Origin: Escherichia coli
GTDB taxonomy: Bacteria; Pseudomonadota; Gammaproteobacteria; Enterobacterales; Enterobacteriaceae
Length of the DNA: 64,000 nt
Assembly: GCF_024298765.1 (NCBI RefSeq)
Contig: NZ_CP101210.1
Direction: 5' to 3' (one strand)
Shown: positions 1-64,000 of the stretch, one piece after another
Layout: each line of letters starts with the position of its first letter
Numbering within the stretch: position 1 is the stretch's first letter
Position numbers and translations under genes: made by a program
Notes under the pieces: model-generated
What the model was told of the DNA's origin: nothing
The model's input: only the letters and a program-made list of their open reading frames with translations
Databases searched by the model: none

Positions 1-1308
<1,308 letters not shown>

Positions 1309-1312
1309 CCCT

Positions 1313-1334
1313 GACGGCCTCTGCGGAGGCCGTC
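1313..1334. terminator. Putative bidirectional hairpin between convergent pntB and tqsA
   Basis: Inverted repeat GACGGCCTC-tgcg-GAGGCCGTC immediately after the pntB stop, followed by a T-rich stretch. Confidence 0.45.
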
Positions 1335-2367
1335 ACTCTTTATTGAGATCGCTTAACAGAACGGCGATGCTTTGACCTCCCGCTGTTTGTTCAAGCGCAA
1401 TTTTGACAATAATTGTCAACGGCACGGAAAGCAGCATACCCACCGGTCCTAACAACCATCCCCAAAAAATCAACGACAAAAATACCACCAATGTCGAAAG
1501 CCCCAGCCCACGTCCCATGATGCGCGGCTCCAGAATATTGCCGAAGACCAGATTAATCAGCAGATATCCCGCCAGCACCAGCAACGCTTCGTAGAAGCCA
1601 TTAAACACCAGTACCTGAGCAATAGGGGGGATTGCCGCGAGAACTGAACCAATATTCGGGATGTAATTAAGCGCAAAGGCCAGCAATCCCCAGACAAAAG
1701 CGAAGCGAACATCGAGTGCGGCGAGCATCGCCCATGCGACCAGGCCGGTGATGATGCTGATGGCTGTTTTCAGCACCAGATAATGAGACACACTGTCAAT
1801 CGCACGCTGAATCGCCGCCATCCCTTCAACCGGACGCGCCATCATTTGCTGAAATTTCCCGGGCAATTGTGGCACTTCGAGCAGCATAAACAGCACCGTC
1901 AGCAGCAATAAAAAGATTGATGACATGGCATTAGATAACTGCGTCAATAAGTTGGTGAGCAACGTCATCGCCGCGTTCGGATCAATGTAATGCGCCAGTT
2001 GGTCAACTGAGACATCAATCCCTACGCGTTGCAACAACGGTTCAATCGCTTTCAGTGGCGTCATAATAGAGTTGCGATATTGCGGTAACGTCCGCGTCAA
2101 CTCATTGAGCGCGGAACCCAGATAAGCTAACAGCAACACCATCGCCATCACGATGATGGTCATCAAAATTGACACTGCCAGTACACGCGGCACACGCCAG
2201 CGGACCATGTGTTGCACCAGCGGGTTAAGAATAACAGCAATAAATAATGCGAGAATAAACGGCACGATGATCTCGGCGGCAAAACGGATACCGCAGAGAA
2301 TAATGACCAGCATTCCCAACATAATGACGATTTTTAGGCCATTGAGCGTGATGATCGGCTTTGCCAT
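1333..2367 (-). CDS. tqsA: AI-2 exporter family membrane protein (344 aa)
   Basis: 344-aa hydrophobic ORF; length and position next to pntB match recalled TqsA (YdgG). Confidence 0.88.
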
Positions 2368-2777
2368 GCTTGTCCCCGTTTTTTCTTCCTTGGCTAATAA
2401 TAATGTCTTTTTCGCTCCGTCATCATAACGAAAATCAAACCGCTCAGGTAAAGAAGTGAAAATATTTTGAGTTAATTCTTAAGCTATGATACAAATCAGG
2501 CGTGTTCAACTACCGAGGACAATTATCATCCGCGATGACGAGAAGCAACACTGCGGATAATTGTAATATTATGGACAATTTGTTCAGGACGTTATTTTCT
2601 ACATTTACCCATCTTCGTACCTCATCCACTATCTTGCTCGTAGGTGAGCAGCACTGGCGCAACGCGCTTTAGTCCTTTCTTCTGCCAAAACTTGCGCTAA
2701 GCGCGGGCTTGACCACTTTACTTTGGTTTCGCTGAATTAAGCGAAAATTAAAATAATTCTCTTGCAGGAGAAGGGCA

Positions 2778-3143
2778 ATGTATATTTATTGGATTTTATT
2801 AGGTCTGGCTATTGCTACAGAAATTACCGGTACGCTGTCCATGAAATGGGCGAGCGTCAGTGAGGGAAATGGCGGCTTTATTTTAATGCTGGTGATGATT
2901 TCTCTGTCGTATATATTTCTCTCTTTCGCCGTTAAAAAGATCGCCTTAGGCGTAGCTTATGCGCTGTGGGAAGGTATCGGTATTTTATTTATTACCTTGT
3001 TTAGCGTTTTGTTATTCGACGAAAGTTTATCTCTGATGAAAATTGCCGGGTTAACCACCCTGGTCGCCGGGATTGTGTTGATCAAATCAGGTACCCGTAA
3101 AGCGCGTAAACCTGAACTGGAGGTGAACCATGGCGCAGTTTGA
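2778..3143 (+). CDS. mdtJ: SMR-family spermidine exporter subunit (121 aa)
   Basis: 121-aa four-helix small multidrug resistance-like ORF; 14-nt overlap with the next SMR gene as expected for mdtJI. Confidence 0.9.
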
Positions 3144-3459
3144 ATGGGTTCACGCCGCCTGGCTGGCATTGGCAATCGTGCTGGAAATCGTTGCTAACGT
3201 CTTTTTGAAATTTTCTGACGGCTTTCGTCGCAAAATATTTGGCTTGCTCTCTCTGGCGGCGGTGCTGGCTGCCTTTAGTGCGCTTTCTCAGGCCGTTAAA
3301 GGGATCGACTTGTCTGTCGCTTATGCATTGTGGGGCGGATTTGGTATTGCCGCCACGTTAGCCGCAGGTTGGATCTTGTTTGGTCAACGGTTAAATCGTA
3401 AAGGCTGGATTGGCCTGGTGCTGCTGTTGGCTGGAATGATCATGGTGAAACTTGCCTGA
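3130..3459 (+). CDS. mdtI: SMR-family spermidine exporter subunit (109 aa)
   Basis: 109-aa SMR-like ORF translationally coupled to mdtJ. Confidence 0.9.
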
Positions 3460-3497
3460 TGAACACGCTGCCCGCGCTGTCGGGCAGCGTTTGAACA

Positions 3498-4319
3498 TTA
3501 TTTTTGCGACAGTTGATCCAGCTTGTCGCGAAAACCAGTAACAGAAATGGCCCGGTTATCGGCGCGCCAGCGATCTTTCGCGGCAGGAGCCGAACTTTGC
3601 ACCCCAATTAATTGCCAGCCGTCATCGGTATGCAACATCAGAGGCGAACCGCTGTCACCCGGCAAGGTATCGCACTGATGCGACATCACCGACGTTTGCG
3701 CCCAGCCAGTCACTTCACAGTTTTGATGACTGTACAACGTATCGAGATGATCTTCAGGGTATCCCGCCTGAGTCACTTTACGACCTGCCGCTTTTAATGC
3801 GGCGGTAAGCGTGGCTTTATCTCCCTCAAATAACGGCAATGGTGTAATGCCAGAAGGGGGATTACGTAGCACAATCAAACCGAAGTCCCACGGCGCAGCT
3901 GCGGGAGGAACAATCCAACCATCCCCATCTGCTTTTAACCGCTTTCCCAGTGTCGGATCAACGCGGCCTTCTATGTCGTGGATCTCATAGCGCCAAAGAC
4001 CTTTATTTGACACGAAACGCAGCGCTACCGCTTTATCGGCTTTACCCTTTGGCGGCGTCAATAAACAGTGTCCTGCCGTTAATGCCAGATTGGGTGCAAT
4101 CAGCGTCGCTGTACATAAATTGCCGCTGGCCGTTTCCAGTTGGCCAACCGCATCCCACGGTGATTGGGTCGTGTCATTCACTGGCACACGATCATCATGA
4201 CCAAAAAACAGGGTGCTGACCTCATCGTTTGCCGATTTGGCAACGTCTGGTTTATCTGCAAACACAAAAGCAGACGTCAAACTAATTGCACCCAACACTA
4301 CAGCAATGGTTCTACGCAT
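3498..4319 (-). CDS. ydgD: Secreted trypsin-like serine protease (273 aa)
   Basis: N-terminal signal peptide; TAGHC and GDSGSP motifs typical of the chymotrypsin fold. Confidence 0.85.
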
Positions 4320-4594
4320 ATCACACTCTGGTGGGTAATTATGATTATTAAAAGCAAACCCTCATAAATACTATAGACGGGACGGGATGAAAGTGGGAGT
4401 AAAATCAGATAACTACGATCAGGAAAGATAAAAACGGGCGGCAATCAGTGCGCATAAAATAAGGATGATAAGAATGAACTCAAAGCGATAACGGCCCACC
4501 ATACTACCCTCCGCTAAAGGCGGTGCTAAACGTTACCCGTTTAGCACCGTAATTTTCAGGCGCGAGGGGGCGCGCCAGCATTACTGTTGAAAAC

Positions 4595-4903
4595 TTACGC
4601 TGCGGGTTGTGCAGCAGGTTTTGCCGGTTGCTGATGGCTGTGTTTCTTGGCGTGTTTCTTCGCTGCCTGCGCTTTTTGTTCAGGAGCTTTCTGTTCAGCT
4701 TTGGCATTTTTATGATGCTTTTTAGCCGCCTGCGCTTTCTGGGCAGGTGCTGCTTTATGCTGTTTTTTATGATGTGTGGTTTTCGCAGGCGCTGCTTTGG
4801 TGGTCGTCGCAGTCGGAGCAGGTGTGGTCGCAGTCTCTGCAGCAAAGGCAGCAGAAGACAGACCCATAGCAGCGGCAACAACCAGAGCTAATACTTTTTT
4901 CAT
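4595..4903 (-). CDS. asr: Acid shock protein (102 aa from third in-frame Met)
   Basis: Signal peptide [21 protein letters not shown] followed by Lys/Ala/His-rich repeats; the ORF extends nine codons further upstream to 4930. Confidence 0.85.
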
Positions 4904-5327
4904 TGTCATACCCTCAATTTGTTTTTTCATTTAACCCCACTGCGGGGCCGTTGAAATAACTATATCCCTGGGAATGGCAGACTTCCGTGAGTGGTTGGTT
5001 TCAGCGTGTAACGATATGTACAAACGCTGAATAAATTACAGCGTTGATAATAACGTATTGTGACTTAAGGAAAATTCATCTACCAATAATAGTAGTCTTG
5101 ATCGTGTTAACTATTTTACTACTTACAAAGCGGTAGAATAACTGCGCATCAGTAATAAATGACACACAGCAAAATGAATCCGTTTATTTGGGTACTTATA
5201 ATCCTGATGACACTAGATGCGCTGCGGGAATTGGCTGGCGCTTCGTCTATTTTAGGATGGCTATTAACGTTGGTTTGAGCAGGCAATAAGTCCGGACGGG
5301 TATTTACCTCAGTCCGGACTTATTTTT

Positions 5328-6581
5328 TCAGGCGTGCAGACGATGATGCAAACGCGTCCCGACCAGCAGAGCAATGACCAGCATCAGAGCAATAAATGCG
5401 CCGACGCCGTTCCAGCCATAGTTATGCCAGAAAACACCACCCAGCGTCCCGGCAATACTCGACCCCAGATAGTAACTGAACAGATACAGCGAGGAGGCCT
5501 GGCCTTTAGCGCGTTTTGCGCGGGGGCCGATCCAGCTGCTGGCTACTGAGTGGGCTGCGAAGAATCCGGCTGAGAAGAGTAACATTCCGGCAAAGATCAG
5601 CCACAGCGAGCTAAATAAGGTCATCAGTAAACCAAACAGCATAACCCCCGTCGAAAACAACATCACCGGACCGCGCCCATAGCGGGTGGTCATGGTTCCG
5701 GCTTTGGGTGAGCTCCATGTACCGGTCAAATAAGCCAGCGATAATAAGCCAACCACGGCCTGGCTGACATGCCAGGGGGAGAGCATCAACCGATAGCCGA
5801 CGTAATTAAACAGCGTGACGAACGACCCCATCAGCAAAAAGCCTTCTGCGAACAATAACGGTAATCCCCGGTCACGCCAGTGCAGACGAAAGTTGATGAA
5901 TAACGTCTTAGGGCGCAGTGAAGTCGGGCGAAAATGGCGTGATTCAGGGAGGATTTTCCAGAACATTAACGCCGAGGCCAGCGCGAAACAACCGATTGCC
6001 GCCAGCGCAATTCGCCAGTTGAAAAAGTCCGTGAAGACACCGCTAATTAAGCGTCCGCTCATGCCGCCAATTGAGTTGCCGCTGATATACAACCCCATCG
6101 AAAAGGCCACGAAACTGGGGTGGATTTCCTCGCTAAGATAAGTCATGCCAACAGCTGCTACGCCACTTAACGAAAGCCCAATCAAGGCGCGCATAATCAA
6201 AATGCCGTGCCAGCTGGTCATCATTGTCGAAAGTAACGTACAAATGGAGGCCAACAGTAGCGCCGTGACCATCACTGGTTTGCGACCAATGGCATCGGAT
6301 AACGGGCCAGTAAACAGCAAACCGATAGCCAACATCGCCGTGGAAATGGACAGTGAAATACTACTGTTCGCGGGCGTTAAGCCAAACTCCTGCGAAAGCA
6401 CCGGAAGGATAGGTTGCACACAATAGAGAAGTGCGAAGGTTGCCAGTCCGGCAGAGAACAGCGCCAGGGTGACGCGCATAAATTGCGGCGTACCGCGTTT
6501 AATAAATTGATTTGGCTGAGAAATGCTTTGCTTGTCAGTGTCGCTTGCCGGAGCGCCATCAACAGTTGTAGTACGGCTCAC
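5328..6581 (-). CDS. ynfM: MFS transporter (417 aa)
   Basis: 417-aa multi-helix ORF; synteny with ynfL. Confidence 0.85.
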   Translation of the reverse strand: MSRTTTVDGAPASDTDKQSISQPNQFIKRGTPQFMRVTLALFSAGLATFALLYCVQPILPVLSQEFGLTPANSSISLSISTAMLAIGLLFTGPLSDAIGRKPVMVTALLLASICTLLSTMMTSWHGILIMRALIGLSLSGVAAVGMTYLSEEIHPSFVAFSMGLYISGNSIGGMSGRLISGVFTDFFNWRIALAAIGCFALASALMFWKILPESRHFRPTSLRPKTLFINFRLHWRDRGLPLLFAEGFLLMGSFVTLFNYVGYRLMLSPWHVSQAVVGLLSLAYLTGTWSSPKAGTMTTRYGRGPVMLFSTGVMLFGLLMTLFSSLWLIFAGMLLFSAGFFAAHSVASSWIGPRAKRAKGQASSLYLFSYYLGSSIAGTLGGVFWHNYGWNGVGAFIALMLVIALLVGTRLHHRLHA

Positions 6582-6687
6582 TTGAAATCCTTGCTAAATA
6601 TGCCTGTGGATCAGGCTTATGAATAGATTAGGAAAATCGAATTGTTCTGTCTAATATATTAATAATCTCAAATAAGATGTTTTAAAT

Positions 6688-7581
6688 ATGAATATTGAAC
6701 TTCGTCATCTGCGTTACTTTGTTGCTGTTGCAGAAGAGCTGCATTTCGGGCGCGCCGCTGCCCGCCTGAATATTTCGCAACCGCCGCTAAGTCAGCAGAT
6801 TCAGGCGCTGGAGCAACAAATTGGTGCCCGACTGCTGGCACGAACTAATCGCAGTGTATTGCTGACGGAAGCAGGAAAACAGTTTCTTGTAGATAGTCGG
6901 CAAATCCTGTCTATGGTGGATGATGCTGCCGCTCGCGCTGAAAGGCTGCATCAGGGCGAAGCGGGGGAGTTGCGCATTGGTTTTACTTCGTCCGCTCCTT
7001 TTATTCGGGCGGTGTCCGATACGTTATCGCTGTTTCGCCGTGATTATCCCGATGTCCATTTACAAACCCGCGAAATGAACACTCGCGAGCAAATCGCTCC
7101 GCTCATTGAAGGAACGCTGGATATGGGATTGCTGCGTAACACAGCGTTACCGGAGACGCTTGAACACGCAGTCATCGTCCATGAACCGCTTATGGCGATG
7201 ATCCCGCACGATCATCCCCTGGCAAATAACCCGAGTGTAACGCTGGCTGAACTGGCGAAAGAACCCTTTGTCTTTTTTGATCCGCACGTAGGGACAGGGC
7301 TGTATGACGATATTCTCGGGCTGATGCGACGTTACAATTTGACGCCCGTCATCACTCAGGAGGTGGGTGAGGCAATGACCATCATCGGTCTGGTTTCCGC
7401 TGGTCTGGGTGTTTCAATTTTGCCTGCGTCATTTAAACGTGTTCAGCTCAACGAAATGCGCTGGGTGCCGATTGCTGAAGAGGATGCGGTTTCTGAAATG
7501 TGGTTGGTCTGGCCGAAACACCATGAACAAAGTCCGGCTGCGCGTAACTTTCGTATTCATCTGCTGAATGCTCTCAGGTGA
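6688..7581 (+). CDS. ynfL: LysR-family transcriptional regulator (297 aa)
   Basis: N-terminal LysR HTH (MNIELRHLRYFVAVAEELHFGRAAARLNISQPPLSQQIQALE); divergent from ynfM. Confidence 0.88.
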   Translation: MNIELRHLRYFVAVAEELHFGRAAARLNISQPPLSQQIQALEQQIGARLLARTNRSVLLTEAGKQFLVDSRQILSMVDDAAARAERLHQGEAGELRIGFTSSAPFIRAVSDTLSLFRRDYPDVHLQTREMNTREQIAPLIEGTLDMGLLRNTALPETLEHAVIVHEPLMAMIPHDHPLANNPSVTLAELAKEPFVFFDPHVGTGLYDDILGLMRRYNLTPVITQEVGEAMTIIGLVSAGLGVSILPASFKRVQLNEMRWVPIAEEDAVSEMWLVWPKHHEQSPAARNFRIHLLNALR

Positions 7582-7715
7582 GGGAAATTTCAGCGAAAAA
7601 GCCCGAAAAATGTGCTGTTAATCACATGCCTAAGTAAAAATTTGACGACACGTATTGAAGTGCTTCACCATAGCCTACAGATTATTTCGGAGCGCGAAAA
7701 TATAGGGAGTATGCG

Positions 7716-8936
7716 GTGGTTGCTGAAAATCAGCCTGGGCACATTGATCAAATAAAGCAGACCAACGCGGGCGCGGTTTATCGCCTGATTGATCAGCTTG
7801 GTCCAGTCTCGCGTATCGATCTTTCCCGTCTGGCGCAGCTGGCTCCTGCCAGTATCACTAAAATTGTCCGTGAGATGCTCGAAGCACACCTGGTGCAAGA
7901 GCTGGAAATCAAAGAAGCGGGGAACCGTGGCCGTCCGGCAGTGGGGCTGGTGGTTGAAACTGAAGCCTGGCACTATCTTTCTCTGCGCATTAGTCGCGGG
8001 GAGATTTTCCTTGCTTTGCGCGATCTGAGCAGCAAACTGGTAGTGGAGGAGTCGCAGGAACTGGCGTTAAAAGATGACTCGCCATTGCTGGATCGTATCA
8101 TTTCCCATATCGATCAGTTTTTTATCCGCCACCAGAAAAAACTTGAGCGTCTGACTTCGATTGCCATAACCTTGCCGGGAATTATTGATACGGAAAATGG
8201 TATTGTACATCGCATGCCGTTCTACGAGGATGTAAAAGAGATGCCGCTCGGCGAGGCGCTGGAGCAGCATACCGGCGTACCGGTTTATATTCAGCATGAT
8301 ATCAGCGCATGGACGATGGCTGAGGCCTTGTTTGGTGCCTCACGCGGGGCGCGCGATGTGATTCAGGTGGTTATCGATCACAACGTGGGGGCGGGCGTCA
8401 TTACCGATGGTCATCTGCTACACGCAGGCAGCAGTAGCCTCGTGGAAATAGGTCACACGCAGGTCGACCCGTATGGGAAACGCTGTTATTGCGGGAATCA
8501 CGGCTGCCTCGAAACCATCGCCAGTGTGGACAGTATTCTTGAGCTGGCACAGCTGCGTCTCAATCAATCCATGAGCTCGATGTTACATGGACAGCCGTTA
8601 ACCGTGGATTCATTGTGTCAGGCGGCATTGCGCGGCGATCTACTGGCAAAAGACATCATTACCGGGGTGGGCGCGCATGTAGGGCGCATTCTTGCCATCA
8701 TGGTGAATTTATTTAACCCACAAAAAATACTGATTGGCTCACCGTTAAGTAAAGCGGCAGATATCCTCTTCCCGGTCATCTCGGACAGCATCCGTCAGCA
8801 GGCCCTTCCTGCGTATAGTCAGCACATTAGCGTTGAGAGTACTCAGTTTTCTAACCAGGGTTCGATGGCAGGGGCTGCGCTGGTAAAAGACGCGATGTAT
8901 AACGGTTCTTTGTTGATTCGTCTGTTGCAGGGTTAA
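7716..8936 (+). CDS. mlc: ROK-family global repressor Mlc (406 aa), GTG start
   Basis: 406-aa ROK-family ORF with the CxCGxxGC zinc motif (CYCGNHGCLE); GTG start at 7716. Confidence 0.93.
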   Translation: MVAENQPGHIDQIKQTNAGAVYRLIDQLGPVSRIDLSRLAQLAPASITKIVREMLEAHLVQELEIKEAGNRGRPAVGLVVETEAWHYLSLRISRGEIFLALRDLSSKLVVEESQELALKDDSPLLDRIISHIDQFFIRHQKKLERLTSIAITLPGIIDTENGIVHRMPFYEDVKEMPLGEALEQHTGVPVYIQHDISAWTMAEALFGASRGARDVIQVVIDHNVGAGVITDGHLLHAGSSSLVEIGHTQVDPYGKRCYCGNHGCLETIASVDSILELAQLRLNQSMSSMLHGQPLTVDSLCQAALRGDLLAKDIITGVGAHVGRILAIMVNLFNPQKILIGSPLSKAADILFPVISDSIRQQALPAYSQHISVESTQFSNQGSMAGAALVKDAMYNGSLLIRLLQG

Positions 8937-9060
8937 CATTTTTTAACTGTTCTACCAAAATTTGCGCTATCTCAATTTGGGCCAGGAAAGCATAACTTAG
9001 ACTTTCAAGGTTAATTATTTTCCTGGTTTATATTTGTGAAGCATAACGGTGGAGTTAGTG

Positions 9061-9756
9061 ATGCTGAAGCGTTTCTTTATTACCGGTACAGACACTTCTG
9101 TAGGGAAAACGGTGGTTTCCCGCGCATTGCTACAAGCGTTAGCCTCCCAGGGAAAAACGGTTGCGGGATATAAACCCGTAGCGAAGGGGAGCAAAGAGAC
9201 ACCCGAAGGGCTGCGTAATAAAGATGCCCTGGTGTTGCAGAGTGTTTCAACCATCGAACTGCCTTATGAAGCAGTTAATCCTATCGCGTTAAGCGAAGAA
9301 GAAAGTAGCGTGGCGCACAGTTGCCCAATCAATTACACCCTCATTTCAAACGGCCTGGCAAACCTGACCGATAAAGTCGATCATGTCGTGGTAGAAGGGA
9401 CTGGCGGCTGGCGCAGTCTGATGAATGATTTGCGTCCGCTCTCTGAATGGGTGGTGCAGGAACAACTGCCGGTATTGATGGTTGTCGGTATTCAGGAAGG
9501 TTGCATTAACCATGCACTACTAACAGCTCAGGCGATTGCCAACGACGGGCTGCCGCTCATTGGCTGGGTGGCTAACCGAATCAATCCAGGACTGGCGCAT
9601 TATGCGGAAATCATTGATGTGCTCGGTAAAAAACTTCCGGCACCGCTCATTGGTGAACTGCCTTATCTGCCGCGCGCCGAACAGCGTGAACTGGGGCAAT
9701 ACATCCGCTTAGCTATGCTTCGCAGTGTGCTGGCGGTAGATAGAGTCACGGTGTAA
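9061..9756 (+). CDS. ynfK: Dethiobiotin synthetase paralogue (231 aa)
   Basis: [18 protein letters not shown]-loop typical of BioD; ATG at 9061 preceded by GGAG; the ORF track begins at an upstream GTG. Confidence 0.85.
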
Positions 9757-10965
9757 CGTCCGCGAAATTACCGACGCAATTACGCAGGCAATCAATAAAC
9801 CGGGGAGTAGCTGATACTCCCCGGTCATTTCACATATCATCAACGTCGACATAATCGGCGCGTGCGTGGTTGCCGCCAACAGTGTCGCCATCCCGGTCAA
9901 TCCGAGTAAAAGCGTAATTTCTTCGCCATCAGGGAACCATAATCCCAGGCTACGACCATACAACATGCCAATGGCAAGACCGATAAATAGCGTCGGTGTA
10001 AAGACACCACCGGGCGCGCCAGAACCACTACTCGCCAGCACGGCAAACAGTTTACAGAGGAAGATCCCGGCAATGATCATTAACAGTGGCGGGGCGGTTA
10101 AAAAGGATTGTACGGTGCTATAGCCGTTGCCCCACACTGCAGGTGTGAACAGGGAAAGCAGACCCACGATCAACCCGCCCAGTGCCAGTTGCCAGGGCGG
10201 CGCAAGTTTGAGACTTACAAATCCACGATGACAGGCGTTCATCAACGTTAACAACAGTGGTCCGCACAGACCTGCCAGCACACCTGTACTGATAATCAGC
10301 GCATAGTCACGAGCCTGAACCGTCACTGAGAGTTGTACGCTGTAGAGTAACGCGTCGCTATGATTAATCAGATTGCTAACCAGCAACGCCACGACGGCGG
10401 AAATAATCACCGGGCCGAGAGAGGCCAACATCATAGTGCCAAACAGCACTTCGGCTATAAATAAACTGCCAGCAAGCGGGGCGCGATAGGCCGCAGCCAT
10501 TCCCGCCGCAGCTCCACAGGCGATCCATAATTTCCACTCCTGGCGTGGCGTAAAACGTTGCGCAAAACAGGAGGCGGCAAGGGCAGCTAAAAGAATCATC
10601 GCACCTTCGCGACCAATTGCACTGCCGCTGGTTACTACCAGCAGCGAGGCAAGGGATTTAACCAGGCTTGCTGCGTAATCAAACTGCCCATCGGTTTGCA
10701 ACGCTTCCATGTAATCGGTCGGCGCATGAGGGCGTTGCTGGGTAAATTTCTGCCAGCCCATCAGCAACAAACCCGCCGCCAGTCCGCCGAGCGCCGGAGT
10801 TAGCAGCCGTCGCCAGGGGGAAAGATTTGTCGCTGCATTGACCAGACTGCCGGAGTCATTATTGAGGAACAACCACTCCAGTAGCAGCATTGCATGACGA
10901 AACCCGGCAACGGCAAAGGCCGCAAGAATACCGACGACTGTTGCGATAAGCAGACGGCGGAACAT
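9709..10965 (-). CDS. clcB: ClC-family voltage-gated chloride channel (418 aa)
   Basis: Multi-helix ClC-like ORF; start placed at Met21 of the track ORF ([12 protein letters not shown]) to give the expected 418 aa. Confidence 0.83.
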
Positions 10966-11158
10966 AGTGCGCAGATCCGGATAGATGTGTAGATGATGCA
11001 TGAGCAGAAATGGGCAATGAAACACGGGCGACTATTTTGCGGCAAAAGAGGCCAGCCGCAAAAGCAGTGCGTGCTTTAAGAGATAAAAAACGTGACACTG
11101 TAACCTATTATTGCCGAATTGCGCGTAATCGCCACCATCCGGCAATATTACGGTGATC

Positions 11159-11773
11159 CTATCGAAAGAGTGGTTTAACCGCGACAGGAATCAACAGTTG
11201 TGATTGCCATTGCGCCAGCGTTAAGCGAGCCAGTTCCCCCAGTGCACGGTAGAAAGGGTGTTCTGCTTTTTCGATAAAAACGTCAAGAAATCGTGTTGAC
11301 CACGGAAAAAGGTGCCATGCCAGCAATTCTTCGCATTCTGTCTGGCGACCATTCTCCGCCAACCACGCAGCCATCAACAGCAGTGAACCAAAATGATCTT
11401 CCGGTTCGTTTTGCTTCATTTCAAACTGAATGCCTTTCTCGCGCATCCACTGACGAAGTGCCAATGTTGAATCGCCAAACAGCACAGATTCGCGATCCAG
11501 CCAGACCGATCCCCACGGCGGAGACGGCAGTGCCCACGGGCCGACAAACAAACGCTGCCAGGCCTGGGCGTGAGTCTCTTCACACTGTGTCTGAAAAGCC
11601 GTCACCAGCGGCGCTAATGACGCTTCTGGTAGAGGCCACTGAGTTTCCCAGCCGTCACGGGTGAGTACCGCAACCAGAGGTGCGGCTTCCGCACTCTCTG
11701 GAGCGTAATAAAACAGCGCGCCCAACACGCGCGCCGCGACAGAAAAATTATCTTGCTGTGAAAAATGGGTCAT
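11159..11773 (-). CDS. dmsD: Tat proofreading chaperone for DMSO reductase (204 aa)
   Basis: MTHFSQQDNFSVAARVLGALFYYAPES N-terminus; lies downstream of ynfEFGH. Confidence 0.9.
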   Translation of the reverse strand: MTHFSQQDNFSVAARVLGALFYYAPESAEAAPLVAVLTRDGWETQWPLPEASLAPLVTAFQTQCEETHAQAWQRLFVGPWALPSPPWGSVWLDRESVLFGDSTLALRQWMREKGIQFEMKQNEPEDHFGSLLLMAAWLAENGRQTECEELLAWHLFPWSTRFLDVFIEKAEHPFYRALGELARLTLAQWQSQLLIPVAVKPLFR

Positions 11774-11815
11774 TCCTAACATCCTGAAATGTGCGGGTTG
11801 CCCCGCACCAATTTG

Positions 11816-12670
11816 TTAACCTGCAATAGCCATTCCTACCGTCATGTGCAGGCCATAAAAGAGCACACGCCCGATCATCTCACCGCCAAGTATGAGGATT
11901 AGCCCCAGAATAAGTCCGGCAACGTGAGGTTCACGGCGACGAATGAGCGGACAAAGCCAGCATCCTAGACCTGTGCATAACAATACCACACGCCAGACCT
12001 GTAAGGAGGCGTAATCTGGTACCAGTGCGCTGGCTTGTTGTACGGATGAGTGAATAGACGCCAGAGACAAACCTTGCAGCACAATCACCCCGGCACAAGC
12101 GATCAGCGCCAGAACGCTAATGATGGCAAATGGTGTGGTATTAAATGTAACGCGGGCTGCCCGCAGAATTGTGGCAGCAAGTATTGGACCGCTCAACAAT
12201 ACTGTCAGGAAGAAAGCCAGCGTAGTGTAACCGTTATACCAGGTTGGCACTGTGTCGATTTGATACACGCAGGTCATCATCCAGACGAAAATGACGCCGA
12301 GCGCCATGCTGACAAGTAACCAGAGTTTCCCCAACGCTTGCGGCATTTTACCGATGACTGCCACCAGCCACCATAATCCGCCAACGGCAAAAAATATGGA
12401 ACCGGCAGCAATCTCGTTACTCAGACCAGAAGCTCCGATTCGATTCAGCGAGTTAAACGCTCGCAGTGGCGATCCCAGGTGCATGACAGAGGCAATAAAC
12501 CCGATGCCCATCAACAGCCAGAGGAAAAACATGCCACGGACAATACGCTGACGGTCTGCGTCATTATTGGCGGCGAACCAGCCAATTCCGCTAACAATCA
12601 GCGCGCCTACTACGCATTGACCCAATACGGTAAAGATAACCAGTGGCCATTCATGCCATCCATTTCCCAT
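11816..12670 (-). CDS. ynfH: DMSO reductase-type membrane anchor subunit (284 aa)
   Basis: Start at internal MGNGWHEWPLVIF; hydrophobic DmsC-like protein; abuts the ynfG stop. Confidence 0.85.
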   Translation of the reverse strand: MGNGWHEWPLVIFTVLGQCVVGALIVSGIGWFAANNDADRQRIVRGMFFLWLLMGIGFIASVMHLGSPLRAFNSLNRIGASGLSNEIAAGSIFFAVGGLWWLVAVIGKMPQALGKLWLLVSMALGVIFVWMMTCVYQIDTVPTWYNGYTTLAFFLTVLLSGPILAATILRAARVTFNTTPFAIISVLALIACAGVIVLQGLSLASIHSSVQQASALVPDYASLQVWRVVLLCTGLGCWLCPLIRRREPHVAGLILGLILILGGEMIGRVLFYGLHMTVGMAIAG

Positions 12671-12671
12671 T

Positions 12672-13289
12672 TTACACTTCCTCCGGATTAGCCAGATAAC
12701 CAGTGGTATCGCCGGTCGGGCGGCTGTTGGCGTTAGGTTTGATAACGATATTGGGTTTTGTGAAATGCGCGCGCGGTAGTGGCGCGACGGCAGCCAGAGT
12801 GCCGTGCTTCTGGCGCAGCTCTTCAATTGGACCGAACTCAAGTGCACGCAGCGGGCAGGATTCGACACATATGGGTTGTTTCCCCTCGGCGACGCGCGAA
12901 TAACAACCATCGCACTTCGTCATGTGTCCTTTTTCAGCATTGTACTGTGGCGCGCCGTACGGACAAGCCATGTGGCAGTAGCGGCAGCCGATACAAACAT
13001 CTTCATCAACCACCACAAAGCCATCTTCACGCTTATGCATTGCGCCGCTGGGGCAGACTTTTGTACATGCGGGGTCATCGCAATGGTTACAGGAGATGGA
13101 GAGATAATAAGCGAACACGTTCTGGTGCCAGACGCCATTATCTTCCTGCCAGTCGCCGCCAGCATATTCATAAATACGGCGGAAACTGACTTCCGGGCCA
13201 AGATCTTTAAAATCTTTGCACGCCAGTTCGCAGGTTTTACAGCCAGTACAGCGGCTGGAATCGATAAAAAATCCATATTGTGTGGTCAT
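12672..13289 (-). CDS. ynfG: DMSO reductase-type 4Fe-4S ferredoxin subunit (205 aa)
   Basis: Four CxxCxxCxxxCP ferredoxin motifs (CTGCKTCELAC, CNHCDDPACTKVCP, CIGCRYCHMACP, CDGCYSRV). Confidence 0.92.
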   Translation of the reverse strand: MTTQYGFFIDSSRCTGCKTCELACKDFKDLGPEVSFRRIYEYAGGDWQEDNGVWHQNVFAYYLSISCNHCDDPACTKVCPSGAMHKREDGFVVVDEDVCIGCRYCHMACPYGAPQYNAEKGHMTKCDGCYSRVAEGKQPICVESCPLRALEFGPIEELRQKHGTLAAVAPLPRAHFTKPNIVIKPNANSRPTGDTTGYLANPEEV

Positions 13290-13299
13290 GGGCTACTCC

Positions 13300-15723
13300 T
13301 TAAACCTTTTCGATCTGGACAAGATTGCTGTGCGACGGGTTTCCCTTTGCCAGCGGTGAAGGGCGGTGAGAGGTCAGAATATTGATACTGCCGCCGTGAT
13401 CGACCCGGTCACCAAACATATCCGCTTTAAGCCACGCACCTTGCCCGATGGCGGTAACGCCAGGCAGAATACGCGGAGTCACTTTTGCGGCAATCAGCAT
13501 TTCTCCATTATTGTTAAATACCCGCACGGTATCGCCATGACGGATACCGCGTGCCTGAGCATCAATAGGGTTGATCCACACCTCTTGTGGGCAGGCCTGC
13601 TGTAACACATCAATATTGCCGTAGCTGGAGTGGGTACGCGCTTTGTAGTGGAAGCCCGTTAGCTGCAGTGGATAGGTTTTCCGCAGGGGATCGTCCCAGC
13701 CATCAAAACCTGGGGTATACGCAGGAAGGGGATGAATAATTTCATCTTTTTTCAATTCCCAGGTATCCGCAATCGTCGCCAGTCGTTCAGAATAAATTTC
13801 GATTTTCCCCGAAGGTGTTTTCAACGGGTTTGCCTGTGGATCTTCACGGAATGCGCGGAAAGCGACGTAGTGTTCTTCAGGGCATTTTTTCTTAAAGATC
13901 CCGGTCGTTTTCATCTCCTCGTAGTCGGGCATCTCAGGGTTACGTTCCTTCGTTTTCGCATGGAGATATTTGATCCATTCGTGCTGACTGCGGCCTTCAG
14001 TAAAGGTTTGATAAACGTCTGGTCCTAAGCGTTTGGCAACTTCGCTCAGCATCCAGTAGATGGGTTTGCGTTCAAATTTTGCTGAGGTTGCGGGTTGGGC
14101 GAGGATCACATAGCCCATATTCCCGGCAGATTCATGAGAGATAAGGTCTTCTTGCTCTGTTGGCATCAGGTCGGGCAACAGGATATCGCAATACTTAGCC
14201 GAGGCAGTAATGAAGTGGTCAATGCCAACAATCATCTCGCACTTGCTGTCATCCTGAAGCACCTCATGGGTGTGATTGATGTCGCCATGTTGATTGATCA
14301 ATGTGTTACTGGCGTAGCACCATAAAAACTTGATGGGGACATCCAGTTTTTCTTTTCCACGAACACCATCACGGGTCGCGGTCATTTCCGTACCGTGGTC
14401 GATGGCATCTGTCCATGTAAAGACGGAAATCTGCGTTTTAACAGGATTCTCAAGCATCGGGAACCATTCTACCCCCAGATCCCAGCTACCTTCGCGTACA
14501 CCTGAGTTGCCGCCGTTTATGCCGACGTTACCGGTGAGAACGGAAAGCATGGCAATAGCGCGGGACGTTTGTTCGCCGTTGGAGTGTCGTTGTGGCCCCC
14601 AACCCTGACAAATATAAGCAGGTTTTGCTGAACCGATCTCTCGTGCCAACTGGATAATTTTTTCTGCCGGTATGCTGGTGATTTTTGCTGCCCATTCCGG
14701 CGTTTTAGCTATGCCGTCAGGCCCTTCGCCCAGAATATAGGCTTTATAATGCGCGTTACGTGGTGCGTTGGCGGGCAGCGTTTTTTCATCGTAACCAACA
14801 CAATATTTGTCGAGAAATGGCTGATCGACCATGTTTTCAGTAATCAGTACCCAGGCAATCGCACAGGCCAGTGCTCCATCGGTGCCAGGGCGAATGGGCA
14901 GCCATTCATCTTCACGTCCGGCAGCTGTGTCGTTATAACGTGGATCGATGACGATCATGCGTGCATTTGAACGTTCGCGGGCTTGCTCGACGTAGTAAGT
15001 GACACCACCGCCGCTCATCCGCGTTTCTGCCGGGTTATTTCCGAACATAACGACCAGTTTCGTATTGGCGATATCATCCGGGCTGTTGCCATCATTGGCA
15101 CCGAACATATAACTCATTGCGGCACTGATTTGAGCGGTACTGTAGCTGCCATAGCGACTGAGAAAACCACCGCAAGAGTTCATCAGACGGTACGGGACGT
15201 TCGAGTTGGTGATGTTTCCGCCATCTACGCCTGTTCCGTACAGGACATGTACAGCCTCATTGCCGTATTCTTTCAGGATCCGCCGAAGATTATCACTGAT
15301 GATATCCAGGGCTTCATCCCAACTTATCCGTTCAAATTTACCTTCACCGCGCTTGCCGACACGCTTCATGGGATATTTCAACCTATCAGGATGATTCATC
15401 CGTCGGCGGATAGAGCGCCCGCGTAAACACGCTCGAACCTGATGATTACCGTAGACGTCGTCACCTGTCGTATCAGACTCCACCCAGTACACGGTGTCAT
15501 CTTTCACATGCAAACGTAACAGACAGCGGCTCCCGCAGTTAACGGTGCAGGAACTCCAGACCGCTTTCTCTTCTACCGGTGCCTCTGCCGCTCGGACCAT
15601 TTGGGAAAATGGCAGAGTGAAAGCACTGCTTGCCAGCGCGAGACTGCCAAGTGCGGAGGTTTTCATCAGACTTCTACGGCTGATTTCAGCCTTCATGAGC
15701 GCCTCTGTGGTATGGATTTTCAT
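13300..15723 (-). CDS. ynfF: Molybdopterin oxidoreductase catalytic subunit, DmsA paralogue (807 aa)
   Basis: Twin-arginine signal (SRRSLMKTSALG) and Cys-cluster CTVNCGSRC; tandem paralogue of ynfE. Confidence 0.9.
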   Translation of the reverse strand: MKIHTTEALMKAEISRRSLMKTSALGSLALASSAFTLPFSQMVRAAEAPVEEKAVWSSCTVNCGSRCLLRLHVKDDTVYWVESDTTGDDVYGNHQVRACLRGRSIRRRMNHPDRLKYPMKRVGKRGEGKFERISWDEALDIISDNLRRILKEYGNEAVHVLYGTGVDGGNITNSNVPYRLMNSCGGFLSRYGSYSTAQISAAMSYMFGANDGNSPDDIANTKLVVMFGNNPAETRMSGGGVTYYVEQARERSNARMIVIDPRYNDTAAGREDEWLPIRPGTDGALACAIAWVLITENMVDQPFLDKYCVGYDEKTLPANAPRNAHYKAYILGEGPDGIAKTPEWAAKITSIPAEKIIQLAREIGSAKPAYICQGWGPQRHSNGEQTSRAIAMLSVLTGNVGINGGNSGVREGSWDLGVEWFPMLENPVKTQISVFTWTDAIDHGTEMTATRDGVRGKEKLDVPIKFLWCYASNTLINQHGDINHTHEVLQDDSKCEMIVGIDHFITASAKYCDILLPDLMPTEQEDLISHESAGNMGYVILAQPATSAKFERKPIYWMLSEVAKRLGPDVYQTFTEGRSQHEWIKYLHAKTKERNPEMPDYEEMKTTGIFKKKCPEEHYVAFRAFREDPQANPLKTPSGKIEIYSERLATIADTWELKKDEIIHPLPAYTPGFDGWDDPLRKTYPLQLTGFHYKARTHSSYGNIDVLQQACPQEVWINPIDAQARGIRHGDTVRVFNNNGEMLIAAKVTPRILPGVTAIGQGAWLKADMFGDRVDHGGSINILTSHRPSPLAKGNPSHSNLVQIEKV

Positions 15724-15783
15724 CATTACTCACTTATTGCTTTTCAAACAAAATGTCATGCCAGAATTTATGGTTGTAGTGGG

Positions 15784-18210
15784 TTATATTTTTTCGATCT
15801 CGACCAGATTAGTGTGCTGCGGGTTTCCCTTCGCCAGTGGTGAAGGGCGCAGAGTGGTTAGCGTATTCACACAGCCGCCATGGTCGATTTTATCGCCAGA
15901 CATATTGGCCTCGTGCCAGGCTCCCTGGCCCATAGCGCTAACCCCAGGGAGAATGCGTGGTGTCACTTTGGCTGGTAGCCGAACTTCGCCACGATGGTTA
16001 TACACCCGCACCATATCGCCGTTGGCAATCCCACGTTTCTGTGCGTCAATAGGGTTGATCCACACCTCCTGACGGCAGGCAGCCTTCAGGACATCAATGT
16101 TGCCGTAGGTCGAGTGAGTACGGGATTTGTAATGGAAACCAAACAGTTGCAGTGGAAAAGTACTACGTTCAGGGGAGTCCCAGCCTTCAAAGGTTGAGGC
16201 ATAAACCGGCAGTGGGCTTATCACTTCATCTTTTTCCAGTTCCCAGGTACGGGCAATTTCCGCCAGCTTGCTGGAATAAATTTCAATCTTACCGGAAGGC
16301 GTTTTAAGTGGATTTGCCTCGGGGTCGTCACGAAATGCTTTGTAGGCGACAAAATGACCATTGGGATCTTTACGCTTATAGATACCCATTTTTTTCAGTT
16401 CGTCGTAAGACGGTAACGCCGGATCTTTGGCAAGCATTTTGGCGTACAGATGTTGTAACCATTGTTCCTGCGTGCGACCTTCTGTGAACTTTTGATAGAC
16501 GTCAGGTCCAAGACGTTTCGCGACCTCACTCAGGATCCAGTAAATCGGTTTGCGTTCGAATTTTTCGCTGGTGACTGGCTGAAGGAAAATGAGATATCCC
16601 ATGTTACCGGCGTAGTCGTTAGGAATAATATCTTCCTGCTCAACGGTCATCAGGTCTGGCAGCAGAATGTCGGCATATTTTGCCGATGAGGTCATAAAGT
16701 TTTCGATGACCACAATCATTTCGCATTTCGATTCGTCCTGCAGAATTTCATGCGTTTTGTTGATGTCAGAATGCTGATTAACCAGGGTATTTCCCGCGTA
16801 GTTCCAGATGAACTTAATGGGCACATCCAGTTTATCTTTGCCCCGGACGCCGTCGCGGATTGCCGTCATTTGCGGGCCATGATCGATAGCATCCGTCCAG
16901 CTGAAGCAGGAGATTGACGTTTTGACCGGATTATCCAGCACCGGCAGGCGTTCTATGGTAATGGTATAGGTCGATTCACGCGCGCCACTATTCCCGCCGC
17001 TGATGCCGACATTGCCCGTCAGAATAGGCAACATCGCAATAGCGCGTGCAGTCAGCTCGCCGTTTGCCTGGCGTTGCGGTCCCCAGCCCTGGCAGATATA
17101 AGCGGGTTTTGCTGTGCCAATTTCACGCGCCAGTTTGATGATACGGTCCACCGGGATACCGGTAATTTGCGAAGCCCACTGCGGCGTTTTCGCTGTTTTG
17201 TCGTCTCCTTCACCAAGAATATAGGCTTTATAGTGACCATTTTTTGGTGCATCTGCGGGTAAGGTTTTTTCGTCATAGCCGACGCAGTATTTATCGAGAA
17301 AAGGTTGATCAACGAGATTTTCGTTAATCAATACCCAGGCAATACCCGCAACCAGCGCGGCATCGGTGCCCGGGCGAATAGGAAGCCATTCGTCTTCACG
17401 ACCGGCAGCCGTATCGGTATATCGCGGATCGATAACAATCATTTTTGCGTTCGATTTCTCGCGCGCTTTTTCAAGAAGATAAGTGATGCCACCACCGCTC
17501 ATGCGGGTTTCTGCCGGGTTGTTACCAAACATCACGACCAGCTTGCTGTTTTCAATATCCGTTGTGCTGTTGCCATCATTACTGCCGTAGGTGTAGGGCA
17601 TGGCACAGGAGATTTGCGCGGTGCTGTAGGAGCCATACTGGTTGAGTGAACCGCCGTAGCAGTTCATCAGGCGTTTGACCGCCGAGGCGGATGGCGAAGA
17701 GCGGGTCATATTGCCGCCAACAATCCCCGAAGAGTACTGAATATATACAGCCTCATTGCCATATTGTTCGACGGTTTTTTTCAGGCTACTGGCGATAGTA
17801 TCCAGGGCTTCATCCCAGCTAATCCGTTCGAATTTGCCTTCGCCGCGTTTGCCCACGCGTTTCATTGGGTAATTCAAGCGGTCGGGATGATTAATACGCC
17901 GACGGATGGAGCGACCGCGCAAACAGGCGCGTACTTGATGATTGCCATACTCATCGCTGCCGGTGTTGTCAGTTTCCACCCAGGTCACTTCATTATCTTT
18001 AACATGTAGACGAAGTGCACAGCGGCTACCACAGTTGACGGAACAGGCACCCCAGACCACTTTTTCGCTGGCTTGTTGTACCGCTGCCGCTGCACTGCGC
18101 AGGGTGAACGGTAAAGAAAAACCGCCTGCAGCCAGCGCCAGAGAACCTATCGCGGTAGATTTAACGAGTGTTCTGCGGCTGATGCCCACCATTTGTTCAT
18201 TTTTGGACAT
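15784..18210 (-). CDS. ynfE: Molybdopterin oxidoreductase catalytic subunit, DmsA paralogue (808 aa)
   Basis: Twin-arginine signal (SRRTLVKSTAIG) and CSVNCGSRC; highly similar to ynfF along its whole length. Confidence 0.9.
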   Translation of the reverse strand: MSKNEQMVGISRRTLVKSTAIGSLALAAGGFSLPFTLRSAAAAVQQASEKVVWGACSVNCGSRCALRLHVKDNEVTWVETDNTGSDEYGNHQVRACLRGRSIRRRINHPDRLNYPMKRVGKRGEGKFERISWDEALDTIASSLKKTVEQYGNEAVYIQYSSGIVGGNMTRSSPSASAVKRLMNCYGGSLNQYGSYSTAQISCAMPYTYGSNDGNSTTDIENSKLVVMFGNNPAETRMSGGGITYLLEKAREKSNAKMIVIDPRYTDTAAGREDEWLPIRPGTDAALVAGIAWVLINENLVDQPFLDKYCVGYDEKTLPADAPKNGHYKAYILGEGDDKTAKTPQWASQITGIPVDRIIKLAREIGTAKPAYICQGWGPQRQANGELTARAIAMLPILTGNVGISGGNSGARESTYTITIERLPVLDNPVKTSISCFSWTDAIDHGPQMTAIRDGVRGKDKLDVPIKFIWNYAGNTLVNQHSDINKTHEILQDESKCEMIVVIENFMTSSAKYADILLPDLMTVEQEDIIPNDYAGNMGYLIFLQPVTSEKFERKPIYWILSEVAKRLGPDVYQKFTEGRTQEQWLQHLYAKMLAKDPALPSYDELKKMGIYKRKDPNGHFVAYKAFRDDPEANPLKTPSGKIEIYSSKLAEIARTWELEKDEVISPLPVYASTFEGWDSPERSTFPLQLFGFHYKSRTHSTYGNIDVLKAACRQEVWINPIDAQKRGIANGDMVRVYNHRGEVRLPAKVTPRILPGVSAMGQGAWHEANMSGDKIDHGGCVNTLTTLRPSPLAKGNPQHTNLVEIEKI

Positions 18211-18408
18211 AACTCACTCCCTGTTCTTTATCGTTATATAAAAGTTTATATATTGAATATTTAGCGCGCTAACAATAGAGGGAGTCTACCTATTTTGGGT
18301 TAAGAATTATTAATCCATATCAATAGAAGGGTATGAGTAATAAGGTGGGATTATGTTGTATATTCAAATCGCCGGATGTGTCGTATCCGGCGTGCAGTCG
18401 ATAATGTA

Positions 18409-18714
18409 TTACTGCGGTTCGGCAGGCGCGCCATCCTGGGTAGACTGCGCGGGAGCAGAGACGTTACCGCTGGTGGTGCGGGTGTAGAGAATTTTATGCG
18501 TATCATTAGCGCAATGCCCGACGACCTGGGAATCAGGCTGATCAACCTGGTCATTGGGTACAATACTTAACGTGAAGCTGCTTTCGGGTACGCCATTATT
18601 GATAATGCGCTGTGATATATCGCTCTGTATGCGCTCACAGGATCCCGGCGCGGCGAGTACCGCGGGTGAGGCGAGGGCGAGCAGAAGCGCGGCACAGCAG
18701 GTTGAGCGTTTCAT
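18409..18714 (-). CDS. ynfD: Small secreted protein (101 aa)
   Basis: Signal peptide MKRSTCCAALLLALASPAVLA; start placed at Met15 of the track ORF. Confidence 0.78.
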   Translation of the reverse strand: MKRSTCCAALLLALASPAVLAAPGSCERIQSDISQRIINNGVPESSFTLSIVPNDQVDQPDSQVVGHCANDTHKILYTRTTSGNVSAPAQSTQDGAPAEPQ

Positions 18715-18821
18715 CATAAGCTCCTTACGCGAAGATAACTTCTTTAAGCATAGCATTTAACGTGTAAAGTACTGTATTTGCTACTATGATTGAGAATCAT
18801 CTCTACTCTCTGGTGACTGTT

Positions 18822-19532
18822 GTGAAATACAAATTACTGCCATGCTTACTCGCGATATTCCTCACAGGATGTGACCGCACAGAGGTAACACTTTCATTTA
18901 CCCCTGAGATGGCCAGTTTCTCTAATGAATTCGATTTTGATCCGCTGTGTGGTCCGGTAAAAGATTTCACTCAGACATTAATGGATGAGCAAGGTGAAGT
19001 GACGAAACGTGTTTCGGGGACTTTGTCGGAAGAAGGCTGTTTTGATTCACTCGAATTACTGGATCTGGAAAATAATACCGTGGTTGCCCTGGTACTGGAC
19101 GCCAATTATTACCGTGATGCCCAGACACTGGAGAAGAGAGTTCGTTTGCAGGGAAAATGCCAGCTAGCAGAATTACCTTCTGCCGGGGTGAGCTGGGAAA
19201 CCGATGATAATGGCTTTGTGATTAAAGCCAGCAGCAAACAGATGCAGATGGAATATCGCTATGATGATCAGGGGTATCCGCTGGGTAAAACCACGAAAAG
19301 TAACGACAAAACATTATCTGTCAGCGCTACGCCATCAACGGATCCGATCAAAAAATTAGATTACACAGCGGTTACTTTACTGAATAATCAAAGGGTTGGT
19401 AATGTAAAACAGAGCTGTGAATATGACAGTCACGCCAATCCGGTGGACTGTCAGCTAATCATTGTTGATGAAGGAGTAAAACCCGCCGTCGAACGGGTTT
19501 ACACCATCAAAAATACTATCGATTATTATTAA
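18822..19532 (+). CDS. ynfC: Lipoprotein (236 aa), probable GTG start
   Basis: Lipobox LTGC after a hydrophobic leader (KYKLLPCLLAIFLTGC); GTG at 18822 gives the recalled 236 aa. Confidence 0.72.
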   Translation: MKYKLLPCLLAIFLTGCDRTEVTLSFTPEMASFSNEFDFDPLCGPVKDFTQTLMDEQGEVTKRVSGTLSEEGCFDSLELLDLENNTVVALVLDANYYRDAQTLEKRVRLQGKCQLAELPSAGVSWETDDNGFVIKASSKQMQMEYRYDDQGYPLGKTTKSNDKTLSVSATPSTDPIKKLDYTAVTLLNNQRVGNVKQSCEYDSHANPVDCQLIIVDEGVKPAVERVYTIKNTIDYY

Positions 19533-19534
19533 TG

Positions 19535-20095
19535 CTATTGTGCGGTCGGCTTCAGGAGAGTCTGACCCGGTGTTTTGTGCTCTGCCAGATACTGATGCTG
19601 GAATATGCACATGCGAATGGCATTACGATATTGACCATTAATAAAGAACTCATGCATCAATTCACCTTCAACCGTAAAGCCAAGCTTGCGGTAAATGTGA
19701 ATCGCTTTTTCATTCTCTTTATCGACGATCAGATACAGCTTATAGAGATTGAGAACGGTGAAGCCATAGTCCATTGCTAATTTTGCGGCACGCGTTGCCA
19801 GACCTTTCCCCTGATATTCCGGGGAGATAATTATCTGAAATTCTGCGCGGCGATGAACATGGTTAATTTCCACCAGCTCCACCAGACCGGCTTTTTCGCC
19901 GTCACATTCCACCACAAAGCGCCGTTCGCTCTGATCGTGAATATGCTTATCGTACAGATCAGAGAGTTCAACAAAGGCTTCGTAGGGTTCCTCAAACCAG
20001 TAACGCATCACACTGGCGTTATTGTCGAGTTGATGTACATAGCGTAAATCTTCACGCTCCAGCGGGCGTAGCTTAACACTGTGGGCGCTTGGCAT
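19535..20095 (-). CDS. speG: Spermidine N1-acetyltransferase (186 aa)
   Basis: Full-length match to the recalled SpeG sequence ([41 protein letters not shown]...); GNAT fold. Confidence 0.95.
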
Positions 20096-20129
20096 AACGT
20101 GTCCTTACATTCCTTAAATCAATAACAGG

Positions 20130-20471
20130 TTAGGGGGTAATAACGCGGCCAGTTCGACGGTCCAGGCAGCGCAAAGTATTTGGCTCCCAGTAGGCATTGA
20201 TGTTGGCGCTTTGCTCACATTTATCGCGGTTATCAAAAGCAGCGTCGGCTTTATCCCACTCTTTTTCAGTGCGTTTATTCACTTTCTGGCGCAGATTACG
20301 CGTGTCATTCCATTGCTCTTTTTCCATAGCGGCGCGCTGGCGGCTTTGTGCACTGTCGCCAGACTCAATCACCAGTTTGTTATTTTCGGCATGAACAGTT
20401 GTGCTCAATGCCAGTGCGCAAGGCAGCAGAAAAGCGAGCAGGCCGATTCGTTTGCTGAGAGTGATTTTCAT
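20130..20471 (-). CDS. ynfB: Secreted protein of unknown function (113 aa)
   Basis: Signal peptide followed by a charged region; synteny with speG and ynfA. Confidence 0.8.
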
Positions 20472-20605
20472 AATTCATTCCCTGTATGAATGATTAAAGC
20501 TGATTCTACACCATCCACTGCGAACGCAAAACGTTCAAGGAGGGTGTTTATATTGATGATATTATGTCGCCCTATAACTATACGTGATGTCAATAAGTGA
20601 CAAAG

Positions 20606-20932
20606 ATGATTAAAACAACGTTACTATTTTTTGCTACTGCGCTGTGTGAAATTATTGGATGCTTTCTGCCCTGGTTGTGGTTAAAACGAAACGCCAGTAT
20701 CTGGCTGTTGCTTCCGGCGGGGATTTCACTGGCGCTGTTTGTCTGGTTGTTAACGTTGCATCCTGCGGCGAGTGGGCGTGTTTACGCCGCTTATGGTGGC
20801 GTTTATGTCTGCACGGCGTTGATGTGGCTGCGCGTTGTGGATGGCGTGAAACTGAGTCTTTATGACTGGACGGGGGCGTTGATTGCGCTTTGCGGCATGT
20901 TGATCATTGTTGCGGGCTGGGGGCGCACGTAG
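20606..20932 (+). CDS. ynfA: Small inner-membrane protein (108 aa)
   Basis: Four-helix hydrophobic ORF beginning [26 protein letters not shown]. Confidence 0.8.
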
Positions 20933-21137
20933 GAATATAAATCCCTTTTATCAATAAGATACGAGGATGTGTCAGCTGACAAAAGGTATTCTATTTCATC
21001 TTTTGTCAACCATTCACGGCGCAAATATACGCCTTTTTTTGTGATCACTCCGGCTTTTTTTGATCTTCATACTTGTATGGTAGTAGCTCAGTTGCGTAGA
21101 TTTCATGCATCACGACAAGCGATGCAAGGAATCGAAC

Positions 21138-22352
21138 ATGAAGATCGTAAAGGCTGAAGTTTTTGTTACCTGTCCGGGGCGTAATTTCGTCACATTAAAA
21201 ATCACCACTGAGGACGGTATTACGGGCCTTGGGGATGCCACCCTAAATGGACGTGAGCTTTCCGTGGCCTCTTATTTGCAGGATCACCTTTGTCCGCAGC
21301 TTATTGGTCGCGATGCACACCGTATCGAAGATATCTGGCAGTTTTTCTATAAAGGTGCTTACTGGCGTCGCGGCCCGGTGACGATGTCGGCCATTTCAGC
21401 GGTTGATATGGCGCTGTGGGATATTAAAGCCAAAGCTGCCAACATGCCGCTTTACCAGTTACTCGGCGGCGCGTCTCGTGAAGGGGTGATGGTTTATTGC
21501 CATACCACCGGTCACAGTATTGATGAAGCTCTGGATGATTATGCTCGTCATCAGGAGCTGGGATTCAAAGCCATCCGCGTGCAGTGCGGAATCCCTGGTA
21601 TGAAAACCACCTACGGCATGTCGAAAGGTAAAGGTCTGGCTTATGAACCCGCAACTAAAGGACAGTGGCCGGAAGAGCAGCTGTGGTCGACGGAGAAATA
21701 CCTCGATTTCATGCCGAAATTGTTTGACGCGGTACGTAACAAGTTTGGTTTTAATGAACATTTGCTGCATGACATGCACCATCGCTTAACGCCTATTGAA
21801 GCGGCGCGCTTTGGTAAAAGCATTGAAGATTATCGCATGTTCTGGATGGAAGACCCGACGCCTGCGGAAAACCAGGAATGCTTCCGTCTCATTCGCCAAC
21901 ATACCGTCACACCCATCGCGGTGGGTGAAGTCTTCAACAGCATCTGGGACTGCAAGCAACTGATTGAAGAGCAACTTATCGATTATATCCGTACCACGCT
22001 GACCCATGCAGGCGGAATTACCGGTATGCGCCGGATTGCCGATTTTGCTTCGCTGTATCAGGTACGTACTGGCTCACACGGTCCTTCCGATTTGTCACCA
22101 GTCTGCATGGCTGCGGCGCTGCACTTTGATCTGTGGGTCCCCAATTTCGGTGTCCAGGAGTACATGGGTTATTCCGAACAAATGCTTGAAGTCTTCCCGC
22201 ACAACTGGACTTTCGATAACGGCTATATGCATCCGGGAGACAAACCGGGTCTTGGCATCGAATTCGATGAAAAGCTGGCGGCGAAATATCCCTATGAACC
22301 TGCTTATCTGCCAGTCGCACGTCTGGAAGATGGCACGCTGTGGAACTGGTAA
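21138..22352 (+). CDS. rspA: Enolase-superfamily mannonate dehydratase-like starvation-sensing protein (404 aa)
   Basis: [41 protein letters not shown]-terminus; AAGGA RBS before the ATG at 21138. Confidence 0.9.
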
Positions 22353-22363
22353 GGAGTAAGATA

Positions 22364-23383
22364 ATGAAAAGCATTTTAATTGAAAAACCGAATCAACTGG
22401 CAATTATCGAACGCGAAATACCCACCCCGTCAGCGGGTGAAGTACGAGTAAAAGTGAAACTTGCCGGAATTTGTGGTTCAGATAGCCATATTTATCGTGG
22501 GCATAATCCTTTTGCGAAATATCCGCGCGTCATTGGTCATGAATTCTTTGGCGTCATTGATGCAGTGGGTGAAGGCGTGGAAAGCGCCAGAGTCGGTGAA
22601 CGCGTTGCTGTCGATCCGGTGGTCAGCTGTGGGCATTGCTATCCGTGCTCTATAGGTAAGCCGAACGTTTGTACGACACTGGCTGTATTAGGTGTGCACG
22701 CTGACGGTGGTTTCAGTGAATATGCCGTGGTTCCGGCAAAAAATGCGTGGAAAATTCCTGAAGCAGTGGCCGATCAATATGCGGTGATGATCGAACCTTT
22801 TACCATTGCGGCTAACGTTACCGGTCATGGTCAACCGACTGAAAATGATACCGTTCTGGTTTACGGTGCCGGTCCAATCGGCCTGACGATCGTTCAGGTA
22901 TTAAAAGGCGTCTATAACGTTAAAAATGTGATTGTTGCCGATCGCATTGATGAACGACTGGAAAAAGCGAAAGAGAGCGGGGCAGACTGGGCGATTAATA
23001 ACAGCCAGACACCGCTTGGCGAGAGTTTCGCTGAAAAAGGCATCAAGCCGACATTAATTATCGATGCGGCTTGTCATCCTTCTATCCTGAAAGAGGCTGT
23101 AACGCTGGCTTCTCCAGCGGCACGTATTGTATTGATGGGCTTCTCCAGTGAACCGTCTGAAGTGATTCAGCAAGGAATTACCGGAAAAGAACTCTCTATT
23201 TTCTCTTCACGCTTAAATGCAAATAAATTTCCGGTCGTTATCGACTGGTTAAGTAAAGGGTTAATTAAACCAGAAAAATTAATTACCCATACGTTTGATT
23301 TCCAGCATGTTGCTGATGCCATTAGTTTATTTGAACAGGATCAAAAACATTGCTGCAAAGTCTTACTCACTTTTTCTGAATAA
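22364..23383 (+). CDS. rspB: Zn-dependent alcohol dehydrogenase-family oxidoreductase (339 aa)
   Basis: GHEFFG zinc-binding motif and GAGPIG Rossmann motif; AAGGAG RBS. Confidence 0.9.
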   Translation: MKSILIEKPNQLAIIEREIPTPSAGEVRVKVKLAGICGSDSHIYRGHNPFAKYPRVIGHEFFGVIDAVGEGVESARVGERVAVDPVVSCGHCYPCSIGKPNVCTTLAVLGVHADGGFSEYAVVPAKNAWKIPEAVADQYAVMIEPFTIAANVTGHGQPTENDTVLVYGAGPIGLTIVQVLKGVYNVKNVIVADRIDERLEKAKESGADWAINNSQTPLGESFAEKGIKPTLIIDAACHPSILKEAVTLASPAARIVLMGFSSEPSEVIQQGITGKELSIFSSRLNANKFPVVIDWLSKGLIKPEKLITHTFDFQHVADAISLFEQDQKHCCKVLLTFSE

Positions 23384-23440
23384 TACCAATAACGGCGAGT
23401 AAGTAGTACGCATCTTACCTCTTTTTTAGAGATAACCATT

Positions 23441-23533
23441 ATGACAATAGAAAAACACGAAAGAAGCACTAAGGATTTGGTGAAAGCAGCAGTATCGGGA
23501 TGGCTGGGCACTGCGCTTGAATTTATGGATTTC
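23441..23533 (+). pseudogene. ydfJ: 5' fragment of an MFS transporter gene interrupted by prophage insertion
   Basis: Encodes MTIEKHERSTKDLVKAAVSGWLGTALEFMDF, recalled as the YdfJ N-terminus, then diverges into phage DNA and terminates within a few codons. Confidence 0.6.
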
Positions 23534-23570
23534 AAGAGTCATACGTGTCAACTATTTGATAAATATTAAA

Positions 23571-24866
23571 TTAATTTTTCATTGCTTCGTTATGGGGCAT
23601 GGTTGGGGCAAACTCGCTTAACTGTGTATTTAACAAAGCTACCTGTGCATTATTGTTTTCAGACATCCATTTTCCGTATACCTGAAATACCATTTGCGCA
23701 TCTGCATGGCCCATCTGGTTTGCTATAAATGCCGGGTTAGCACCAGCTGTCAGCGACCAGCAGGCATAAGTATGTCTCGACTGATATGATTTTCGATGGC
23801 GGAGTCCGGCACGTTTTATCGCTGCGTCCCACATCTGCCTTATTGAGTCAACGGTAAAATGGTCACCATAATTTTTTACTCTCGCTGACACTTCAGGTTG
23901 AAAAACAAAGGTGCATTTTTGTTTTTCTGTTCTGCCATACTCTCTGAGGTGAACATCAATGATATGCTCTTTGCTCAGTCTCGTTAATGTCATCTGACTC
24001 CGGAGAGCGTCGATTGCTGGCTTAATAAGATGAATGACCCGATTGGTTCCCGCCTGTGTTTTTGGTACCGTGAAACGGTCTTTTGCTAAATTTCTCCTGA
24101 TCATCATTGTTCCATTTTTCAGATCTATGTCCTCCCATCCAAGTGCACACAGCTCACCAGGGCGAACGCCAGTATAAACAGAAACACACCATAAATTTTT
24201 TGCTTGCTGATTTCTGCACGCATCGATAAGACGGATAAATTCCTCCCGCGAAAGAGGATCCGGAATGGTTCTTGATTCCTTTAATGGCGAGATCCCCTTA
24301 AACGGATTATCTGGCAGGTAACCGTTATCAACACCAAACTGGAACACGGCGTTAAGATTTGTCATGTAATTATTTACAGTTACAGCCGATCTCCCTGGTT
24401 GTGTAACAATATAGTTACTTTTGGGGATCTGGTATCCAGTCAGTAGCTCTTTACGAACCTCCAGTAATTTTTCTTTATTAATCGATGAGGCAAGATTTTT
24501 TTCACCGATTATGCTCAGGATATTTTTGATGACGGCACGGTATGTGTTGAGTGATGTTTTGGCGACTTCAGTTTCTTTCAGTGCCAGAAATTTTTCAGCC
24601 AGTTCTTTTATGGTTAAATCTTGTCGGGCCTCACCAAATTTTTCCAGATTGCGTGAGGAGGGAAACTGTTTTGCATAGTCGAAAACACCAGTTTTTATTG
24701 CGTAACAAACAGAGGAGCGTAGTTCACCTGCAACGCGCCTGTTTTTTGCTGTGTCAGGAACCCCCAGATTTTCCCTGACTCTTACGCCTTTATAAACAAA
24801 CCAGATACGTAATTTCCCTCCATGGTTTTCCACGCCTGTCGGATATTTCATTTCAACTTCTCTCAT
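23571..24866 (-). CDS. intQ: Phage tyrosine integrase (431 aa; possible alternative start at 24851)
   Basis: C-terminal catalytic region with RHTYACW...GH and tyrosine-recombinase R/H/Y spacing; gene ends at the host junction. Confidence 0.9.
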   Translation of the reverse strand: MREVEMKYPTGVENHGGKLRIWFVYKGVRVRENLGVPDTAKNRRVAGELRSSVCYAIKTGVFDYAKQFPSSRNLEKFGEARQDLTIKELAEKFLALKETEVAKTSLNTYRAVIKNILSIIGEKNLASSINKEKLLEVRKELLTGYQIPKSNYIVTQPGRSAVTVNNYMTNLNAVFQFGVDNGYLPDNPFKGISPLKESRTIPDPLSREEFIRLIDACRNQQAKNLWCVSVYTGVRPGELCALGWEDIDLKNGTMMIRRNLAKDRFTVPKTQAGTNRVIHLIKPAIDALRSQMTLTRLSKEHIIDVHLREYGRTEKQKCTFVFQPEVSARVKNYGDHFTVDSIRQMWDAAIKRAGLRHRKSYQSRHTYACWSLTAGANPAFIANQMGHADAQMVFQVYGKWMSENNNAQVALLNTQLSEFAPTMPHNEAMKN

Positions 24867-24885
24867 TAGTTAGTGTGGCTTTTAG

Positions 24886-25137
24886 TCAAGTAAGATGACG
24901 TCTTGGTCTCGCTGATGCCTGGCGCTCAATCCAGCGATCAATTTCTTCCAGGTTGTAAAAGCATGGACTGTTATCCCATGGCATACTGTCATGAGCGACA
25001 TGCTTATATTCCCTTCCTTCCATAAACGATTTTTCCCGGGCCTTTTTTAACGTACCTTTTTTTATTCCTTTCAGCGCAATTAACTGCTCTTCGGATACCC
25101 ATTTGCCGGGAGAGACAATCATGATTACTTCGCTCAT
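24886..25137 (-). CDS. Putative excisionase / small DNA-binding protein
   Basis: Small basic ORF immediately upstream of and co-directional with int; assigned from position and size only. Confidence 0.55.
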   Translation of the reverse strand: MSEVIMIVSPGKWVSEEQLIALKGIKKGTLKKAREKSFMEGREYKHVAHDSMPWDNSPCFYNLEEIDRWIERQASARPRRHLT

Positions 25138-25209
25138 CGATTTCTTTATCTCTTACATCAGACGAGCGCCGGTTGCAGAATACCAGTCACAACCGGCGAC
25201 AGTTGAACA

Positions 25210-27681
25210 TTAAGAATCAGCCTGACTCGGGATCAGTTTTTGCCAGATAACTGAAACGTATTTTGCCTGGTAACGGGCGTCATCAAGTGCATTATGGCGC
25301 TCACCTTCGAATGGAATAGCCGTTCTGGCATCGAAGTCTATGGCTTTCCCCAGCTCAACGATTGTGCGTACATCGCGATCGTTGTAGTAACGCCACGGGC
25401 AGGGGATCCCCTGCCGTTCGTATGAACGGCGCAAAATCGTGTTGTCGAAGTTGGCTCCATTTCCCCAAACCTGAACAAAAAATTCACTGGAGTTTTCGTC
25501 GATAAATTCCCGCAATTGTAACAGTGCATCATCTAACGGGATTTCATCGGTCATAATGGCAGATTGCGCTTCGCGTGATTGCTTAAGCCACCATTTAATG
25601 GTGTCCCGATCAATGACTCCGCCAGCAGTTTCCAGATCGATAGTCTTACTAAATTCCGGTCCCATATCTCCGGTTTGCGGATCGAAAAATATTGCACCTA
25701 TTGAGATGATCGGGGCATCAGGATTTTTTCCCATGGTTTCAAGGTCGATCATTAGATGGTCACACGTCCTGCTGGTGGATGTGATTTCGTGATGACCGTT
25801 CACCTTAATTGAGTGATCTGCCGTCTCGCCAGTTTCATTATCGCTATTGTGATGCTGATTGCCGCCAGTGTTCTCCTTGTGTGGATGTTCAGCGCCTTCC
25901 ATTTCCTCCGGATCATCTTCCTGAACTTCAACCTGATACTCTTCATCGAATGTTTCTTGGTATGTTGCGTCGCCCATCACCGCGCCACAATCAGGGCAGT
26001 TGCCGCCGCCGGTCTGACCGCAGGCGGTGCAGACTTTTTCCACTTCCTGTTGCGCCACTGGTTCAGGCTGTTTCGTTTCTGGCTCGTTTTGTAACGCATT
26101 TGTGCTGTTTTGTTCCGCTTTTTGGTAGTTCCGTTCCGATTCATGCTGGTTCTGGTTCACAGAATCGCGGGTCTGGATCCCCTTAACCCATTTCGGATCA
26201 TTCGGGTCACTAATCCCTTCAACAAATTCACCACGTGATGCAGCAAGCAACTTATCGGCGTCAGGCTGGCTGATATTGGCTGCCTGCATAATTTTGTTTA
26301 CTTCGTCAGCGGTAACTTTTATCGGCTCTGGTTGTTCTGAATCTTCAGCGGTATCTACATTTTGCGGTAAGCCCGTGTATGTGCCATTTTTTCGGGCAAA
26401 ATATTCTTCTTTTGTGATTTCAGTGGCGCCAGCAGCCAGTGCCTTATCCAGACCAGAAAGTTTGTTTGCGCGACCGTATTTTTCTCCGTCCTTATCTGCG
26501 AAGAGGAAATAGAACGGCCCCTCACGCTCTACAGATGGTTCAGCTTCCGGCGCGGTTTCATTTTTTGGGATATCAGATACCTCAGTTTCCACTGCATCAG
26601 TTTGTGTTTCTGATGACTGGAGAACATCAACAGTGCCCAGGTCTGTTTCTTCATTCTCAAACACGCCCTTTGTCGTCAGGTATTCGCAGATATATTTGTT
26701 CAGTGCTATGGGATCTTTGTGAATGTCGATCGGACGCTCACGGACAAGGCCAAAAATAGTCTGGCGGTCGTAGCGAAGGGCATCAGGCTGTTTGCGCATT
26801 GATGCCGAGATACGCTTCCAGTCTTCGCGGTCGTTGTCGATAACTTCTTTTTTTGCCCAGCGATGGATGCTGCCGTCAATGTTTCCGGCATCCACATCAC
26901 CAGGCCAGAGAGCGTAGGCCAGTTCGTCATCCAGTGTTTTCCATGTCTGCTTGTATTCGCGATGAATGGCAGCAATGACCGGGCTGATTTTTCCTGTTGA
27001 ATTTTCAGTGTACTGTTGATTGGCTCTGGCGCGGGCGAGATCAACAACAGACGTGTATTTTCCGGTTTCCTTGCGTTCACCTTCGCGACGTTTTTTCCAG
27101 ATGCGCATCTCTGCCTGAATTTCGGGCCATTTAGCACCAGGAATACATTTATGCTTAACCCACCCAATGGCGTGCAACTTAAGCTCCGGATACATGGCGT
27201 TAACTTCTGGCATTTTCATCAACGCTTCAACGATATGTCCGTCGAATGTTGCCATGTCTTCCTGCAACAATTCCTGTGCGCTAATAACCATATCAACGGT
27301 GATGTTTTCACATGTGTCGAACTTAACCATGACAGCGTTCTGTACTTCAGGGGCCAGCTTGTCAAAAGTGACGTTCATCGGATCGGATTCAGTCTCAACC
27401 GGGACAAAAGAAGCAGACTCCTCATCCCAGCGGTTTTCCTGCATATATTCAGCATCCCATGAATCGAGGGCAGGGCGGGGTATGCCAGGTTTATCCTCGC
27501 AGACAATAAATTTATAAGCGCAGTCCTGAGCAGCCGGATAATGTTCCAGGAACTGCCAGTGAAATTTTGCTCGAGCACGGCGTTCGTCGCCAGCTTCAAT
27601 GGCTGTGGCTACAGCCACAGCGCCTTCTTCCCTTGTTGCCAGTTCGTCAGGAATAGCGGCGCAAATAAAGACTTTACTCAT
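25210..27681 (-). CDS. Large prophage exonuclease-like protein (823 aa) with central zinc ribbon and C-terminal DnaQ-like 3'-5' exonuclease domain
   Basis: C-terminal motifs DLETMG, WGNGANFDNTIL and HNALDDARY fit the DEDDh exonuclease pattern; CTACGQTGGGNCPDCG zinc ribbon mid-protein; occupies the position of the decayed ydfE in K-12 Qin. Confidence 0.7.
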   Translation of the reverse strand: MSKVFICAAIPDELATREEGAVAVATAIEAGDERRARAKFHWQFLEHYPAAQDCAYKFIVCEDKPGIPRPALDSWDAEYMQENRWDEESASFVPVETESDPMNVTFDKLAPEVQNAVMVKFDTCENITVDMVISAQELLQEDMATFDGHIVEALMKMPEVNAMYPELKLHAIGWVKHKCIPGAKWPEIQAEMRIWKKRREGERKETGKYTSVVDLARARANQQYTENSTGKISPVIAAIHREYKQTWKTLDDELAYALWPGDVDAGNIDGSIHRWAKKEVIDNDREDWKRISASMRKQPDALRYDRQTIFGLVRERPIDIHKDPIALNKYICEYLTTKGVFENEETDLGTVDVLQSSETQTDAVETEVSDIPKNETAPEAEPSVEREGPFYFLFADKDGEKYGRANKLSGLDKALAAGATEITKEEYFARKNGTYTGLPQNVDTAEDSEQPEPIKVTADEVNKIMQAANISQPDADKLLAASRGEFVEGISDPNDPKWVKGIQTRDSVNQNQHESERNYQKAEQNSTNALQNEPETKQPEPVAQQEVEKVCTACGQTGGGNCPDCGAVMGDATYQETFDEEYQVEVQEDDPEEMEGAEHPHKENTGGNQHHNSDNETGETADHSIKVNGHHEITSTSRTCDHLMIDLETMGKNPDAPIISIGAIFFDPQTGDMGPEFSKTIDLETAGGVIDRDTIKWWLKQSREAQSAIMTDEIPLDDALLQLREFIDENSSEFFVQVWGNGANFDNTILRRSYERQGIPCPWRYYNDRDVRTIVELGKAIDFDARTAIPFEGERHNALDDARYQAKYVSVIWQKLIPSQADS

Positions 27682-27774
27682 TTTGTTTTAACCTCATGAC
27701 AGATTTAAGGATGAACAAATCCCTGCCATTGCTGGCATATAAGAATGAAACCGGATATTTATTACGGAACTGTT

Positions 27775-27966
27775 TTAAAGACCTGCCGGGATTTCGATAT
27801 TATCCTGGTGAATAACTTTATCGACCGGGTAACAGTTACCGGGAATTTTCTGTTCGGTTGCTGCTGTCATACACTCCTGCATTGTCCTGTGAACACTGAC
27901 TGCAATATCAACTGGCTCTCCGGAAACAAGAAAAACTGTCAGAACAAGCGCAAATGCTGAATTCAT
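27775..27966 (-). CDS. ydfD: Small membrane/secreted protein (63 aa)
   Basis: MNSAFALVLTVFLVSGEPVD hydrophobic N-terminus; directly downstream of dicB as in Qin. Confidence 0.7.
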   Translation of the reverse strand: MNSAFALVLTVFLVSGEPVDIAVSVHRTMQECMTAATEQKIPGNCYPVDKVIHQDNIEIPAGL

Positions 27967-28151
27967 TGTGCACATCCTTTTGGCATCAGACGTAAACGAG
28001 CCAGCATTGAAACAATGCATATTTTATTTAATAGCTCCCGTTCTTGTTTTCTCTTGTTAATGGCATCTTCAGTAAATACAGGGTTACTGATAGTGACACC
28101 AATTTCAAAACAACCTTCAGACGTATTAACGTTTGGTAATAACGTTTTCAT
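27963..28151 (-). CDS. dicB: Cell-division inhibitor DicB (62 aa)
   Basis: MKTLLPNVNTSEGCFEIGVTISNPVFTEDAINKRKQERELLNKICIVSMLARLRLMPKGCAQ matches recalled DicB; lies downstream of dicF. Confidence 0.85.
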   Translation of the reverse strand: MKTLLPNVNTSEGCFEIGVTISNPVFTEDAINKRKQERELLNKICIVSMLARLRLMPKGCAQ

Positions 28152-28320
28152 TATCGCGTCCTCAACAATGAATTTTGTGATGCAGTGCCTGGTGCCTCCA
28201 GGTGACGTTAACCAGTTAACAATTAACGCCGGATACAGAGAATCCACCCATAACACTGTTTTTGGTTTTAACTGTTCCGCGTGCGCTTAGCCGCATTCAC
28301 CGCATCACAAAATTCACTTT

Positions 28321-28378
28321 AAAAACGGCGGCAGAGCAGTCACGGAGTAAAACTGATACCGCCAAACGTCACCAGAAA
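28321..28378 (-). ncRNA. dicF: DicF small RNA
   Basis: Reverse complement of 28327-28378 reads TTTCTGGTGACGTTTGGCGGTATCAGTTTTACTCCGTGACTGCTCTGCCGCC, the recalled DicF sequence, ending in a GGCGG/CCGCC hairpin and U-tract. Confidence 0.85.
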
Positions 28379-28653
28379 ATTGATAACAGAGGGCGTTGCA
28401 GCGGGGTTGTCACTTAAGCGTATGGTCAACCTGACAACTCGGTGTCCTCAACGGGGAAGGAATAACCCTGCCATACTTACCGCCGCGCCATTTCGCGGGT
28501 TGCCACAACCGGAAGCGCACGGTCGAATTAAATTTAACGACACCGTACAGTGAGACGAACTTCGCCGTGCGCTTTCGTGTTGTGTGCCTGCTTTTAACCA
28601 CGTCAGGCGAGGTGGTATCCTTCTTATTCCGAATAACCAAGAAGGAAATCTAT

Positions 28654-28854
28654 ATGACTAAAGAAGAATTTGTCTCTTATATTTTTGATAAAACGGTTGA
28701 AATGTATGCCGCTACTTACGGGTCCTGTAATCCTCTGAATAAACCAGAGGGGAAAGATGATTTCGACAAAATTTACCGCTTCTTGGAGGACCGCTATATC
28801 AAAAGGTTAGAGGACGCAGGGATCAAATCCCCAGTGAAGTCACCATTGTCCTGA
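28654..28854 (+). CDS. Hypothetical 66-aa protein on the strand opposite the dicA operon
   Basis: ATG preceded by AAGGAAA RBS; lies in the spacer between ydfB/C and dicF; its 3' end overlaps the convergent ydfB/C-like ORF. Confidence 0.3.
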   Translation: MTKEEFVSYIFDKTVEMYAATYGSCNPLNKPEGKDDFDKIYRFLEDRYIKRLEDAGIKSPVKSPLS

Positions 28855-29200
28855 GAACTTGCAGGACGTCATGATCGTAACTTCCATCCAAACCGCGACG
28901 GCAAATTGCTTCTCGTATTACCGGAAGCAGTTCGCTGGAAATCTCGGTGCATATTTCACCTGATAATACGCCTGGCTCAAGTGAGAATATTGGTGAACTT
29001 ACGGTCTTGGTCTCGACAGTTTCAGAGTCAGTGCCAACATTATAAAGCTCAACGAAAGCGGTCTTGATTTTCCGGGCCAGATCTTTTGCTGGCTCGCTTG
29101 CAATATCTTTCCCGATTTCTCGCAGCACAGAATGCAATGTATGAGCTGCTGTTTTCTGTACATCAGACGGTAAATCTTTAAATTCCATCGTCAGCCTCAT
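28823..29200 (-). CDS. YdfB/YdfC-like protein, single unsplit ORF (125 aa)
   Basis: Start overlaps the ydfA stop by one base; sequence (MEFKDLPSDVQKTAAHTLHSVLREIG...) spans what are two short genes in K-12. Confidence 0.6.
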   Translation of the reverse strand: MRLTMEFKDLPSDVQKTAAHTLHSVLREIGKDIASEPAKDLARKIKTAFVELYNVGTDSETVETKTVSSPIFSLEPGVLSGEICTEISSELLPVIREAICRRGLDGSYDHDVLQVLRTMVTSLGI

Positions 29201-29352
29201 CAGTCAGTGTTTCTGGCTAACCAGCAACGCGCGCCAGATTCGGTTTTAAACGTTTTGCTTTTGGTATATGTCATCGCGGTGAACGTACCGTCCTGGTTGG
29301 GGAACACGCCACATACCAGAGATTCGCTGTTGCCAAGATCGATAGTATCCAT
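29200..29352 (-). CDS. ydfA: Small protein YdfA-like (50 aa)
   Basis: MDTIDLGNSESLVCGVFPNQDGTFTAMTYTKSKTFKTESGARCWLARNTD; first gene downstream of dicA. Confidence 0.65.
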   Translation of the reverse strand: MDTIDLGNSESLVCGVFPNQDGTFTAMTYTKSKTFKTESGARCWLARNTD

Positions 29353-29466
29353 GCTGACCTCATTTCCCCTTAACGCCGGGGTCGCGGAACTGTTTGCTGA
29401 GAACACCGTGCGGTGTCTTGATGGAAAGTAATTTAGAATAACCTAACATGAGAGGCAAGTGTTTTT

Positions 29467-29484
29467 TGTTAGATTGATCTAACA
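29467..29484. promoter_or_regulatory. Operator-like palindrome TGTTAGA-n4-TCTAACA downstream of dicA
   Basis: Perfect inverted repeat TGTTAGATTGATCTAACA; same half-sites as the palindrome in the dicA-dicC intergenic region. Confidence 0.45.
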
Positions 29485-29520
29485 AAAAGAGTGGGCGCAA
29501 CTAATCACTTGAAAAGAATG

Positions 29521-29928
29521 TTATTTTATTGATTTATTTTTACGCGCTTTAAGCATTTCTTCGAAGAGTTTGTTGAAGTTTTCTACTCTTGCGCGCATTT
29601 CAGACAGCAAGGCTTCCTGCTCGGAAGATGGAAGAGCATCGAATAATTCGATCAATTCTTTGTGGTTGGGAGTTAGCTCTGTTTCCACATGAAGTTCTTG
29701 TGCAGGCACTGGTGCCTTGTCTTCGTCACCAAACATTAGCCATGTAGGTGAGCACTTCAGAGCATCCGCTAAAGCAAACAATCGTTTTCCGACTGGCTGG
29801 GTTTCGTCTCTTTCCCATTGTGAAATTGTGACGTGAGCAACTCCAGCGAGGCGCGCAGCTTCTCGTTGTGTTAAGCGTAATTCTTTTCGTCGCGCCAGAA
29901 CTCGCTGGCCTAGGGTTCTTGTATCCAT
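29521..29928 (-). CDS. dicA: Prophage repressor DicA (HTH_XRE, 135 aa)
   Basis: HTH RLAGVAHVTISQWER and C-terminal ...EMRARVENFNKLFEEMLKARK match recalled DicA; divergent from dicC. Confidence 0.9.
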   Translation of the reverse strand: MDTRTLGQRVLARRKELRLTQREAARLAGVAHVTISQWERDETQPVGKRLFALADALKCSPTWLMFGDEDKAPVPAQELHVETELTPNHKELIELFDALPSSEQEALLSEMRARVENFNKLFEEMLKARKNKSIK

Positions 29929-29950
29929 AGTTAGGTAATTCTAATTTTTC

Positions 29951-29995
29951 TTGACTTAGGTATCCCGCGCACAATAATGTTAGAAAAGTCTAACA
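29951..29995 (+). promoter_or_regulatory. Putative dicC promoter with overlapping operator palindrome
   Basis: TTGACT, a 17-bp spacer, then ATAATG; the perfect palindrome TGTTAGAAAAGTCTAACA at 29978-29995 overlaps the -10 element. Confidence 0.5.
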
Positions 29996-30005
29996 AGAGG
30001 GGGCT

Positions 30006-30236
30006 TTGATGCTTAAAGTTGACGCAATTACTTTTTTTGGCAGCAAAACAAAGCTTGCCAATGCCGCAGGAGTGAGACTGGCAAGTGTTGCTGCTTGGGG
30101 GATACTGGTTCCTGAAGGTCGCGCGATGCGTCTACAGGAGGCATCTGGCGGGGAGCTTCAGTATGATCCCAAAGTTTATGACGAATATCGTAAGACGAAG
30201 CGGGCGGGGCGGTTGAACAATGAAAATCACTCCTGA
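30006..30236 (+). CDS. dicC: Cro-like regulator DicC (76 aa)
   Basis: ...GRAMRLQEASGGELQYDPKVYDEYRKTKRA matches recalled DicC; divergent from dicA. Confidence 0.85.
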   Translation: MMLKVDAITFFGSKTKLANAAGVRLASVAAWGILVPEGRAMRLQEASGGELQYDPKVYDEYRKTKRAGRLNNENHS

Positions 30237-30741
30237 ACAGGCTCGTGAGGCTCTGGATGCCTGGATATGTCGACCAGGAATGACACAGGAGCAGGCGACG
30301 ATATTAATCACTGAAGCATTCTGGGCTTTGAAAGAGCGCCCGAACATCGATGTTCAGCGTGTCACATATGAAGGTGGCGCGGTTGATCAGCGAGCGCTTA
30401 GCGTTAATCGAGTGAAGATATTCGAACGCTGGAAGGCTATCGACACCAGGGATAAGCGTGAAAAGTTCACAGCGCTAGTGCCTGCAATTATGGAGGCTAT
30501 CCGGATTAGTGATTTCAGGTTGTATCGTGAGATCAGTGATGGAAAAAGTATTACGTACATGATCGCCGGGTTAAATAAAGAATATGGCGATGTGGTGGAA
30601 TCCGGACTGCTTTTTGCAGATCCTGCCGTTGTAGATCGTGAAACTGACGAACTTATAGAAAAAGCAATTGCTTTCAAGCTTGCGTATCGACAGCAATACC
30701 AACAAAAAGCTGGATGGAATTATGAGTCTTCTTTTTGCTGA
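30220..30741 (+). CDS. Hypothetical early-region protein (173 aa)
   Basis: ORF overlapping the dicC 3' end and coupled to the replication gene; no family recognised. Confidence 0.5.
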   Translation: MKITPEQAREALDAWICRPGMTQEQATILITEAFWALKERPNIDVQRVTYEGGAVDQRALSVNRVKIFERWKAIDTRDKREKFTALVPAIMEAIRISDFRLYREISDGKSITYMIAGLNKEYGDVVESGLLFADPAVVDRETDELIEKAIAFKLAYRQQYQQKAGWNYESSFC

Positions 30742-31687
30742 ACGCCCACTGGTTATAAACACGCAGCTGGCAATGAAAATCGGCTTAAACGAAGCCATTG
30801 TTTTGCAACAACTGCACTACTGGTTGAGAGATACCAACTCCGGTATGGAATGTGATGGTGTTCGCTGGATTTATAACACAACGGAACAATGGCTGGAACA
30901 GTTCCCATTCTGGTCAGAGTCAACGTTAAAGCGCGCGTTTGCAAGTCTGAAAACGCTGGGGCTTTTGCGTTGTGAAAAGCTCAATAAATCAAAGCGCGAT
31001 ATGACCAATTTCTACACGATCAACTATGGGAGCGAGCTTTTAGATGGTGGCAAATTGAACGAATCCATCGGTTCAAAATGCGCCGCTCCATCAGGTCAAA
31101 ATGACACGATGGAAGAGGTCAAAATGAAACGCTCCATTGGTTCAAAACGACCCAATGTCATCGGGTCAAAATGGCCTGATGATCTTACAGAGAATACAAC
31201 AGAGATTACTACAGAGAATAAAAACACTTTTCGTCCGGAAGCTTCGCAACCGGACCCGCAGACGACTGAACAGGATTTTTTAACCCGGAACCCCGACGCG
31301 GTTGTGTTTAGTGTGAAAAAACGCCAGTGGGGTAGCAGGGAGGATCTGGCGTGTGCGCAGTGGATTTGGGGGCGGATCGTGAACCTTTACGAACAGGCTG
31401 CCAGCGACGATGGAGAGATCATGCGACCAAAAGAGCCTAACTGGACAGCCTGGGCCAATGACGTGCGCACAATGCGGATGCTGGATGGCAGAAGCCACAG
31501 ACAAATTTGCGAAATGTTTGGTCGGGTACAGCGGGATCCATTCTGGGTAAAAAACATCATGAGCCCGTCAAAACTCCGCGAAAAATGGGACGAACTGGTC
31601 ATCCGCCTGGGACGTTCACCTGTACAGCGTTGTGTGAATCATATTTCTGAACCGGATACAGAAATTCCGCCTGGTTTCAGGGGATAA
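30722..31687 (+). CDS. Putative phage replication initiation protein (321 aa)
   Basis: ATG at 30722 overlaps the upstream stop; N-terminal region (LKRAFASLKTLGLLRCEK) resembles phage replication-initiator winged-helix domains; assigned mainly by position. Confidence 0.55.
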   Translation: MSLLFAERPLVINTQLAMKIGLNEAIVLQQLHYWLRDTNSGMECDGVRWIYNTTEQWLEQFPFWSESTLKRAFASLKTLGLLRCEKLNKSKRDMTNFYTINYGSELLDGGKLNESIGSKCAAPSGQNDTMEEVKMKRSIGSKRPNVIGSKWPDDLTENTTEITTENKNTFRPEASQPDPQTTEQDFLTRNPDAVVFSVKKRQWGSREDLACAQWIWGRIVNLYEQAASDDGEIMRPKEPNWTAWANDVRTMRMLDGRSHRQICEMFGRVQRDPFWVKNIMSPSKLREKWDELVIRLGRSPVQRCVNHISEPDTEIPPGFRG

Positions 31688-31727
31688 GTGTTGATTTCAG
31701 GTCATGAGATAATTTTAAGGGGGACTT

Positions 31728-32129
31728 GTGGCAAAAGTTTTTACACAAGAAGAGCGGGAAAAAATTAAAGGGCAGGTTGTTGAACTCGTACGCCGGAGTG
31801 GGCGTGAGACGTTACGGCAACTGGAAGTCAAGACAGGTGCGACAAGATATCTGATGAGCGTTCTCGCAAGAGAGCTGGTTGCCAGCGGCGATGTATACAA
31901 CTCTGGTTACGGGTTATTCCCGTCTGAACAGGCGCGTAAGGACTGGCAAAATGCCCGTAAAAAGCTCTCAAGGGCAAAGCTGAAGAAACCATCTGCGGTT
32001 GATCCGGACCTTATCTGGTCATTACCTGACGGAGAAATACGTCGCTACGACAGGCGTCAGAACATAATCTGCCGCGAGTGCCGGAAGAGTGAAGTTATGC
32101 AGCGCATACTGGCATTTTATCAGGGATAA
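31728..32129 (+). CDS. Hypothetical basic protein (133 aa), GTG start
   Basis: GTG preceded by AAGGGGGA RBS; C-terminal CxxC; no family recognised. Confidence 0.45.
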   Translation: MAKVFTQEEREKIKGQVVELVRRSGRETLRQLEVKTGATRYLMSVLARELVASGDVYNSGYGLFPSEQARKDWQNARKKLSRAKLKKPSAVDPDLIWSLPDGEIRRYDRRQNIICRECRKSEVMQRILAFYQG

Positions 32130-32662
32130 TGTTAGATATTTTAGACGTTACTAGATTAAAAAGCATTAGTTCAGGAGTGAATTGACATTCTCATTTTTCA
32201 TGGCACAGGGTAGATCTGGCGTGGTTGTCCGCTTTGTGCCAACAGCGGACGTTACTAACGAAACTGTGAGTTAAAAACGGGAGCTGGTCACCTCCATCCC
32301 GCGAAATGGAATTCAAAAATGCCCTCATGTACGGTACTTCTAGTCTGATGTGAGCATTTTCGTGGATTTTTTCGAGCCACTCCAACGAATGATTACATTC
32401 AGTTTCGGGCACTAAAACGTCATAAATCCGCAAGTTGAGGAGTAGCGATCAGCCAATTGGTTAAAAAACAGCTTTAATTCCCTTTTTCAAGCAGGCTCCT
32501 TGTCGCACGTCTGGTGCATCCAATTCATTTCAGTTACCCTGATGCCATACTGGCACGGACTAGCTCTCTTAATTGGCGCTGGTTTGTTAACCTTGTCCGC
32601 TGTCGGGTCTTTGTAAGTTGTAATTCCTAAACTAGCATAATTTTATTATAAGGCCTCTTACT

Positions 32663-33688
32663 ATGCACATTTTATCTGTTTCAAAAAAGGAAGTTGGAAG
32701 AGCTGGGGATAGATTAGTTTCTCAGTTTGGTACAGGTGAAAAATATAAAGAGGAAGATGTACAAATTCTTCATGAGTGGAGGATGTTGCATTTATATCCT
32801 TTAAGTAAAATACAATTTTATATGGAAAGAGAGGCTATTTCCTTAAACAAAAATGCGTTACTATCCTCTAGAATTAAGAGGATGCCTTCCATTGTTACTA
32901 AGCTTTCTAGATTTCCTGATATGAAGTTAAATAAGATGCAGGATCTTGGTGGGTGCCGGGCTATTTTAAATAATCTGGATCAAGTGTATGATTTAGTTAA
33001 TAAAATAAAATCATCTAAATTCTCACATGAACTAGTTAGAATGGATGATTACATGATAGACGTGAAAGATTCTGGTTATAGAAGCTTTCATATGGTCTAT
33101 TCATTCCAAAATAAAAAATTTCCATCTTTAAATGGGTTGCGCATTGAAATGCAAATAAGAACAGCTATTCAACATAGCTGGGCTACAGCAGTTGAAATGG
33201 TTGGTTTGTTTCGAAAGGAATCATTGAAATCTGGTTTTGGTGATGCAAGATGGCTTAGGTTTTTTGAATTGGTATCAGAGCTTTTTTATAAACTTGAGTA
33301 TGAAAAAGAACCATCTGGGAGTTATATAAAAATATCAGAAGAATTAAGTTATTTATCCGTCGAGTTGAATGTTTTCGATATATTAGCTGCTTACAATGCC
33401 GTAGTTAGCCATATTGAGGGTAGCAAAAAATATGATAAAGGACTTTGCATAATTGTTGTTGATACCATAAAGCGGAATATAAATATAAAGAGCTTCGAAA
33501 ATCACAATCATGCGAAGGCGGCAGAAGCTTATGTCGAGTCTGAAAAATACTGCGCGGAAAATAAAGGCTGTGAAGTGGCTATGGTTTCTGTTAGTTCAAT
33601 TAGTGAATTAAAAAATGCATATCCTGCTTACTTTTTAGATACGAAAACTTTTTTAAATTATCTCAGTAGGTATGTTTTTATAAAATAA
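32663..33688 (+). CDS. RelA/SpoT-homologue synthetase-domain protein (341 aa); candidate fused toxSAS toxin-antitoxin
   Basis: All four synthetase motifs present: RIKRMPSIVTK (RxKxxxSxxxK), DLGGCR (DxxGxR), GYRSFH, EMQIRTAIQHSWA (ExQIRT...W). About 130-aa C-terminal extension, no adjacent partner ORF, and much lower GC than the flanks. Confidence 0.75.
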   Translation: MHILSVSKKEVGRAGDRLVSQFGTGEKYKEEDVQILHEWRMLHLYPLSKIQFYMEREAISLNKNALLSSRIKRMPSIVTKLSRFPDMKLNKMQDLGGCRAILNNLDQVYDLVNKIKSSKFSHELVRMDDYMIDVKDSGYRSFHMVYSFQNKKFPSLNGLRIEMQIRTAIQHSWATAVEMVGLFRKESLKSGFGDARWLRFFELVSELFYKLEYEKEPSGSYIKISEELSYLSVELNVFDILAAYNAVVSHIEGSKKYDKGLCIIVVDTIKRNINIKSFENHNHAKAAEAYVESEKYCAENKGCEVAMVSVSSISELKNAYPAYFLDTKTFLNYLSRYVFIK

Positions 33689-34121
33689 AAAATGTTATCT
33701 GGAGTGGTCTGAATTCTACTAACTTAGTTTTTTCAGACCGCTTCTGACCACAATGGCCTGTGAGGTTCTGCTGCTAGTCAACATAAAATAACAAAGCCGG
33801 CAGGTGGTGGTTGTTGTAAAGTTATTCAATGACATTCATGGAGGCTTAAGCGAATTATTTGTCCCTGGTCGGTATGGTGGCAACAGCTTGTTGCGAGAAT
33901 TTGGCTAATTTGGACTGACTTCCGCTCCTTGCTCAAAGCGGACTAGAAGGTTAGCTTGTGTCGGACTTTGCGTATTAAAAGAAGTGCTGGTGGTGACTAG
34001 TGGTTGAGCCCCATTTCCACAGAAAAAATCAGAGAAACTATACCCAATAGTTGTATTGAATCACTGACGAGACAGCCTCATATTCATCAGGACTGGTGTA
34101 CGTCCAATACAGGAGGTTGTG

Positions 34122-34211
34122 GTGCTGGTTCTCAAATGTGCGCTGGCTATTACGGCTGTAATGGCGATTTATTGTCTTGCTATTGTTCTTATGGATCGCC
34201 TTTCTGACTGA
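34122..34211 (+). CDS. Possible 29-aa hydrophobic micro-ORF
   Basis: AGGAGG five nt before a GTG; encodes VLVLKCALAITAVMAIYCLAIVLMDRLSD; may be spurious. Confidence 0.2.
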   Translation: MLVLKCALAITAVMAIYCLAIVLMDRLSD

Positions 34212-34422
34212 TTTCATATTGGCGAGGTAAAGGTAGTTAAGTAGAATGGCTGCGGGTGCTTGAGGCTATCTGCCTCGGGCATGAACACCAAAGGCAGATA
34301 GAGAAAAGCCCCAGTTAACATTACGCGTCCTGCAAGACGCTTAACATTAATCTGAGGCCAATTTCATGCTAGACACATGTAGGTTAGCCTCTTACGTGCC
34401 GGAAGGCAAGGAGAAGCAGGCT

Positions 34423-34578
34423 ATGAAGCAGCAAAAGGCGATGTTAATCGCCCTGATCGTCATCTGTTTAACCGTCATAGTGACGGCACTGGTAACGAGG
34501 AAAGACCTCTGCGAGGTACGAATCCGAACCGGCCAGACGGAGGTCGCTGTCTTCACAGCTTACGAACCTGAGGAGTAA
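34423..34578 (+). CDS. hokD: Hok-family type I toxin (51 aa) with overlapping mok-like frame starting at 34366
   Basis: MKQQKAMLIALIVICLTVIVTALVTRKDLCEVRIRTGQTEVAVFTAYEPEE matches recalled HokD; AAGGAGAAG RBS; upstream in-frame extension resembles mok. Confidence 0.85.
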   Translation: MKQQKAMLIALIVICLTVIVTALVTRKDLCEVRIRTGQTEVAVFTAYEPEE

Positions 34579-34648
34579 GAGACCCGGCGAGGGAGAAATC
34601 CCTCGCCACCTCTGATGTGGCAGGCATCCTCAACGCACCCGCACTTAA

Positions 34649-34670
34649 CCCGCTTCGGCGGGTTTTTGTT
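34649..34670 (+). terminator. Rho-independent terminator after hok
   Basis: CCCGC-ttcg-GCGGG hairpin followed by TTTTTGTTTTT. Confidence 0.6.
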
Positions 34671-34794
34671 TTTATTTTCAACGCGTTTGAAGTTCTGGAC
34701 GGTGCCGGAATAGAATCAAAAATACTTAAGTAGCGCGCAGGGATAAGAGGGATGGTCCCTTAAAGGGGAGAGCTAATTATCCGGAAGGATTCTG

Positions 34795-35046
34795 ATGATG
34801 AACATCGAAGAACTGCGTAAAATTTTTTGTGAAGATGGCCTCTATGCTGTGTGCGTTGAAAATGGAAATCTTGTTAGTCATTACCGCATTATGTGTTTGC
34901 GAAAGAATGGGGCTGCGTTAATTAATTTTGTGGATGGTCGAGTGACAGACGGATTTATCTTGCGCGAAGGTGAGTTTGTCACTTCATTACAGGCACTGAA
35001 AGAGATCGGAATAAAAGCAGGCTTTTCAGCTTTTGCAGAAGAATAA
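34795..35046 (+). CDS. rem: Rem-like prophage protein (83 aa)
   Basis: 83-aa ORF between hokD and ydfU, as in Qin; identity assigned by position and length. Confidence 0.7.
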   Translation: MMNIEELRKIFCEDGLYAVCVENGNLVSHYRIMCLRKNGAALINFVDGRVTDGFILREGEFVTSLQALKEIGIKAGFSAFAEE

Positions 35047-35112
35047 ACTCATCTACAATCTTGCGCGGGGCTGAACTCCCGCTGAGTAACACCGTGCCAC
35101 CGGAGAAAACCG

Positions 35113-35391
35113 ATGGCACGCAACGTAAAATATTACAATTCTGATAATTCGCCCGTTCTTGCCTGCACGCACGGGCGGTATTCTCACGCATTCAAGTCTG
35201 AATGGTTCCAGCACCCTCCATGCACTGCAGAACAGGCCGAATGGCTGATTCATTCTTACTGCAGGCGCGGGTTCGAGGTTAAGAAAGCTCTCAGTCTCGA
35301 CTATCGGCACTGGATAATCTCTGTCAGGCTGCCTTATTCCGAACGCCCACCACGTGCGTCCCGCACTTTCCAGCAACGGATCTGGAGGTAA
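35113..35391 (+). CDS. Hypothetical 92-aa protein
   Basis: GGAG RBS; its stop TAA sits immediately before the GTG start of ydfU, suggesting coupling. Confidence 0.35.
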   Translation: MARNVKYYNSDNSPVLACTHGRYSHAFKSEWFQHPPCTAEQAEWLIHSYCRRGFEVKKALSLDYRHWIISVRLPYSERPPRASRTFQQRIWR

Positions 35392-35392
35392 C

Positions 35393-36442
35393 GTGCGGGT
35401 ATTACTTAGACCTGTTCTGGTGCCTGAGCTTGGGCTGGTGGTCCTTAAGCCGGGCCGTGAATCCATACAGATATTTCATAATCCTCGAGTGCTGGTGGAA
35501 CCGGAACCAAAAAGCATGCGTAATCTGCCATCCGGAGTCGTTCCTGCCGTTCGCCAGCCGCTGGCGGAAGACAAAACATTGCTGCCGTTTTTTAGTAACG
35601 AACGGGTGATTCGTGCTGCTGGCGGCGTTGGCGCATTGTCTGACTGGCTATTACGTCATATTACATCCTGCCAGTGGCCTAATGGCGATTACCATCACAC
35701 TGAAACAGTCATTCACCGTTATGGTACCGGCGCAATGGTGTTGTGCTGGCACTGCGACAACCAACTGCGTGACCAGACATCGGAATCACTGGAGCTGCTT
35801 GCTCAACAAAATCTGACAGCATGGGTGATTGACGTCATCCGTCACGCAATAAGCGGTACGCAGGAGCGGGAATTATCTTTGGCTGAATTATCCTGGTGGG
35901 CGGTCTGCAATCAGGTGGTGGATGCACTACCTGAGGCTGTATCGCGTCGTTCGCTGGGATTACCAGCGGAAAAAATCTGCTCGGTGTACCGCGAAAGCGA
36001 CATCGTACCGGGAGAGCAGACCGCCACCAGCATATTGAAACAACGCACAAAAAATCTTGCACCGTTGCCTTACGCCCACCAGCAACAAAAACCACCACAG
36101 GAAAAGACGGTGGTAAGCATCAACGTTGATCCAGAGTCTCCGGAATCTTTCATGAAGCTGCCTAAACGTCGCCGCTGGGTTAAGGAGAAATACACTCGTT
36201 GGGTTAAGACACAGCCGTGTGCTTGCTGCGGTATGCCAGCCGACGATCCGCATCATCTGATTGGTCACGGGCAGGGCGGAATGGGAACAAAAGCACATGA
36301 TCTCTTTGTGTTGCCTTTGTGCAGAAAGCATCACAACGAGCTGCATACGGATACAGTGGCATTTGAAGAGAAGTATGGCTCCCAACTGGAGCTGATATTT
36401 CGTTTTATCGATCGCGCGCTGGCAACTGGCGTACTGGCGTAA
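35393..36442 (+). CDS. ydfU: DUF968-type prophage protein (349 aa), GTG start
   Basis: GGAGG RBS before GTG at 35393; C-terminal CACCGMPADDPHH...CRKHHNELH Cys/His cluster; position upstream of quuQ. Confidence 0.72.
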   Translation: MRVLLRPVLVPELGLVVLKPGRESIQIFHNPRVLVEPEPKSMRNLPSGVVPAVRQPLAEDKTLLPFFSNERVIRAAGGVGALSDWLLRHITSCQWPNGDYHHTETVIHRYGTGAMVLCWHCDNQLRDQTSESLELLAQQNLTAWVIDVIRHAISGTQERELSLAELSWWAVCNQVVDALPEAVSRRSLGLPAEKICSVYRESDIVPGEQTATSILKQRTKNLAPLPYAHQQQKPPQEKTVVSINVDPESPESFMKLPKRRRWVKEKYTRWVKTQPCACCGMPADDPHHLIGHGQGGMGTKAHDLFVLPLCRKHHNELHTDTVAFEEKYGSQLELIFRFIDRALATGVLA

Positions 36443-36455
36443 GTGGAGAACGAGC

Positions 36456-37208
36456 ATGAACCTTGAAGCCTTACCAAAATATTACTCCCCAAAATCTCCA
36501 AAATTGAGCGATGACGCTCCAGCGACAGGCACCGGTTGTTTAACAATTACGGATGTAATGGCAGCGCAGGGGATGGTGCAGTCGAAAGCACCACTTGGGT
36601 TGGCCTTATTTCTGGCAAAAGTTGGTGTTCAGGACCCTCAGTTTGCGATTGAAGGCCTGCTAAATTACGCGATGGCACTGGATAACCCGACATTGAACAA
36701 ATTGAGTGAAGAAATCCGGTTACAGATTATTCCTTACCTCGTGAATTTTGCCTTTGCTGATTACTCCAGGTCTGCGGCAAGTAAGGCTCGCTGTGAGCAT
36801 TGTTCAGGTACGGGATTTTATAATGTATTGCGCGAAGTGGTGAAACACTACAGACGCGGGGAATCTGTAATCAAGGAAGAATGGGTGAAGGAACTATGTC
36901 AGCATTGCCATGGTAAGGGCGAAGTCAGCACAGCGTGCAGAGGGTGTAAGGGTAAAGGGATTGTTCTGGATGAAAAAAGAACCCGGTTTCATGGCGTACC
37001 GGTATATAAGATTTGTGGGCGTTGTAATGGAAACCGATTTAGTCGTTTACCGACCACGCTGGCACGACGTCATGTCCAGAAGCTGGTACCAGACCTGACC
37101 GATTATCAGTGGTATAAGGGGTATGCGGACGTCATTGATAAACTGGTAACAAAGTGCTGGCAGGAAGAAGCATACGCGGAAGCGCAATTGAGGAAGGTGA
37201 CGAGATAA
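36456..37208 (+). CDS. quuQ: Late-gene antiterminator Q-like protein (250 aa)
   Basis: Cys-rich zinc-binding region (CEHCSGTGF...[21 protein letters not shown]...CGRCNG); followed by a terminator as in a pR'-tR' unit. Confidence 0.85.
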
Positions 37209-37315
37209 ATGATTTTTGCTGAAGATGGCGACATGATGTTTGCATTTTTCAAAAAACATGGATAAGATTCTCTCAACGATGGGCTTTGTGTATCCGACGT
37301 TTAGAAAAAAGTAGA

Positions 37316-37340
37316 AAACCCGCTTATAAGCGGGTTTTTG
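37316..37340 (+). terminator. Rho-independent terminator downstream of Q (tR'-like)
   Basis: AAACCCGC-ttataa-GCGGGTTT hairpin followed by TTTTG. Confidence 0.6.
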
Positions 37341-37382
37341 TGCTTTAAATGGGGCAATAGAGATATTGAATCTCATCCCGGG

Positions 37383-37573
37383 ATAAACATTGGCAGTTGA
37401 AGGTCCACGCGAACCATTTATCCGGCAAAATTCCACGCGTAATCCTGTGGTAATTTCTTCTGCATCTCGAAGATTGAGAGCTGAAACGTGAAGCTGGGCA
37501 TCGATACGCCATCGGATGGGAATATAAGACCTTTGCTGCTTTTGTAGTCAAAGTTTTTGACAATTCCTGTCAT
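37383..37573 (-). pseudogene. cspF: Cold-shock protein CspF-like gene with internal frameshift
   Basis: From the ATG at 37573 the frame reads [22 protein letters not shown]; the rest of the CspF-like sequence ([10 protein letters not shown]...[20 protein letters not shown]) continues in another frame and has no in-frame stop at the expected position. Confidence 0.55.
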
Positions 37574-37883
37574 TTTAGGGGACAGAAAAACTCCTTAATA
37601 CTGATAACCTGGTGCACCATACACACGTTCCTGGAGAAAACTACTTTTTTGATAGGGTTGAAGGTGGCTGGATGTCTAAAATAAACATTGCTTCATATGT
37701 TCAACTATGAGTTAATGACTGCGTCGGTTTGAAGAACAGACGATATACGAAGTAGTTTACTAAAGCAGTTCTCATTTCAGGTGTTATTCACTTATTCCTT
37801 CTTTGAGTCTCTCCAATTAAGTACGAAGTCGTTTCTGTTATGCAAACCATTTATGCCGAAAGGCTCAAGTTAAGGAATGTAGA

Positions 37884-38099
37884 ATGTCAAATAAAATGAC
37901 TGGTTTAGTAAAATGGTTTAACGCTGATAAAGGTTTCGGCTTTATTTCTCCTGTTGATGGTAGTAAAGATGTGTTTGTGCATTTTTCTGCGATTCAGAAT
38001 GATAATTATCGAACCTTATTTGAAGGTCAAAAGGTTACCTTCTCTATAGAGAGTGGTGCTAAAGGTCCTGCAGCAGTAAATGTCATCATTACTGATTAA
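37884..38099 (+). CDS. cspB: Cold-shock protein CspB (71 aa)
   Basis: [71 protein letters not shown]; long AT-rich 5' leader typical of csp genes. Confidence 0.95.
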
Positions 38100-38382
38100 A
38101 ATTCATCGCTCGTCTGTATACGATAACGAAGAAGGCTGATGCCTGAGTAGAGATACGGACAGAGTAGTGAATATTGGATCTCTTTAATAAAAAGTAAGGA
38201 GGTCCAATACATGAAACAATGGCCAGCATATTTGGCAAAATCTTAATCAGGAAAAGTATGCTAACCATTGTGGTGAAGTGCAGGTTTGCTGCATGAATAG
38301 TTTTACAGCAGAAGCTAACTGCTGGCATGGCAAAACAAAGTGCGTAAGTGGATGACTCCCACAAAAAGCACCACAATCTCAA

Positions 38383-38404
38383 ACCCGCTCAGGCGGGTTT
38401 TTTA
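38383..38404 (+). terminator. Rho-independent terminator after cspB
   Basis: CCCGC-tcag-GCGGG hairpin followed by TTTTTTATT. Confidence 0.65.
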
Positions 38405-38462
38405 TTATCTGCTTTAAATATATTATTAAAATATAAAAAATACTTGTTACTAATAAAATCAA

Positions 38463-38633
38463 TCAGGCTACAGCTTTAAGATTTGTCTGGAATACTTTGT
38501 TGCAATGAGGGCAGATCAAAAGGGCACCTTTTTGTACTCTTGAAAAACTGTGTTCTGACTCTTGGGTGCAGTTTGGGCAGGAACATTTAACGAGATAATT
38601 ACGGCGTGATTTTGAGTCTTTACGTTCTGACAT
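38463..38633 (-). CDS. Small zinc-ribbon protein, YdfK/YnaE-like (56 aa; family assignment tentative)
   Basis: MSERKDSKSRRNYLVKCSCPNCTQESEHSFSRVQKGALLICPHCNKVF with CxxC...CxxC. Confidence 0.5.
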   Translation of the reverse strand: MSERKDSKSRRNYLVKCSCPNCTQESEHSFSRVQKGALLICPHCNKVFQTNLKAVA

Positions 38634-38852
38634 AGGCTTTTCCTGTATAAATGGCCGTATACAGTACACTAAATATGAAAACATTTCTCGTATTATTATT
38701 TTATATATGACTTTCTTTCAAAATAATTACTCACATTTTTAATGTGTATGTTTCTTTAGCGCCGTTGAGAACAACGTGTGCTGTCAAAACTACCCCGTAG
38801 ACTCCGATCTTTTCAAACATATTGCACCATCCGTGTACATCGGGGTGAGGAT

Positions 38853-39068
38853 ATGAAATCAATGGATAAGTTAACAACAGGTGTTGCCTATGGCACATCG
38901 GCGGGTAATGCTGGTTTCTGGGCATTGCAGTTACTCGATAAAGTAACTCCGTCACAGTGGGCTGCAATCGGTGTGCTGGGTAGCCTGGTTTTTGGCCTGC
39001 TGACGTATCTGACAAATCTTTATTTCAAGATTAAAGAAGACAGGCGTAAGGCTGCGAGAGGAGAGTAA
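38853..39068 (+). CDS. essQ: Class II pinholin (phage 21 S-like), dual start giving 71 and 68 aa
   Basis: [71 protein letters not shown]; two in-frame Met three codons apart, as in the S21 antiholin/holin pair. Confidence 0.85.
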
Positions 39069-39072
39069 TCCA

Positions 39073-39380
39073 ATGACTCAAGACTATGAACTGGTTGTGA
39101 AAGGAGTCCGTAATTTTGAGAATAAAGTTACGGTAACTGTAGCCTTACAGGACAAAGAACGCTTTGACGGTGAAATTTTTGACCTGGATGTCGCCATGGA
39201 CCGTGTTGAAGGAGCTGCGCTGGAGTTTTATGAGGCAGCAGCCAGAAGGAGCGTCCGGCAAGTCTTCCTGGAAGTAGCAGAAAAATTGTCAGAAAAAGTT
39301 GAGTCTTATCTGCAGCATCAGTACTCCTTTAAGATTGAAAATCCTGCCAATAAGCACGAGCGTCCTCATCATAAATATCT

Positions 39381-39384
<4 letters not shown>
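39073..39384 (+). CDS. ydfR: Prophage protein YdfR (103 aa)
   Basis: 103-aa ORF between holin and endolysin, overlapping the endolysin start. Confidence 0.78.
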
Positions 39385-40408
<1,024 letters not shown>

Positions 40409-40771
40409 GGTAATATTAAATCGGAACATTTACATCGCGGAATGTAAAATTTAAATAAAAAGGACTCTTCCATGAGCCAAAATTCCTGAAATCTTAAGGG
40501 TAAGATAAAAGGTCTTAATCAGAATGACACGTTTTATTAATAAATAAAGCTATTCTTTCATTGCTGTGTTTTTCTTTACAAAAGTAATCCTTGCTATGGG
40601 TGGTTAATCATGCGTTAATGGTGTTCTGGTTTGTTACAAATTTATCTGAAGCAGTCATTTTTATAATTTTATTATTTGTACCTCTTGAGATTTCCTTGTT
40701 GGTTTTTCTCTCTGATATTTTTTTTTCGGACCATTCTGCCCAAGGGCTAATTTCTTCAAAAGGTAATAATT

Positions 40772-40984
40772 ATGTCTAACAAAATGACTGGTTTAGTGAA
40801 ATGGTTTAACCCTGAAAAAGGTTTTGGTTTCATCACGCCGAAAGATGGCAGCAAAGATGTGTTTGTCCATTTCTCAGCAATTCAGAGCAACGATTTCAAA
40901 ACATTAACTGAGAATCAGGAAGTTGAATTTGGTATTGAGAACGGACCTAAAGGTCCTGCCGCTGTTCATGTAGTGGCGCTTTGA
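40772..40984 (+). CDS. cspI: Cold-shock protein CspI (70 aa)
   Basis: [70 protein letters not shown]. Confidence 0.95.
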
Positions 40985-41190
40985 GGTAGACAATATTACA
41001 AACCATATTCACTTTAGATGCCCGTGTTGTCATGGTTCCCAGTATAGAACATCATCTTTTGATGTTTCTGACATGAATCCTTTCGGGGCAAAATGTATCT
41101 TTTGTAAATCAATGATGATTACATTTGATAATATTTCACAATACTTAAATGCCAGCCGTCTGTCGTTGGATTTAAAAAAGTGAAAATGAA

Positions 41191-41211
41191 GGCTCCTTCG
41201 GGAGCTTTTTT
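41191..41211 (+). terminator. Rho-independent terminator
   Basis: GGCTCC-ttcg-GGAGC hairpin followed by TTTTTT. Confidence 0.55.
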
Positions 41212-41255
41212 GCTTGGTGTCTATTCGATGGATACTCACATACTACGGTAACATC

Positions 41256-41486
41256 ATGAAAAAAATCATAGTTTTTTTTAACTCTGAACCAGCAGTGGTA
41301 GTGTCAGCGATGACTGGAGTTAACACCATCATGCGTGAATATCCAAATGGCGAAAAAACACACCTTACTGTAATGGCCGCAGGGTTTCCATCTCTGACCG
41401 GAGATCATAAAGTCATTTATGTAGCCGCGGATCGACATGTTACTTCAGAAGAAATTCTGGAAGCAGCAATAAGGCTCTTGAGTTGA
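41256..41486 (+). CDS. Hypothetical 76-aa protein
   Basis: ORF MKKIIVFFNSEPAVVVSAMTG...; weak RBS; no family recognised. Confidence 0.3.
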   Translation: MKKIIVFFNSEPAVVVSAMTGVNTIMREYPNGEKTHLTVMAAGFPSLTGDHKVIYVAADRHVTSEEILEAAIRLLS

Positions 41487-41657
41487 TTTGATGCTATTGC
41501 ATTGATAATTCAGGAAAATTCTCTTTGTCTGTTTGTGTAAAATTTAGACTATCGTATGTTGATTATTGCGATGTTTCATCTTATCTTTTACACGTTTGCA
41601 CCATATAATCGACTTACTGTGTAACTGGAAAGTCATAACAGACTAAAAGAGGAAATG

Positions 41658-41831
41658 ATGAATATTGAAGACTTAAAAACAAAAGCAGAAGCAGATATTT
41701 CTGAATATATAACAAAAAAAATTATTGAACTTAAGAAAAAGACCGGGAAAGAAGTTACCAGTATTCAGTTTACCGCACGGGAAAAAATGACGGGTCTTGA
41801 AAGCTATGATGTCAAGATTAATTTAATCTGA
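41658..41831 (+). CDS. gnsB: GnsA/GnsB-family protein (57 aa)
   Basis: MNIEDLKTKAEADISEYITKKIIELKKKTGKEVTSIQFTAREKMTGLESYDVKINLI; AAGAGGA RBS; below the 60-aa cutoff of the ORF track. Confidence 0.75.
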   Translation: MNIEDLKTKAEADISEYITKKIIELKKKTGKEVTSIQFTAREKMTGLESYDVKINLI

Positions 41832-41982
41832 TGTATTCAATAATAAAGTTTATCCATAAACCTCGTTTTTACGGGGTTTTGTTATATTTGAATGGTTCCG
41901 AATATCTAAATCACAATTGTTGATGGTTTTTATTAAACCAATGCAGTCCGGCTCAGGAGTGAGAGAAGCCGGACGTTATGGT

Positions 41983-42393
41983 TTAGCGTGGTAAGATCTG
42001 TGTAGTTTTCTGGATGCTTTCAGTAAATAGTAATGAGTTATCAAAGGCATAGTAATATCTTTGGTGTTCCTGGATATTTGTAACCCATCGGAAAACTCCT
42101 GCTTTAGCAAGATTTTCCCTGTATTGTTGAAATGTGATTTCTTTTGATTTCAACTTATTATAGGAGGTCTCTATAAGATGTTTGTTTCTGGAGAATTTAA
42201 CATTTACAACCTTTTTGAGTCCTTTTACTAACACTATGTTGTCGTTTTCTAACACAATGTGAATATTATCTGTGGCTAAATAGTAAATATAAAGTGAGAC
42301 ATTGTGACGTTTTAGCTCAGAATAAAATAATTCACAGTTTAAATCTTTACGCACTTGATCGAATATTTCTTTAAAAATGGCAGCCTGAGCCAT
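41983..42393 (-). CDS. ydfO: DUF1398/YdfO-like protein (136 aa from internal Met)
   Basis: GGAAGG RBS before the ATG at 42393; AT-rich gene; family assignment from memory, moderate. Confidence 0.55.
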
Positions 42394-42593
42394 TGGTAAA
42401 CCTTCCATGTGATACGATGGCGCGTAGTTTGCGTAACAAAGTTGAGCCTTGCTGGCATCCAGGAGGGATATGCAACCGACAGATGTATGTAAGGTCGATG
42501 TACTCAAACTTTCATACTTTTCCTCTTTTATGCAGAAAGATTTGAAGTAATATTTTAACCGCTAGATGACGAGCAAACGCATGGAGCGACAAA

Positions 42594-42800
42594 ATGAATA
42601 AAGAACAATCTGCTGATGAACTCTCGTTGGATCTGATTCGTGTAAAAAATATGCTTAATAGCACCATTTCTATGAGTTACCCGGATGTTGTAATCGCATG
42701 TATAGAACATCAGGTGTCTCTGGAAGCATTCAGGGCAATTGAGGCAGCGTTGGTGAAGCACGATAAGAATTCGAAGGATTATTCCCTGGTGGTTGACTGA
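42594..42800 (+). CDS. Hypothetical 68-aa protein
   Basis: GGAG RBS eight nt before the ATG; divergent from the ydfO-like gene. Confidence 0.4.
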
Positions 42801-43159
42801 GCACCATAACTGCTAATCATTCAAACTATTTAACCTGTGACAGAGTCAATGTCGCATTCTGTCACTGTCAGGCTAATACAGAGCTGCAATTCAACTACTG
42901 CAATGTCCTCGTAATTAGGTGAATTTACATATCGTCCTGTTCGGATGCCGGCTGCATTGCTGAAGATGAGGCATTTATGGTTCGCATATTTTCCCCTCAT
43001 GCTCGTCAGTCCTGTGCGTAGGAAGAAACAGGACACTCACACTAATTTGTGTGGGCATGCTGTGATGTCCTTCTGAATTATTCCTATGCCATTATGTAAA
43101 GCGCTGTATCAGATGCTCGTCACGGCTGTCAGGCTGTCGGGTCCTCCCGGTGGGGGCCC

Positions 43160-43200
43160 CTGCCACGGGGCGGGAGCGTCGCGGAAAAAGGCTAGTTTTT
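43160..43200. other. Putative cos site (cosN-cosB-like) upstream of terminase
   Basis: ACGGGGCGGGAGCGTCGCGG followed by an A/T-rich tract resembles the lambda cos junction (ACGGGGCGGCGACCTCGCGG), about 170 bp before the small terminase. Confidence 0.5.
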
Positions 43201-43353
43201 GAAATTTCATTCGTCATCACCACTACTGTAATAGATTGATATTACAGTGTTTTTATTTTTGTGGTGTCGATTTTGATTGTTTTTTGTTCATCACTAACAC
43301 CGTTTGCCTAAAGTTGTTCGCAAGATGCATGTTTAAAACATTCTGGAGCGGGT

Positions 43354-43848
43354 ATGGATCGAGAGTTAAAAAATCTGACGCTGAATATCAGTCAACTGGC
43401 GGCACTGTCAGGTGTACATCGCCAGACTGCTGCGGCAAGGCTGCAAAATCTACCCGTTGCAGGGGGGCATGAAAGCAACCTCAAGCTTTATCGGGTGGTT
43501 GATATTGTGTCGGCATTTCTGGCATTACCACCGCCGGTTGCAGAAAGCGAAATGGATGCGCATGAGCGCAAAGCCTGGTATCAGTCTGAACGTGAGCGTC
43601 TTAAGTTCGAACAGGAAACGGCACAACTCATTCCGGCCAGTGATGTCAGACGGGAGTTTGCCATCTGGGCAAAAGCGGTCGTGCAGGTGCTGGAGACATT
43701 ACCGGATATTCTTGAACGTGACTGCGGTCTGCAGCCTGCCGCTGTGAGCCGTGTTCAGTCCATTATTGATGATCTGCGCGATCAGATAGCCCTGCGGGTG
43801 ACTGAAGCAGGTGCGGATGATGAGGAGGAATTACAGCAGGAGGAGTAA
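43354..43848 (+). CDS. Terminase small subunit (Nu1-like, 164 aa)
   Basis: N-terminal HTH (LTLNISQLAALSGVHRQTAAARLQ), acidic C-terminus, overlaps the large-terminase start. Confidence 0.8.
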   Translation: MDRELKNLTLNISQLAALSGVHRQTAAARLQNLPVAGGHESNLKLYRVVDIVSAFLALPPPVAESEMDAHERKAWYQSERERLKFEQETAQLIPASDVRREFAIWAKAVVQVLETLPDILERDCGLQPAAVSRVQSIIDDLRDQIALRVTEAGADDEEELQQEE

Positions 43849-45950
43849 TGCTGAATCAGGAAACCGCAAAGGCAGCACGAACCGATTCAGGTTATATCCT
43901 TCGCGCACCGAGACGAATGCGGGTTGCTGATGCCGTTGCTCAGTATATGCGGGTGCCCCTGGGGGCAGGGAACTCAGTCCCGTGGGATCCGCTGGTGGCA
44001 CCGTATGTTATTGAGCCGATGAACTGCCTGGCCTCGCGTGAATACGACGCAGTGATATTTGTTGGCCCGGCACGAACCGGCAAGACTATCGGCCTGATTG
44101 ACGGCTGGGTGATTTACAACGTGATTTGCGATCCTGCTGATATGCTGATCATTCAGATGACGGAGGAAAAAGCCCGCGAACACTCCAAAAAACGACTCGC
44201 CAGAACGTTTCGCGTCAGCCCGGAAGTGGTCAGTCGCCTGAGTCCGAACAAAAATGACAACAACGTTTATGACAGAACATTCCTTGCTGGTAACTACCTG
44301 AAAATCGGCTGGCCGTCAGTCAATATCATGTCCTCATCAGATTATAAATGCGTCGCGCTGACGGATTATGACCGTTTTCCGGAAGATATTGATGGCGAGG
44401 GGGATGCTTTCTCTCTTGCCTCAAAACGTACCACAACATTTATGTCCAGTGGTATGACGCTGGTGGAGAGTTCCCCCGGCAGGGATGTGAAGGATGTGAA
44501 ATGGCGACGGACTTCACCGCATGAGGCTCCACCAACCACGGGGATACTGTCGCTCTATAACCGTGGTGATCGCCGTCGCTGGTACTGGCCCTGTCCATAC
44601 TGTGGTGAGTATTTTCAGCCCTGCGGCGATGTGGTTGCTGGTTTCCGTGATATTGCCGATCCCGTGCTGGCAAGTGAGGCGGCTTATATTCAGTGTCCTT
44701 CCTGTTCAGGACGGATTATGCCTGAACAAAAACGTGAGCTGAACGGACGTGGGGTCTGGTTGCGGGATGGTGAATCCATCAATGCGGATGGCAGTCGTTA
44801 TGGTGATCCCCGACGCTCACGTATTGCGTCATTCTGGATGGAGGGGCCGGCAGCTGCTTACCAGACACTCTCGCAACTCGTTTACAAACTGCTTACTGCA
44901 GAACAGGAATACGAGACAACCGGAAGTGAAGAAACACTCAAGACGGTTATCAATACCGACTGGGGATTACCTTATCTTCCCCGCGCCAGCATGGAGCAAC
45001 GAAAAAGTGAACTGCTTGAGCAGCGGGCAGAGCCAGTTCCTTCCCGCAGTGTGCCGGATGGCGTTAATTTCCTTGTGGCGACAGTGGATGTGCAGGCGGG
45101 ACGTCATCGCCGTTTTGTGGTTCAGGTAACGGGCTATGGCAGCCGTGGCGAACGCTGGATTATTGATCGTTACAACATCACGCAGTCATTGCGCGGTGAC
45201 AGCGACGGGGAGAGCCAGCGAATTGATCCGGCCAGCTATCCGGAAGACTGGGATGTCCTGCTGACGGATGTTTTTCATAAAAGCTGGCCGCTGGCCTCCG
45301 ATCCTTCTCAACAAATGCGACTGATGGCAATGGCGGTGGACTCCGGCGGTGAAGACGGGGTCACTGATAATGCCTATAAATTCTGGCGTCGTTGCCGTCG
45401 TGATGGCCTTGGTAAACGTATTTACCTGTTTAAGGGCGACAGCATCCGGCGCGCAAAACTGATCACCCGTACATTCCCTGATAACACCGGACGAACGGGC
45501 CGACGGGCGCAGGCCGCAGGTGATGTGCCGCTCTGGCTTCTTCAGACGGATGCACTGAAAGACCGGGTGAATAACGCGTTATGGCGTGACTCGCCAGGTC
45601 CCGGCTATGTGCATTTCCCTGACTGGCTGGGGAGCTGGTTTTACGACGAACTGACGTATGAAGAGCGGAGCAGTGACGGGAAATGGAGTAAGCCAGGTCG
45701 CGGTGCCAACGAAGCTTTTGACCTGATGGTGTATGCCGAGGCTCTGGTCATTCTGCATGGATACGAAAAGATCCGCTGGCCGGATGCACCGGAGTGGGCG
45801 AGCCGGGAAACCTGGCTGGAGTGTGTCCCGGACAGTACCGAACCGTCACCCACACCGGAACCGGTATCCACGCCTGTTAAAAAACAAAAACGGAAGAAAA
45901 CAGTAACTGACGATGTTAACCCCTGGCTGACTTCCGGAGGATGGTTATGA
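43848..45950 (+). CDS. Terminase large subunit (gpA-like, 700 aa)
   Basis: Walker A-like VGPARTGKT; size and position after Nu1. Confidence 0.9.
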   Translation: MLNQETAKAARTDSGYILRAPRRMRVADAVAQYMRVPLGAGNSVPWDPLVAPYVIEPMNCLASREYDAVIFVGPARTGKTIGLIDGWVIYNVICDPADMLIIQMTEEKAREHSKKRLARTFRVSPEVVSRLSPNKNDNNVYDRTFLAGNYLKIGWPSVNIMSSSDYKCVALTDYDRFPEDIDGEGDAFSLASKRTTTFMSSGMTLVESSPGRDVKDVKWRRTSPHEAPPTTGILSLYNRGDRRRWYWPCPYCGEYFQPCGDVVAGFRDIADPVLASEAAYIQCPSCSGRIMPEQKRELNGRGVWLRDGESINADGSRYGDPRRSRIASFWMEGPAAAYQTLSQLVYKLLTAEQEYETTGSEETLKTVINTDWGLPYLPRASMEQRKSELLEQRAEPVPSRSVPDGVNFLVATVDVQAGRHRRFVVQVTGYGSRGERWIIDRYNITQSLRGDSDGESQRIDPASYPEDWDVLLTDVFHKSWPLASDPSQQMRLMAMAVDSGGEDGVTDNAYKFWRRCRRDGLGKRIYLFKGDSIRRAKLITRTFPDNTGRTGRRAQAAGDVPLWLLQTDALKDRVNNALWRDSPGPGYVHFPDWLGSWFYDELTYEERSSDGKWSKPGRGANEAFDLMVYAEALVILHGYEKIRWPDAPEWASRETWLECVPDSTEPSPTPEPVSTPVKKQKRKKTVTDDVNPWLTSGGWL

Positions 45951-46159
45951 ATCAGAATGATATTGAAGCCATGATTCAGCGTTATACGGAAGCTGAAATG
46001 GCGGTGCTGGACGGAAAATCCGTCACTTTTAATGGTCAGCAGATGACCATGGAAAACTTATCTGAGATCCGGCAGGGGCGGCAGGAGTGGGAGCGCCGCC
46101 TTGCGGCTCTGATTACACGACGACGGGGGCATCCCGGGTACCGGCTGGCGAGGTTCTGA
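45941..46159 (+). CDS. Head-tail joining protein (gpW-like, 72 aa)
   Basis: Small ORF between terminase and portal, overlapping both. Confidence 0.6.
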   Translation: MVMNQNDIEAMIQRYTEAEMAVLDGKSVTFNGQQMTMENLSEIRQGRQEWERRLAALITRRRGHPGYRLARF

Positions 46160-47667
46160 TGGCAATTCTTGATGATGTGATTGGCGTTTTTTCACCAGGA
46201 TGGAAAGCGGCAAGGCTGCGTTCCCGAGCGGTGATCCAGGCTTATGAGGCCGTAAAAACGACGCGGACACACAAAGCCCGACGGGAGAACCGAACTGCCG
46301 ACCAGTTAAGCCAGTACGGGGCCGTGTCGTTACGTGAGCAGGCCCGTTACCTTGATAACAACCACGATCTGGTCATTGGTGTATTTGACAAGCTGGAAGA
46401 ACGGGTGGTGGGGAAAAACGGGATTATTGTCGAGCCACATCCGGTATTACGCAATGGTGCCATTGCCCGTGACTTGGCAGCGGAGATACGTACCCGATGG
46501 AGTGAATGGTCTGTCAGTCCGGAAGTCACCGGGCAGTTTACCCGTCCGATGCTGGAACGTCTGATGCTGCGTACCTGGCTGCGCGATGGTGAGGTGTTTG
46601 CCCAGATGGTTTCCGGGCGCATAAACAGCCTGACGCCTTCTGCCGGTGTTCATTTCTGGCTGGAGGCGCTCGAGCCGGACTTTATTCCCATGACCAGTGA
46701 TGAGAGCAACAGGCTGAATCAGGGCGTGTTTGTTGATGACTGGGGGCGTCCCGAAAAATATCTGGTGTATAAAAGTCGTCCTGTATCCGGACGGCAGATG
46801 GAAACCAAAGAAGTGGATGCAGAGCGAATGCTGCATCTTAAATTTGTTCGCCGTCTGCACCAGATGCGCGGGACGTCTTTATTGTCCGGTGTGCTGATCC
46901 GCCTCAGCGCCCTGAAAGAGTATGAAGATTCTGAGCTGACTGCAGCAAGGATCGCCGCTGCTCTGGGGATGTACATCCGGAAAGGCGACGGACAGAGCTA
47001 TGAAACGGATGGTAATGACAGCAAGGAGAATGAACGCGAGCTTACCATTCAGCCAGGCATTATTTACGACGATCTGAAACCCGGCGAAGAAATCGGAATG
47101 GTGAAGTCGGATCGTCCCAATCCTAACCTTGAAACTTTTCGTAATGGTCAGTTGCGTGCCGTGGCGGCGGGCAGTCGTCTGAGTTTTTCCAGTACGGCAC
47201 GCAACTATAACGGCACTTACAGCGCCCAGCGTCAGGAACTGGTTGAGTCTACTGATGGCTACCTGATCCTGCAGGACTGGTTTATTGGTGCCGTCACCCG
47301 CCCGATGTATCGTGCATGGCTGAAACAGGCTGTGGCATCCGGTGTTATCAGGCTACCCCGCGATCTTGACCGTTCTTCACTGTATACCGCGGTGTATTCC
47401 GGACCAGTGATGCCGTGGATTGACCCTGTTAAGGAGGCTGAGGCCTGGAAAATCCAGATTCGTGGTGGAGCGGCGACAGAATCAGACTGGGTACGTGCTG
47501 GTGGTCGTAATCCGGATGATGTCAAACGTCGGCGCAAGGCCGAAATTGATGAAAACCGCAAGCTGGATCTGGTATTTGATACCGATCCGGCCAGTGATAA
47601 AGGAGGCAGCAGTGCCGCAACGAAACGACAGGAGCCGCAGCACACCGACGACCAGTCCGAAGAATAA
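46159..47667 (+). CDS. Portal protein (gpB-like, 502 aa)
   Basis: ATG overlaps the gpW stop; size and position typical of a lambda-like portal. Confidence 0.85.
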   Translation: MAILDDVIGVFSPGWKAARLRSRAVIQAYEAVKTTRTHKARRENRTADQLSQYGAVSLREQARYLDNNHDLVIGVFDKLEERVVGKNGIIVEPHPVLRNGAIARDLAAEIRTRWSEWSVSPEVTGQFTRPMLERLMLRTWLRDGEVFAQMVSGRINSLTPSAGVHFWLEALEPDFIPMTSDESNRLNQGVFVDDWGRPEKYLVYKSRPVSGRQMETKEVDAERMLHLKFVRRLHQMRGTSLLSGVLIRLSALKEYEDSELTAARIAAALGMYIRKGDGQSYETDGNDSKENERELTIQPGIIYDDLKPGEEIGMVKSDRPNPNLETFRNGQLRAVAAGSRLSFSSTARNYNGTYSAQRQELVESTDGYLILQDWFIGAVTRPMYRAWLKQAVASGVIRLPRDLDRSSLYTAVYSGPVMPWIDPVKEAEAWKIQIRGGAATESDWVRAGGRNPDDVKRRRKAEIDENRKLDLVFDTDPASDKGGSSAATKRQEPQHTDDQSEE

Positions 47668-47680
47668 TTCCTGGTTCAGG

Positions 47681-49639
47681 ATGCAGGCTGGTCACCAGAG
47701 TGACGCGGATATTTATATTTATGACGAGATTGGTTTCTGGGGTGTTACAGCGAAGCAGTTTATCAGTGATCTGAATGCACTGGGCGATATCACCCACATT
47801 AATCTCCATATTAATTCACCGGGTGGCGATGTCTTTGAAGGCATCGCCATTTTTAATGCGCTGAAAACACATGGAGCGTCCATTACCGTTTATGTCGACG
47901 GTGTGGCGGCGTCAATGGCGTCGGTCATTGCGATGGTGGGAAACCCGGTCATTATGCCGGAAAACACTTTCATGATGATTCATAAACCATTTGGCTTTAC
48001 GGGCGGTGATGCGGAGGACATGCGCACCTATGCCGACCTGCTCGATAAAGTTGAGGCGGTTCTGTTACCCGCTTATGCACAGAAAACCGGGAAAACCACC
48101 GATGAAATTGCTGCCATGCTGGCGGATGAGACCTGGATGTCCGGTGCCGAATGTCTGGCACATGGATTTGCTGATCAGGTAACGCCAGCCGTTAAGGCAA
48201 TGGCATGTATTCAGTCAAAACGTACAGAGGAATTTAAAAAGATGCCGGAATCCATTCGAAACATGATTACTCCGCCACGCAACAGTGCTCCACGCGTACA
48301 GGATGATGAACCTGCAGCCTCCCGGACGCCAGTGCAGGCAGCAGCACCCGTGGTGGATGAAAACAGTATCCGTGCGCAGGTACTGGCAGAGCAAAAAGCG
48401 CGTGTAAACGGTATTAATGATCTGTTTGCCATGTTTGGCGGGCGTTATCAGACGCTGCAGGCTCAGTGTCTTGCCGATCCTGAATGTTCGCTGGAGCAGG
48501 CCCGCGAAAAGCTGTTGAACGAGATGGGGCGCGAGTCCACGCCATCCAATAAAAATACCCCGGCTCATATTTATGCCGGTAACGGTAATTTTGTGGGGGA
48601 CGGGATCCGCCAGGCGCTGATGGCGCGTGCCGGATTTGAAAAAACCGAACGTGATAATGTCTACAACGGGATGACCCTGCGTGAATATGCCCGTATGTCA
48701 CTGACTGAACGGGGTATTGGGGTTTCCAGTTATAACCCGATGCAGATGGTCGGTGCGGCGTTCACACACAGTACGTCTGACTTCGGTAATATTCTGCTGG
48801 ATGTTGCGAACAAAGCCATTCTGCAGGGCTGGGAAGATGCTCCTGAAACCTATGAACAGTGGACGCGGAAAGGTCAGTTGTCTGATTTTAAAATTGCCCA
48901 TCGTGTGGGTATGGGGGGCTTCAGTGCTCTGCGTCAGGTGCGTGAAGGGGCGGAATATAAATACGTCACCACCGGAGATAAACAGGCCACTATTGCACTG
49001 GCGACCTATGGCGAGCTGTTCAGTATCACCCGTCAGGCCATTATCAATGATGATCTGAATATGCTGACCGATGTCCCGATGAAGCTGGGCCGTGCGGCGA
49101 AATCCACCATTGCCGATCTGGTTTATGCCATTCTGACGTCTAACCCGAAAATCTCCACAGATAATGTAAGTCTGTTCGATAAAGCGAAACATGCAAACGT
49201 ACTGGAGAGCGCTGCAATGGACGTGGCATCGCTGGATAAAGCCCGCCAGTTGATGCGCGTTCAGAAAGAGGGGGAGCGTCATCTGAATATTCGTCCTGCG
49301 TTCGTACTGGTACCGACGGCGATGGAGTCTGTTGCTAACCAGGTCATTCGCTCCTCAAGTGTCAAGGGGGCTGACATTAACGCCGGTATTATTAACCCGG
49401 TGAAAGATTTTGCGACCGTTATTGCAGAGCCTCGTCTTGATGATAACAGCCAGACCACCTTCTACCTGGCTGCGTCCAAAGGCTCCGATACGATTGAAGT
49501 GGCTTATCTCAACGGTGTGGATACGCCATATATTGATCAGATGGAGGGCTTCAGTGTGGATGGCGTGACAACGAAAGTGCGTATTGACGCCGGTGTCGCG
49601 CCAGTTGATCACCGCGGTCTGGTGAAATGTACGGCGTAA
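47681..49639 (+). CDS. Fused prohead protease (ClpP/S49-like) and HK97-fold major capsid protein (652 aa)
   Basis: N-terminal third has ClpP-like features (INSPGGDVFEGIAIFNAL, MASVIAMVGNP); C-terminal two-thirds resembles a major capsid protein. Confidence 0.78.
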   Translation: MQAGHQSDADIYIYDEIGFWGVTAKQFISDLNALGDITHINLHINSPGGDVFEGIAIFNALKTHGASITVYVDGVAASMASVIAMVGNPVIMPENTFMMIHKPFGFTGGDAEDMRTYADLLDKVEAVLLPAYAQKTGKTTDEIAAMLADETWMSGAECLAHGFADQVTPAVKAMACIQSKRTEEFKKMPESIRNMITPPRNSAPRVQDDEPAASRTPVQAAAPVVDENSIRAQVLAEQKARVNGINDLFAMFGGRYQTLQAQCLADPECSLEQAREKLLNEMGRESTPSNKNTPAHIYAGNGNFVGDGIRQALMARAGFEKTERDNVYNGMTLREYARMSLTERGIGVSSYNPMQMVGAAFTHSTSDFGNILLDVANKAILQGWEDAPETYEQWTRKGQLSDFKIAHRVGMGGFSALRQVREGAEYKYVTTGDKQATIALATYGELFSITRQAIINDDLNMLTDVPMKLGRAAKSTIADLVYAILTSNPKISTDNVSLFDKAKHANVLESAAMDVASLDKARQLMRVQKEGERHLNIRPAFVLVPTAMESVANQVIRSSSVKGADINAGIINPVKDFATVIAEPRLDDNSQTTFYLAASKGSDTIEVAYLNGVDTPYIDQMEGFSVDGVTTKVRIDAGVAPVDHRGLVKCTA

Positions 49640-49725
49640 ACGTCGCAGACAACAACTCTGATGGCCCGTAAGGGCTTTTTTTGTACCTGAAATCAGCCTC
49701 TGAACGGGGCTGTGCGGAGACAGTT

Positions 49726-50049
49726 ATGGCAAAGAATTTTGTAGAAGAAGGAAAAACGGTGGCGATTGTTGCCAGTGCAGCCATCAGCAGCGGAGATCTG
49801 GTGCAGGTGGGTGATGTTTTTGCGGTGGCGCTGACCGATATTCCACAGGGTGAAACAGGCGACGGCATGACCGAAGGTGTGTTTATCCTGCCTAAACTGA
49901 AAACGGATGACATGAAAACGGGTAAGAAGGTTTATCTGAAGTCCGGAAAAGTTCAGCTGACTAACAGCGGCTCTGATCCGCTGGTCGGGGTTGTCTGGGC
50001 AGATGCCGGAACCAGTGCAGAAGAAGTGCCGGTAAAACTCAATGTCTGA
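49726..50049 (+). CDS. Small head protein (decoration or head-completion candidate, 107 aa)
   Basis: GGAG RBS; position after the capsid gene. Confidence 0.5.
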   Translation: MAKNFVEEGKTVAIVASAAISSGDLVQVGDVFAVALTDIPQGETGDGMTEGVFILPKLKTDDMKTGKKVYLKSGKVQLTNSGSDPLVGVVWADAGTSAEEVPVKLNV

Positions 50050-50317
50050 TCCCTTTTCCCGGCTGGCAGCGCGTATGGATGCGATCACGGTCAGAAAGAT
50101 GGGAAAGACAGCCTCGATTAATGATGTCGATATGGCTGTGATCCCGGACGAAACACTTGCAGAGCTGAATGCTCTGTCCGGACCTGCGGTCTCTCTGGTG
50201 GTGTTTTCTTCGGGATACCGCCCACGGCGCGGGGATCGCGTTGTTTATGACGGACAACAATGGACGGTCACACGGCATGAACGTTTTAACGGTAAGCCAA
50301 TGATCTTTATTGAGTAA
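50042..50317 (+). CDS. Head-tail joining protein candidate (FII-like, 91 aa)
   Basis: Position between the head genes and the gpZ-like gene. Confidence 0.45.
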   Translation: MSDPFSRLAARMDAITVRKMGKTASINDVDMAVIPDETLAELNALSGPAVSLVVFSSGYRPRRGDRVVYDGQQWTVTRHERFNGKPMIFIE

Positions 50318-50328
50318 AGAGGTGTGGG

Positions 50329-50907
50329 ATGAAGGGGCTTGAGAATGCCATCCGCAATCTGAACAGCCTTGATACCCGTATGGTGCCACAGGCCAGCGCA
50401 TGGGCGATAAACCGTGTGGCACAGAAAGCGGTCTCGGTTGCCACCCGGCAGGTTGCCGGGAATACCGTTGCGGGAGATAACCAGGTGAAAGGGATCCCCC
50501 TGAAACTGGTACGTCAGCGTGTCCGGGTGTTTAAAGCCAGTCCGTCAGGAAAAATGACGGCCAGGATCCGCGTTAACCGGGGCAATCTGCCCGCCATTAA
50601 GCTGGGGACAGCCCGGGTCAGACTGGCCCGGCGTGGTGGAAAACTGCAGTACCGTGGCAGTGTGCTGAAGGTGGGTAAATATCTTTTCCGGGATGCGTTT
50701 ATTCAGCAACTGGCGAATGGTCGCTGGCATGTGATGCGGCGTATTGATGGCAAAAATCGTTACCCCATTGATGTGGTGAAAATCCCGCTTTCCAGACCGC
50801 TGACACAGGCATTTGAAGATGCCCGCGACCGCATCATTGCTGCGGAAATGCCGAAACAGCTGGGGTATGCACTGAAACAACAACTGAGGTTATGGCTGAC
50901 CCGATGA
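50329..50907 (+). CDS. Tail completion protein (gpZ-like, 192 aa)
   Basis: Length equals lambda gpZ; position before gpU. Confidence 0.6.
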   Translation: MKGLENAIRNLNSLDTRMVPQASAWAINRVAQKAVSVATRQVAGNTVAGDNQVKGIPLKLVRQRVRVFKASPSGKMTARIRVNRGNLPAIKLGTARVRLARRGGKLQYRGSVLKVGKYLFRDAFIQQLANGRWHVMRRIDGKNRYPIDVVKIPLSRPLTQAFEDARDRIIAAEMPKQLGYALKQQLRLWLTR

Positions 50908-51305
50908 ACCGACATACACAAATCCGCCAGGCCGTACTGGCACGCCTTCGGGAACAGTGTGGAGACAGCGCCACGTTTTTTGACGGGCTTCCGGCATTTA
51001 TTGATGCGCAGGAACTGCCTGCCGTGGCGGTGTGGCTGAGTGATGCTCAGTACACCGGAAAAATGACGGATGAAGATGACTGGCAGGCTGTTCTGCATAT
51101 TGCTGTCTTCATCCGGGCACAGGCACCGGATTCAGAGCTGGATATGTGGATGGAGAGCACCATTTTCCCGGCCCTGAATGATATACCGGCACTTTCCGGA
51201 CTCATCGACACCCTGATCCCTCTCGGTTTTAACTATCAACGTGATAATGAGATGGCCACCTGGGCGATGGCGGAAATCACGTACCAGATCACGTACACGA
51301 ATTAA
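50904..51305 (+). CDS. Tail terminator protein (gpU-like, 133 aa)
   Basis: ...ATFFDGLPAFIDAQELPAVAVWLSDAQYTG...DSELDMWMES...IPALS resembles recalled lambda gpU; ATGA overlap with gpZ. Confidence 0.85.
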   Translation: MNRHTQIRQAVLARLREQCGDSATFFDGLPAFIDAQELPAVAVWLSDAQYTGKMTDEDDWQAVLHIAVFIRAQAPDSELDMWMESTIFPALNDIPALSGLIDTLIPLGFNYQRDNEMATWAMAEITYQITYTN

Positions 51306-51316
51306 AGGAGGTGGCA

Positions 51317-52060
51317 ATGACCACACCAAATCCACTGGCAAAAACGAAAGGTGCGGGAACGACGTTCTGGATGTACACCGGCAAGGGCGATGCGTTTGCG
51401 AACCCTTTATCGGACACTGACTGGCTGCGTCTTGCGATGGTGAAGGATCTGCAACCTGGCGAAATGACCGCTGATGCAGAAGATGACACTTATCTCGATG
51501 ATGAAGATGCAGACTGGAAAACGACAACCCAGGGGCAGAAATCCGTCGGTGATACTTCGGCGACGCTGGCCTGGCGTCCGGGTGACAGCGGGCAGAAAAA
51601 ACTGGTTCAGTTGTTCGACTCCGGTGAAGTCTGCGCGTTTCGTATCAAATATCCCAACGGCACTGTTGATGTTTTCCGTGGCTGGCTGAGCTCACTGGGT
51701 AAAACCATTGCCTCAAAAGACGTGATGACCCGCACAGTGAAAATCAGCGGTGTGGGGCGTCCGTATCTGGCAGAGGAAGGCACTGAAACAGTGAGCGTTA
51801 CCGGGCTGACGGTGGCACCGGCATCTGCCAGTGTAAAAGTGGGAGCAACCACCACGCTGACCTTTACAGTAAAACCTGACGGAGCCAGTGACAAAGCGAT
51901 CAGTGTGCATTCGACAGATCCACAGACTGCCACGGTGACCCTGAACGGGCTTGTGGCCACGGTGAAAGGCGTGAAGCAGGGCAGTGTCAGCATTGTGGGC
52001 ATGACTTCTGACGGCGATTTTGTGGCAGTGGCTGCGGTGGCTGTCAGCGCCGCAGGTTAA
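51317..52060 (+). CDS. Major tail protein (gpV-like, 247 aa)
   Basis: KGAGTTFWMYTGKGDAFANPLSDTDWLRLAMVKDLQPGEMTA...YLDDEDADW...NGTVDVFRGW matches recalled lambda gpV; AAGGAGG RBS. Confidence 0.92.
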   Translation: MTTPNPLAKTKGAGTTFWMYTGKGDAFANPLSDTDWLRLAMVKDLQPGEMTADAEDDTYLDDEDADWKTTTQGQKSVGDTSATLAWRPGDSGQKKLVQLFDSGEVCAFRIKYPNGTVDVFRGWLSSLGKTIASKDVMTRTVKISGVGRPYLAEEGTETVSVTGLTVAPASASVKVGATTTLTFTVKPDGASDKAISVHSTDPQTATVTLNGLVATVKGVKQGSVSIVGMTSDGDFVAVAAVAVSAAG

Positions 52061-52080
52061 CAGGACGATACTCATCATTT

Positions 52081-52105
52081 GCCCCGGTTATCCGGGGCTT
52101 TTTTG
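52081..52105 (+). terminator. Hairpin with U-tract after the major tail gene
   Basis: GCCCCGG-ttat-CCGGGGC followed by TTTTTT. Confidence 0.45.
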
Positions 52106-52120
52106 CAGGTGGAGAACATG

Positions 52121-52507
52121 ATGTTTCTGAAACAGGGCACGTTTAATTATGAAAAGCAGTCCGTGGTGCTCAGTGAGCTGTCCGGGCTGCAGAGAATTGA
52201 ATATCTGGCGTTTGTTCAGCAGCGAACGGCAAAGTTTGATGCCGAAGAGGGAGAACTGCCGGAGGCTGAACGACAGATTGCTTTTCTGCGGATGGGGATG
52301 GATATCAATGCCTGGCTGGTTTCCCGCTCACTGTGGAATGCGGAACAGTCTCAGGATGTTGAGACGCTTTGCGCATCCGTTATTACAACATGGTCGTATG
52401 ATGCCCTGGGAGCGGGGGCGGAGATGGTTCTGTCGCTGAGCGGTATGGGAGCCATTGAGAATGCCGGGGATTTGGAGCATGAGGTGCTGACGCCGGAAAA
52501 GTCCTGA
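52121..52507 (+). CDS. Tail assembly chaperone (gpG-like)
   Basis: MFLKQGTF... with ...LSELSGLQRIEYLAF resembles lambda gpG; GGTGGAG RBS. Confidence 0.8.
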   Translation: MFLKQGTFNYEKQSVVLSELSGLQRIEYLAFVQQRTAKFDAEEGELPEAERQIAFLRMGMDINAWLVSRSLWNAEQSQDVETLCASVITTWSYDALGAGAEMVLSLSGMGAIENAGDLEHEVLTPEKS

Positions 52508-52845
52508 CGCGGGAAATGCAGTTTGTCATGCGGCTTGCCCGGGAGTTCCGGCGGGCAGACTGGCGGCGGATGCTGTCGGAAATGTCGGCCACTGAGCTTG
52601 GTGAGTGGGGCGATTATTTCCGGATGCAGAGCTTCAGTGATGTGTGGATGGATGCGCAGTTTGCCTCGCTGAAGGCATTGATCGTGAGAATGGTGTCCGG
52701 TAGCAGTGATGCTGCGGTGGCTGATTTCAGCCTTTTACCGGAAGAGAACGGGATACCGGAGCGAACGGACGAAGAACTGATGCATCTTGGGGAAGGTATT
52801 TCCGGAGGTGTGCGTTATGGACCAGATAGCCAACCTGGTCATTGA
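52495..52845 (+). CDS. gpT-like portion of a G-T fusion reached by -1 frameshift
   Basis: Frame -1 relative to G is open from the A-AAG site at the end of G through to 52845; G/GT is a conserved arrangement in lambda-like tail modules. Confidence 0.6.
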   Translation, partial: GKVLTREMQFVMRLAREFRRADWRRMLSEMSATELGEWGDYFRMQSFSDVWMDAQFASLKALIVRMVSGSSDAAVADFSLLPEENGIPERTDEELMHLGEGISGGVRYGPDSQPGH

Positions 52846-55800
52846 TTTGGGGATTGATGCGGCAGAGTTTAAAAATGAAATTCCCCGTATCAAAAACCTT
52901 CTGAATGGTGCAGCCAGCGATGCAGAACGGTCTTCTGCCCGTATGCAGCGTTTTATGGAGCGTCAGACTCAGGCCGCCCGGCAGACAATGCAGGCGGCTT
53001 CTTCGGCTGCAACAGCCGCATCCGTCCATGCGCAGACGGTGGAGAAGAGCGCACAGGCTCATGAACGCATGGCCCGCGAGGTGGAGCAAACCCGCCAGCG
53101 TATGGAGGCACTGAGCCAGAAAATGCGCGAGGAACAGGCGCAGGCCATGGCTCTGGCGGAGGCTCAGGATAAAGCGGCTGCCGCGTTTTATCGTCAGATT
53201 GACAGTGTGAAACAGGCCAGTGCGGGGCTGCAGGAATTACAGCGTATTCAGCAGCAGATCCGACAGGCCAGAAACAGTGGCGGGATTGGTCAGCAGGATT
53301 ATCTGGCGCTGATTTCTGAGGTTACGGCGAAAACCCGTGTTCTTACGCAGGCTGAGGCAGAGGCTACCCGACAGAAAGTGGCGTTTATCCGTCAGCTTAA
53401 AGAGCAGGCAACCCGCCAGAATCTTTCTTCTTCTGAGTTGCTTCGTGCTAAGGCTGCCCAGCTGGGGGTAAGCAGTGCTGCAGAAGTGTATATCCGCAAA
53501 ATGGAGCAGGCAGGAAAAGCCACGCATTCGCTGGGTCTGAAAAGTGCAGCGGCCCGCCAGGAGATAGGCGTTCTGATAGGTGAACTGGCTCGCGGCAATT
53601 TAGGTGCGCTGAGGGGATCCGGGATAACGCTGGCTAACCGTGCCGGATGGATAGACACACTGATGTCACCGAAAGGCATGATGCTGGGCGGGGTTATTGG
53701 CGGTATTGCCGCGGCCGTCTATGGTCTGGGTAAAGCCTGGTATGATGGTCAGAAGGAGGGGGAAGAATTTAACCGCCAGTTGTCGCTGACGGGGCATTAT
53801 GCCGGAGTCACTGCCGGGCAGCTGTGGACGCTCAGTCGTGCTATTTCCGGGAATGGTATTACGCAACATGCTGCAGCCGGTGCGCTGGCTCAGGTGGTGG
53901 GGAGTGGTGCATTTCGTGGAAACGATATCGGTATGGTGGCGAGAGCTGCCGCACAGATGGAGCGATCGGTTGGCCAGTCGGTCAGCGATACCATAAATCA
54001 GTTTAAGCGGCTGAAGGATGATCCTGTAAATGCCGCGAAGGCTCTGGACAATGAGCTGCATTTTCTTACTGCCACTCAGCTTGAGCAGATACGCGTCCTT
54101 GGGGAACAGGGGCGGTCCAGTGATGCGGCACGGATAGCCATGTCTGCACTGGCAGAGGAAACCGGTCGGCGTACTGCGGATATTGATAATAACCTCAATG
54201 CGCTGGGCAGTACGCTGAAGTATCTGTCTGATTTATGGAGTAGTTTCTGGGATGCGGCCATGAATATTGGTCGTGAAGACTCGCTGGATGAACAGATTTC
54301 CGCTTTACAGGAGAAAGTGTCGCGGGCGAAAAGACTCCCCTGGACGGCATCATCTTCTCAGGTTGAGTACGATCAGCAGCGTCTTAACGAGCTTCAGGAG
54401 AAAAAACGCCAGAAGGATTTGCAGGATGCAAAAGAGCAGGCAGAGCGCAATTATCAGGAGCAACAGAAACGCCGTAATGCTGAAAATGCTGCACTGAACC
54501 GGATGAATGAAACGGAAGCAGCACGACATCAGCGTGAAATTGCGCGTATTAATGCCATGCAGTACGCCGATCAGGCTGTCAGGGATGCGGCGATACAACG
54601 TGAAAATGAACGTTACGAGAAAGCCCTGGCATCCGGTAAGAAAAAAACACGCGAACCCCGTAATGATGAGGCCACCCGGTTATTGCTGCAGTACAGTCAG
54701 CAACAGGCACAGGTGGAAGGACAGATTGCTGCTGCCAGACAGTCAGCAGGCATTGCCACGGAAAGGATAACAGAAGCGCATAAACAGCTTCTGGCTCTGC
54801 AGCAGCGCATCAGCGACCTGGACGGGAAAAAACTGACGGCAGATGAAAAGAGTGTGCTGGCCCGTAAAGATGAACTGATTCAGGCACTGACGCTGCTGGA
54901 TGTAAAACAGCAGGAGCTTCAGAAACAGACGGCACTCAACGAGCTGAAGAAAAAAACAATTCAGCTGACCAGTCAACTGGCTGAAGAAGAGCGCGCTCAG
55001 CGTCAGCAACATGACCTGGATATCGCCACGGTGGGTATGGGTGATCAGCAGCGGCAGCGATATCAGGTACAACTGAGTCTTCGCCAGAAATACCAGCAAC
55101 AGCTGGAGCAGTTGAGGCGGGATAGTGAGCAGAAAGGAACATATAACACGGATGACTACAGAAAGGCCGAGCAGGCGCTGACGGAGAGCCTGAACCGACA
55201 ACTGAATGAGAATCGCCGTTACTGGCAACAGCTTGAAGTTGTGCAGGGTAACTGGAAAAACGGAGTCCTGCGTGCATTTCAGGATTTTACCGTGGATGCA
55301 GATAATACGGCAGGAACAGCAGAACAGGTGTTCTCGTCAGCCTTCAGCAACATGGGAAATGGCCTGGCAACTTTTGTCACTACCGGCAAACTCAATTTCA
55401 AATCCTTCACCTCTTCTGTGCTGTCAGATATGGCGAAAATCCTGGCGCAGGCAACCATGATGAAATCGATAAAAGGGATTGGCAGTGTACTGGGATTTGA
55501 TCTCAGCAGCCTTTCCCTGAATGCCAATGGGGGGATTTATCAGTCTGCTGATTTGAGTCGTTACAGTGGCACGGTGGTTAACCGTCCGACGTTTTTTGCT
55601 TTTGCAAAAGGCGCGGGTGTGATGGGGGAAGCGGGGCCTGAAGCCATTCTGCCTCTGCGTCGTGGTGCTGACGGTAAGCTGGGGGTTGTGGCGGATATTG
55701 GCGGTTCAGGTATGGCGATGTTTGCCCCGCAGTACAACATCGAGATCAATAACGATGGCACGAACGGGCAGATAGGTCCGGCTGCCCTGAAGGTGGTTTA

Positions 55801-55882
55801 TGACCTTGGGAAAAAAGCGGCAGCGGACTTTATGCAACAGCAGGCCCGTGATGGTGGTCGGTTAAGTGGAGCATATCGGTAA
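52817..55882 (+). CDS. Tail tape measure protein (gpH-like, 1021 aa)
   Basis: Long coiled-coil-rich Ala/Gln/Glu/Arg protein; GGAGGTG RBS; position after G-T. Confidence 0.85.
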   Translation: MDQIANLVIDLGIDAAEFKNEIPRIKNLLNGAASDAERSSARMQRFMERQTQAARQTMQAASSAATAASVHAQTVEKSAQAHERMAREVEQTRQRMEALSQKMREEQAQAMALAEAQDKAAAAFYRQIDSVKQASAGLQELQRIQQQIRQARNSGGIGQQDYLALISEVTAKTRVLTQAEAEATRQKVAFIRQLKEQATRQNLSSSELLRAKAAQLGVSSAAEVYIRKMEQAGKATHSLGLKSAAARQEIGVLIGELARGNLGALRGSGITLANRAGWIDTLMSPKGMMLGGVIGGIAAAVYGLGKAWYDGQKEGEEFNRQLSLTGHYAGVTAGQLWTLSRAISGNGITQHAAAGALAQVVGSGAFRGNDIGMVARAAAQMERSVGQSVSDTINQFKRLKDDPVNAAKALDNELHFLTATQLEQIRVLGEQGRSSDAARIAMSALAEETGRRTADIDNNLNALGSTLKYLSDLWSSFWDAAMNIGREDSLDEQISALQEKVSRAKRLPWTASSSQVEYDQQRLNELQEKKRQKDLQDAKEQAERNYQEQQKRRNAENAALNRMNETEAARHQREIARINAMQYADQAVRDAAIQRENERYEKALASGKKKTREPRNDEATRLLLQYSQQQAQVEGQIAAARQSAGIATERITEAHKQLLALQQRISDLDGKKLTADEKSVLARKDELIQALTLLDVKQQELQKQTALNELKKKTIQLTSQLAEEERAQRQQHDLDIATVGMGDQQRQRYQVQLSLRQKYQQQLEQLRRDSEQKGTYNTDDYRKAEQALTESLNRQLNENRRYWQQLEVVQGNWKNGVLRAFQDFTVDADNTAGTAEQVFSSAFSNMGNGLATFVTTGKLNFKSFTSSVLSDMAKILAQATMMKSIKGIGSVLGFDLSSLSLNANGGIYQSADLSRYSGTVVNRPTFFAFAKGAGVMGEAGPEAILPLRRGADGKLGVVADIGGSGMAMFAPQYNIEINNDGTNGQIGPAALKVVYDLGKKAAADFMQQQARDGGRLSGAYR

Positions 55883-56211
55883 TGGAGACGTTTCACTGGA
55901 AAGTGCGCCCGGATATGAATGTGGTATCAGAGCCGAAAGTGGTGACAGTGAAGCTGGGCGATGGTTATGAACAGCGTCGTGCGGCGGGACTGAATAACCA
56001 GTTGTCGACTTACAGCGTGACGATACGTGTTCGTAAATGTGAACACCCATCTTTAAAAGCCTTTCTGGAACGGCACGGTGGCGTCCGCGCATTTCAGTGG
56101 ACGCCACCTTATGACTGGAAACCGATTAGGGTGGTTTGTCGTAAATGGTCGGCAAGCGTGGGGGCGCTGTGGGTAACCATAACGGCAGATTTTGAACAGG
56201 TCGTGGCATAG
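55882..56211 (+). CDS. Minor tail protein (gpM-like, 109 aa)
   Basis: Length equals lambda gpM; start overlaps the tape-measure stop. Confidence 0.85.
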   Translation: METFHWKVRPDMNVVSEPKVVTVKLGDGYEQRRAAGLNNQLSTYSVTIRVRKCEHPSLKAFLERHGGVRAFQWTPPYDWKPIRVVCRKWSASVGALWVTITADFEQVVA

Positions 56212-56220
56212 GAGGCTCTG

Positions 56221-56919
56221 ATGCAGGATATTCCACAGGAAACACATCATGAGACGACACGCCTCACTCAGTCAGCCCAGGTGGTGCTCTGGGAAATCGA
56301 TCTGACAGAGGTCGGTGGTGAACGTTATTTTTTCTGTAATGAGCAGAACGAAAAAGGTGAGCCGGTTACCTGGCAGGGGCGGCAGTATCAGGCATACCCC
56401 ATTCAGGGGACGGGATTTGAACTGAATGGCAAGGGCAGTGCTGCCCGTCCGACACTGACGGTTTCTAACCTGCACGGCATGGTCACCGGGATGGCGGAAG
56501 ACCTGCAGAGTCTGGTCGGCGGAACGGTGGTCAGGCGTAAGGTTTACGCCCGTTTTCTGGATGCGGTGAACTTCGTCAACGGAAACAGCGACGCCGATCC
56601 GGAGCAGGAGGTGATCAGCCGCTGGCGCATCGAGCAGTGCAGCGAACTGAGTGCGGTCAGTGCCTCCTTTGTACTGTCCACACCGACGGAAACGGATGGT
56701 GCCGTTTTTCCGGGGCGCATCATGCTGGCTAATACCTGCACCTGGACCTATCGCGGTGATGAGTGCGGTTATCACGGTCCGGCTGTCGCGGATGAATATG
56801 ATCAGCCGACGTCCGATATCACGAAGGATAAATGCAGCAAATGCCTGAATGGCTGTAAGTTTCGCAATAACGTCGGCAACTTTGGCGGCTTCCTTTCCAT
56901 TAACAAACTTTCGCAGTGA
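56221..56919 (+). CDS. Minor tail protein (gpL-like, 232 aa)
   Basis: Length equals lambda gpL; C-terminal Cys cluster (CSKCLNGCKF). Confidence 0.85.
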   Translation: MQDIPQETHHETTRLTQSAQVVLWEIDLTEVGGERYFFCNEQNEKGEPVTWQGRQYQAYPIQGTGFELNGKGSAARPTLTVSNLHGMVTGMAEDLQSLVGGTVVRRKVYARFLDAVNFVNGNSDADPEQEVISRWRIEQCSELSAVSASFVLSTPTETDGAVFPGRIMLANTCTWTYRGDECGYHGPAVADEYDQPTSDITKDKCSKCLNGCKFRNNVGNFGGFLSINKLSQ

Positions 56920-56924
56920 ATCCC

Positions 56925-57668
56925 ATGACAGAGACAGAATCAGCGATTCTGGCGCACGCCCGGCGATGTGCGCCAGCGGAGTCGTGCGGCTTCGTGGTGA
57001 GAACGCCGGAAGGGGAAAGATATTTTCCCTGCGTGAATATCTCCGGTGAGCCGGAGGCGTATTTCCGGATGTCGCCGGAGGACTGGCTGCGGGCAGAGAT
57101 GCAGGGTGAGATTGTGGCGCTGGTCCACAGCCACCCCGGTGGTCTGCCCTGGCTGAGTGAGGCCGACCGGCGGCTGCAGGTGCAGAGTGATTTGCCGTGG
57201 TGGCTGGTCTGCCGTGGGGAGATTCATAAATTCCGCTGTGTGCCGTATCTCACCGGGCGGCGCTTTGAGCACGGGGTGACGGACTGTTACACGCTGTTCC
57301 GGGATGCTTACCATCTGGCGGGGATTGAGATGCCGGATTTTCATCGCGAGGATGACTGGTGGCGTCACGGTCAGAATCTCTATCTGGATAATCTGGAGGC
57401 CACAGGGCTGTATCAGGTGCCGTTGTCAGCGGCGCAGCCGGGCGATGTGCTGCTGTGCTGTTTTGGTTCATCGGTGCCGAATCATGCCGCCATTTACTGT
57501 GGTGACGGCGAGCTGCTGCACCATATTCCTGAACAACTGAGCAAACGAGAGAGGTATACCGACAAATGGCAGCGACGCACACACTCCCTCTGGCGTCACC
57601 GGGCATGGCACGCATCTGCCTTTACGGGGATTTACAACGATTTGGCTGCCGCATCGACCTTCGTGTAA
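56925..57668 (+). CDS. Tail assembly protein (gpK-like, MPN/JAB plus NlpC/P60 domains)
   Basis: HSHP motif (JAB-like) and a Cys/His region typical of NlpC/P60. Confidence 0.8.
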   Translation: MTETESAILAHARRCAPAESCGFVVRTPEGERYFPCVNISGEPEAYFRMSPEDWLRAEMQGEIVALVHSHPGGLPWLSEADRRLQVQSDLPWWLVCRGEIHKFRCVPYLTGRRFEHGVTDCYTLFRDAYHLAGIEMPDFHREDDWWRHGQNLYLDNLEATGLYQVPLSAAQPGDVLLCCFGSSVPNHAAIYCGDGELLHHIPEQLSKRERYTDKWQRRTHSLWRHRAWHASAFTGIYNDLAAASTFV

Positions 57669-58213
57669 AAACGGGGGCTGAAGCCATCCGGGCGTTGTCC
57701 ACACAGCTCCCGGCGTTTCGTCAGAAACTGAATGACGGCTGGTATCAGGTGCGCATTGCTGGGCGTGATGCAGGTGAAACCGAATTATCTGCCCGTCTTA
57801 ATGAGCCGCTGGCAAATGGTGCCGTGATCCACATCGTGCCGCGTCTGGCGGGAGCTAAAAGTGGCGGTGTGTTTCAGGTGGTGCTGGGGGCGGCGCTGAT
57901 TGCTGTGGCATGGTGGAACCCTGTGGGCTGGCTGGGTGCCGCGGCTGTATCGGGCATGTATGCGGCAGGGGCCAGTATGATCCTGGGTGGTGTGGCCCAG
58001 ATGCTGGCACCGAAAGCCCGGACGCCCACAGCGACCAGCACGGATAACGGTAAGCAGAACACCTATTTTTCATCACTGGATAACATGGTTGCCCAGGGCA
58101 ATGTTCTGCCTGTTCTGTACGGTGAAATGCGTGTGGGGTCTCGTGTGGTTTCTCAGGAGATCAGCACGGCAGATGAAGGGGACGGTGGTCAGGTTGTGGT
58201 GATTGGCCGCTGA
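57566..58213 (+). CDS. Tail assembly protein (gpI-like, 215 aa)
   Basis: ...GAKSGGVFQVVLGAALIAV...NGKQNTYFSSLDNMVAQGNVLPVLYGEMRVGSRVVSQEI resembles recalled lambda gpI; overlaps the 3' end of K. Confidence 0.8.
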   Translation: MAATHTLPLASPGMARICLYGDLQRFGCRIDLRVKTGAEAIRALSTQLPAFRQKLNDGWYQVRIAGRDAGETELSARLNEPLANGAVIHIVPRLAGAKSGGVFQVVLGAALIAVAWWNPVGWLGAAAVSGMYAAGASMILGGVAQMLAPKARTPTATSTDNGKQNTYFSSLDNMVAQGNVLPVLYGEMRVGSRVVSQEISTADEGDGGQVVVIGR

Positions 58214-58273
58214 TGCAAAATGTTTTATGTGAAACCGCCTCCGGGCGGTTTTGTCGTTTATGGAGCATGACGA

Positions 58274-61200
58274 ATGGGCAAAGGCAGCAGTAAGGGGCAT
58301 ACCCCGCGCGAAGCGAAGGACAACCTGAAATCCACGCAGTTACTGAGTGTGATCGATGCCATCAGCGAAGGGCCGATTGAAGGTCCGGTGGATGGATTAA
58401 AAAGCGTGCTGCTGAACAGTACACCGGTGCTGGACAGTGAGGGGAATACCAACATCGCCGGTGTCACGGTGGTGTTCCGGGCAGGTGAACAGGAGCAGAC
58501 ACCGCCGGAGGGATTTGAATCCTCCGGATCCGAGACGGTGCTGGGTACGGAAGTGAAATACGACACGCCGATCACCCGGACCATCACGTCTGCAAACATC
58601 GACCGTCTGCGCTTTACCTTCGGTGTGCAGGCACTGGTGGAAACCACCTCAAAGGGGGACCGGAATCCATCGGAAGTCCGCCTGCTGGTTCAGATACAAC
58701 GTAACGGTGGCTGGGTGACGGAAAAAGACATCACCATTAAGGGCAAAACCACCTCGCAGTATCTGGCCTCGGTGGTGGTGGGTAACCTGCCGCCGCGCCC
58801 GTTTAATATCCGGATGCGCAGGATGACGCCGGACAGCACCACAGACCAGCTGCAGAACAAAACGCTCTGGTCGTCATACACCGAAATCATCGATGTGAAA
58901 CAGTGCTACCCGAACACGGCACTGGTCGGCGTGCAGGTGGACTCGGAGCAGTTCGGCAGCCAGCAGGTGAGCCGTAATTATCATCTTCGCGGACGCATTC
59001 TGCAGGTGCCGTCGAACTATAACCCGCAGACGCGGCAATACAGCGGTATCTGGGACGGAACGTTTAAGCCAGCATACAGCAACAACATGGCCTGGTGTCT
59101 GTGGGATATGCTGACCCATCCGCGCTACGGCATGGGGAAACGTCTTGGTGCGGCGGATGTGGACAAATGGGCGCTGTATGTCATCGGCCAGCATTGCGAG
59201 CAGTCGGTGCCGGACGGTTTTGGCGGCACGGAGCCGCGCATCACCTGTAATGCGTACCTGACCACACAGCGTAAGGCGTGGGATGTTCTCAGTGATTTCT
59301 GCTCGGCGATGCGCTGTATGCCGGTATGGAACGGGCAGACGCTGACGTTCGTGCAGGACCGACCGTCGGATAAGGTGTGGACCTATAACCGCAGTAATGT
59401 GGTGATGCCGGATGATGGCGCGCCGTTCCGCTACAGCTTCAGCGCCCTCAAGGACCGCCATAATGCCGTTGAGGTGAACTGGATTGACCCGAATAACGGC
59501 TGGGAGACGGCGACAGAGCTTGTGGAGGACACGCAGGCCATTGCCCGTTACGGTCGTAACGTCACGAAGATGGATGCTTTTGGCTGTACCAGCCGGGGGC
59601 AGGCACACCGCGCCGGGCTGTGGCTGATTAAAACGGAGCTGCTGGAAACGCAGACCGTGGACTTCAGCGTGGGCGCAGAAGGGCTTCGCCATGTACCGGG
59701 CGATGTCATTGAAATCTGCGATGATGACTATGCGGGCATCAGCATCGGCGGGCGCGTGCTGGCGGTGAACAGCCAGACGCGGACACTGACGCTCGACCGT
59801 GAAATCACGCTGCCATCCTCCGGTACCACGCTGATAAGCCTGGTTGACGGAAGTGGCAATCCGGTCAGCGTGGAGGTCCAGTCCGTCACCGACGGCGTGA
59901 AGGTAAAAGTGAGCCGTGTTCCTGACGGCGTTGCCGGATACAGCGTGTGGGGGCTGAAGCTGCCGACGCTGCGCCAGCGCCTGTTCCGCTGCGTGAGTAT
60001 CCGTGAGAACGACGACGGCACGTATGCCATCACCGCCGTGCAGCATGTACCGGAAAAAGAAGCCATCGTGGATAACGGGGCGCACTTTGACGGCGACCAG
60101 AGCGGCACGGTGAACGGGGTCACGCCGCCAGCGGTGCAGCACCTGACCGCAGAAGTCACCGCAGACAGCGGGGAATATCAGGTGCTGGCGCGCTGGGACA
60201 CGCCGAAGGTGGTGAAGGGGGTGAGTTTTATGCTTCGCCTGACCGTGGCCGCGGATGACGGCAGTGAGCGGCTGGTCAGCACGGCCCGGACGACGGAAAC
60301 CACATACCGCTTCACGCAACTGGCGCTGGGGAACTACAGGCTGACAGTCCGGGCGGTAAATGCGTGGGGACAGCAGGGCGATCCGGCATCGGTATCGTTC
60401 CGGATTGCCGCACCGGCAGCGCCGTCACAGATTGAGCTGACGCCGGGCTATTTTCAGATAACTGCCACGCCGCATCTTGCGGTTTATGATCCGACGGTAC
60501 AGTTTGAGTTCTGGTTCTCGGAAACGCGGATTACCGATATCAGGCAGGTTGAAACCACAGCCCGCTACCTTGGCACGGGGCTGTACTGGATAGCCGCCAG
60601 TATCAATATCAAACCGGGCCATGATTATTACTTTTATATCCGCAGTGTGAACACCGTTGGCAAATCGGCATTCGTGGAGGCCGTCGGTCGGGCGAGCGAT
60701 GATGCGGAAGGTTACCTGGATTTTTTCAAAGGCAAGATAACCGAATCCCATCTCGGCAAGGAGCTGCTGGAAAAAGTCGAGCTGACGGAGGATAACGCCA
60801 GCAAACTGGAGGAGTTTTCGAAAGAGTGGCAGGACGCTAACGATAAGTGGAATGCCATGTGGGGCGTCAAAATTGAGCAGACCAAAGACGGCAAACATTA
60901 TGTCGCGGGTATTGGCCTCAGCATGGAGGACACGGAAGAAGGCAAGCTGAGCCAGTTTCTGGTTGCCGCTAACCGTATCGCGTTTATTGACCCGGCAAAC
61001 GGGAATGAAACGCCGATGTTTGTGGCGCAGGGCAATCAGATATTTATGAACGACGTGTTCCTGAAGCGCCTGACGGCCCCGACCATTACCAGTGGTGGAA
61101 ATCCACCGGCATTTTCCCTGACGTCAGACGGAAAGCTGACCGCTAAAAATGCGGATATCAGTGGCAGTGTGAATGCGAACGCCGGGACGCTCAACAATGT

Positions 61201-61687
61201 CACGGTAAATGAAAACTGTACGATTAAGGGCATGCTGGAGGCGACTCAGGTCAGAGGTGACTTCGTTAAAGCTGTATCCAAATCATTCCCGAAACAGGCT
61301 GGTACGTGGGGTAATACGGAAACACCAAACGGGACGGTTACAGTCACCATCAGCGATGATCATAACTTTGACCGTCAAATCATTATTCCGCCCATTATCT
61401 TTAACGGAATAGCGTATAGCGATCCGGGAAGTGGTAATAACCCGGGAGGTACAAGATACACGGGTTATGGTTTTGAAGTTCGCAAAAACGGTGTATTAAT
61501 CGCATCCAGAGAAACTAAAGGGGCCATTCCCGGTAGCTACAGTGCGGTTATTGATATGCCGAGTGGCAGGGGAAGCGTCACTCTGGAGTTTAAGGTTTTC
61601 CATAAAGGCAATCAGTGGGCAGGTAATATCACCGACTGTACGGTGATTGTGACCAAAAAAGCCGCTTCCGGCATCAGTATTCGTTGA
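58274..61687 (+). CDS. Central tail fibre / host-specificity protein (gpJ-like, 1137 aa)
   Basis: Size and N-terminus ([26 protein letters not shown]...) match recalled lambda gpJ. Confidence 0.9.
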
Positions 61688-61756
61688 AATTGTTATAACC
61701 CATATAAGGGCACCAGAAATGGTGCCTTTTTTATTGCAGAAAAGCGAGAGGTAATT

Positions 61757-62356
61757 ATGCGTAAAGTTTGTGCAGCAATTTTGTCCGCAGCCATTTGTCT
61801 GGCCGTATCCGGTGCGCCTGCATGGGCATCTGAACATCAGTCCACGCTGAGCGCGGGGTATCTTCATGCCTCGACCAACGTTCCCGGCAGCGATGATCTG
61901 AACGGGATTAACGTGAAATACCGTTATGAGTTTACGGATACGCTGGGGATGGTGACGTCATTCAGCTATGCAGGAGACAAGAATCGCCAGCTGACCCGTT
62001 ACAGCGATACCCGCTGGCATGAAGATTCTGTGCGTAACCGCTGGTTCAGCGTGATGGCGGGGCCCTCTGTGCGCGTGAATGAATGGTTCAGTGCGTATGC
62101 GATGGCGGGCGTGGCTTACAGCCGTGTGTCGACTTTTTCCGGGGATTATCTCCGCGTAACTGACAACAAGGGGAAAACGCATGATGTGCTGACCGGAAGT
62201 GATGACGGTCGCCACAGCAACACGTCTCTGGCGTGGTGGGCTGGCGTGCAGTTTAACCCGACCGAATCCGTGGCCATTGATATTGCTTATGAAGGTTCCG
62301 GCAGTGGTGACTGGCGCACTGATGGTTTCATCGTGGGTGTCGGTTATAAGTTCTGA
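61757..62356 (+). CDS. lom: Lom/Ail-family outer-membrane beta-barrel protein (199 aa)
   Basis: Signal peptide, alternating beta-strand pattern, C-terminal ...GVGYKF; position after J. Confidence 0.85.
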   Translation: MRKVCAAILSAAICLAVSGAPAWASEHQSTLSAGYLHASTNVPGSDDLNGINVKYRYEFTDTLGMVTSFSYAGDKNRQLTRYSDTRWHEDSVRNRWFSVMAGPSVRVNEWFSAYAMAGVAYSRVSTFSGDYLRVTDNKGKTHDVLTGSDDGRHSNTSLAWWAGVQFNPTESVAIDIAYEGSGSGDWRTDGFIVGVGYKF

Positions 62357-62382
62357 TTAGCCAGGTAACACAGTGTTATGAC

Positions 62383-62410
62383 AGCCCGCCGTTTCAGGCG
62401 GGCTTTTTTG
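62383..62410 (+). terminator. Rho-independent terminator after lom
   Basis: AGCCCGCC-gtttca-GGCGGGCT hairpin followed by TTTTTTG. Confidence 0.6.
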
Positions 62411-62420
62411 TGGGGTGAAT

Positions 62421-64000
62421 ATGGCAGTAAAGATTTCAGGTGTACTGAAAGACGGCACAGGAAAACCGGTACAGAACTGCACAATCCAGCTGAAAGCAAA
62501 ACGTAACAGCACCACGGTGGTGGTGAACACGCTGGCATCTGAAAATCCGGATGAAGCCGGGCGTTACAGTATGGACGTTGAGTACGGTCAGTACAGCGTT
62601 ATTCTGTTGGTGGAGGGATTCCCGCCGTCACATGCCGGGACCATCACCGTGTATGAAGATTCTCAACCCGGTACGCTGAATGATTTTCTCGGTGCCATGA
62701 CGGAGGATGATGCCCGTCCGGAGGCACTGCGCCGTTTTGAGCTGATGGTGGAAGAGGTGGCGCGTAACGCGTCCGCAGTGGCACAGAACACGGCAGCCGC
62801 AAAGAAGTCAGCCAGCGATGCCGGCACATCTGCCCGTGAGGCGGCAACCCATGCGACTGATGCTGCAGACTCAGCACGCGCAGCCAGCACGTCAGCCGGA
62901 CAGGCCGCGTCGTCGGCTCAGTCAGCGTCTTCCAGCGCAGGAACGGCATCAGCAAAGGCCACTGAAGCGGAAAAAAGTGCTGCCGCTGCAGAGTCCTCAA
63001 AAAGCGCGGCAGCTACCAGTGCCGGTGCCGCGAAAACGTCTGAAACGAATGCTTCAGCGTCACAACAATCAGCCGCCACTTCTGCATCCACCGCGACCAC
63101 GAAAGCGTCAGAAGCAGCCACTTCAGCACGGGATGCGTCGGCCTCAAAAGAGGCAGCGAAATCATCAGAAACGAACGCAGCCTCGAGCGCCAGTAGTGCC
63201 GCTTCCTCGGCAACGGCGGCAGCAAATTCTGCGAAGGTGGCAAAAACGTCCGAGACGAACGCCAGGTCTTCTGAAACGGCAGCGGGACAGAGCGCCTCAG
63301 CTGCGGCAGGCTCAAAAACAGCGGCTGCATTATCTGCCAGTGCCGCGTCAACAAGTGCCGGGCAGGCCTCAGCCAGTGCCACCGCCGCCGGAAAATCGGC
63401 AGAAAGTGCTGCATCGTCTGCTTCAACAGCCACAACGAAGGCTGGCGAAGCCACTGAACAGGCCAGCGCAGCAGCGAGTTCTGCTTCCGCAGCGAAGACA
63501 TCCGAAACGAACGCGAAAGCGTCGGAAACCAGCGCAGAATCCTCAAAAACGGCTGCCGCATCGTCAGCCAGTTCGGCGGCGTCATCGGCATCATCTGCGT
63601 CTGCTTCAAAAGATGAGGCGACCAGACAGGCGTCAGCAGCAAAGGGCAGCGCCACGACGGCATCCACGAAGGCGACAGAGGCAGCTGGCAGTGCGACGGC
63701 GGCAGCTCAGAGCAAAAGTACGGCGGAATCCGCGGCAACGCGCGCCGAGACAGCGGCAAAACGGGCAGAGGATATTGCATCCGCCGTGGCGCTTGAGGAT
63801 GCGAGCACGACGAAAAAGGGGATAGTCCAGCTAAGCAGCGCGACCAACAGCACTTCCGAGTCACAGGCGGCAACGCCAAAAGCCGTTAAGGCCGCGTATG
63901 AGCTGGCTAACGGGAAATACACCGCACAGGATGCAACGACAGCACAGAAAGGGATAGTTCAGCTTAGCAACGCGACCAACAGCACATCTGAAATGCTGGC
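62421..64000 (+). CDS. Side tail fibre protein (Stf-like), 3' end outside window
   Basis: MAVKISGVLKDGTGKPVQNCTIQLKAKRNSTTVVVNT... matches recalled lambda Stf N-terminus; frame stays open through the Ala/Ser-rich repeat region to the window end. Confidence 0.85.
   Translation, partial: MAVKISGVLKDGTGKPVQNCTIQLKAKRNSTTVVVNTLASENPDEAGRYSMDVEYGQYSVILLVEGFPPSHAGTITVYEDSQPGTLNDFLGAMTEDDARPEALRRFELMVEEVARNASAVAQNTAAAKKSASDAGTSAREAATHATDAADSARAASTSAGQAASSAQSASSSAGTASAKATEAEKSAAAAESSKSAAATSAGAAKTSETNASASQQSAATSASTATTKASEAATSARDASASKEAAKSSETNAASSASSAASSATAAANSAKVAKTSETNARSSETAAGQSASAAAGSKTAAALSASAASTSAGQASASATAAGKSAESAASSASTATTKAGEATEQASAAASSASAAKTSETNAKASETSAESSKTAAASSASSAASSASSASASKDEATRQASAAKGSATTASTKATEAAGSATAAAQSKSTAESAATRAETAAKRAEDIASAVALEDASTTKKGIVQLSSATNSTSESQAATPKAVKAAYELANGKYTAQDATTAQKGIVQLSNATNSTSEML

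Follow-up and report, generated by a model that had tools for sequence, protein, structure and literature searches.

The locus lies in a 64,000-nucleotide stretch of DNA from Escherichia coli strain 104 (hereafter, the window), in which a gene pair for the small and large terminase subunits, terS and terL, is preceded by a candidate cos region within a prophage at the Qin locus. The stop of terS and the start of terL overlap at 43848. Upstream of terS, the subsites of a lambda-type cos can be laid out from cosQ to the putative small-terminase (TerS) binding sites of cosB. The features are listed below; offsets are counted from the first base of the predicted cohesive end, that is, from the predicted top-strand nick, and slashes mark predicted nicks.

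43139–43145, plus strand: cosQ-like GGGTCCT; offset −28 to −22, ending 22 nt before the predicted top-strand nick.
43166–43181, no strand assigned: putative cosN nicking site CG/GGGCGGGAGCGT/CG; offset −1 to +14; the CG flanks and the left half, GGGCGG, are those of lambda.
43168–43179, plus strand: predicted 12-nt 5′ cohesive end GGGCGGGAGCGT; the records of phages cdtI and Tritos start exactly here.
43180–43200, plus strand: I2-like segment CGCGGAAAAAGGCTAGTTTTT; offset +13 to +33, between cosN and cosB.
43214–43221, plus strand: R3-like putative TerS-binding core TCATCACC (extended form, GTCATCACCAC); offset +47 to +54; pattern TCRWCACY.
43229–43241, minus strand: IHF consensus TATCAATCTATTA; offset +62 to +74, between R3 and R2 and equivalent to I1.
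43263–43270, minus strand: R2-like core TCGACACC, inverted relative to R3 and R1; offset +96 to +103; pattern TCRWCACY.
43288–43295, plus strand: R1-like core TCATCACT, within the block TGTTCATCAC; offset +121 to +128; pattern TCRWCACY.
43354–43848, plus strand: terS, 164 aa, DUF1441 type (Pfam PF07278, E = 2.7e-41); offset +187.
43848–45950, plus strand: terL, 700 aa, gpA family (Pfam GpA_ATPase, 1e-70; GpA_nuclease, 1e-85).

The junction itself is the 20-mer ACGGGGCGGGAGCGTCGCGG at 43165–43184, which is the same as the lambda junction ACGGGGCGGCGACCTCGCGG (NC_001416) at 16 of 20 positions; in that record, lambda begins with GGGCGGCGACCTCGCGGG on the left and closes with ...GGTTACG on the right. 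The frame shared with lambda, ACGGGGCGG-N5-TCGCGG, occurs once on the two strands of the 64 kb, against 0.01 expected from dinucleotide shuffles, and matching the lambda 20-mer to the window with up to four mismatches returned this single site (mean of 0.05 in 20 shuffles). The 116 bp downstream of the 20-mer (43185–43300) are 71% A+T, compared with 50% for the window, and exactly 170 bp separate the end of the 20-mer from the terS ATG at 43354. A preliminary description of this DNA had proposed a lambda-like cos junction within 43120–43260, an A/T-rich block after it and a distance of about 170 bp to the small-terminase gene, all of which our analysis bears out.

The same description had noted that the centre of the 12-nt end is unlike that of lambda, and here too we agree. 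The predicted cohesive end differs at bp 7, 8, 9 and 11 only (CG/GGGCGG GAGCGT/CG compared with CG/GGGCGG CGACCT/CG; GAGCG against CGACC at the centre). The left half (bp 1–6) and the nick-flanking CGs are kept and the variation is confined to bp 7–12, which is the pattern that marks a lambda-like cosN (PMC4669245). As a positive control, the same pattern search applied to Salmonella Gifsy-1 returned GGGCGGCAGCGT, with the departures from lambda at bp 8, 9 and 11 that have been reported for it (PMC4669245). Judged by this sequence, the nicks would fall at 43167/43168 on the top strand and at 43179/43180 on the bottom strand. The overall reading of a lambda-type cos with a variant cosN stands, given the starts of the cdtI and Tritos records, a TerL with gpA domains, and cosQ-, I2-, R- and IHF-like elements at lambda-like offsets.

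Upstream of cosN, GGGTCCT has an identical counterpart at lambda 48473–48479, which ends 23 nt upstream of the nick and which we take to be the lambda cosQ sequence. The heptamer is kept in cdtI, Tritos, phi458, PhiR40_1, CP-1639, mEp043, Kp4865-4, Stx2_95 and Gifsy-1, and a single site in the window matches the combined pattern GGGTCCT-N22-GGGCGG exactly. The 7-bp cosQ is strongly conserved (PMC4669245), and the copy at 43139–43145 is a probable packaging-termination signal. Directly to its left, at 43124–43139, lies an 8-bp tandem repeat (GGCTGTCA, GGCTGTCG), present in two copies here and in three in Tritos.

On the other side of cosN, the I2-like segment is identical in cdtI, Tritos, phi458 and PhiR40_1 and resembles lambda's CGCGGGTTTTCGCTATTTATGAAAA. 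Most of the family keeps the pattern CGCGGRAA..GGC..TTTTT, without its first 3 bp in CP-1639 and Stx2_95. In lambda, I2 is required for termination (PMC4669245). In the CP-1639 and Stx2_95 prophages, I2 lies 3 bp nearer the nick, and the distance to R3 is restored to within 1 bp.

The lambda cosB is laid out as R3-I1-R2-R1 with R2 inverted, R3 occupying bp 50–65 (PMC9026076, PMC4669245). The corresponding part of the window contains three TCRWCACY sites in direct, inverted and direct orientation within 82 bp. They form the only such cluster in the window, against a background of about one site per 3–4 kb, and the R3-like core sits at the position of lambda R3. The cores are short and were defined after inspection of the sequence, being found by family alignment and then run as a pattern. 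That alignment of 11 cos regions (the window, phi458, PhiR40_1, CP-1639, Stx2_95, Fels-1, Gifsy-2, Chris1, mEp043, Kp4865-4 and Flotzy) shows conserved blocks at each element position. A triplet-periodic CATCAT, CACCAC or GGCGGC stands at the R3 offset in most of the family; Gifsy-2 has GTCAGCAC. A homologous inverted R2 element, (G)ATGTCGA or GATGATG, is found in most aligned members, and TGTTC..CA in the R1 block is invariant in 11 family members. R1 and R2 make up an inverted pair, which is perfect in Gifsy-2 and PhiR40_1. A repeat finder picked up no direct repeats, since the R cores lack the length or the regularity that it needs.

The candidate IHF site is similarly well placed. The pattern WATCAANNNNTTR has six matches in the 64 kb, and that at 43229–43241 is the only one within 13 kb. 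The consensus recurs at the same offset in cdtI, phi458, CP-1639 and Chris1 and its TTGAT core is kept across most of the family; with the strict pattern, the consensus is absent from several family members and also from lambda itself. At the level of sequence, therefore, R-like sites at +47 (plus), +96 (minus) and +121 (plus), with IHF at +62 to +74, compose a complex cosB. The IHF consensus is also enclosed by a perfect 9-bp inverted repeat, ACTGTAATA-N6-TATTACAGT (43225–43248), that occurs only in the window and the phi458 lineage.

The preliminary description had called the small-terminase gene Nu1-like, a label that holds for some properties of TerS and fails for others. It holds for position and apparently for remote homology, as seen in PHROG profile matches that are reciprocal over the full length: TerS matches phrog_141 ('terminase small subunit') at 1e-73 and phrog_57, the family of lambda Nu1, at 4e-10, and lambda Nu1 in turn matches phrog_141 at 6e-8. 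It probably holds for the fold as well, weak though the structural link to Nu1 is. It is false for family membership: TerS is a DUF1441 protein that has no match above the gathering threshold to the Phage_Nu1 profile (PF07471), where lambda Nu1 itself scores 2.5e-100, and BLASTP of TerS against Nu1 is not significant (E = 0.27). An hhalign comparison of the TerS alignment with the single Nu1 sequence was uninformative (probability 6%), and a search of the PDB with the TerS sequence found nothing. Homologues in mEp460, phi458, Gifsy-2 and Fels-1 carry TerS annotation, and the profile match together with the adjoining gpA-type terL places the protein among the DUF1441-type small terminases (phrog_141; Gifsy-2, Fels-1, VT1-Sakai, mEp213 and cdtI).

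An AF2 model of TerS, of moderate quality (pLDDT 74.6, pTM 0.33), has a β-α-α-wing-β-α N terminus followed by long helices. The predicted N-terminal winged helix–turn–helix (HTH) has its recognition helix at about residues 23–30 and its wing at about residues 31–44. Foldseek of this model against the PDB gave no match at E ≤ 0.001 (best E = 0.045); the weak neighbours are MerR-type winged HTH proteins, RacA, BldC and 6HN7, the RppC–TerS lambda complex (E = 0.13). The model is consistent with a winged HTH, short of proof. In RefSeq/PGAP, the small terminase is labelled only 'DUF1441 family protein', in a region that more than 2,000 complete E. coli genomes contain. The records of PhiR40_1, mEp460 and 569R4 annotate across cos a 'hypothetical protein', whose ORF is probably spurious; its equivalent in the window is a 78-aa ORF (43236–43472).

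Directly downstream, TerL contains both gpA domains and aligns with lambda gpA over 623 aa at 24% identity (E = 3e-18); the prediction is that it cuts cosN with staggered nicks. After terS and terL come a small W-like ORF, a portal of the lambda family and a ClpP–capsid (protease–capsid) fusion. The prophage (approximately 23500–64000 of the window) sits at the Qin locus, with ydfT, cspB, essD, rrrQ, rzpQ, cspI and gnsB upstream of cos, and its head and tail genes appear complete; ynfE/ynfF-like ORFs of 808 aa lie at 13300–18210. The cos region of 241 bp is common in the species, with matches in 2,112 of 5,426 complete E. coli genomes and at least 80% of the region in 1,468 of them. Identical copies come mostly from avian or poultry isolates.

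Several phage records retrieved by megablast with the region start or end exactly at the site. Both cdtI (AB285204) and Tritos (OV696610, a linear record) begin GGGCGGGAGCGTCGCGGAAAAAGGCTAGTTTTT, that is, at GGGCGGGAGCGT; Tritos ends ...CCTGCCACG (...CCACG), the coordinates of cdtI finish likewise, and the lambda record has the same geometry. It may be that lambda served as the model for where the cdtI, Tritos and mEp460 records start. The two phages share with the window the families of TerL and TerS and a cosQ, cosN and I2 that are identical through +33, but diverge completely from +34, with a different cosB (GGCGGCGGC at the R3 position) and a TerS that is 42% identical.

The closest relatives are phi458 and vB_EcoS-569R4, which have essentially the cos of the window: cosN is identical, cosB and terS are 95–99% identical, and terL agrees in the part that was compared. 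For phi458, cosB and terS are about 98% identical to the window, whereas the sequence to the left of cosQ differs, indicating a mosaic joint; its records carry no cos annotation. In mEp460 and Ayreon, terS is approximately 99% identical to that of the window and, in mEp460, an 81-bp cos core is 94% identical, these being the only parts compared. The window is itself a mosaic, Tritos-like in its left arm up to +33 (96% over 268 nt) and phi458-like in its right arm from cosQ onwards (about 98%).

Lambda has the same order of subsites, cosQ-cosN-I2-cosB[R3-I1-R2-R1]-Nu1-A, with nearly equal spacing: the end lies 190 bp from the small-terminase ATG in lambda and 186 bp in the window, and cosQ lies 23 and 22 nt, respectively, from the nick. 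GGGTCCT, ACG/GGGCGG and T/CGCGG are identical, and the alignment from cosQ to I2 has 48 identities in 75 positions. The differences lie in the R repeats (CGTTTCC-type in lambda, TCRWCACY-type here), in the R2–R1 distance (about 48 bp against 25 bp), in the family of TerS (Phage_Nu1 against DUF1441), in TerL as described above, and in the head module, which in the window has a fused protease–capsid gene. Gifsy-1, whose cosN was described by the Feiss laboratory, departs from the window at bp 7 of cosN only (C rather than G) and is like it in cosQ and in having a complex cosB (PMC4669245, PMC9026076), but its Nu1, gpA and head genes are of the phage-21/lambda type, in contrast to the DUF1441 TerS and the Gifsy-2/mEp213-type head module of the window.

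The putative cos of mEp213, mEp043 and LLS, GGGCGGCGCGCT, goes with a TerS that is 57% identical to that of the window, the same type of TerL and the same cosQ/cosN/I2/R layout, but differs in cosN bp 7–11, in its CAT-type R cores and in a shorter cosB (129 bp to terS). The 12-nt 5′ end of mEp213 and LLS has been inferred in print by the same reasoning as is used here (Genome Res 2025, PMC12315714). For the cyanophage Cr-LKS3, 9-nt 5′ cohesive ends flanked by the same conserved bases were determined experimentally (PMC9303873), and its relative Cy-LDV1 carries a TerS of the family found in the window. The segment from cosN to I2 is 3 bp shorter in mEp460_4F5 (LR595868, positions 1–30; GGGCGGGAG-CGCGG) and in Flotzy (positions 322–340; GGGCGGCGC-CGCGG), which may reflect genuine 9-nt ends or assembly artefacts at virion termini. 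Strict cosN patterns failed on Chris1, Gifsy-2 and Flotzy, in which cosN is more divergent or 3 bp shorter.

Taken together, we consider it very likely that the site is the cos of an mEp460/phi458-type lambdoid prophage at the E. coli Qin locus and that it works as lambda's does. In such a mechanism, dimers of TerS would bind the R3-like and the inverted R2-like repeats across a bend induced by IHF, with R1 as an accessory TerS site. The bound TerS would position the gpA-type TerL, which would nick cosN at the two predicted positions, 12 bp apart, to leave 5′ overhangs reading GGGCGGGAGCGT. Once the motor meets the next cos on the concatemer, cosQ would signal termination together with cosN and I2.

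The preliminary description had gone further and read the altered centre of the cohesive end as implying a terminase specificity of its own. That the change from CGACC to GAGCG itself determines a distinct TerL specificity strikes us as quite improbable. A TerL that is only 24% identical to gpA might have co-adapted with its own cosN, and the rotational symmetry of cosN falls from 10 of 16 bp in lambda to 8 of 16 bp here. However, all four changes lie in bp 7–12, to which natural cosN variation in lambda-like phages is confined and where changes have no effect on nicking and are free of phenotype in lambda; G2C has a phenotype but its symmetric counterpart C11G has none, and it is the nick-flanking CG pairs and cosQ that are conserved (PMC4669245). 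The lambda and N15 terminases show no preference between their cosN sites and use either equally, and lambda and phage 21, with identical cosQ and cosN, nevertheless discriminate more than 1000-fold through TerS–cosB (PMC4669245). Within the TerS/TerL family of the window, bp 7–12 vary freely (GAGCGT, CGCGCT, CAGCGG and GCGGCG). Because the four differences fall in the tolerant half of cosN, and because cdtI and Tritos combine the same cosN with another cosB and TerS, the variant centre is no evidence of a distinct specificity. Packaging specificity in this phage is very probably non-lambda all the same, owing to cosB and TerS rather than to cosN; its most likely source is the combination of non-lambda cosB repeats and the DNA-binding domain of the DUF1441-type TerS. 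The altered centre may matter for annealing instead. Lambda/N15 ends with two mismatches lower viable yield about four-fold (PMC4669245), and since four of twelve positions differ here, the cohesive ends of this phage are likely to be unable to anneal with lambda-type ends.

The remaining alternatives accept or deny the cos in other ways. The site could be an intact-looking but inactive relic of a defective prophage, never cut in this host, which we regard as unlikely, although less so than any other alternative. The Qin-locus element in K-12 is defective, and many E. coli prophages are cryptic. Against this, the terS, terL, portal, protease–capsid fusion, tape-measure and J-like ORFs in the window are all full length, cosQ-cosN-I2 does not differ from the one in Tritos and cdtI, which are isolated phages, and cosB and terS are those of phi458 at about 98%; a superinfecting relative would be able to use the site as a substrate even if the prophage were non-inducible. 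A genuine cos with a stagger other than 12 nt, whether 9 nt or with displaced nicks, is very unlikely. Lambda-like phages with 7- to 9-nt ends do exist, Cr-LKS3 among them (PMC9303873), and the shorter cosN of mEp460_4F5 and Flotzy points the same way, but the spacing between the conserved CGs is exactly 12 in the window, as it is in lambda and Gifsy-1, and the records of Tritos and cdtI are laid out with 12-nt ends. Finally, only the shortness of the motif speaks for a chance likeness to lambda cos in a headful (pac) phage. This is effectively refuted by the 0.01–0.05 matches expected per window, by a flanking architecture that is kept in at least 10 phages, by the gpA-type (5′-cos) TerL and by linear records that terminate at the site. 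Headful packaging was also considered alongside HK97-type 3′-cos packaging, and both were rejected because TerL matches gpA (lambda-type) domains only and linear records end here.

The N-terminal domain of TerS covaries with the R core (CAC or CAT) in the pairs window/PhiR40_1, CP-1639/Stx2_95 and Gifsy-2/Fels-1, whose TerS C-terminal halves are related, near-identical in two pairs, and which are phylogenetically not fully independent. This covariation supports the R-like repeats as sites of TerS. In the wing motif (residues 38–46), SNLK occurs with CAC-ending R cores in the window, phi458, CP-1639 and Gifsy-2, and (S/E/D)-K/R-x-K occurs with CAT in PhiR40_1, Stx2_95, Fels-1, mEp043, Kp4865-4, Chris1 and Flotzy. 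It is a tentative and rather doubtful proposition that these observations reflect a previously undescribed recognition code of DUF1441 TerS, composed of TCRWCAY cores, a triplet-periodic R3 (CATCATCAT, CACCAC or GGCGGC) and a CAC/CAT ending that covaries with the wing (SNLK versus S/E-K-x-K).

Neither the kind of site nor its sequence is new, and the site is ordinary, because the same end sequence marks the termini of sequenced phages. As GGGCGGGAGCGT begins at base 1 of the cdtI record, which was deposited for the 2007 paper of Asakura et al., the sequence had already been recognized. A literature search for the exact GGGCGGGAGCGT found no text naming the end and matched only two unrelated human or rat papers, the cdtI paper (PNAS 2007) and Vahanian et al. 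2017 lying outside its scope, and no paper on Tritos was found. Variation of cosN in lambda-like phages has been surveyed by Vahanian et al. (2017, Virology 509:140), as cited in PMC12315714 and PMC9303873. What may be mildly new is confined to the putative cosB code of the DUF1441 TerS family and to the invariant cos core as a candidate module junction. The 61-bp cosQ-cosN-I2 segment is the only part common to the window, Tritos and phi458, and the cos core therefore looks like a patch of homology for recombination of late-region or head modules. Were the recognition code true, this invariant core would be the homology patch across which cosB–terS cassettes and late modules are exchanged among E. 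coli prophages.

For the prophage itself, the site confirms lambda-type 5′-cos packaging and a head module that is in place, and it gives the phage genome its zero coordinate. Transfer of the annotation could correct terS labels that read only DUF1441 in thousands of E. coli genomes, together with spurious ORFs that span cos. The mismatch between its ends and those of lambda bears on which prophages form viable hybrids or mobilize cos-bearing satellites.

Follow-up and report, generated by a model that had tools for sequence, protein, structure and literature searches.

A single gene between the portal and head decoration genes of the prophage analysed here encodes a ClpP-fold protease, a helical scaffold-like segment and an HK97-fold major capsid domain in one polypeptide. 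The gene is very probably a standard member of a ClpP-like protease/capsid fusion family that is already known and very common. It lies in the window, a 64,000-nucleotide stretch of an Escherichia coli chromosome, and matches the curated model of that family over almost its entire length. The ground for novelty is confined to mechanism, the gene itself being known.

One reading frame between portal and decoration genes

Translated from ATG 47681, the gene encodes 652 residues (70.8 kDa) with no internal stop codons before the TAA at 49637-49639, and the frame is open on the plus strand from 47420 onward. The initial annotation had described protease and capsid as one 652-aa polypeptide, and the uninterrupted frame bears this out. 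No overlooked stop or frameshift splitting the gene was found; plaque-forming phages carry it as one annotated ORF too, as do, at coverage of at least 80%, 2,002 E. coli genomes.

The choice of start codon is ambiguous. A scan for Shine-Dalgarno motifs identified AAGGAGG followed by a 5-nt spacer and an in-frame GTG at 47612, from which a precursor of 675 aa and 73.5 kDa would be made, overlapping the 3' end of the portal gene by 56 nt. This is the start used by RefSeq/PGAP, whereas the annotators of mEp460 and cdtI chose the ATG. The Shine-Dalgarno motif and GTG are kept in-frame, as AAGGAGG-N6-GTG, in phage 1720a-02, although the gene there is only 77.7% identical. The ATG at 47681 has only an abutting AGG with zero spacer. 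Judged from these signals, the GTG is at least as likely a start as the ATG.

The portal gene ends at 47667, which leaves no room for a separate protease or scaffold gene before the capsid. Between that end and the start of the decoration gene at 49726, no other gene of meaningful size was found on the plus strand, so that the earlier claim of a head module with no free-standing protease or scaffold gene between portal and capsid was upheld. Directly 3' of the fusion gene there is a terminator-like hairpin, the equivalent of which in mEp460 is annotated as a rho-independent terminator. As a matter of speculation, it might hold expression of the genes beyond it below that of the capsid gene. 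The features are collected in Table 1.

Table 1. Features of the fusion gene and its surroundings, with positions counted from the first letter of the window
Feature	Position	Strand	Basis
Large terminase subunit, lambda gpA type	43848..45950	+	PF05876, PF20454
Portal protein, lambda family, 503 aa; directly upstream of fusion gene	46159..47667	+	PF05136 (E=5e-82), RefSeq
Alternative start: Shine-Dalgarno AAGGAGG (47600-47606) and GTG (47612-47614)	47600..47614	+	Direct read, SD scan, RefSeq/PGAP
Fusion gene, ClpP-like prohead protease/scaffold-like/major capsid protein	47681..49639	+	Single ORF, NF045540, PHROG 133
ClpP-fold (MEROPS S14-like) serine protease domain, aa ~8-170	47702..48190	+	Pfam CLP_protease, NF045542, Foldseek
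Pro/Ala/Gln-rich linker, indel-rich and poorly conserved, aa ~171-226	48191..48358	+	pLDDT, family alignment
Helical scaffold-like segment, aa ~227-351	48359..48733	+	Helices in both models
HK97-fold major capsid domain, Mu gpT/Phage_capsid_4 type, aa ~352-652, 32.7 kDa	48734..49636	+	Pfam, Foldseek, profile search
Terminator-like GC hairpin GGCCCGTAAGGGC, then T run; directly 3' of fusion gene	49663..49686	+	Terminator scan
Head decoration/cement protein (DUF2190/Phage_cement_2); directly downstream	49726..50049	+	PF09956 (E=1.3e-20), PHROG 122 'head decoration' (E=1.4e-46)

The protease domain

Pfam CLP_protease matched aa 23-168 of the fusion protein with E=4.4e-36, and the NCBIfam model for a ClpP-related head maturation protease (NF045542) matched aa 9-167 with 215.8 bits against a cutoff of 120. 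The full-length protein was modelled as a monomer with AlphaFold2 from an input of 66 diverse homologues. The model has a mean pLDDT of 88 and contains a confident α/β domain at aa ~8-170. Used as a Foldseek query, it returned ClpP matches only, namely solved ClpP structures with a target-normalised TM of ~0.8 and 22-30% identity. A protease fold in the N-terminal region was thus detected by Pfam, NCBIfam and Foldseek alike.

Alignment with E. coli ClpP places its S111, H136 and D185 at S78, H101 and E150 of the fusion protein (codons 47912-47914, 47981-47983 and 48128-48130, respectively). Every one of 66 homologues, at 34-54% identity, retains Ser78 and His101. Position 150, at which canonical ClpP has Asp, is Glu in 57 of the 66 and Asp in five; Asp149 is adjacent. 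ClpP motifs beside the catalytic residues are also kept across these homologues, including GG at 48-49 and M99-x-H101-x-P103. The invariance of Ser78 and His101 together with the kept motifs is the pattern expected for an active enzyme.

An assignment to S49, the lambda gpC-like class, was dropped in favour of an S14-like one. Pfam S49 was absent at E<=0.01, and the sole S49-related signal came from TIGR00706 (SppA_dom), at 22.3 bits against a cutoff of 155. The domain had initially been called ClpP/S49-like; the ClpP fold, of S14 type with Ser78 and His101, was confirmed, and the S49 part did not hold. All models of cellular ClpP equivalogs scored far below cutoff (TIGR00493, 59.7 bits against 308.6). 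The domain shares the ClpP fold without being an orthologue of cellular ClpP.

The linker, the helical segment and the capsid domain

The linker that follows the protease domain shows the minimum of conservation and the maximum of gaps and insertions in the family alignment, and pLDDT falls below 50 at aa 174-178 and 200-223. It is a candidate site for release of the protease. Beyond it, both structure models place helices at 227-250, 257-265, 271-285, 304-316 and 333-343, with a flexible stretch at aa ~286-303. The homology to stand-alone capsid proteins of the Mu-gpT type does not extend into this part. The ~125-aa helical segment is an extra N-terminal extension, positioned like the delta (scaffold) domain of HK97, and by analogy aa ~227-351 would have a scaffold function.

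The C-terminal domain is mixed α/β in the full-length model. Since Foldseek with that model gave ClpP matches only, aa 225-652 were modelled separately for a test of the capsid fold (pLDDT 93). This model matched HK97-fold capsids and encapsulins with probability 1.00, among them phiXacJX1 (9lbm), HK97 Head II (2ft1) and D3 (9ous). In Pfam, Phage_capsid_4 (PF25209) covered aa 352-649 with E=7.4e-55 and 187.5 bits against a cutoff of 27, and Mu-like_gpT (PF10124) gave a partial match of 33.5 bits against 20.1. A profile search of the PDB was run with the alignment trimmed to the C-terminal 367 residues, since the protease columns of full-length homologues drew mainly ClpP matches. It retrieved the 'Mu GpT domain' capsids 8rkc/8rkx (E=1.8e-13) and 9jod (1.8e-10). 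The capsid proteins of 8rkc and 9jod are 302-305 aa long and align from near aa ~375 of the fusion protein, which indicates a capsid core of ~300 aa. The initial annotation had given the C-terminal two-thirds to an HK97-fold capsid. The fold was correct, but the capsid domain takes up only ~300 aa, the rest being ~56 aa of linker and ~125 aa of helical segment.

A known and widespread family

The fusion protein matches NCBIfam NF045540 (scaf_prot_MCP1), named 'ClpP-like prohead protease/major capsid protein fusion protein', with 985.2 bits against a cutoff of 475; aa 9-651 align to positions 2-651 of the 652-position model. PHROG 133 covers aa 1-652. The ClpP-related protease, the HK97-fold capsid, the single ORF and the position after the portal, as expected of NF045540, are likewise present. 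The protein differs from mEp460 gp005 at two of 652 residues and from RefSeq WP_001360054.1 at none over these residues. PcdtI gp05 of phage cdtI is another member. A difference of only two residues from a protein of a plaque-forming phage fits a capsid gene that is functional, and the fusion gene marks the prophage head module as one of the mEp460/cdtI type.

At the DNA level, the gene is at least 98.6% identical to 16 phage records, including mEp460, cdtI, Ayreon, Tritos, phi458 and HannyBb, and ~77% identical to its counterpart in several Stx2-converting phages. Of 5,426 complete E. coli genomes, 2,124 (~40%) carry it, and there the PGAP product name is exactly that of the NF045540 fusion. 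A HMMER scan of 1.84 billion representative proteins gave 6,757 clusters at E<=1e-30. More than 100 representatives are full-length fusions of ~640-700 aa with 36-54% identity, and these make up the majority of the top 150 matches. Pfam analysis of nine homologues found Phage_capsid_4 in all nine and CLP_protease in all seven that lack an N-terminal truncation.

Comparable fusions have been in the literature since at least 2017-2019. Klyczek et al. (2017) reported fused protease-capsid genes in several clusters of Arthrobacter phages, with a comparison to HK97 and lambda fusions (PMC5513430). In the Paracoccus virome (2019), proteins of ~700 aa joining ClpP (S14) to Mu-gpT were found in 34% of siphovirus prophages and read as protease-capsid gene fusions (PMC6536676). 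A 2022 announcement called protease-capsid fusions "common in small-genome siphoviruses" (PMC9671004). A gene of a curated, routinely annotated family that is carried by ~40% of complete E. coli genomes is ordinary, and given the age of the literature and a product already named by NCBIfam and PGAP, it has little value as a discovery. Its remaining value is practical.

Prophage context

Across 24 kb, the chromosome in the window is 100% identical to avian and poultry isolates. The prophage adjoins rspAB and carries dicB, ydfD, hokD, rem, ydfU, cspB/F/I, gnsB and related genes; its location and the dicB/ydfD/hokD-type gene set show it to be full-length and related to the Qin remnant of K-12. 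The avian-type E. coli carries it at the Qin site as an apparently intact lambdoid prophage of the mEp460/cdtI type.

The head genes run in the order terminase, small gene, portal, fusion and cement, as in mEp460, and the tail genes downstream are of lambda type (Z, U, a tube protein with a Big_2 domain, G, T and the tape measure). In a relative with 41% identity (locus L009), the head block comprises a Nu1-like small terminase, a GpA terminase, a small gene, a lambda-family portal, the fusion and Phage_cement_2; P2-like baseplate, PAAR and tail-fibre genes come next. Since the same head block also occurs beside a P2-like baseplate, the head module is a long-standing, coherent unit that combines with tails of different kinds, not a recent internal patchwork. 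The initial annotation had considered the head mosaic with respect to the lambda-like tail. Mosaicism of head against tail is supported by L009; nevertheless, the GpA terminase and the portal are also of the lambda family, and to that extent the claim is to be qualified.

Proposed maturation and alternative readings

By analogy with HK97 gp4/gp5, P2 gpO and lambda C/Nu3/E, the following maturation pathway is considered most likely. The whole precursor would polymerise on the portal to form the prohead, with the helical segment and the protease domain facing inward and the helical segment serving as a built-in scaffold, much like HK97 delta. Confinement would bring protease domains together and so activate them. 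Cuts would then fall in flexible regions, namely aa ~171-226 and perhaps also ~286-303, and degradation of the protease and scaffold parts would follow. The fragments would exit the shell, leaving a mature capsid protein of ~33-40 kDa, and the shell would expand on DNA packaging before decoration by Phage_cement_2. Fusion would thus deliver protease and scaffold into every prohead, making separate genes unneeded. In the literature searched on the fusion family, mEp460, cdtI and Gifsy-2, no experimental or biochemical data were found on cleavage sites, processing, stoichiometry, assembly or prohead structure.

ClpP usually takes the form of stacked heptamers, a tetradecameric barrel to which the ClpX/ClpA ATPases dock. 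If a T=7 shell is assumed, a prohead would hold ~415 protease domains and 415 scaffold segments, and such a number of protease copies would be very unlike the canonical heptameric ClpP barrel. Phages such as HK97 package far fewer protease copies. Each capsid subunit may carry its own ClpP-fold protease, perhaps translated from the GTG in the 3' end of the portal gene, in an arrangement or with a mode of activation that is new; this is put forward tentatively, as the less probable outcome.

The pathway would be different if an internal in-frame start supplied a protease-less scaffold-capsid protein as the bulk of the shell, so that few subunits carried the protease. Lambda C/Nu3 and herpesvirus UL26/UL26.5 have adopted such a nested-gene solution. 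An in-frame ATG is present at aa 188 (48242) with a GAGG 11 nt upstream, and protease-less homologues of 443-468 aa (P0165 and P0228) occur in databases. Nevertheless, this Shine-Dalgarno motif is weak and its spacing poor, conservation in the alignment is lowest where Met188 lies, and the scan found no strong internal Shine-Dalgarno motif with a start anywhere in the fusion gene. The short homologues also lend themselves to other explanations: P0165 has beside it a 201-aa ClpP gene called as a gene of its own, in a locus that looks degraded, and resembles a broken gene, while P0228 is preceded by only 35 nt on its 1.5-kb contig and resembles a truncated one. For the same reasons, the two were unconvincing as examples of an ancestral separate arrangement. 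An internal start is accordingly regarded as unlikely.

Still less probable is a dead ClpP-like relic that acts only as scaffold or chaperone, any cleavage being left to a host protease. The replacement of the canonical triad Asp by Glu150 would fit such a relic, but Glu can serve in place of Asp as the acidic residue of a triad, all 66 homologues down to 34% identity retain Ser78 and His101 with the flanking motifs kept, and the head module has no other protease gene. An artefact or pseudogene, in which a frameshift, deletion or sequencing error joined separate protease and capsid genes in this strain, deserves hardly any credence. Although a split version with a 201-aa ClpP and a 443-aa capsid exists elsewhere (locus L006), 28 phage records contain the gene as one unbroken ORF, several of them listing a laboratory E. 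coli strain as host, and so do the 2,002 E. coli genomes. Moreover, fused full-length homologues extend down to 36% identity, and NCBIfam has a curated model of the fusion. The artefact reading is refuted by NF045540, the phage records, the E. coli genomes and the fused homologues.

Comparison with known systems

The closest systems are the members of NF045540. The products of mEp460 gp005, cdtI and WP_001360054.1 have 99-100% protein identity and the same position between portal and DUF2190 genes; no difference was seen save the annotated start, the phage records giving 652 aa and RefSeq 675 aa. The sister family NF045541 (scaf_prot_MCP2) and PHROG 4523 embody the same architectural idea, and match the scaffold and capsid part of the fusion protein at aa 197-649 and aa 186-651, respectively. 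Fusions of these types have been described (PMC5513430, PMC9671004). The score for NF045541 was 400 against a cutoff of 525, which places the fusion protein outside that family. Neither model aligns to aa 1-185/196, and their N-terminal parts are therefore presumably different.

HK97 gp4/gp5 share with the fusion protein an HK97-fold capsid, an N-terminal helical extension at the delta position and the lack of a free-standing scaffold gene. In HK97, the delta domain is part of the capsid protein until a packaged protease removes it. By analogy, the extension of the fusion protein may likewise be cleaved inside the prohead by the phage protease. The capsid domains have diverged, with 11-16% identity between HK97 gp5 and the Mu-gpT-type capsid of the fusion in structural alignments. 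The HK97 protease, which has a herpesvirus-like fold, is encoded by a separate gene and belongs to another family, whereas that of the fusion protein has the ClpP fold and is covalently attached.

With lambda, the fusion locus shares a gpA-type terminase and a lambda-family portal upstream, together with protease and scaffold in one reading frame. The two proteases belong to the same broad ClpP/SppA clan. The initial annotation had set the fusion apart from the lambda C/Nu3/E arrangement, and the difference proved to extend to protein families. The lambda protease is S49 (Ser-Lys), whereas that of the fusion is S14-like with an invariant His; lambda capsid E and decoration D are separate proteins of unrelated families, in place of which the fusion locus has a Mu-gpT/Phage_capsid_4 capsid and Phage_cement_2. 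Lambda also has a nested Nu3, and a nested Nu3-like start is not evident in the fusion gene.

P2 gpO is a fusion of protease and scaffold in one polypeptide (PMC6893505). P2 gpO and Mu gpI/gpZ resemble the fusion protein in combining these two functions, and Mu gpT-type proteins are homologous to its capsid domain. In P2 and Mu, however, the capsid protein is encoded by a separate gene, whereas the fusion gene joins all three functions.

Translation start and 3' flank of the fusion gene

Translation of the fusion gene could begin at either of two codons within window 47600-47683. The upstream GTG is retained in phage 1720a-02, whose homologue is 77.7% identical, together with its Shine-Dalgarno sequence. 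Directly at the downstream ATG lies a short inverted repeat, TCCTGgttCAGGA (47669-47681).

On the 3' side, a rho-independent terminator is annotated in phage mEp460 at the site equivalent to the hairpin between the capsid fusion and decoration genes. The 91-aa ORF beyond the decoration gene is called a 'DNA breaking-rejoining protein' in RefSeq and an 'ATP-binding sugar transporter from pro-phage' in Pfam (PF13856), and it has a weak match to Phage_attach. Both names look like misnomers, and the product is more likely a head-tail attachment or connector protein.

Coordinates of the features discussed
Feature	Location	Strand	Remarks
Prophage	window ~23570-64000		integrase ~23571-24851; runs on beyond the window end
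RelA/SpoT-domain protein, 341 aa	window 32663-33688	+	prophage early region
Start candidate GTG	window 47612	+	perfect AAGGAGG Shine-Dalgarno; within 3' end of portal gene; RefSeq choice, 675 aa
Start candidate ATG	window 47681	+	no spaced Shine-Dalgarno; chosen by phage annotators, 652 aa
Terminator-like hairpin and T-run	window 49663-49686		directly 3' of capsid fusion gene, 5' of decoration gene
91-aa ORF	window 50042-50317	+	between decoration gene and gpZ-like gene
Split protease and capsid genes	L006 2411-4386		BBMQ01000056.1; 201-aa ClpP-like and 443-aa scaffold-capsid
Portal-protease-capsid ORF	L010 4001-7675		GCA_039193195.1 contig
Portal-protease-capsid ORF	proteins P0033/P0034		E. 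coli; 1135 aa
Head block with adjoining P2-like tail genes	L009 2845-15570		CP048878.1; Nu1-like, GpA terminase, small gene, lambda-family portal, fusion, cement protein
Locus with fused protease-capsid gene, 36% identical	L007 201-7342		Logan SRR24075715 contig

Split and extended versions

In the homologous locus L006, protease and capsid are encoded separately, with 39 nt between the two genes. No recognisable portal was found in this locus, which is probably a decaying prophage and not the ancestral unfused arrangement. In the opposite direction, some database entries hold portal, ClpP protease and capsid in a single ORF of 1,135-1,224 aa. Such ORFs could be real triple or quadruple fusions of a distant lineage, or they could be products of indel errors. 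The window's own fusion frame has no stop for 261 nt 5' of ATG 47681 and runs into the 3' end of the portal gene; one indel would therefore be enough to fuse the portal with the fusion gene.

The head module in other surroundings

The head module is a unit exchanged between differing tail types. In locus L009, the same head block as that of the window has P2-like neighbours: baseplate V, PAAR, Tail_P2_I and tail-fibre genes. In locus L007, an integrase, an AlpA-like regulator and a Prim-Pol/PriCT primase are followed immediately by the fused protease-capsid gene, a layout less like that of a phage than like that of a capsid-forming phage satellite (cf-PICI-like).

The resident prophage

The early region of the prophage holds a RelA/SpoT-domain gene in a stretch of low GC content (38% versus ~50% in the surroundings). 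With a match to PDC-S33, a candidate defence family of PADLOC (E = 5e-119), the product may act in defence as a toxin of the CapRel-like type. The prophage adjoins rspAB, carries dicB, ydfD, hokD, rem, ydfU, cspB/F/I, essD, rrrQ and gnsB, and has complete head and tail modules; it is lambdoid and represents a full-length relative of the Qin remnant in E. coli K-12.

What the first reader, a model, noticed from the sequence alone, without database searches (positions are those of the whole stretch)
52440..52520. Tail chaperone G-T frameshift region lacking a canonical slippery heptamer
The T frame is -1 relative to G and is open from 52495 across the G stop at 52505-52507, as expected for a programmed frameshift making the G-T fusion. 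However, the sequence at the end of G is CCG GAA AAG TCC TGA rather than the lambda G GGA AAG heptamer, so slippage would have to occur on A AAG alone or by a non-standard mechanism.
Basis: partly seen in the sequence, partly recalled or inferred. Interest (0 to 1): 0.35.

Follow-up and report, generated by a model that had tools for sequence, protein, structure and literature searches.

The report
Lambda-type G–T tail-chaperone frameshift site
This is the well-known programmed -1 ribosomal frameshift that joins a lambda-like prophage's two tail-assembly chaperone genes (G and T); it uses a slightly imperfect slippery sequence, G GAA AAG, that many related phages share and that the phage N15 record already annotates, so it is real but ordinary.

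Summary
G (52118-52507) is a lambda gpG homolog. The -1 frame carries a gpT homolog and is open from 52483, not 52495, across the G stop at 52505-52507. The sequence is CCG GAA AAG TCC TGA.

The shift site is the heptamer G_GAA_AAG (52495-52501). It sits at the position homologous to lambda's G_GGA_AAG. It is the only Z_ZZN site in the 25-nt overlap.

The site is not peculiar to this prophage. The N15 GenBank record annotates the same heptamer as the slippery sequence. HK225, mEp213, Eeyore and Gifsy-2 also have it, as do about 34% of complete E. coli genomes that carry this G-T module.

Across 13 diverged lineages, CCG-GAA-AAG are the only 3 of 24 invariant-residue codons with no synonymous change. 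The first G is kept in 35/35 distinct junctions of this clade and 43/44 of the N15 clade. That favours tandem slippage over A_AAG slippage alone. tRNA-Lys would move from AAG to AAA, and tRNA-Glu from GAA to GGA with a central G·U pair.

No downstream RNA structure is conserved. An upstream Shine-Dalgarno-like GAGGTG is only suggestive.

Verdict: already known, low interest. No frameshifting efficiency has been measured.

The parts
52118..52507 (+). Gene G: tail assembly chaperone, 129 aa plus stop (lambda gpG homolog)
   Evidence: Pfam Phage_TAC_2 E = 1.8e-39. Annotated as 'tail chaperone GpG-like protein' in phage Ayreon and 'phage tail assembly chaperone G' in RefSeq.
52481..52486 (+). Shine-Dalgarno-like GAGGTG inside G, 8 nt upstream of the heptamer: candidate 5' stimulator, not established
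   Evidence: Duplex with the 16S 3' end is -6.9 kcal/mol. Across 13 lineages a positional peak gives mean -6.25 against -2.44 for the gene background, but P is only 0.036 against a synonymous-codon null. It is absent in the N15 clade and lambda.
52480..52482 (+). TGA stop in the T (-1) frame that closes it upstream; 5' limit of the window in which the shift must occur
52483..52507 (+). 25-nt G/T overlap, the only place a productive -1 shift can happen
   Evidence: In relatives the overlap is 19-49 nt and always contains CCGGAAAAG. The smallest is TTCGCCGGAAAAGTCCTGA.
52495..52501 (+). Shift site G_GAA_AAG, a near-cognate slippery heptamer. The zero frame reads Glu-Lys; the -1 frame reads GGA AAA.
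   Evidence: It is the only Z_ZZN candidate in the overlap. It is homologous to lambda G_GGA_AAG. CCG-GAA-AAG are the only 3 of 24 invariant-residue codons without synonymous variation in 13 lineages. Position 1 is G in 35/35 and 43/44 distinct junctions in two clades. The same heptamer is annotated as slippery in N15.
52505..52507 (+). G stop codon TGA, one codon after the shift site
   Evidence: A stop (TGA or TAG) is kept exactly one codon after AAG in all 35 distinct junctions of this clade.
52501..52845 (+). T-frame coding segment read after the shift (GTC CTG ACG ...), giving a predicted 242-aa G-T fusion; T stop at 52843-52845
   Evidence: Pfam Phage_tail_T E = 5e-15. Fusion built. The fusion aligns end to end with the lambda, N15, mEp213 and Gifsy-2 GT fusions.
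52516..52518 (+). ATG used as the start of a separate 'T' CDS in RefSeq and GenBank annotation; probably not the functional start
   Evidence: Annotated start. The Met is replaced by Leu, Ile or Arg in Gifsy-2, lambda, N15 and other lineages, while the invariant LAREF..DW motif lies between the heptamer and the next conserved Met.
52817..55882 (+). Tape measure gene H, overlapping the 3' end of T; this is the protein that G and GT act on (context)
   Evidence: Pfam TMP_2, TMP_4 and Tape_meas_lam_C. Start taken from the Ayreon annotation.

Best explanation
This is the lambda-type tail assembly chaperone recoding site. Most ribosomes translate G (52118-52507) and stop at TGA 52505, giving the 129-aa chaperone gpG.

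A small fraction slips back one base on G_GAA_AAG (52495-52501). A-site tRNA-Lys (anticodon mnm5s2UUU) moves from AAG to the cognate AAA. P-site tRNA-Glu (anticodon mnm5s2UUC) moves from GAA to GGA, keeping Watson-Crick pairs at codon positions 1 and 3 and a G·U pair at position 2. Translation then continues in the T frame (GTC CTG ACG ...) to 52845 and yields a 242-aa G-T fusion. By analogy with lambda, the fusion links the tape measure protein to the major tail protein during tail assembly.

What is shown: the gene identities, the frame geometry, the homologous position of the site, and nucleotide-level selection on all of CCG-GAA-AAG, including heptamer position 1.

What is inferred: that the fusion is actually made, how efficiently, and the tandem-slip and G·U details. 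An upstream SD-like GAGGTG may raise efficiency, but this is weakly supported.
For: 1. G is Phage_TAC_2 and the -1 ORF is Phage_tail_T, lying between lambda-type V and H genes.
2. The -1 frame is closed at 52480-52482. The overlap is 25 nt and holds a single Z_ZZN site.
3. The predicted fusion aligns through the junction with the lambda, N15, mEp213 and Gifsy-2 GT fusions..TPEK|VL.. against lambda ..SAGK|VF...
4. 134 of 145 relatives carry CCGGAAAAG plus one codon plus a stop. These relatives were retrieved with peptide patterns that lie away from the junction. Their G identity to the window ranges from 100% down to 42%. The sequence upstream of the motif diverges.
5. Of 24 G codons with an invariant degenerate residue across 13 lineages, 21 vary synonymously. 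The only three that never vary are CCG, GAA and AAG at the site. Background usage in the same genes is CCG 0.38, GAA 0.53 and AAG 0.41.
6. Heptamer position 1 is G in 35/35 junctions of clade A and 43/44 of clade B. Three of the clade B cases are GCG to GTG changes that keep the G. The preceding codon's third base takes three or four different values.
7. N15 annotates the identical heptamer as the slippery sequence, and Gifsy-2 annotates T as part of a frameshift hybrid.
8. The same homologous position holds G_GGA_AAG in lambda-like phages and A_AAA_AAG in Stx phages, so every variant ends in A_AAG.
9. G·U-assisted re-pairing of tRNA-Glu from GAA to GGA has been proposed for non-canonical tail-chaperone motifs (PMC10274946).
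Against: There is no direct evidence here that the fusion is made.

In a reconstituted E. coli translation system, G GAA AAG was used as the less slippery comparison to G GGA AAG. It gave mainly zero-frame product, because tRNA-Glu must accept a second-position mismatch (PMC6924986).

Without a stimulator, tetramer motifs are barely above background, 0.147% against 0.112% (PMC4066793). No conserved downstream structure was found.

One N15-clade relative has A_GAA_AAG (L223). A more distant clade has A/C_GAA_AAG followed directly by TAA (L146, L147). So the first G is favoured but not obligatory.
Confidence: 0.85

Rival explanations
1. Single-tRNA slippage on the tetramer A_AAG only. A-site or P-site tRNA-Lys moves from AAG to AAA, while tRNA-Glu does not re-pair, as at CGA_AAG in IS1222 and B. 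subtilis cdd.
For: A_AAG is the most shift-prone tetramer in E. coli (PMC4066793; PMC5009743). The distant relatives L146 and L147 have A_GAA_AAG_TAA and C_GAA_AAG_TAA, and L223 has A_GAA_AAG. P-site re-pairing is poor in those, yet the G-T arrangement is kept.
Against: The base before GAA is a synonymous site with no T-frame coding role. It is nevertheless invariant in 35/35 junctions and G in 43/44, while adjacent third positions vary. Tetramers need a strong 3' stimulator to exceed background, and none is conserved here.
Confidence: 0.1
2. There is no frameshift. T is translated as a separate protein from ATG 52516, by independent initiation or termination-reinitiation after the G stop, as RefSeq and most GenBank records annotate it.
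For: PGAP and several phage records annotate separate G and T CDSs, with T starting at this ATG. The ATG lies 8 nt after the G stop, with a weak GGGA just upstream.
Against: The ATG is not conserved. The position is Leu, Ile or Arg in Gifsy-2, lambda, N15 and several IMG/VR lineages. The T frame stays open back to the heptamer in nearly all relatives, and residues K-[VA]-L..E.xF..LAREF are conserved from the heptamer onward. In Gifsy-2 the first Met of the T frame lies after the invariant LAREF..DW motif. The synonymous-site freeze at CCG GAA AAG has no explanation under this model.
Confidence: 0.04
3. Transcriptional slippage by RNA polymerase on the A run produces a -1 mRNA subpopulation.
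For: None specific. The site contains AAAA.
Against: The run is only 4 A. From general knowledge, reviewed in PMC5009743, productive transcriptional slippage needs much longer homopolymer runs. The conserved element includes the flanking G and the AAG G, which fits tRNA re-pairing rather than polymerase slippage.
Confidence: 0.01

Closest known systems
Bacteriophage lambda G/GT programmed -1 frameshift (G_GGA_AAG; Levin, Hendrix & Casjens 1993, cited in PMC5009743 and PMC3296357)
   Same: The gene order V-G-T-H is the same, and so are the Pfam families. T is in the -1 frame overlapping the 3' end of G. The shift site is at the homologous codon pair, ending in A_AAG. No conserved downstream structure was found.
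   Different: The P-site codon is GAA (Glu) rather than GGA (Gly), so the heptamer is G_GAA_AAG and P-site re-pairing has a central G·U. The G stop lies 1 codon after the site instead of 6. G and T are only about 33-38% identical to lambda's.
Phage N15 genes 14/15 (AF064539), with HK225, mEp213 and Eeyore
   Same: The heptamer G_GAA_AAG is identical. In the N15 record it is explicitly annotated as 'slippery sequence for -1 translational frameshift'.
   Different: They form a separate clade, about 30% G identity to the window. The preceding codon is GCG or GTG rather than CCG. The stop is 6 codons downstream, and there is no SD-like element upstream.
Gifsy-2 STM1039/STM1041.1n (NC_010393)
   Same: It belongs to the same clade (55% G identity) and has the identical ACG CCG GAA AAG TCC TGA junction. 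Its T gene is annotated as part of a 'G+G' frameshift hybrid protein'.
   Different: The host is Salmonella. It has no ATG at the position used as the T start in E. coli annotations.
E. coli dnaX -1 frameshift (A_AAA_AAG with an SD-like element 10 nt upstream and a 3' stem-loop)
   Same: The A-site event, tRNA-Lys moving from AAG to AAA, is the same. The window has an SD-like GAGGTG 8 nt upstream, or about 11 nt when aligned on the same 16S residue. That is within the 9-14 nt range reported for -1 stimulation.
   Different: No 3' stem-loop is conserved. The SD-like element is largely explained by the encoded acidic residues. The P-site codon is not AAA.
A_AAG tetramer sites: IS1222 G_CGA_AAG and B. 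subtilis cdd A_CGA_AAG (PMC5009743)
   Same: In both, a non-XXX codon precedes A_AAG, and efficiency depends on the 5' codon and its tRNA.
   Different: Here heptamer position 1 is under selection and allows two Watson-Crick pairs plus a G·U for the P-site tRNA. No strong 3' stimulator is evident.

Membership tests
Lambda-type tail assembly chaperone G/GT programmed -1 frameshift | A gpG-family chaperone gene lies between the major tail (tube) gene and the tape measure gene | tested here: met
   Phage_TAC_2 E = 1.8e-39. Upstream is Phage_TTP_12 plus Big_2; downstream are TMP_2 and Tape_meas_lam_C.
Lambda-type tail assembly chaperone G/GT programmed -1 frameshift | A T-domain ORF in the -1 frame overlaps the 3' end of G and has no conserved start codon of its own | tested here: met
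   Phage_tail_T E = 5e-15. The -1 frame is open over 52483-52845. ATG 52516 is not conserved in relatives.
Lambda-type tail assembly chaperone G/GT programmed -1 frameshift | A canonical slippery heptamer X_XXY_YYZ lies in the overlap | tested here: not met
   The only candidate is G_GAA_AAG. Its positions 1-3 are G, G, A rather than X, X, X. It is a one-base variant of lambda G_GGA_AAG at the homologous position. The same variant is accepted as the slippery site in the N15 record.
Lambda-type tail assembly chaperone G/GT programmed -1 frameshift | The shift site is at the position homologous to lambda's, and protein similarity continues across the junction | tested here: met
   Alignment A1 shows TPEK|VLTRE.QF..LAREF against lambda SAGK|VFDGELSF..LAREM.
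Lambda-type tail assembly chaperone G/GT programmed -1 frameshift | Nucleotide-level (synonymous-site) conservation of the shift site across diverged relatives | tested here: met
   3 of 3 site codons are invariant, against 0 of 21 other invariant-residue codons, in 13 lineages. Position 1 is G in 35/35 and 43/44 junctions.
Lambda-type tail assembly chaperone G/GT programmed -1 frameshift | A G-T fusion protein is produced at a few percent of G and is required for tail assembly | not testable with these tools
   This needs a reporter assay, western blot or mass spectrometry, plus genetics.
dnaX/IS-type stimulated -1 frameshift | An internal Shine-Dalgarno-like sequence lies 9-14 nt 5' of the shift site | tested here: inconclusive
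   GAGGTG is at 52481-52486. There is a positional peak across 13 lineages (P < 5e-5 against gene-internal windows), but P is only 0.036 against synonymous resampling. The element is weak or absent in lineage L036, the N15 clade and lambda. The spacing rule is taken from PMC5009743.
dnaX/IS-type stimulated -1 frameshift | A stable, conserved stem-loop or pseudoknot lies 5-9 nt 3' of the shift site | tested here: not met
   The MFE z-score is -0.32. The consensus structure is -7.3 kcal/mol with a covariation term of +0.27. There is no Rfam match.
Single-tRNA A_AAG tetramer frameshift (IS1222 / cdd type) | Only Z_ZZN is required, so the base 3 nt upstream is unconstrained by re-pairing | tested here: not met
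   That base, 52495, is invariant or nearly invariant in two clades despite being a synonymous site.

The most novel reading that the evidence does not exclude
G_GAA_AAG may be a deliberately tuned low-slip heptamer rather than a degenerate lambda site. In this reading it relies on a central G·U re-pairing of tRNA-Glu. Both slipping tRNAs carry mnm5s2U34, so the G:GT ratio would be doubly sensitive to host tRNA thiolation. In the cdtI/Gifsy-2 clade the site would be boosted by an upstream SD-like element at dnaX-like spacing and by the conserved stop one codon downstream. This would set a G:GT ratio different from lambda's.
Probability: 0.3. Interest if true: 0.4.

Novelty: already known. Interest (0 to 1): 0.2.

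Why it matters
The finding matters mainly for annotation. In 1,847 of 5,426 complete E. coli genomes this module is annotated as two separate genes, G and T. The comparative evidence says the real second product is a 242-aa G-T fusion made by a -1 frameshift at G_GAA_AAG.

There is also a modest mechanistic point. A heptamer used in vitro as the less slippery comparison (PMC6924986) is under clear purifying selection as a natural shift site in two phage clades. It is therefore a convenient natural case for testing how much a second-position G·U in the P site costs, and how context compensates. Nothing here changes the established picture of G/GT frameshifting.

Tried and rejected
- **Downstream stimulatory structure.** Folding 52502-52580 gave z = -0.32. 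A 10-lineage consensus fold gave -7.3 kcal/mol with no covariation support. An Rfam scan of 52300-52750 returned only a chance lncRNA hit at E = 0.45. Rejected.
- **Upstream SD-like stimulator.** There is a real positional peak, but it is mostly explained by the encoded acidic residues (P = 0.036 against the synonymous null) and it is absent in the N15 clade. Kept only as a possibility.
- **Independent initiation of T at ATG 52516.** Rejected because the Met is not conserved and conserved T residues lie upstream of the next Met.
- **Transcriptional slippage.** Rejected because the A run is only 4 nt.
- **Literature.** A search for 'G GAA AAG' found only the EF-G paper. Xu, Hendrix & Duda 2004 (PMID 15469818) and Licznar 2003 (PMC212731) are not held, so I could not check their tables of slippery sequences or the NNA_AAG series. 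The PRFect supplement has no entry for N15, Gifsy or GGAAAAG.

Full report
**1. What is at the coordinates**

Reading 51900-53100 and listing ORFs shows an ORF in frame 2 that ends ...ACG CCG GAA AAG TCC TGA, with the stop at 52505-52507. It most plausibly starts at the ATG ATG at 52118, preceded by GGTGGAGAA. This gives a 129-aa protein.

The next ORF is in the -1 frame. A script showed that this frame is closed by TGA at 52480-52482 and open from 52483 to 52845.

**2. Identity of the genes**

Pfam gives these matches:

| Gene | Pfam family | E-value |
|---|---|---|
| G | Phage_TAC_2 (lambda gpG) | 1.8e-39 |
| -1 ORF | Phage_tail_T | 5e-15 |
| upstream gene | Phage_TTP_12 plus Big_2 (lambda gpV type) | 6.4e-67 (TTP_12) |
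| downstream gene | TMP_2, TMP_4, Tape_meas_lam_C (gpH type) | 2.7e-49 (TMP_2) |
| next gene | Phage_min_tail (gpM type) | 1e-39 |

The DNA is 97.5-99.9% identical to phages Ayreon, phi458, cdtI and mEp460. It is present at mostly ≥95% identity in 1,847 of 5,426 complete E. coli genomes, including O157:H7. RefSeq annotates G and T as two separate CDSs, with T starting at the ATG equivalent to 52516.

**3. The shift site and its homology**

The only Z_ZZN motif in the overlap is A_AAG, within G_GAA_AAG at 52495-52501. Slipping there predicts a 242-aa fusion. That fusion aligns from end to end with GT fusions built the same way for Gifsy-2, three IMG/VR lineages, N15, mEp213 and lambda. The junction reads ..TPEK|VLTRE.QF..LAREF here and ..SAGK|VFDGELSF..LAREM in lambda. 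So the site is at lambda's position.

Across E. coli and Salmonella phages, three heptamers occupy that position:
- G_GGA_AAG in lambda, Turner, PhiR12_1 and PhiR5_1
- A_AAA_AAG in Stx1 and Stx2 phages
- G_GAA_AAG in N15, HK225, mEp213, Eeyore, Gifsy-2 and Ayreon (whose junction is identical to the window's)

The N15 GenBank record carries a misc_feature, 'slippery sequence for -1 translational frameshift', exactly on GGAAAAG. Gifsy-2's T gene is annotated as part of a frameshift hybrid.

**4. Is the non-canonical site selected, and as a heptamer or a tetramer?**

Two IMG/VR scans used peptide patterns located away from the junction. Together with the phage records they gave 145 loci and 48 distinct junctions.

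Every locus with G identity of about 42% or more (134 loci) has CCGGAAAAG, then one codon, then TGA or TAG. The sequence upstream of the motif diverges almost completely. The overlap windows range from 19 to 49 nt and all contain the motif.

I took 13 representative lineages and aligned their G proteins. 24 columns have an invariant residue with a degenerate codon. 21 of them show synonymous variation. The only three with a single codon in all 13 lineages are Pro-Glu-Lys, CCG-GAA-AAG. Background usage in the same genes is CCG 0.38, GAA 0.53 and AAG 0.41.

The G of AAG could be held by T-frame coding (GTC or GCC). The A of GAA is needed for A_AAG. The G of CCG has no coding role in either decoded frame, so its invariance (35/35 distinct junctions) argues that heptamer position 1 matters.

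A third scan sampled the N15-like clade as an independent replicate. 43 of 44 distinct junctions have G at that position. Forty are GCG and three are GTG, an amino-acid change that keeps the G. One is GCA (L223). The preceding codon's third base takes all four values.

The simplest reading is tandem slippage. tRNA-Lys moves from AAG to AAA. tRNA-Glu moves from GAA to GGA, with Watson-Crick pairs at positions 1 and 3 and a G·U at position 2. The PRFect authors proposed the same GAA-to-GGA G·U re-pairing for non-canonical tail-chaperone motifs (PMC10274946).

The G is not absolutely required. L223 has A_GAA_AAG. A more distant clade has A_GAA_AAG or C_GAA_AAG followed immediately by TAA (L146, L147). 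Another has GCA_AAA_TAG. These look like stop-adjacent single-tRNA sites.

**5. Stimulators**

Downstream, folding 52502-52580 is no better than shuffles (z = -0.32). A 10-lineage consensus fold is weak, with a positive covariation term. Rfam finds nothing. From memory of Levin et al. 1993, lambda's site also needs no flanking structure. I could not check that here.

Upstream, the window has GAGGTG at 52481-52486, perfectly complementary to the 16S 3' end and 8 nt before the heptamer. When aligned on the same rRNA residue this is about 11 nt, against 10 nt for dnaX. The range reported for -1 stimulation is 9-14 nt (PMC5009743).

Across the 13 lineages there is a positional peak of anti-SD affinity. 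The mean best ΔG is -6.25 kcal/mol, against -2.44 for gene-internal windows (P < 5e-5). Resampling synonymous codons gives -4.98, so P is only 0.036. The signal is therefore mostly a by-product of a semi-conserved acidic residue followed by a G-initial codon. It is absent in the N15 clade and in lambda. I treat it as a possibility only.

**6. How this squares with experiments**

Peng et al. 2019 used AUG GAA AAG (G GAA AAG) as the less slippery comparison to G GGA AAG in a reconstituted E. coli system. They saw mainly zero-frame product (PMC6924986).

Sharma et al. 2014 found that tetramers alone are barely above background, and that A_AAG reaches 5.6% only with a pseudoknot (PMC4066793).

Lambda needs only about 4% frameshifting, and its G:GT ratio is sensitive to tRNA-Lys thiolation (PMC3296357). 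So G_GAA_AAG is probably a lower-efficiency site than lambda's. The actual efficiency in vivo is unknown, and I found no measurement.

**7. Rivals**

| Rival | Main objection |
|---|---|
| A_AAG-only slippage | Disfavoured by the position-1 conservation. |
| Separate initiation of T at ATG 52516 | The Met is not conserved. Conserved T residues, including the invariant LAREF..DW motif, lie between the heptamer and the next Met. In Gifsy-2 the first T-frame Met comes after that motif. |
| Transcriptional slippage | Implausible on four A residues. |

**8. Verdict**

The feature is real and correctly recognised as the G-T frameshift region. The 'missing' canonical heptamer is a one-base, near-cognate variant. 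It is widespread, under purifying selection, and already annotated as the slippery sequence in N15.

Novelty: already known. Interest is low. The residual value is a systematic annotation gap (the fusion is not annotated in RefSeq) and a neat natural test case for P-site near-cognate re-pairing.

Noticed in passing
window 52081-52104 (+): There is an intrinsic-terminator-like hairpin, GCCCCGG-TTAT-CCGGGGC followed by TTTTTT, in the 57-nt gap between the major tail gene V and G. The same spot is annotated as a terminator in Ayreon, mEp460 and N15. It may attenuate G/T/H expression relative to V.
   Followed up: partly
RefSeq locus L069 (NZ_CP062749.1), equivalent to window 52516-52845: PGAP annotates 'phage tail assembly protein T' as a stand-alone CDS from an unconserved ATG, and the G-T fusion is not annotated. 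The same G-T module occurs in 1,847 of 5,426 complete E. coli genomes; every sampled row lists G and T as separate features.
   Followed up: partly
L150, L151 (Stx2d and Stx1a converting phages): Stx phages with lambda-type tails carry the dnaX-like heptamer A_AAA_AAG (TCA AAA AAG) at the same homologous G-T position.
   Followed up: partly
L146, L147, L124, L126, L127, L130, L132 (IMG/VR): More distant G-T relatives put the shift site directly against the G stop. Examples are GCA GAA AAG TAA, GCC GAA AAG TAA, GCA AAA TAG and CTG GAA AAA TAG. There is no G at heptamer position 1, which looks like a stop-adjacent single-tRNA shift.
   Followed up: no
L223 (IMGVR_UViG_2648501177_000013): This is the single N15-clade junction with GCA GAA AAG (A_GAA_AAG) instead of G_GAA_AAG. 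It is a natural position-1 variant worth testing.
   Followed up: no
L004; L030-L032; L131/L162 (IMG/VR): A few relatives have indels that break the G/T register. L004 has an extra G in a G run inside T. L030-L032 have a match 1 nt shorter and T in the +1 frame. L131/L162 is a lambda-like locus whose G frame closes before the heptamer. These may be decaying prophages or assembly errors.
   Followed up: no
window 52502-52507 and all clade-A relatives: A G-frame stop is kept exactly one codon after AAG in 35/35 distinct junctions, as TGA or TAG. The switch needs two changes that keep Leu in the T frame: CTG A.. becomes CTA G... It is unclear whether this reflects a role for the nearby stop or only a constraint on the G C-terminus.
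   Followed up: partly
window 47420-49639 (+): There is a long ORF of 739 aa from the listed TTG. Its N-terminal part looks like a ClpP/S49-type prohead protease and its C-terminal part like a major capsid protein, which suggests a protease-capsid fusion gene. This was judged by eye from the translation and not tested.
   Followed up: no
window 51311-52060 (+): The major tail protein has a C-terminal Ig-like Big_2 domain (E = 2e-11), like lambda gpV.
   Followed up: no
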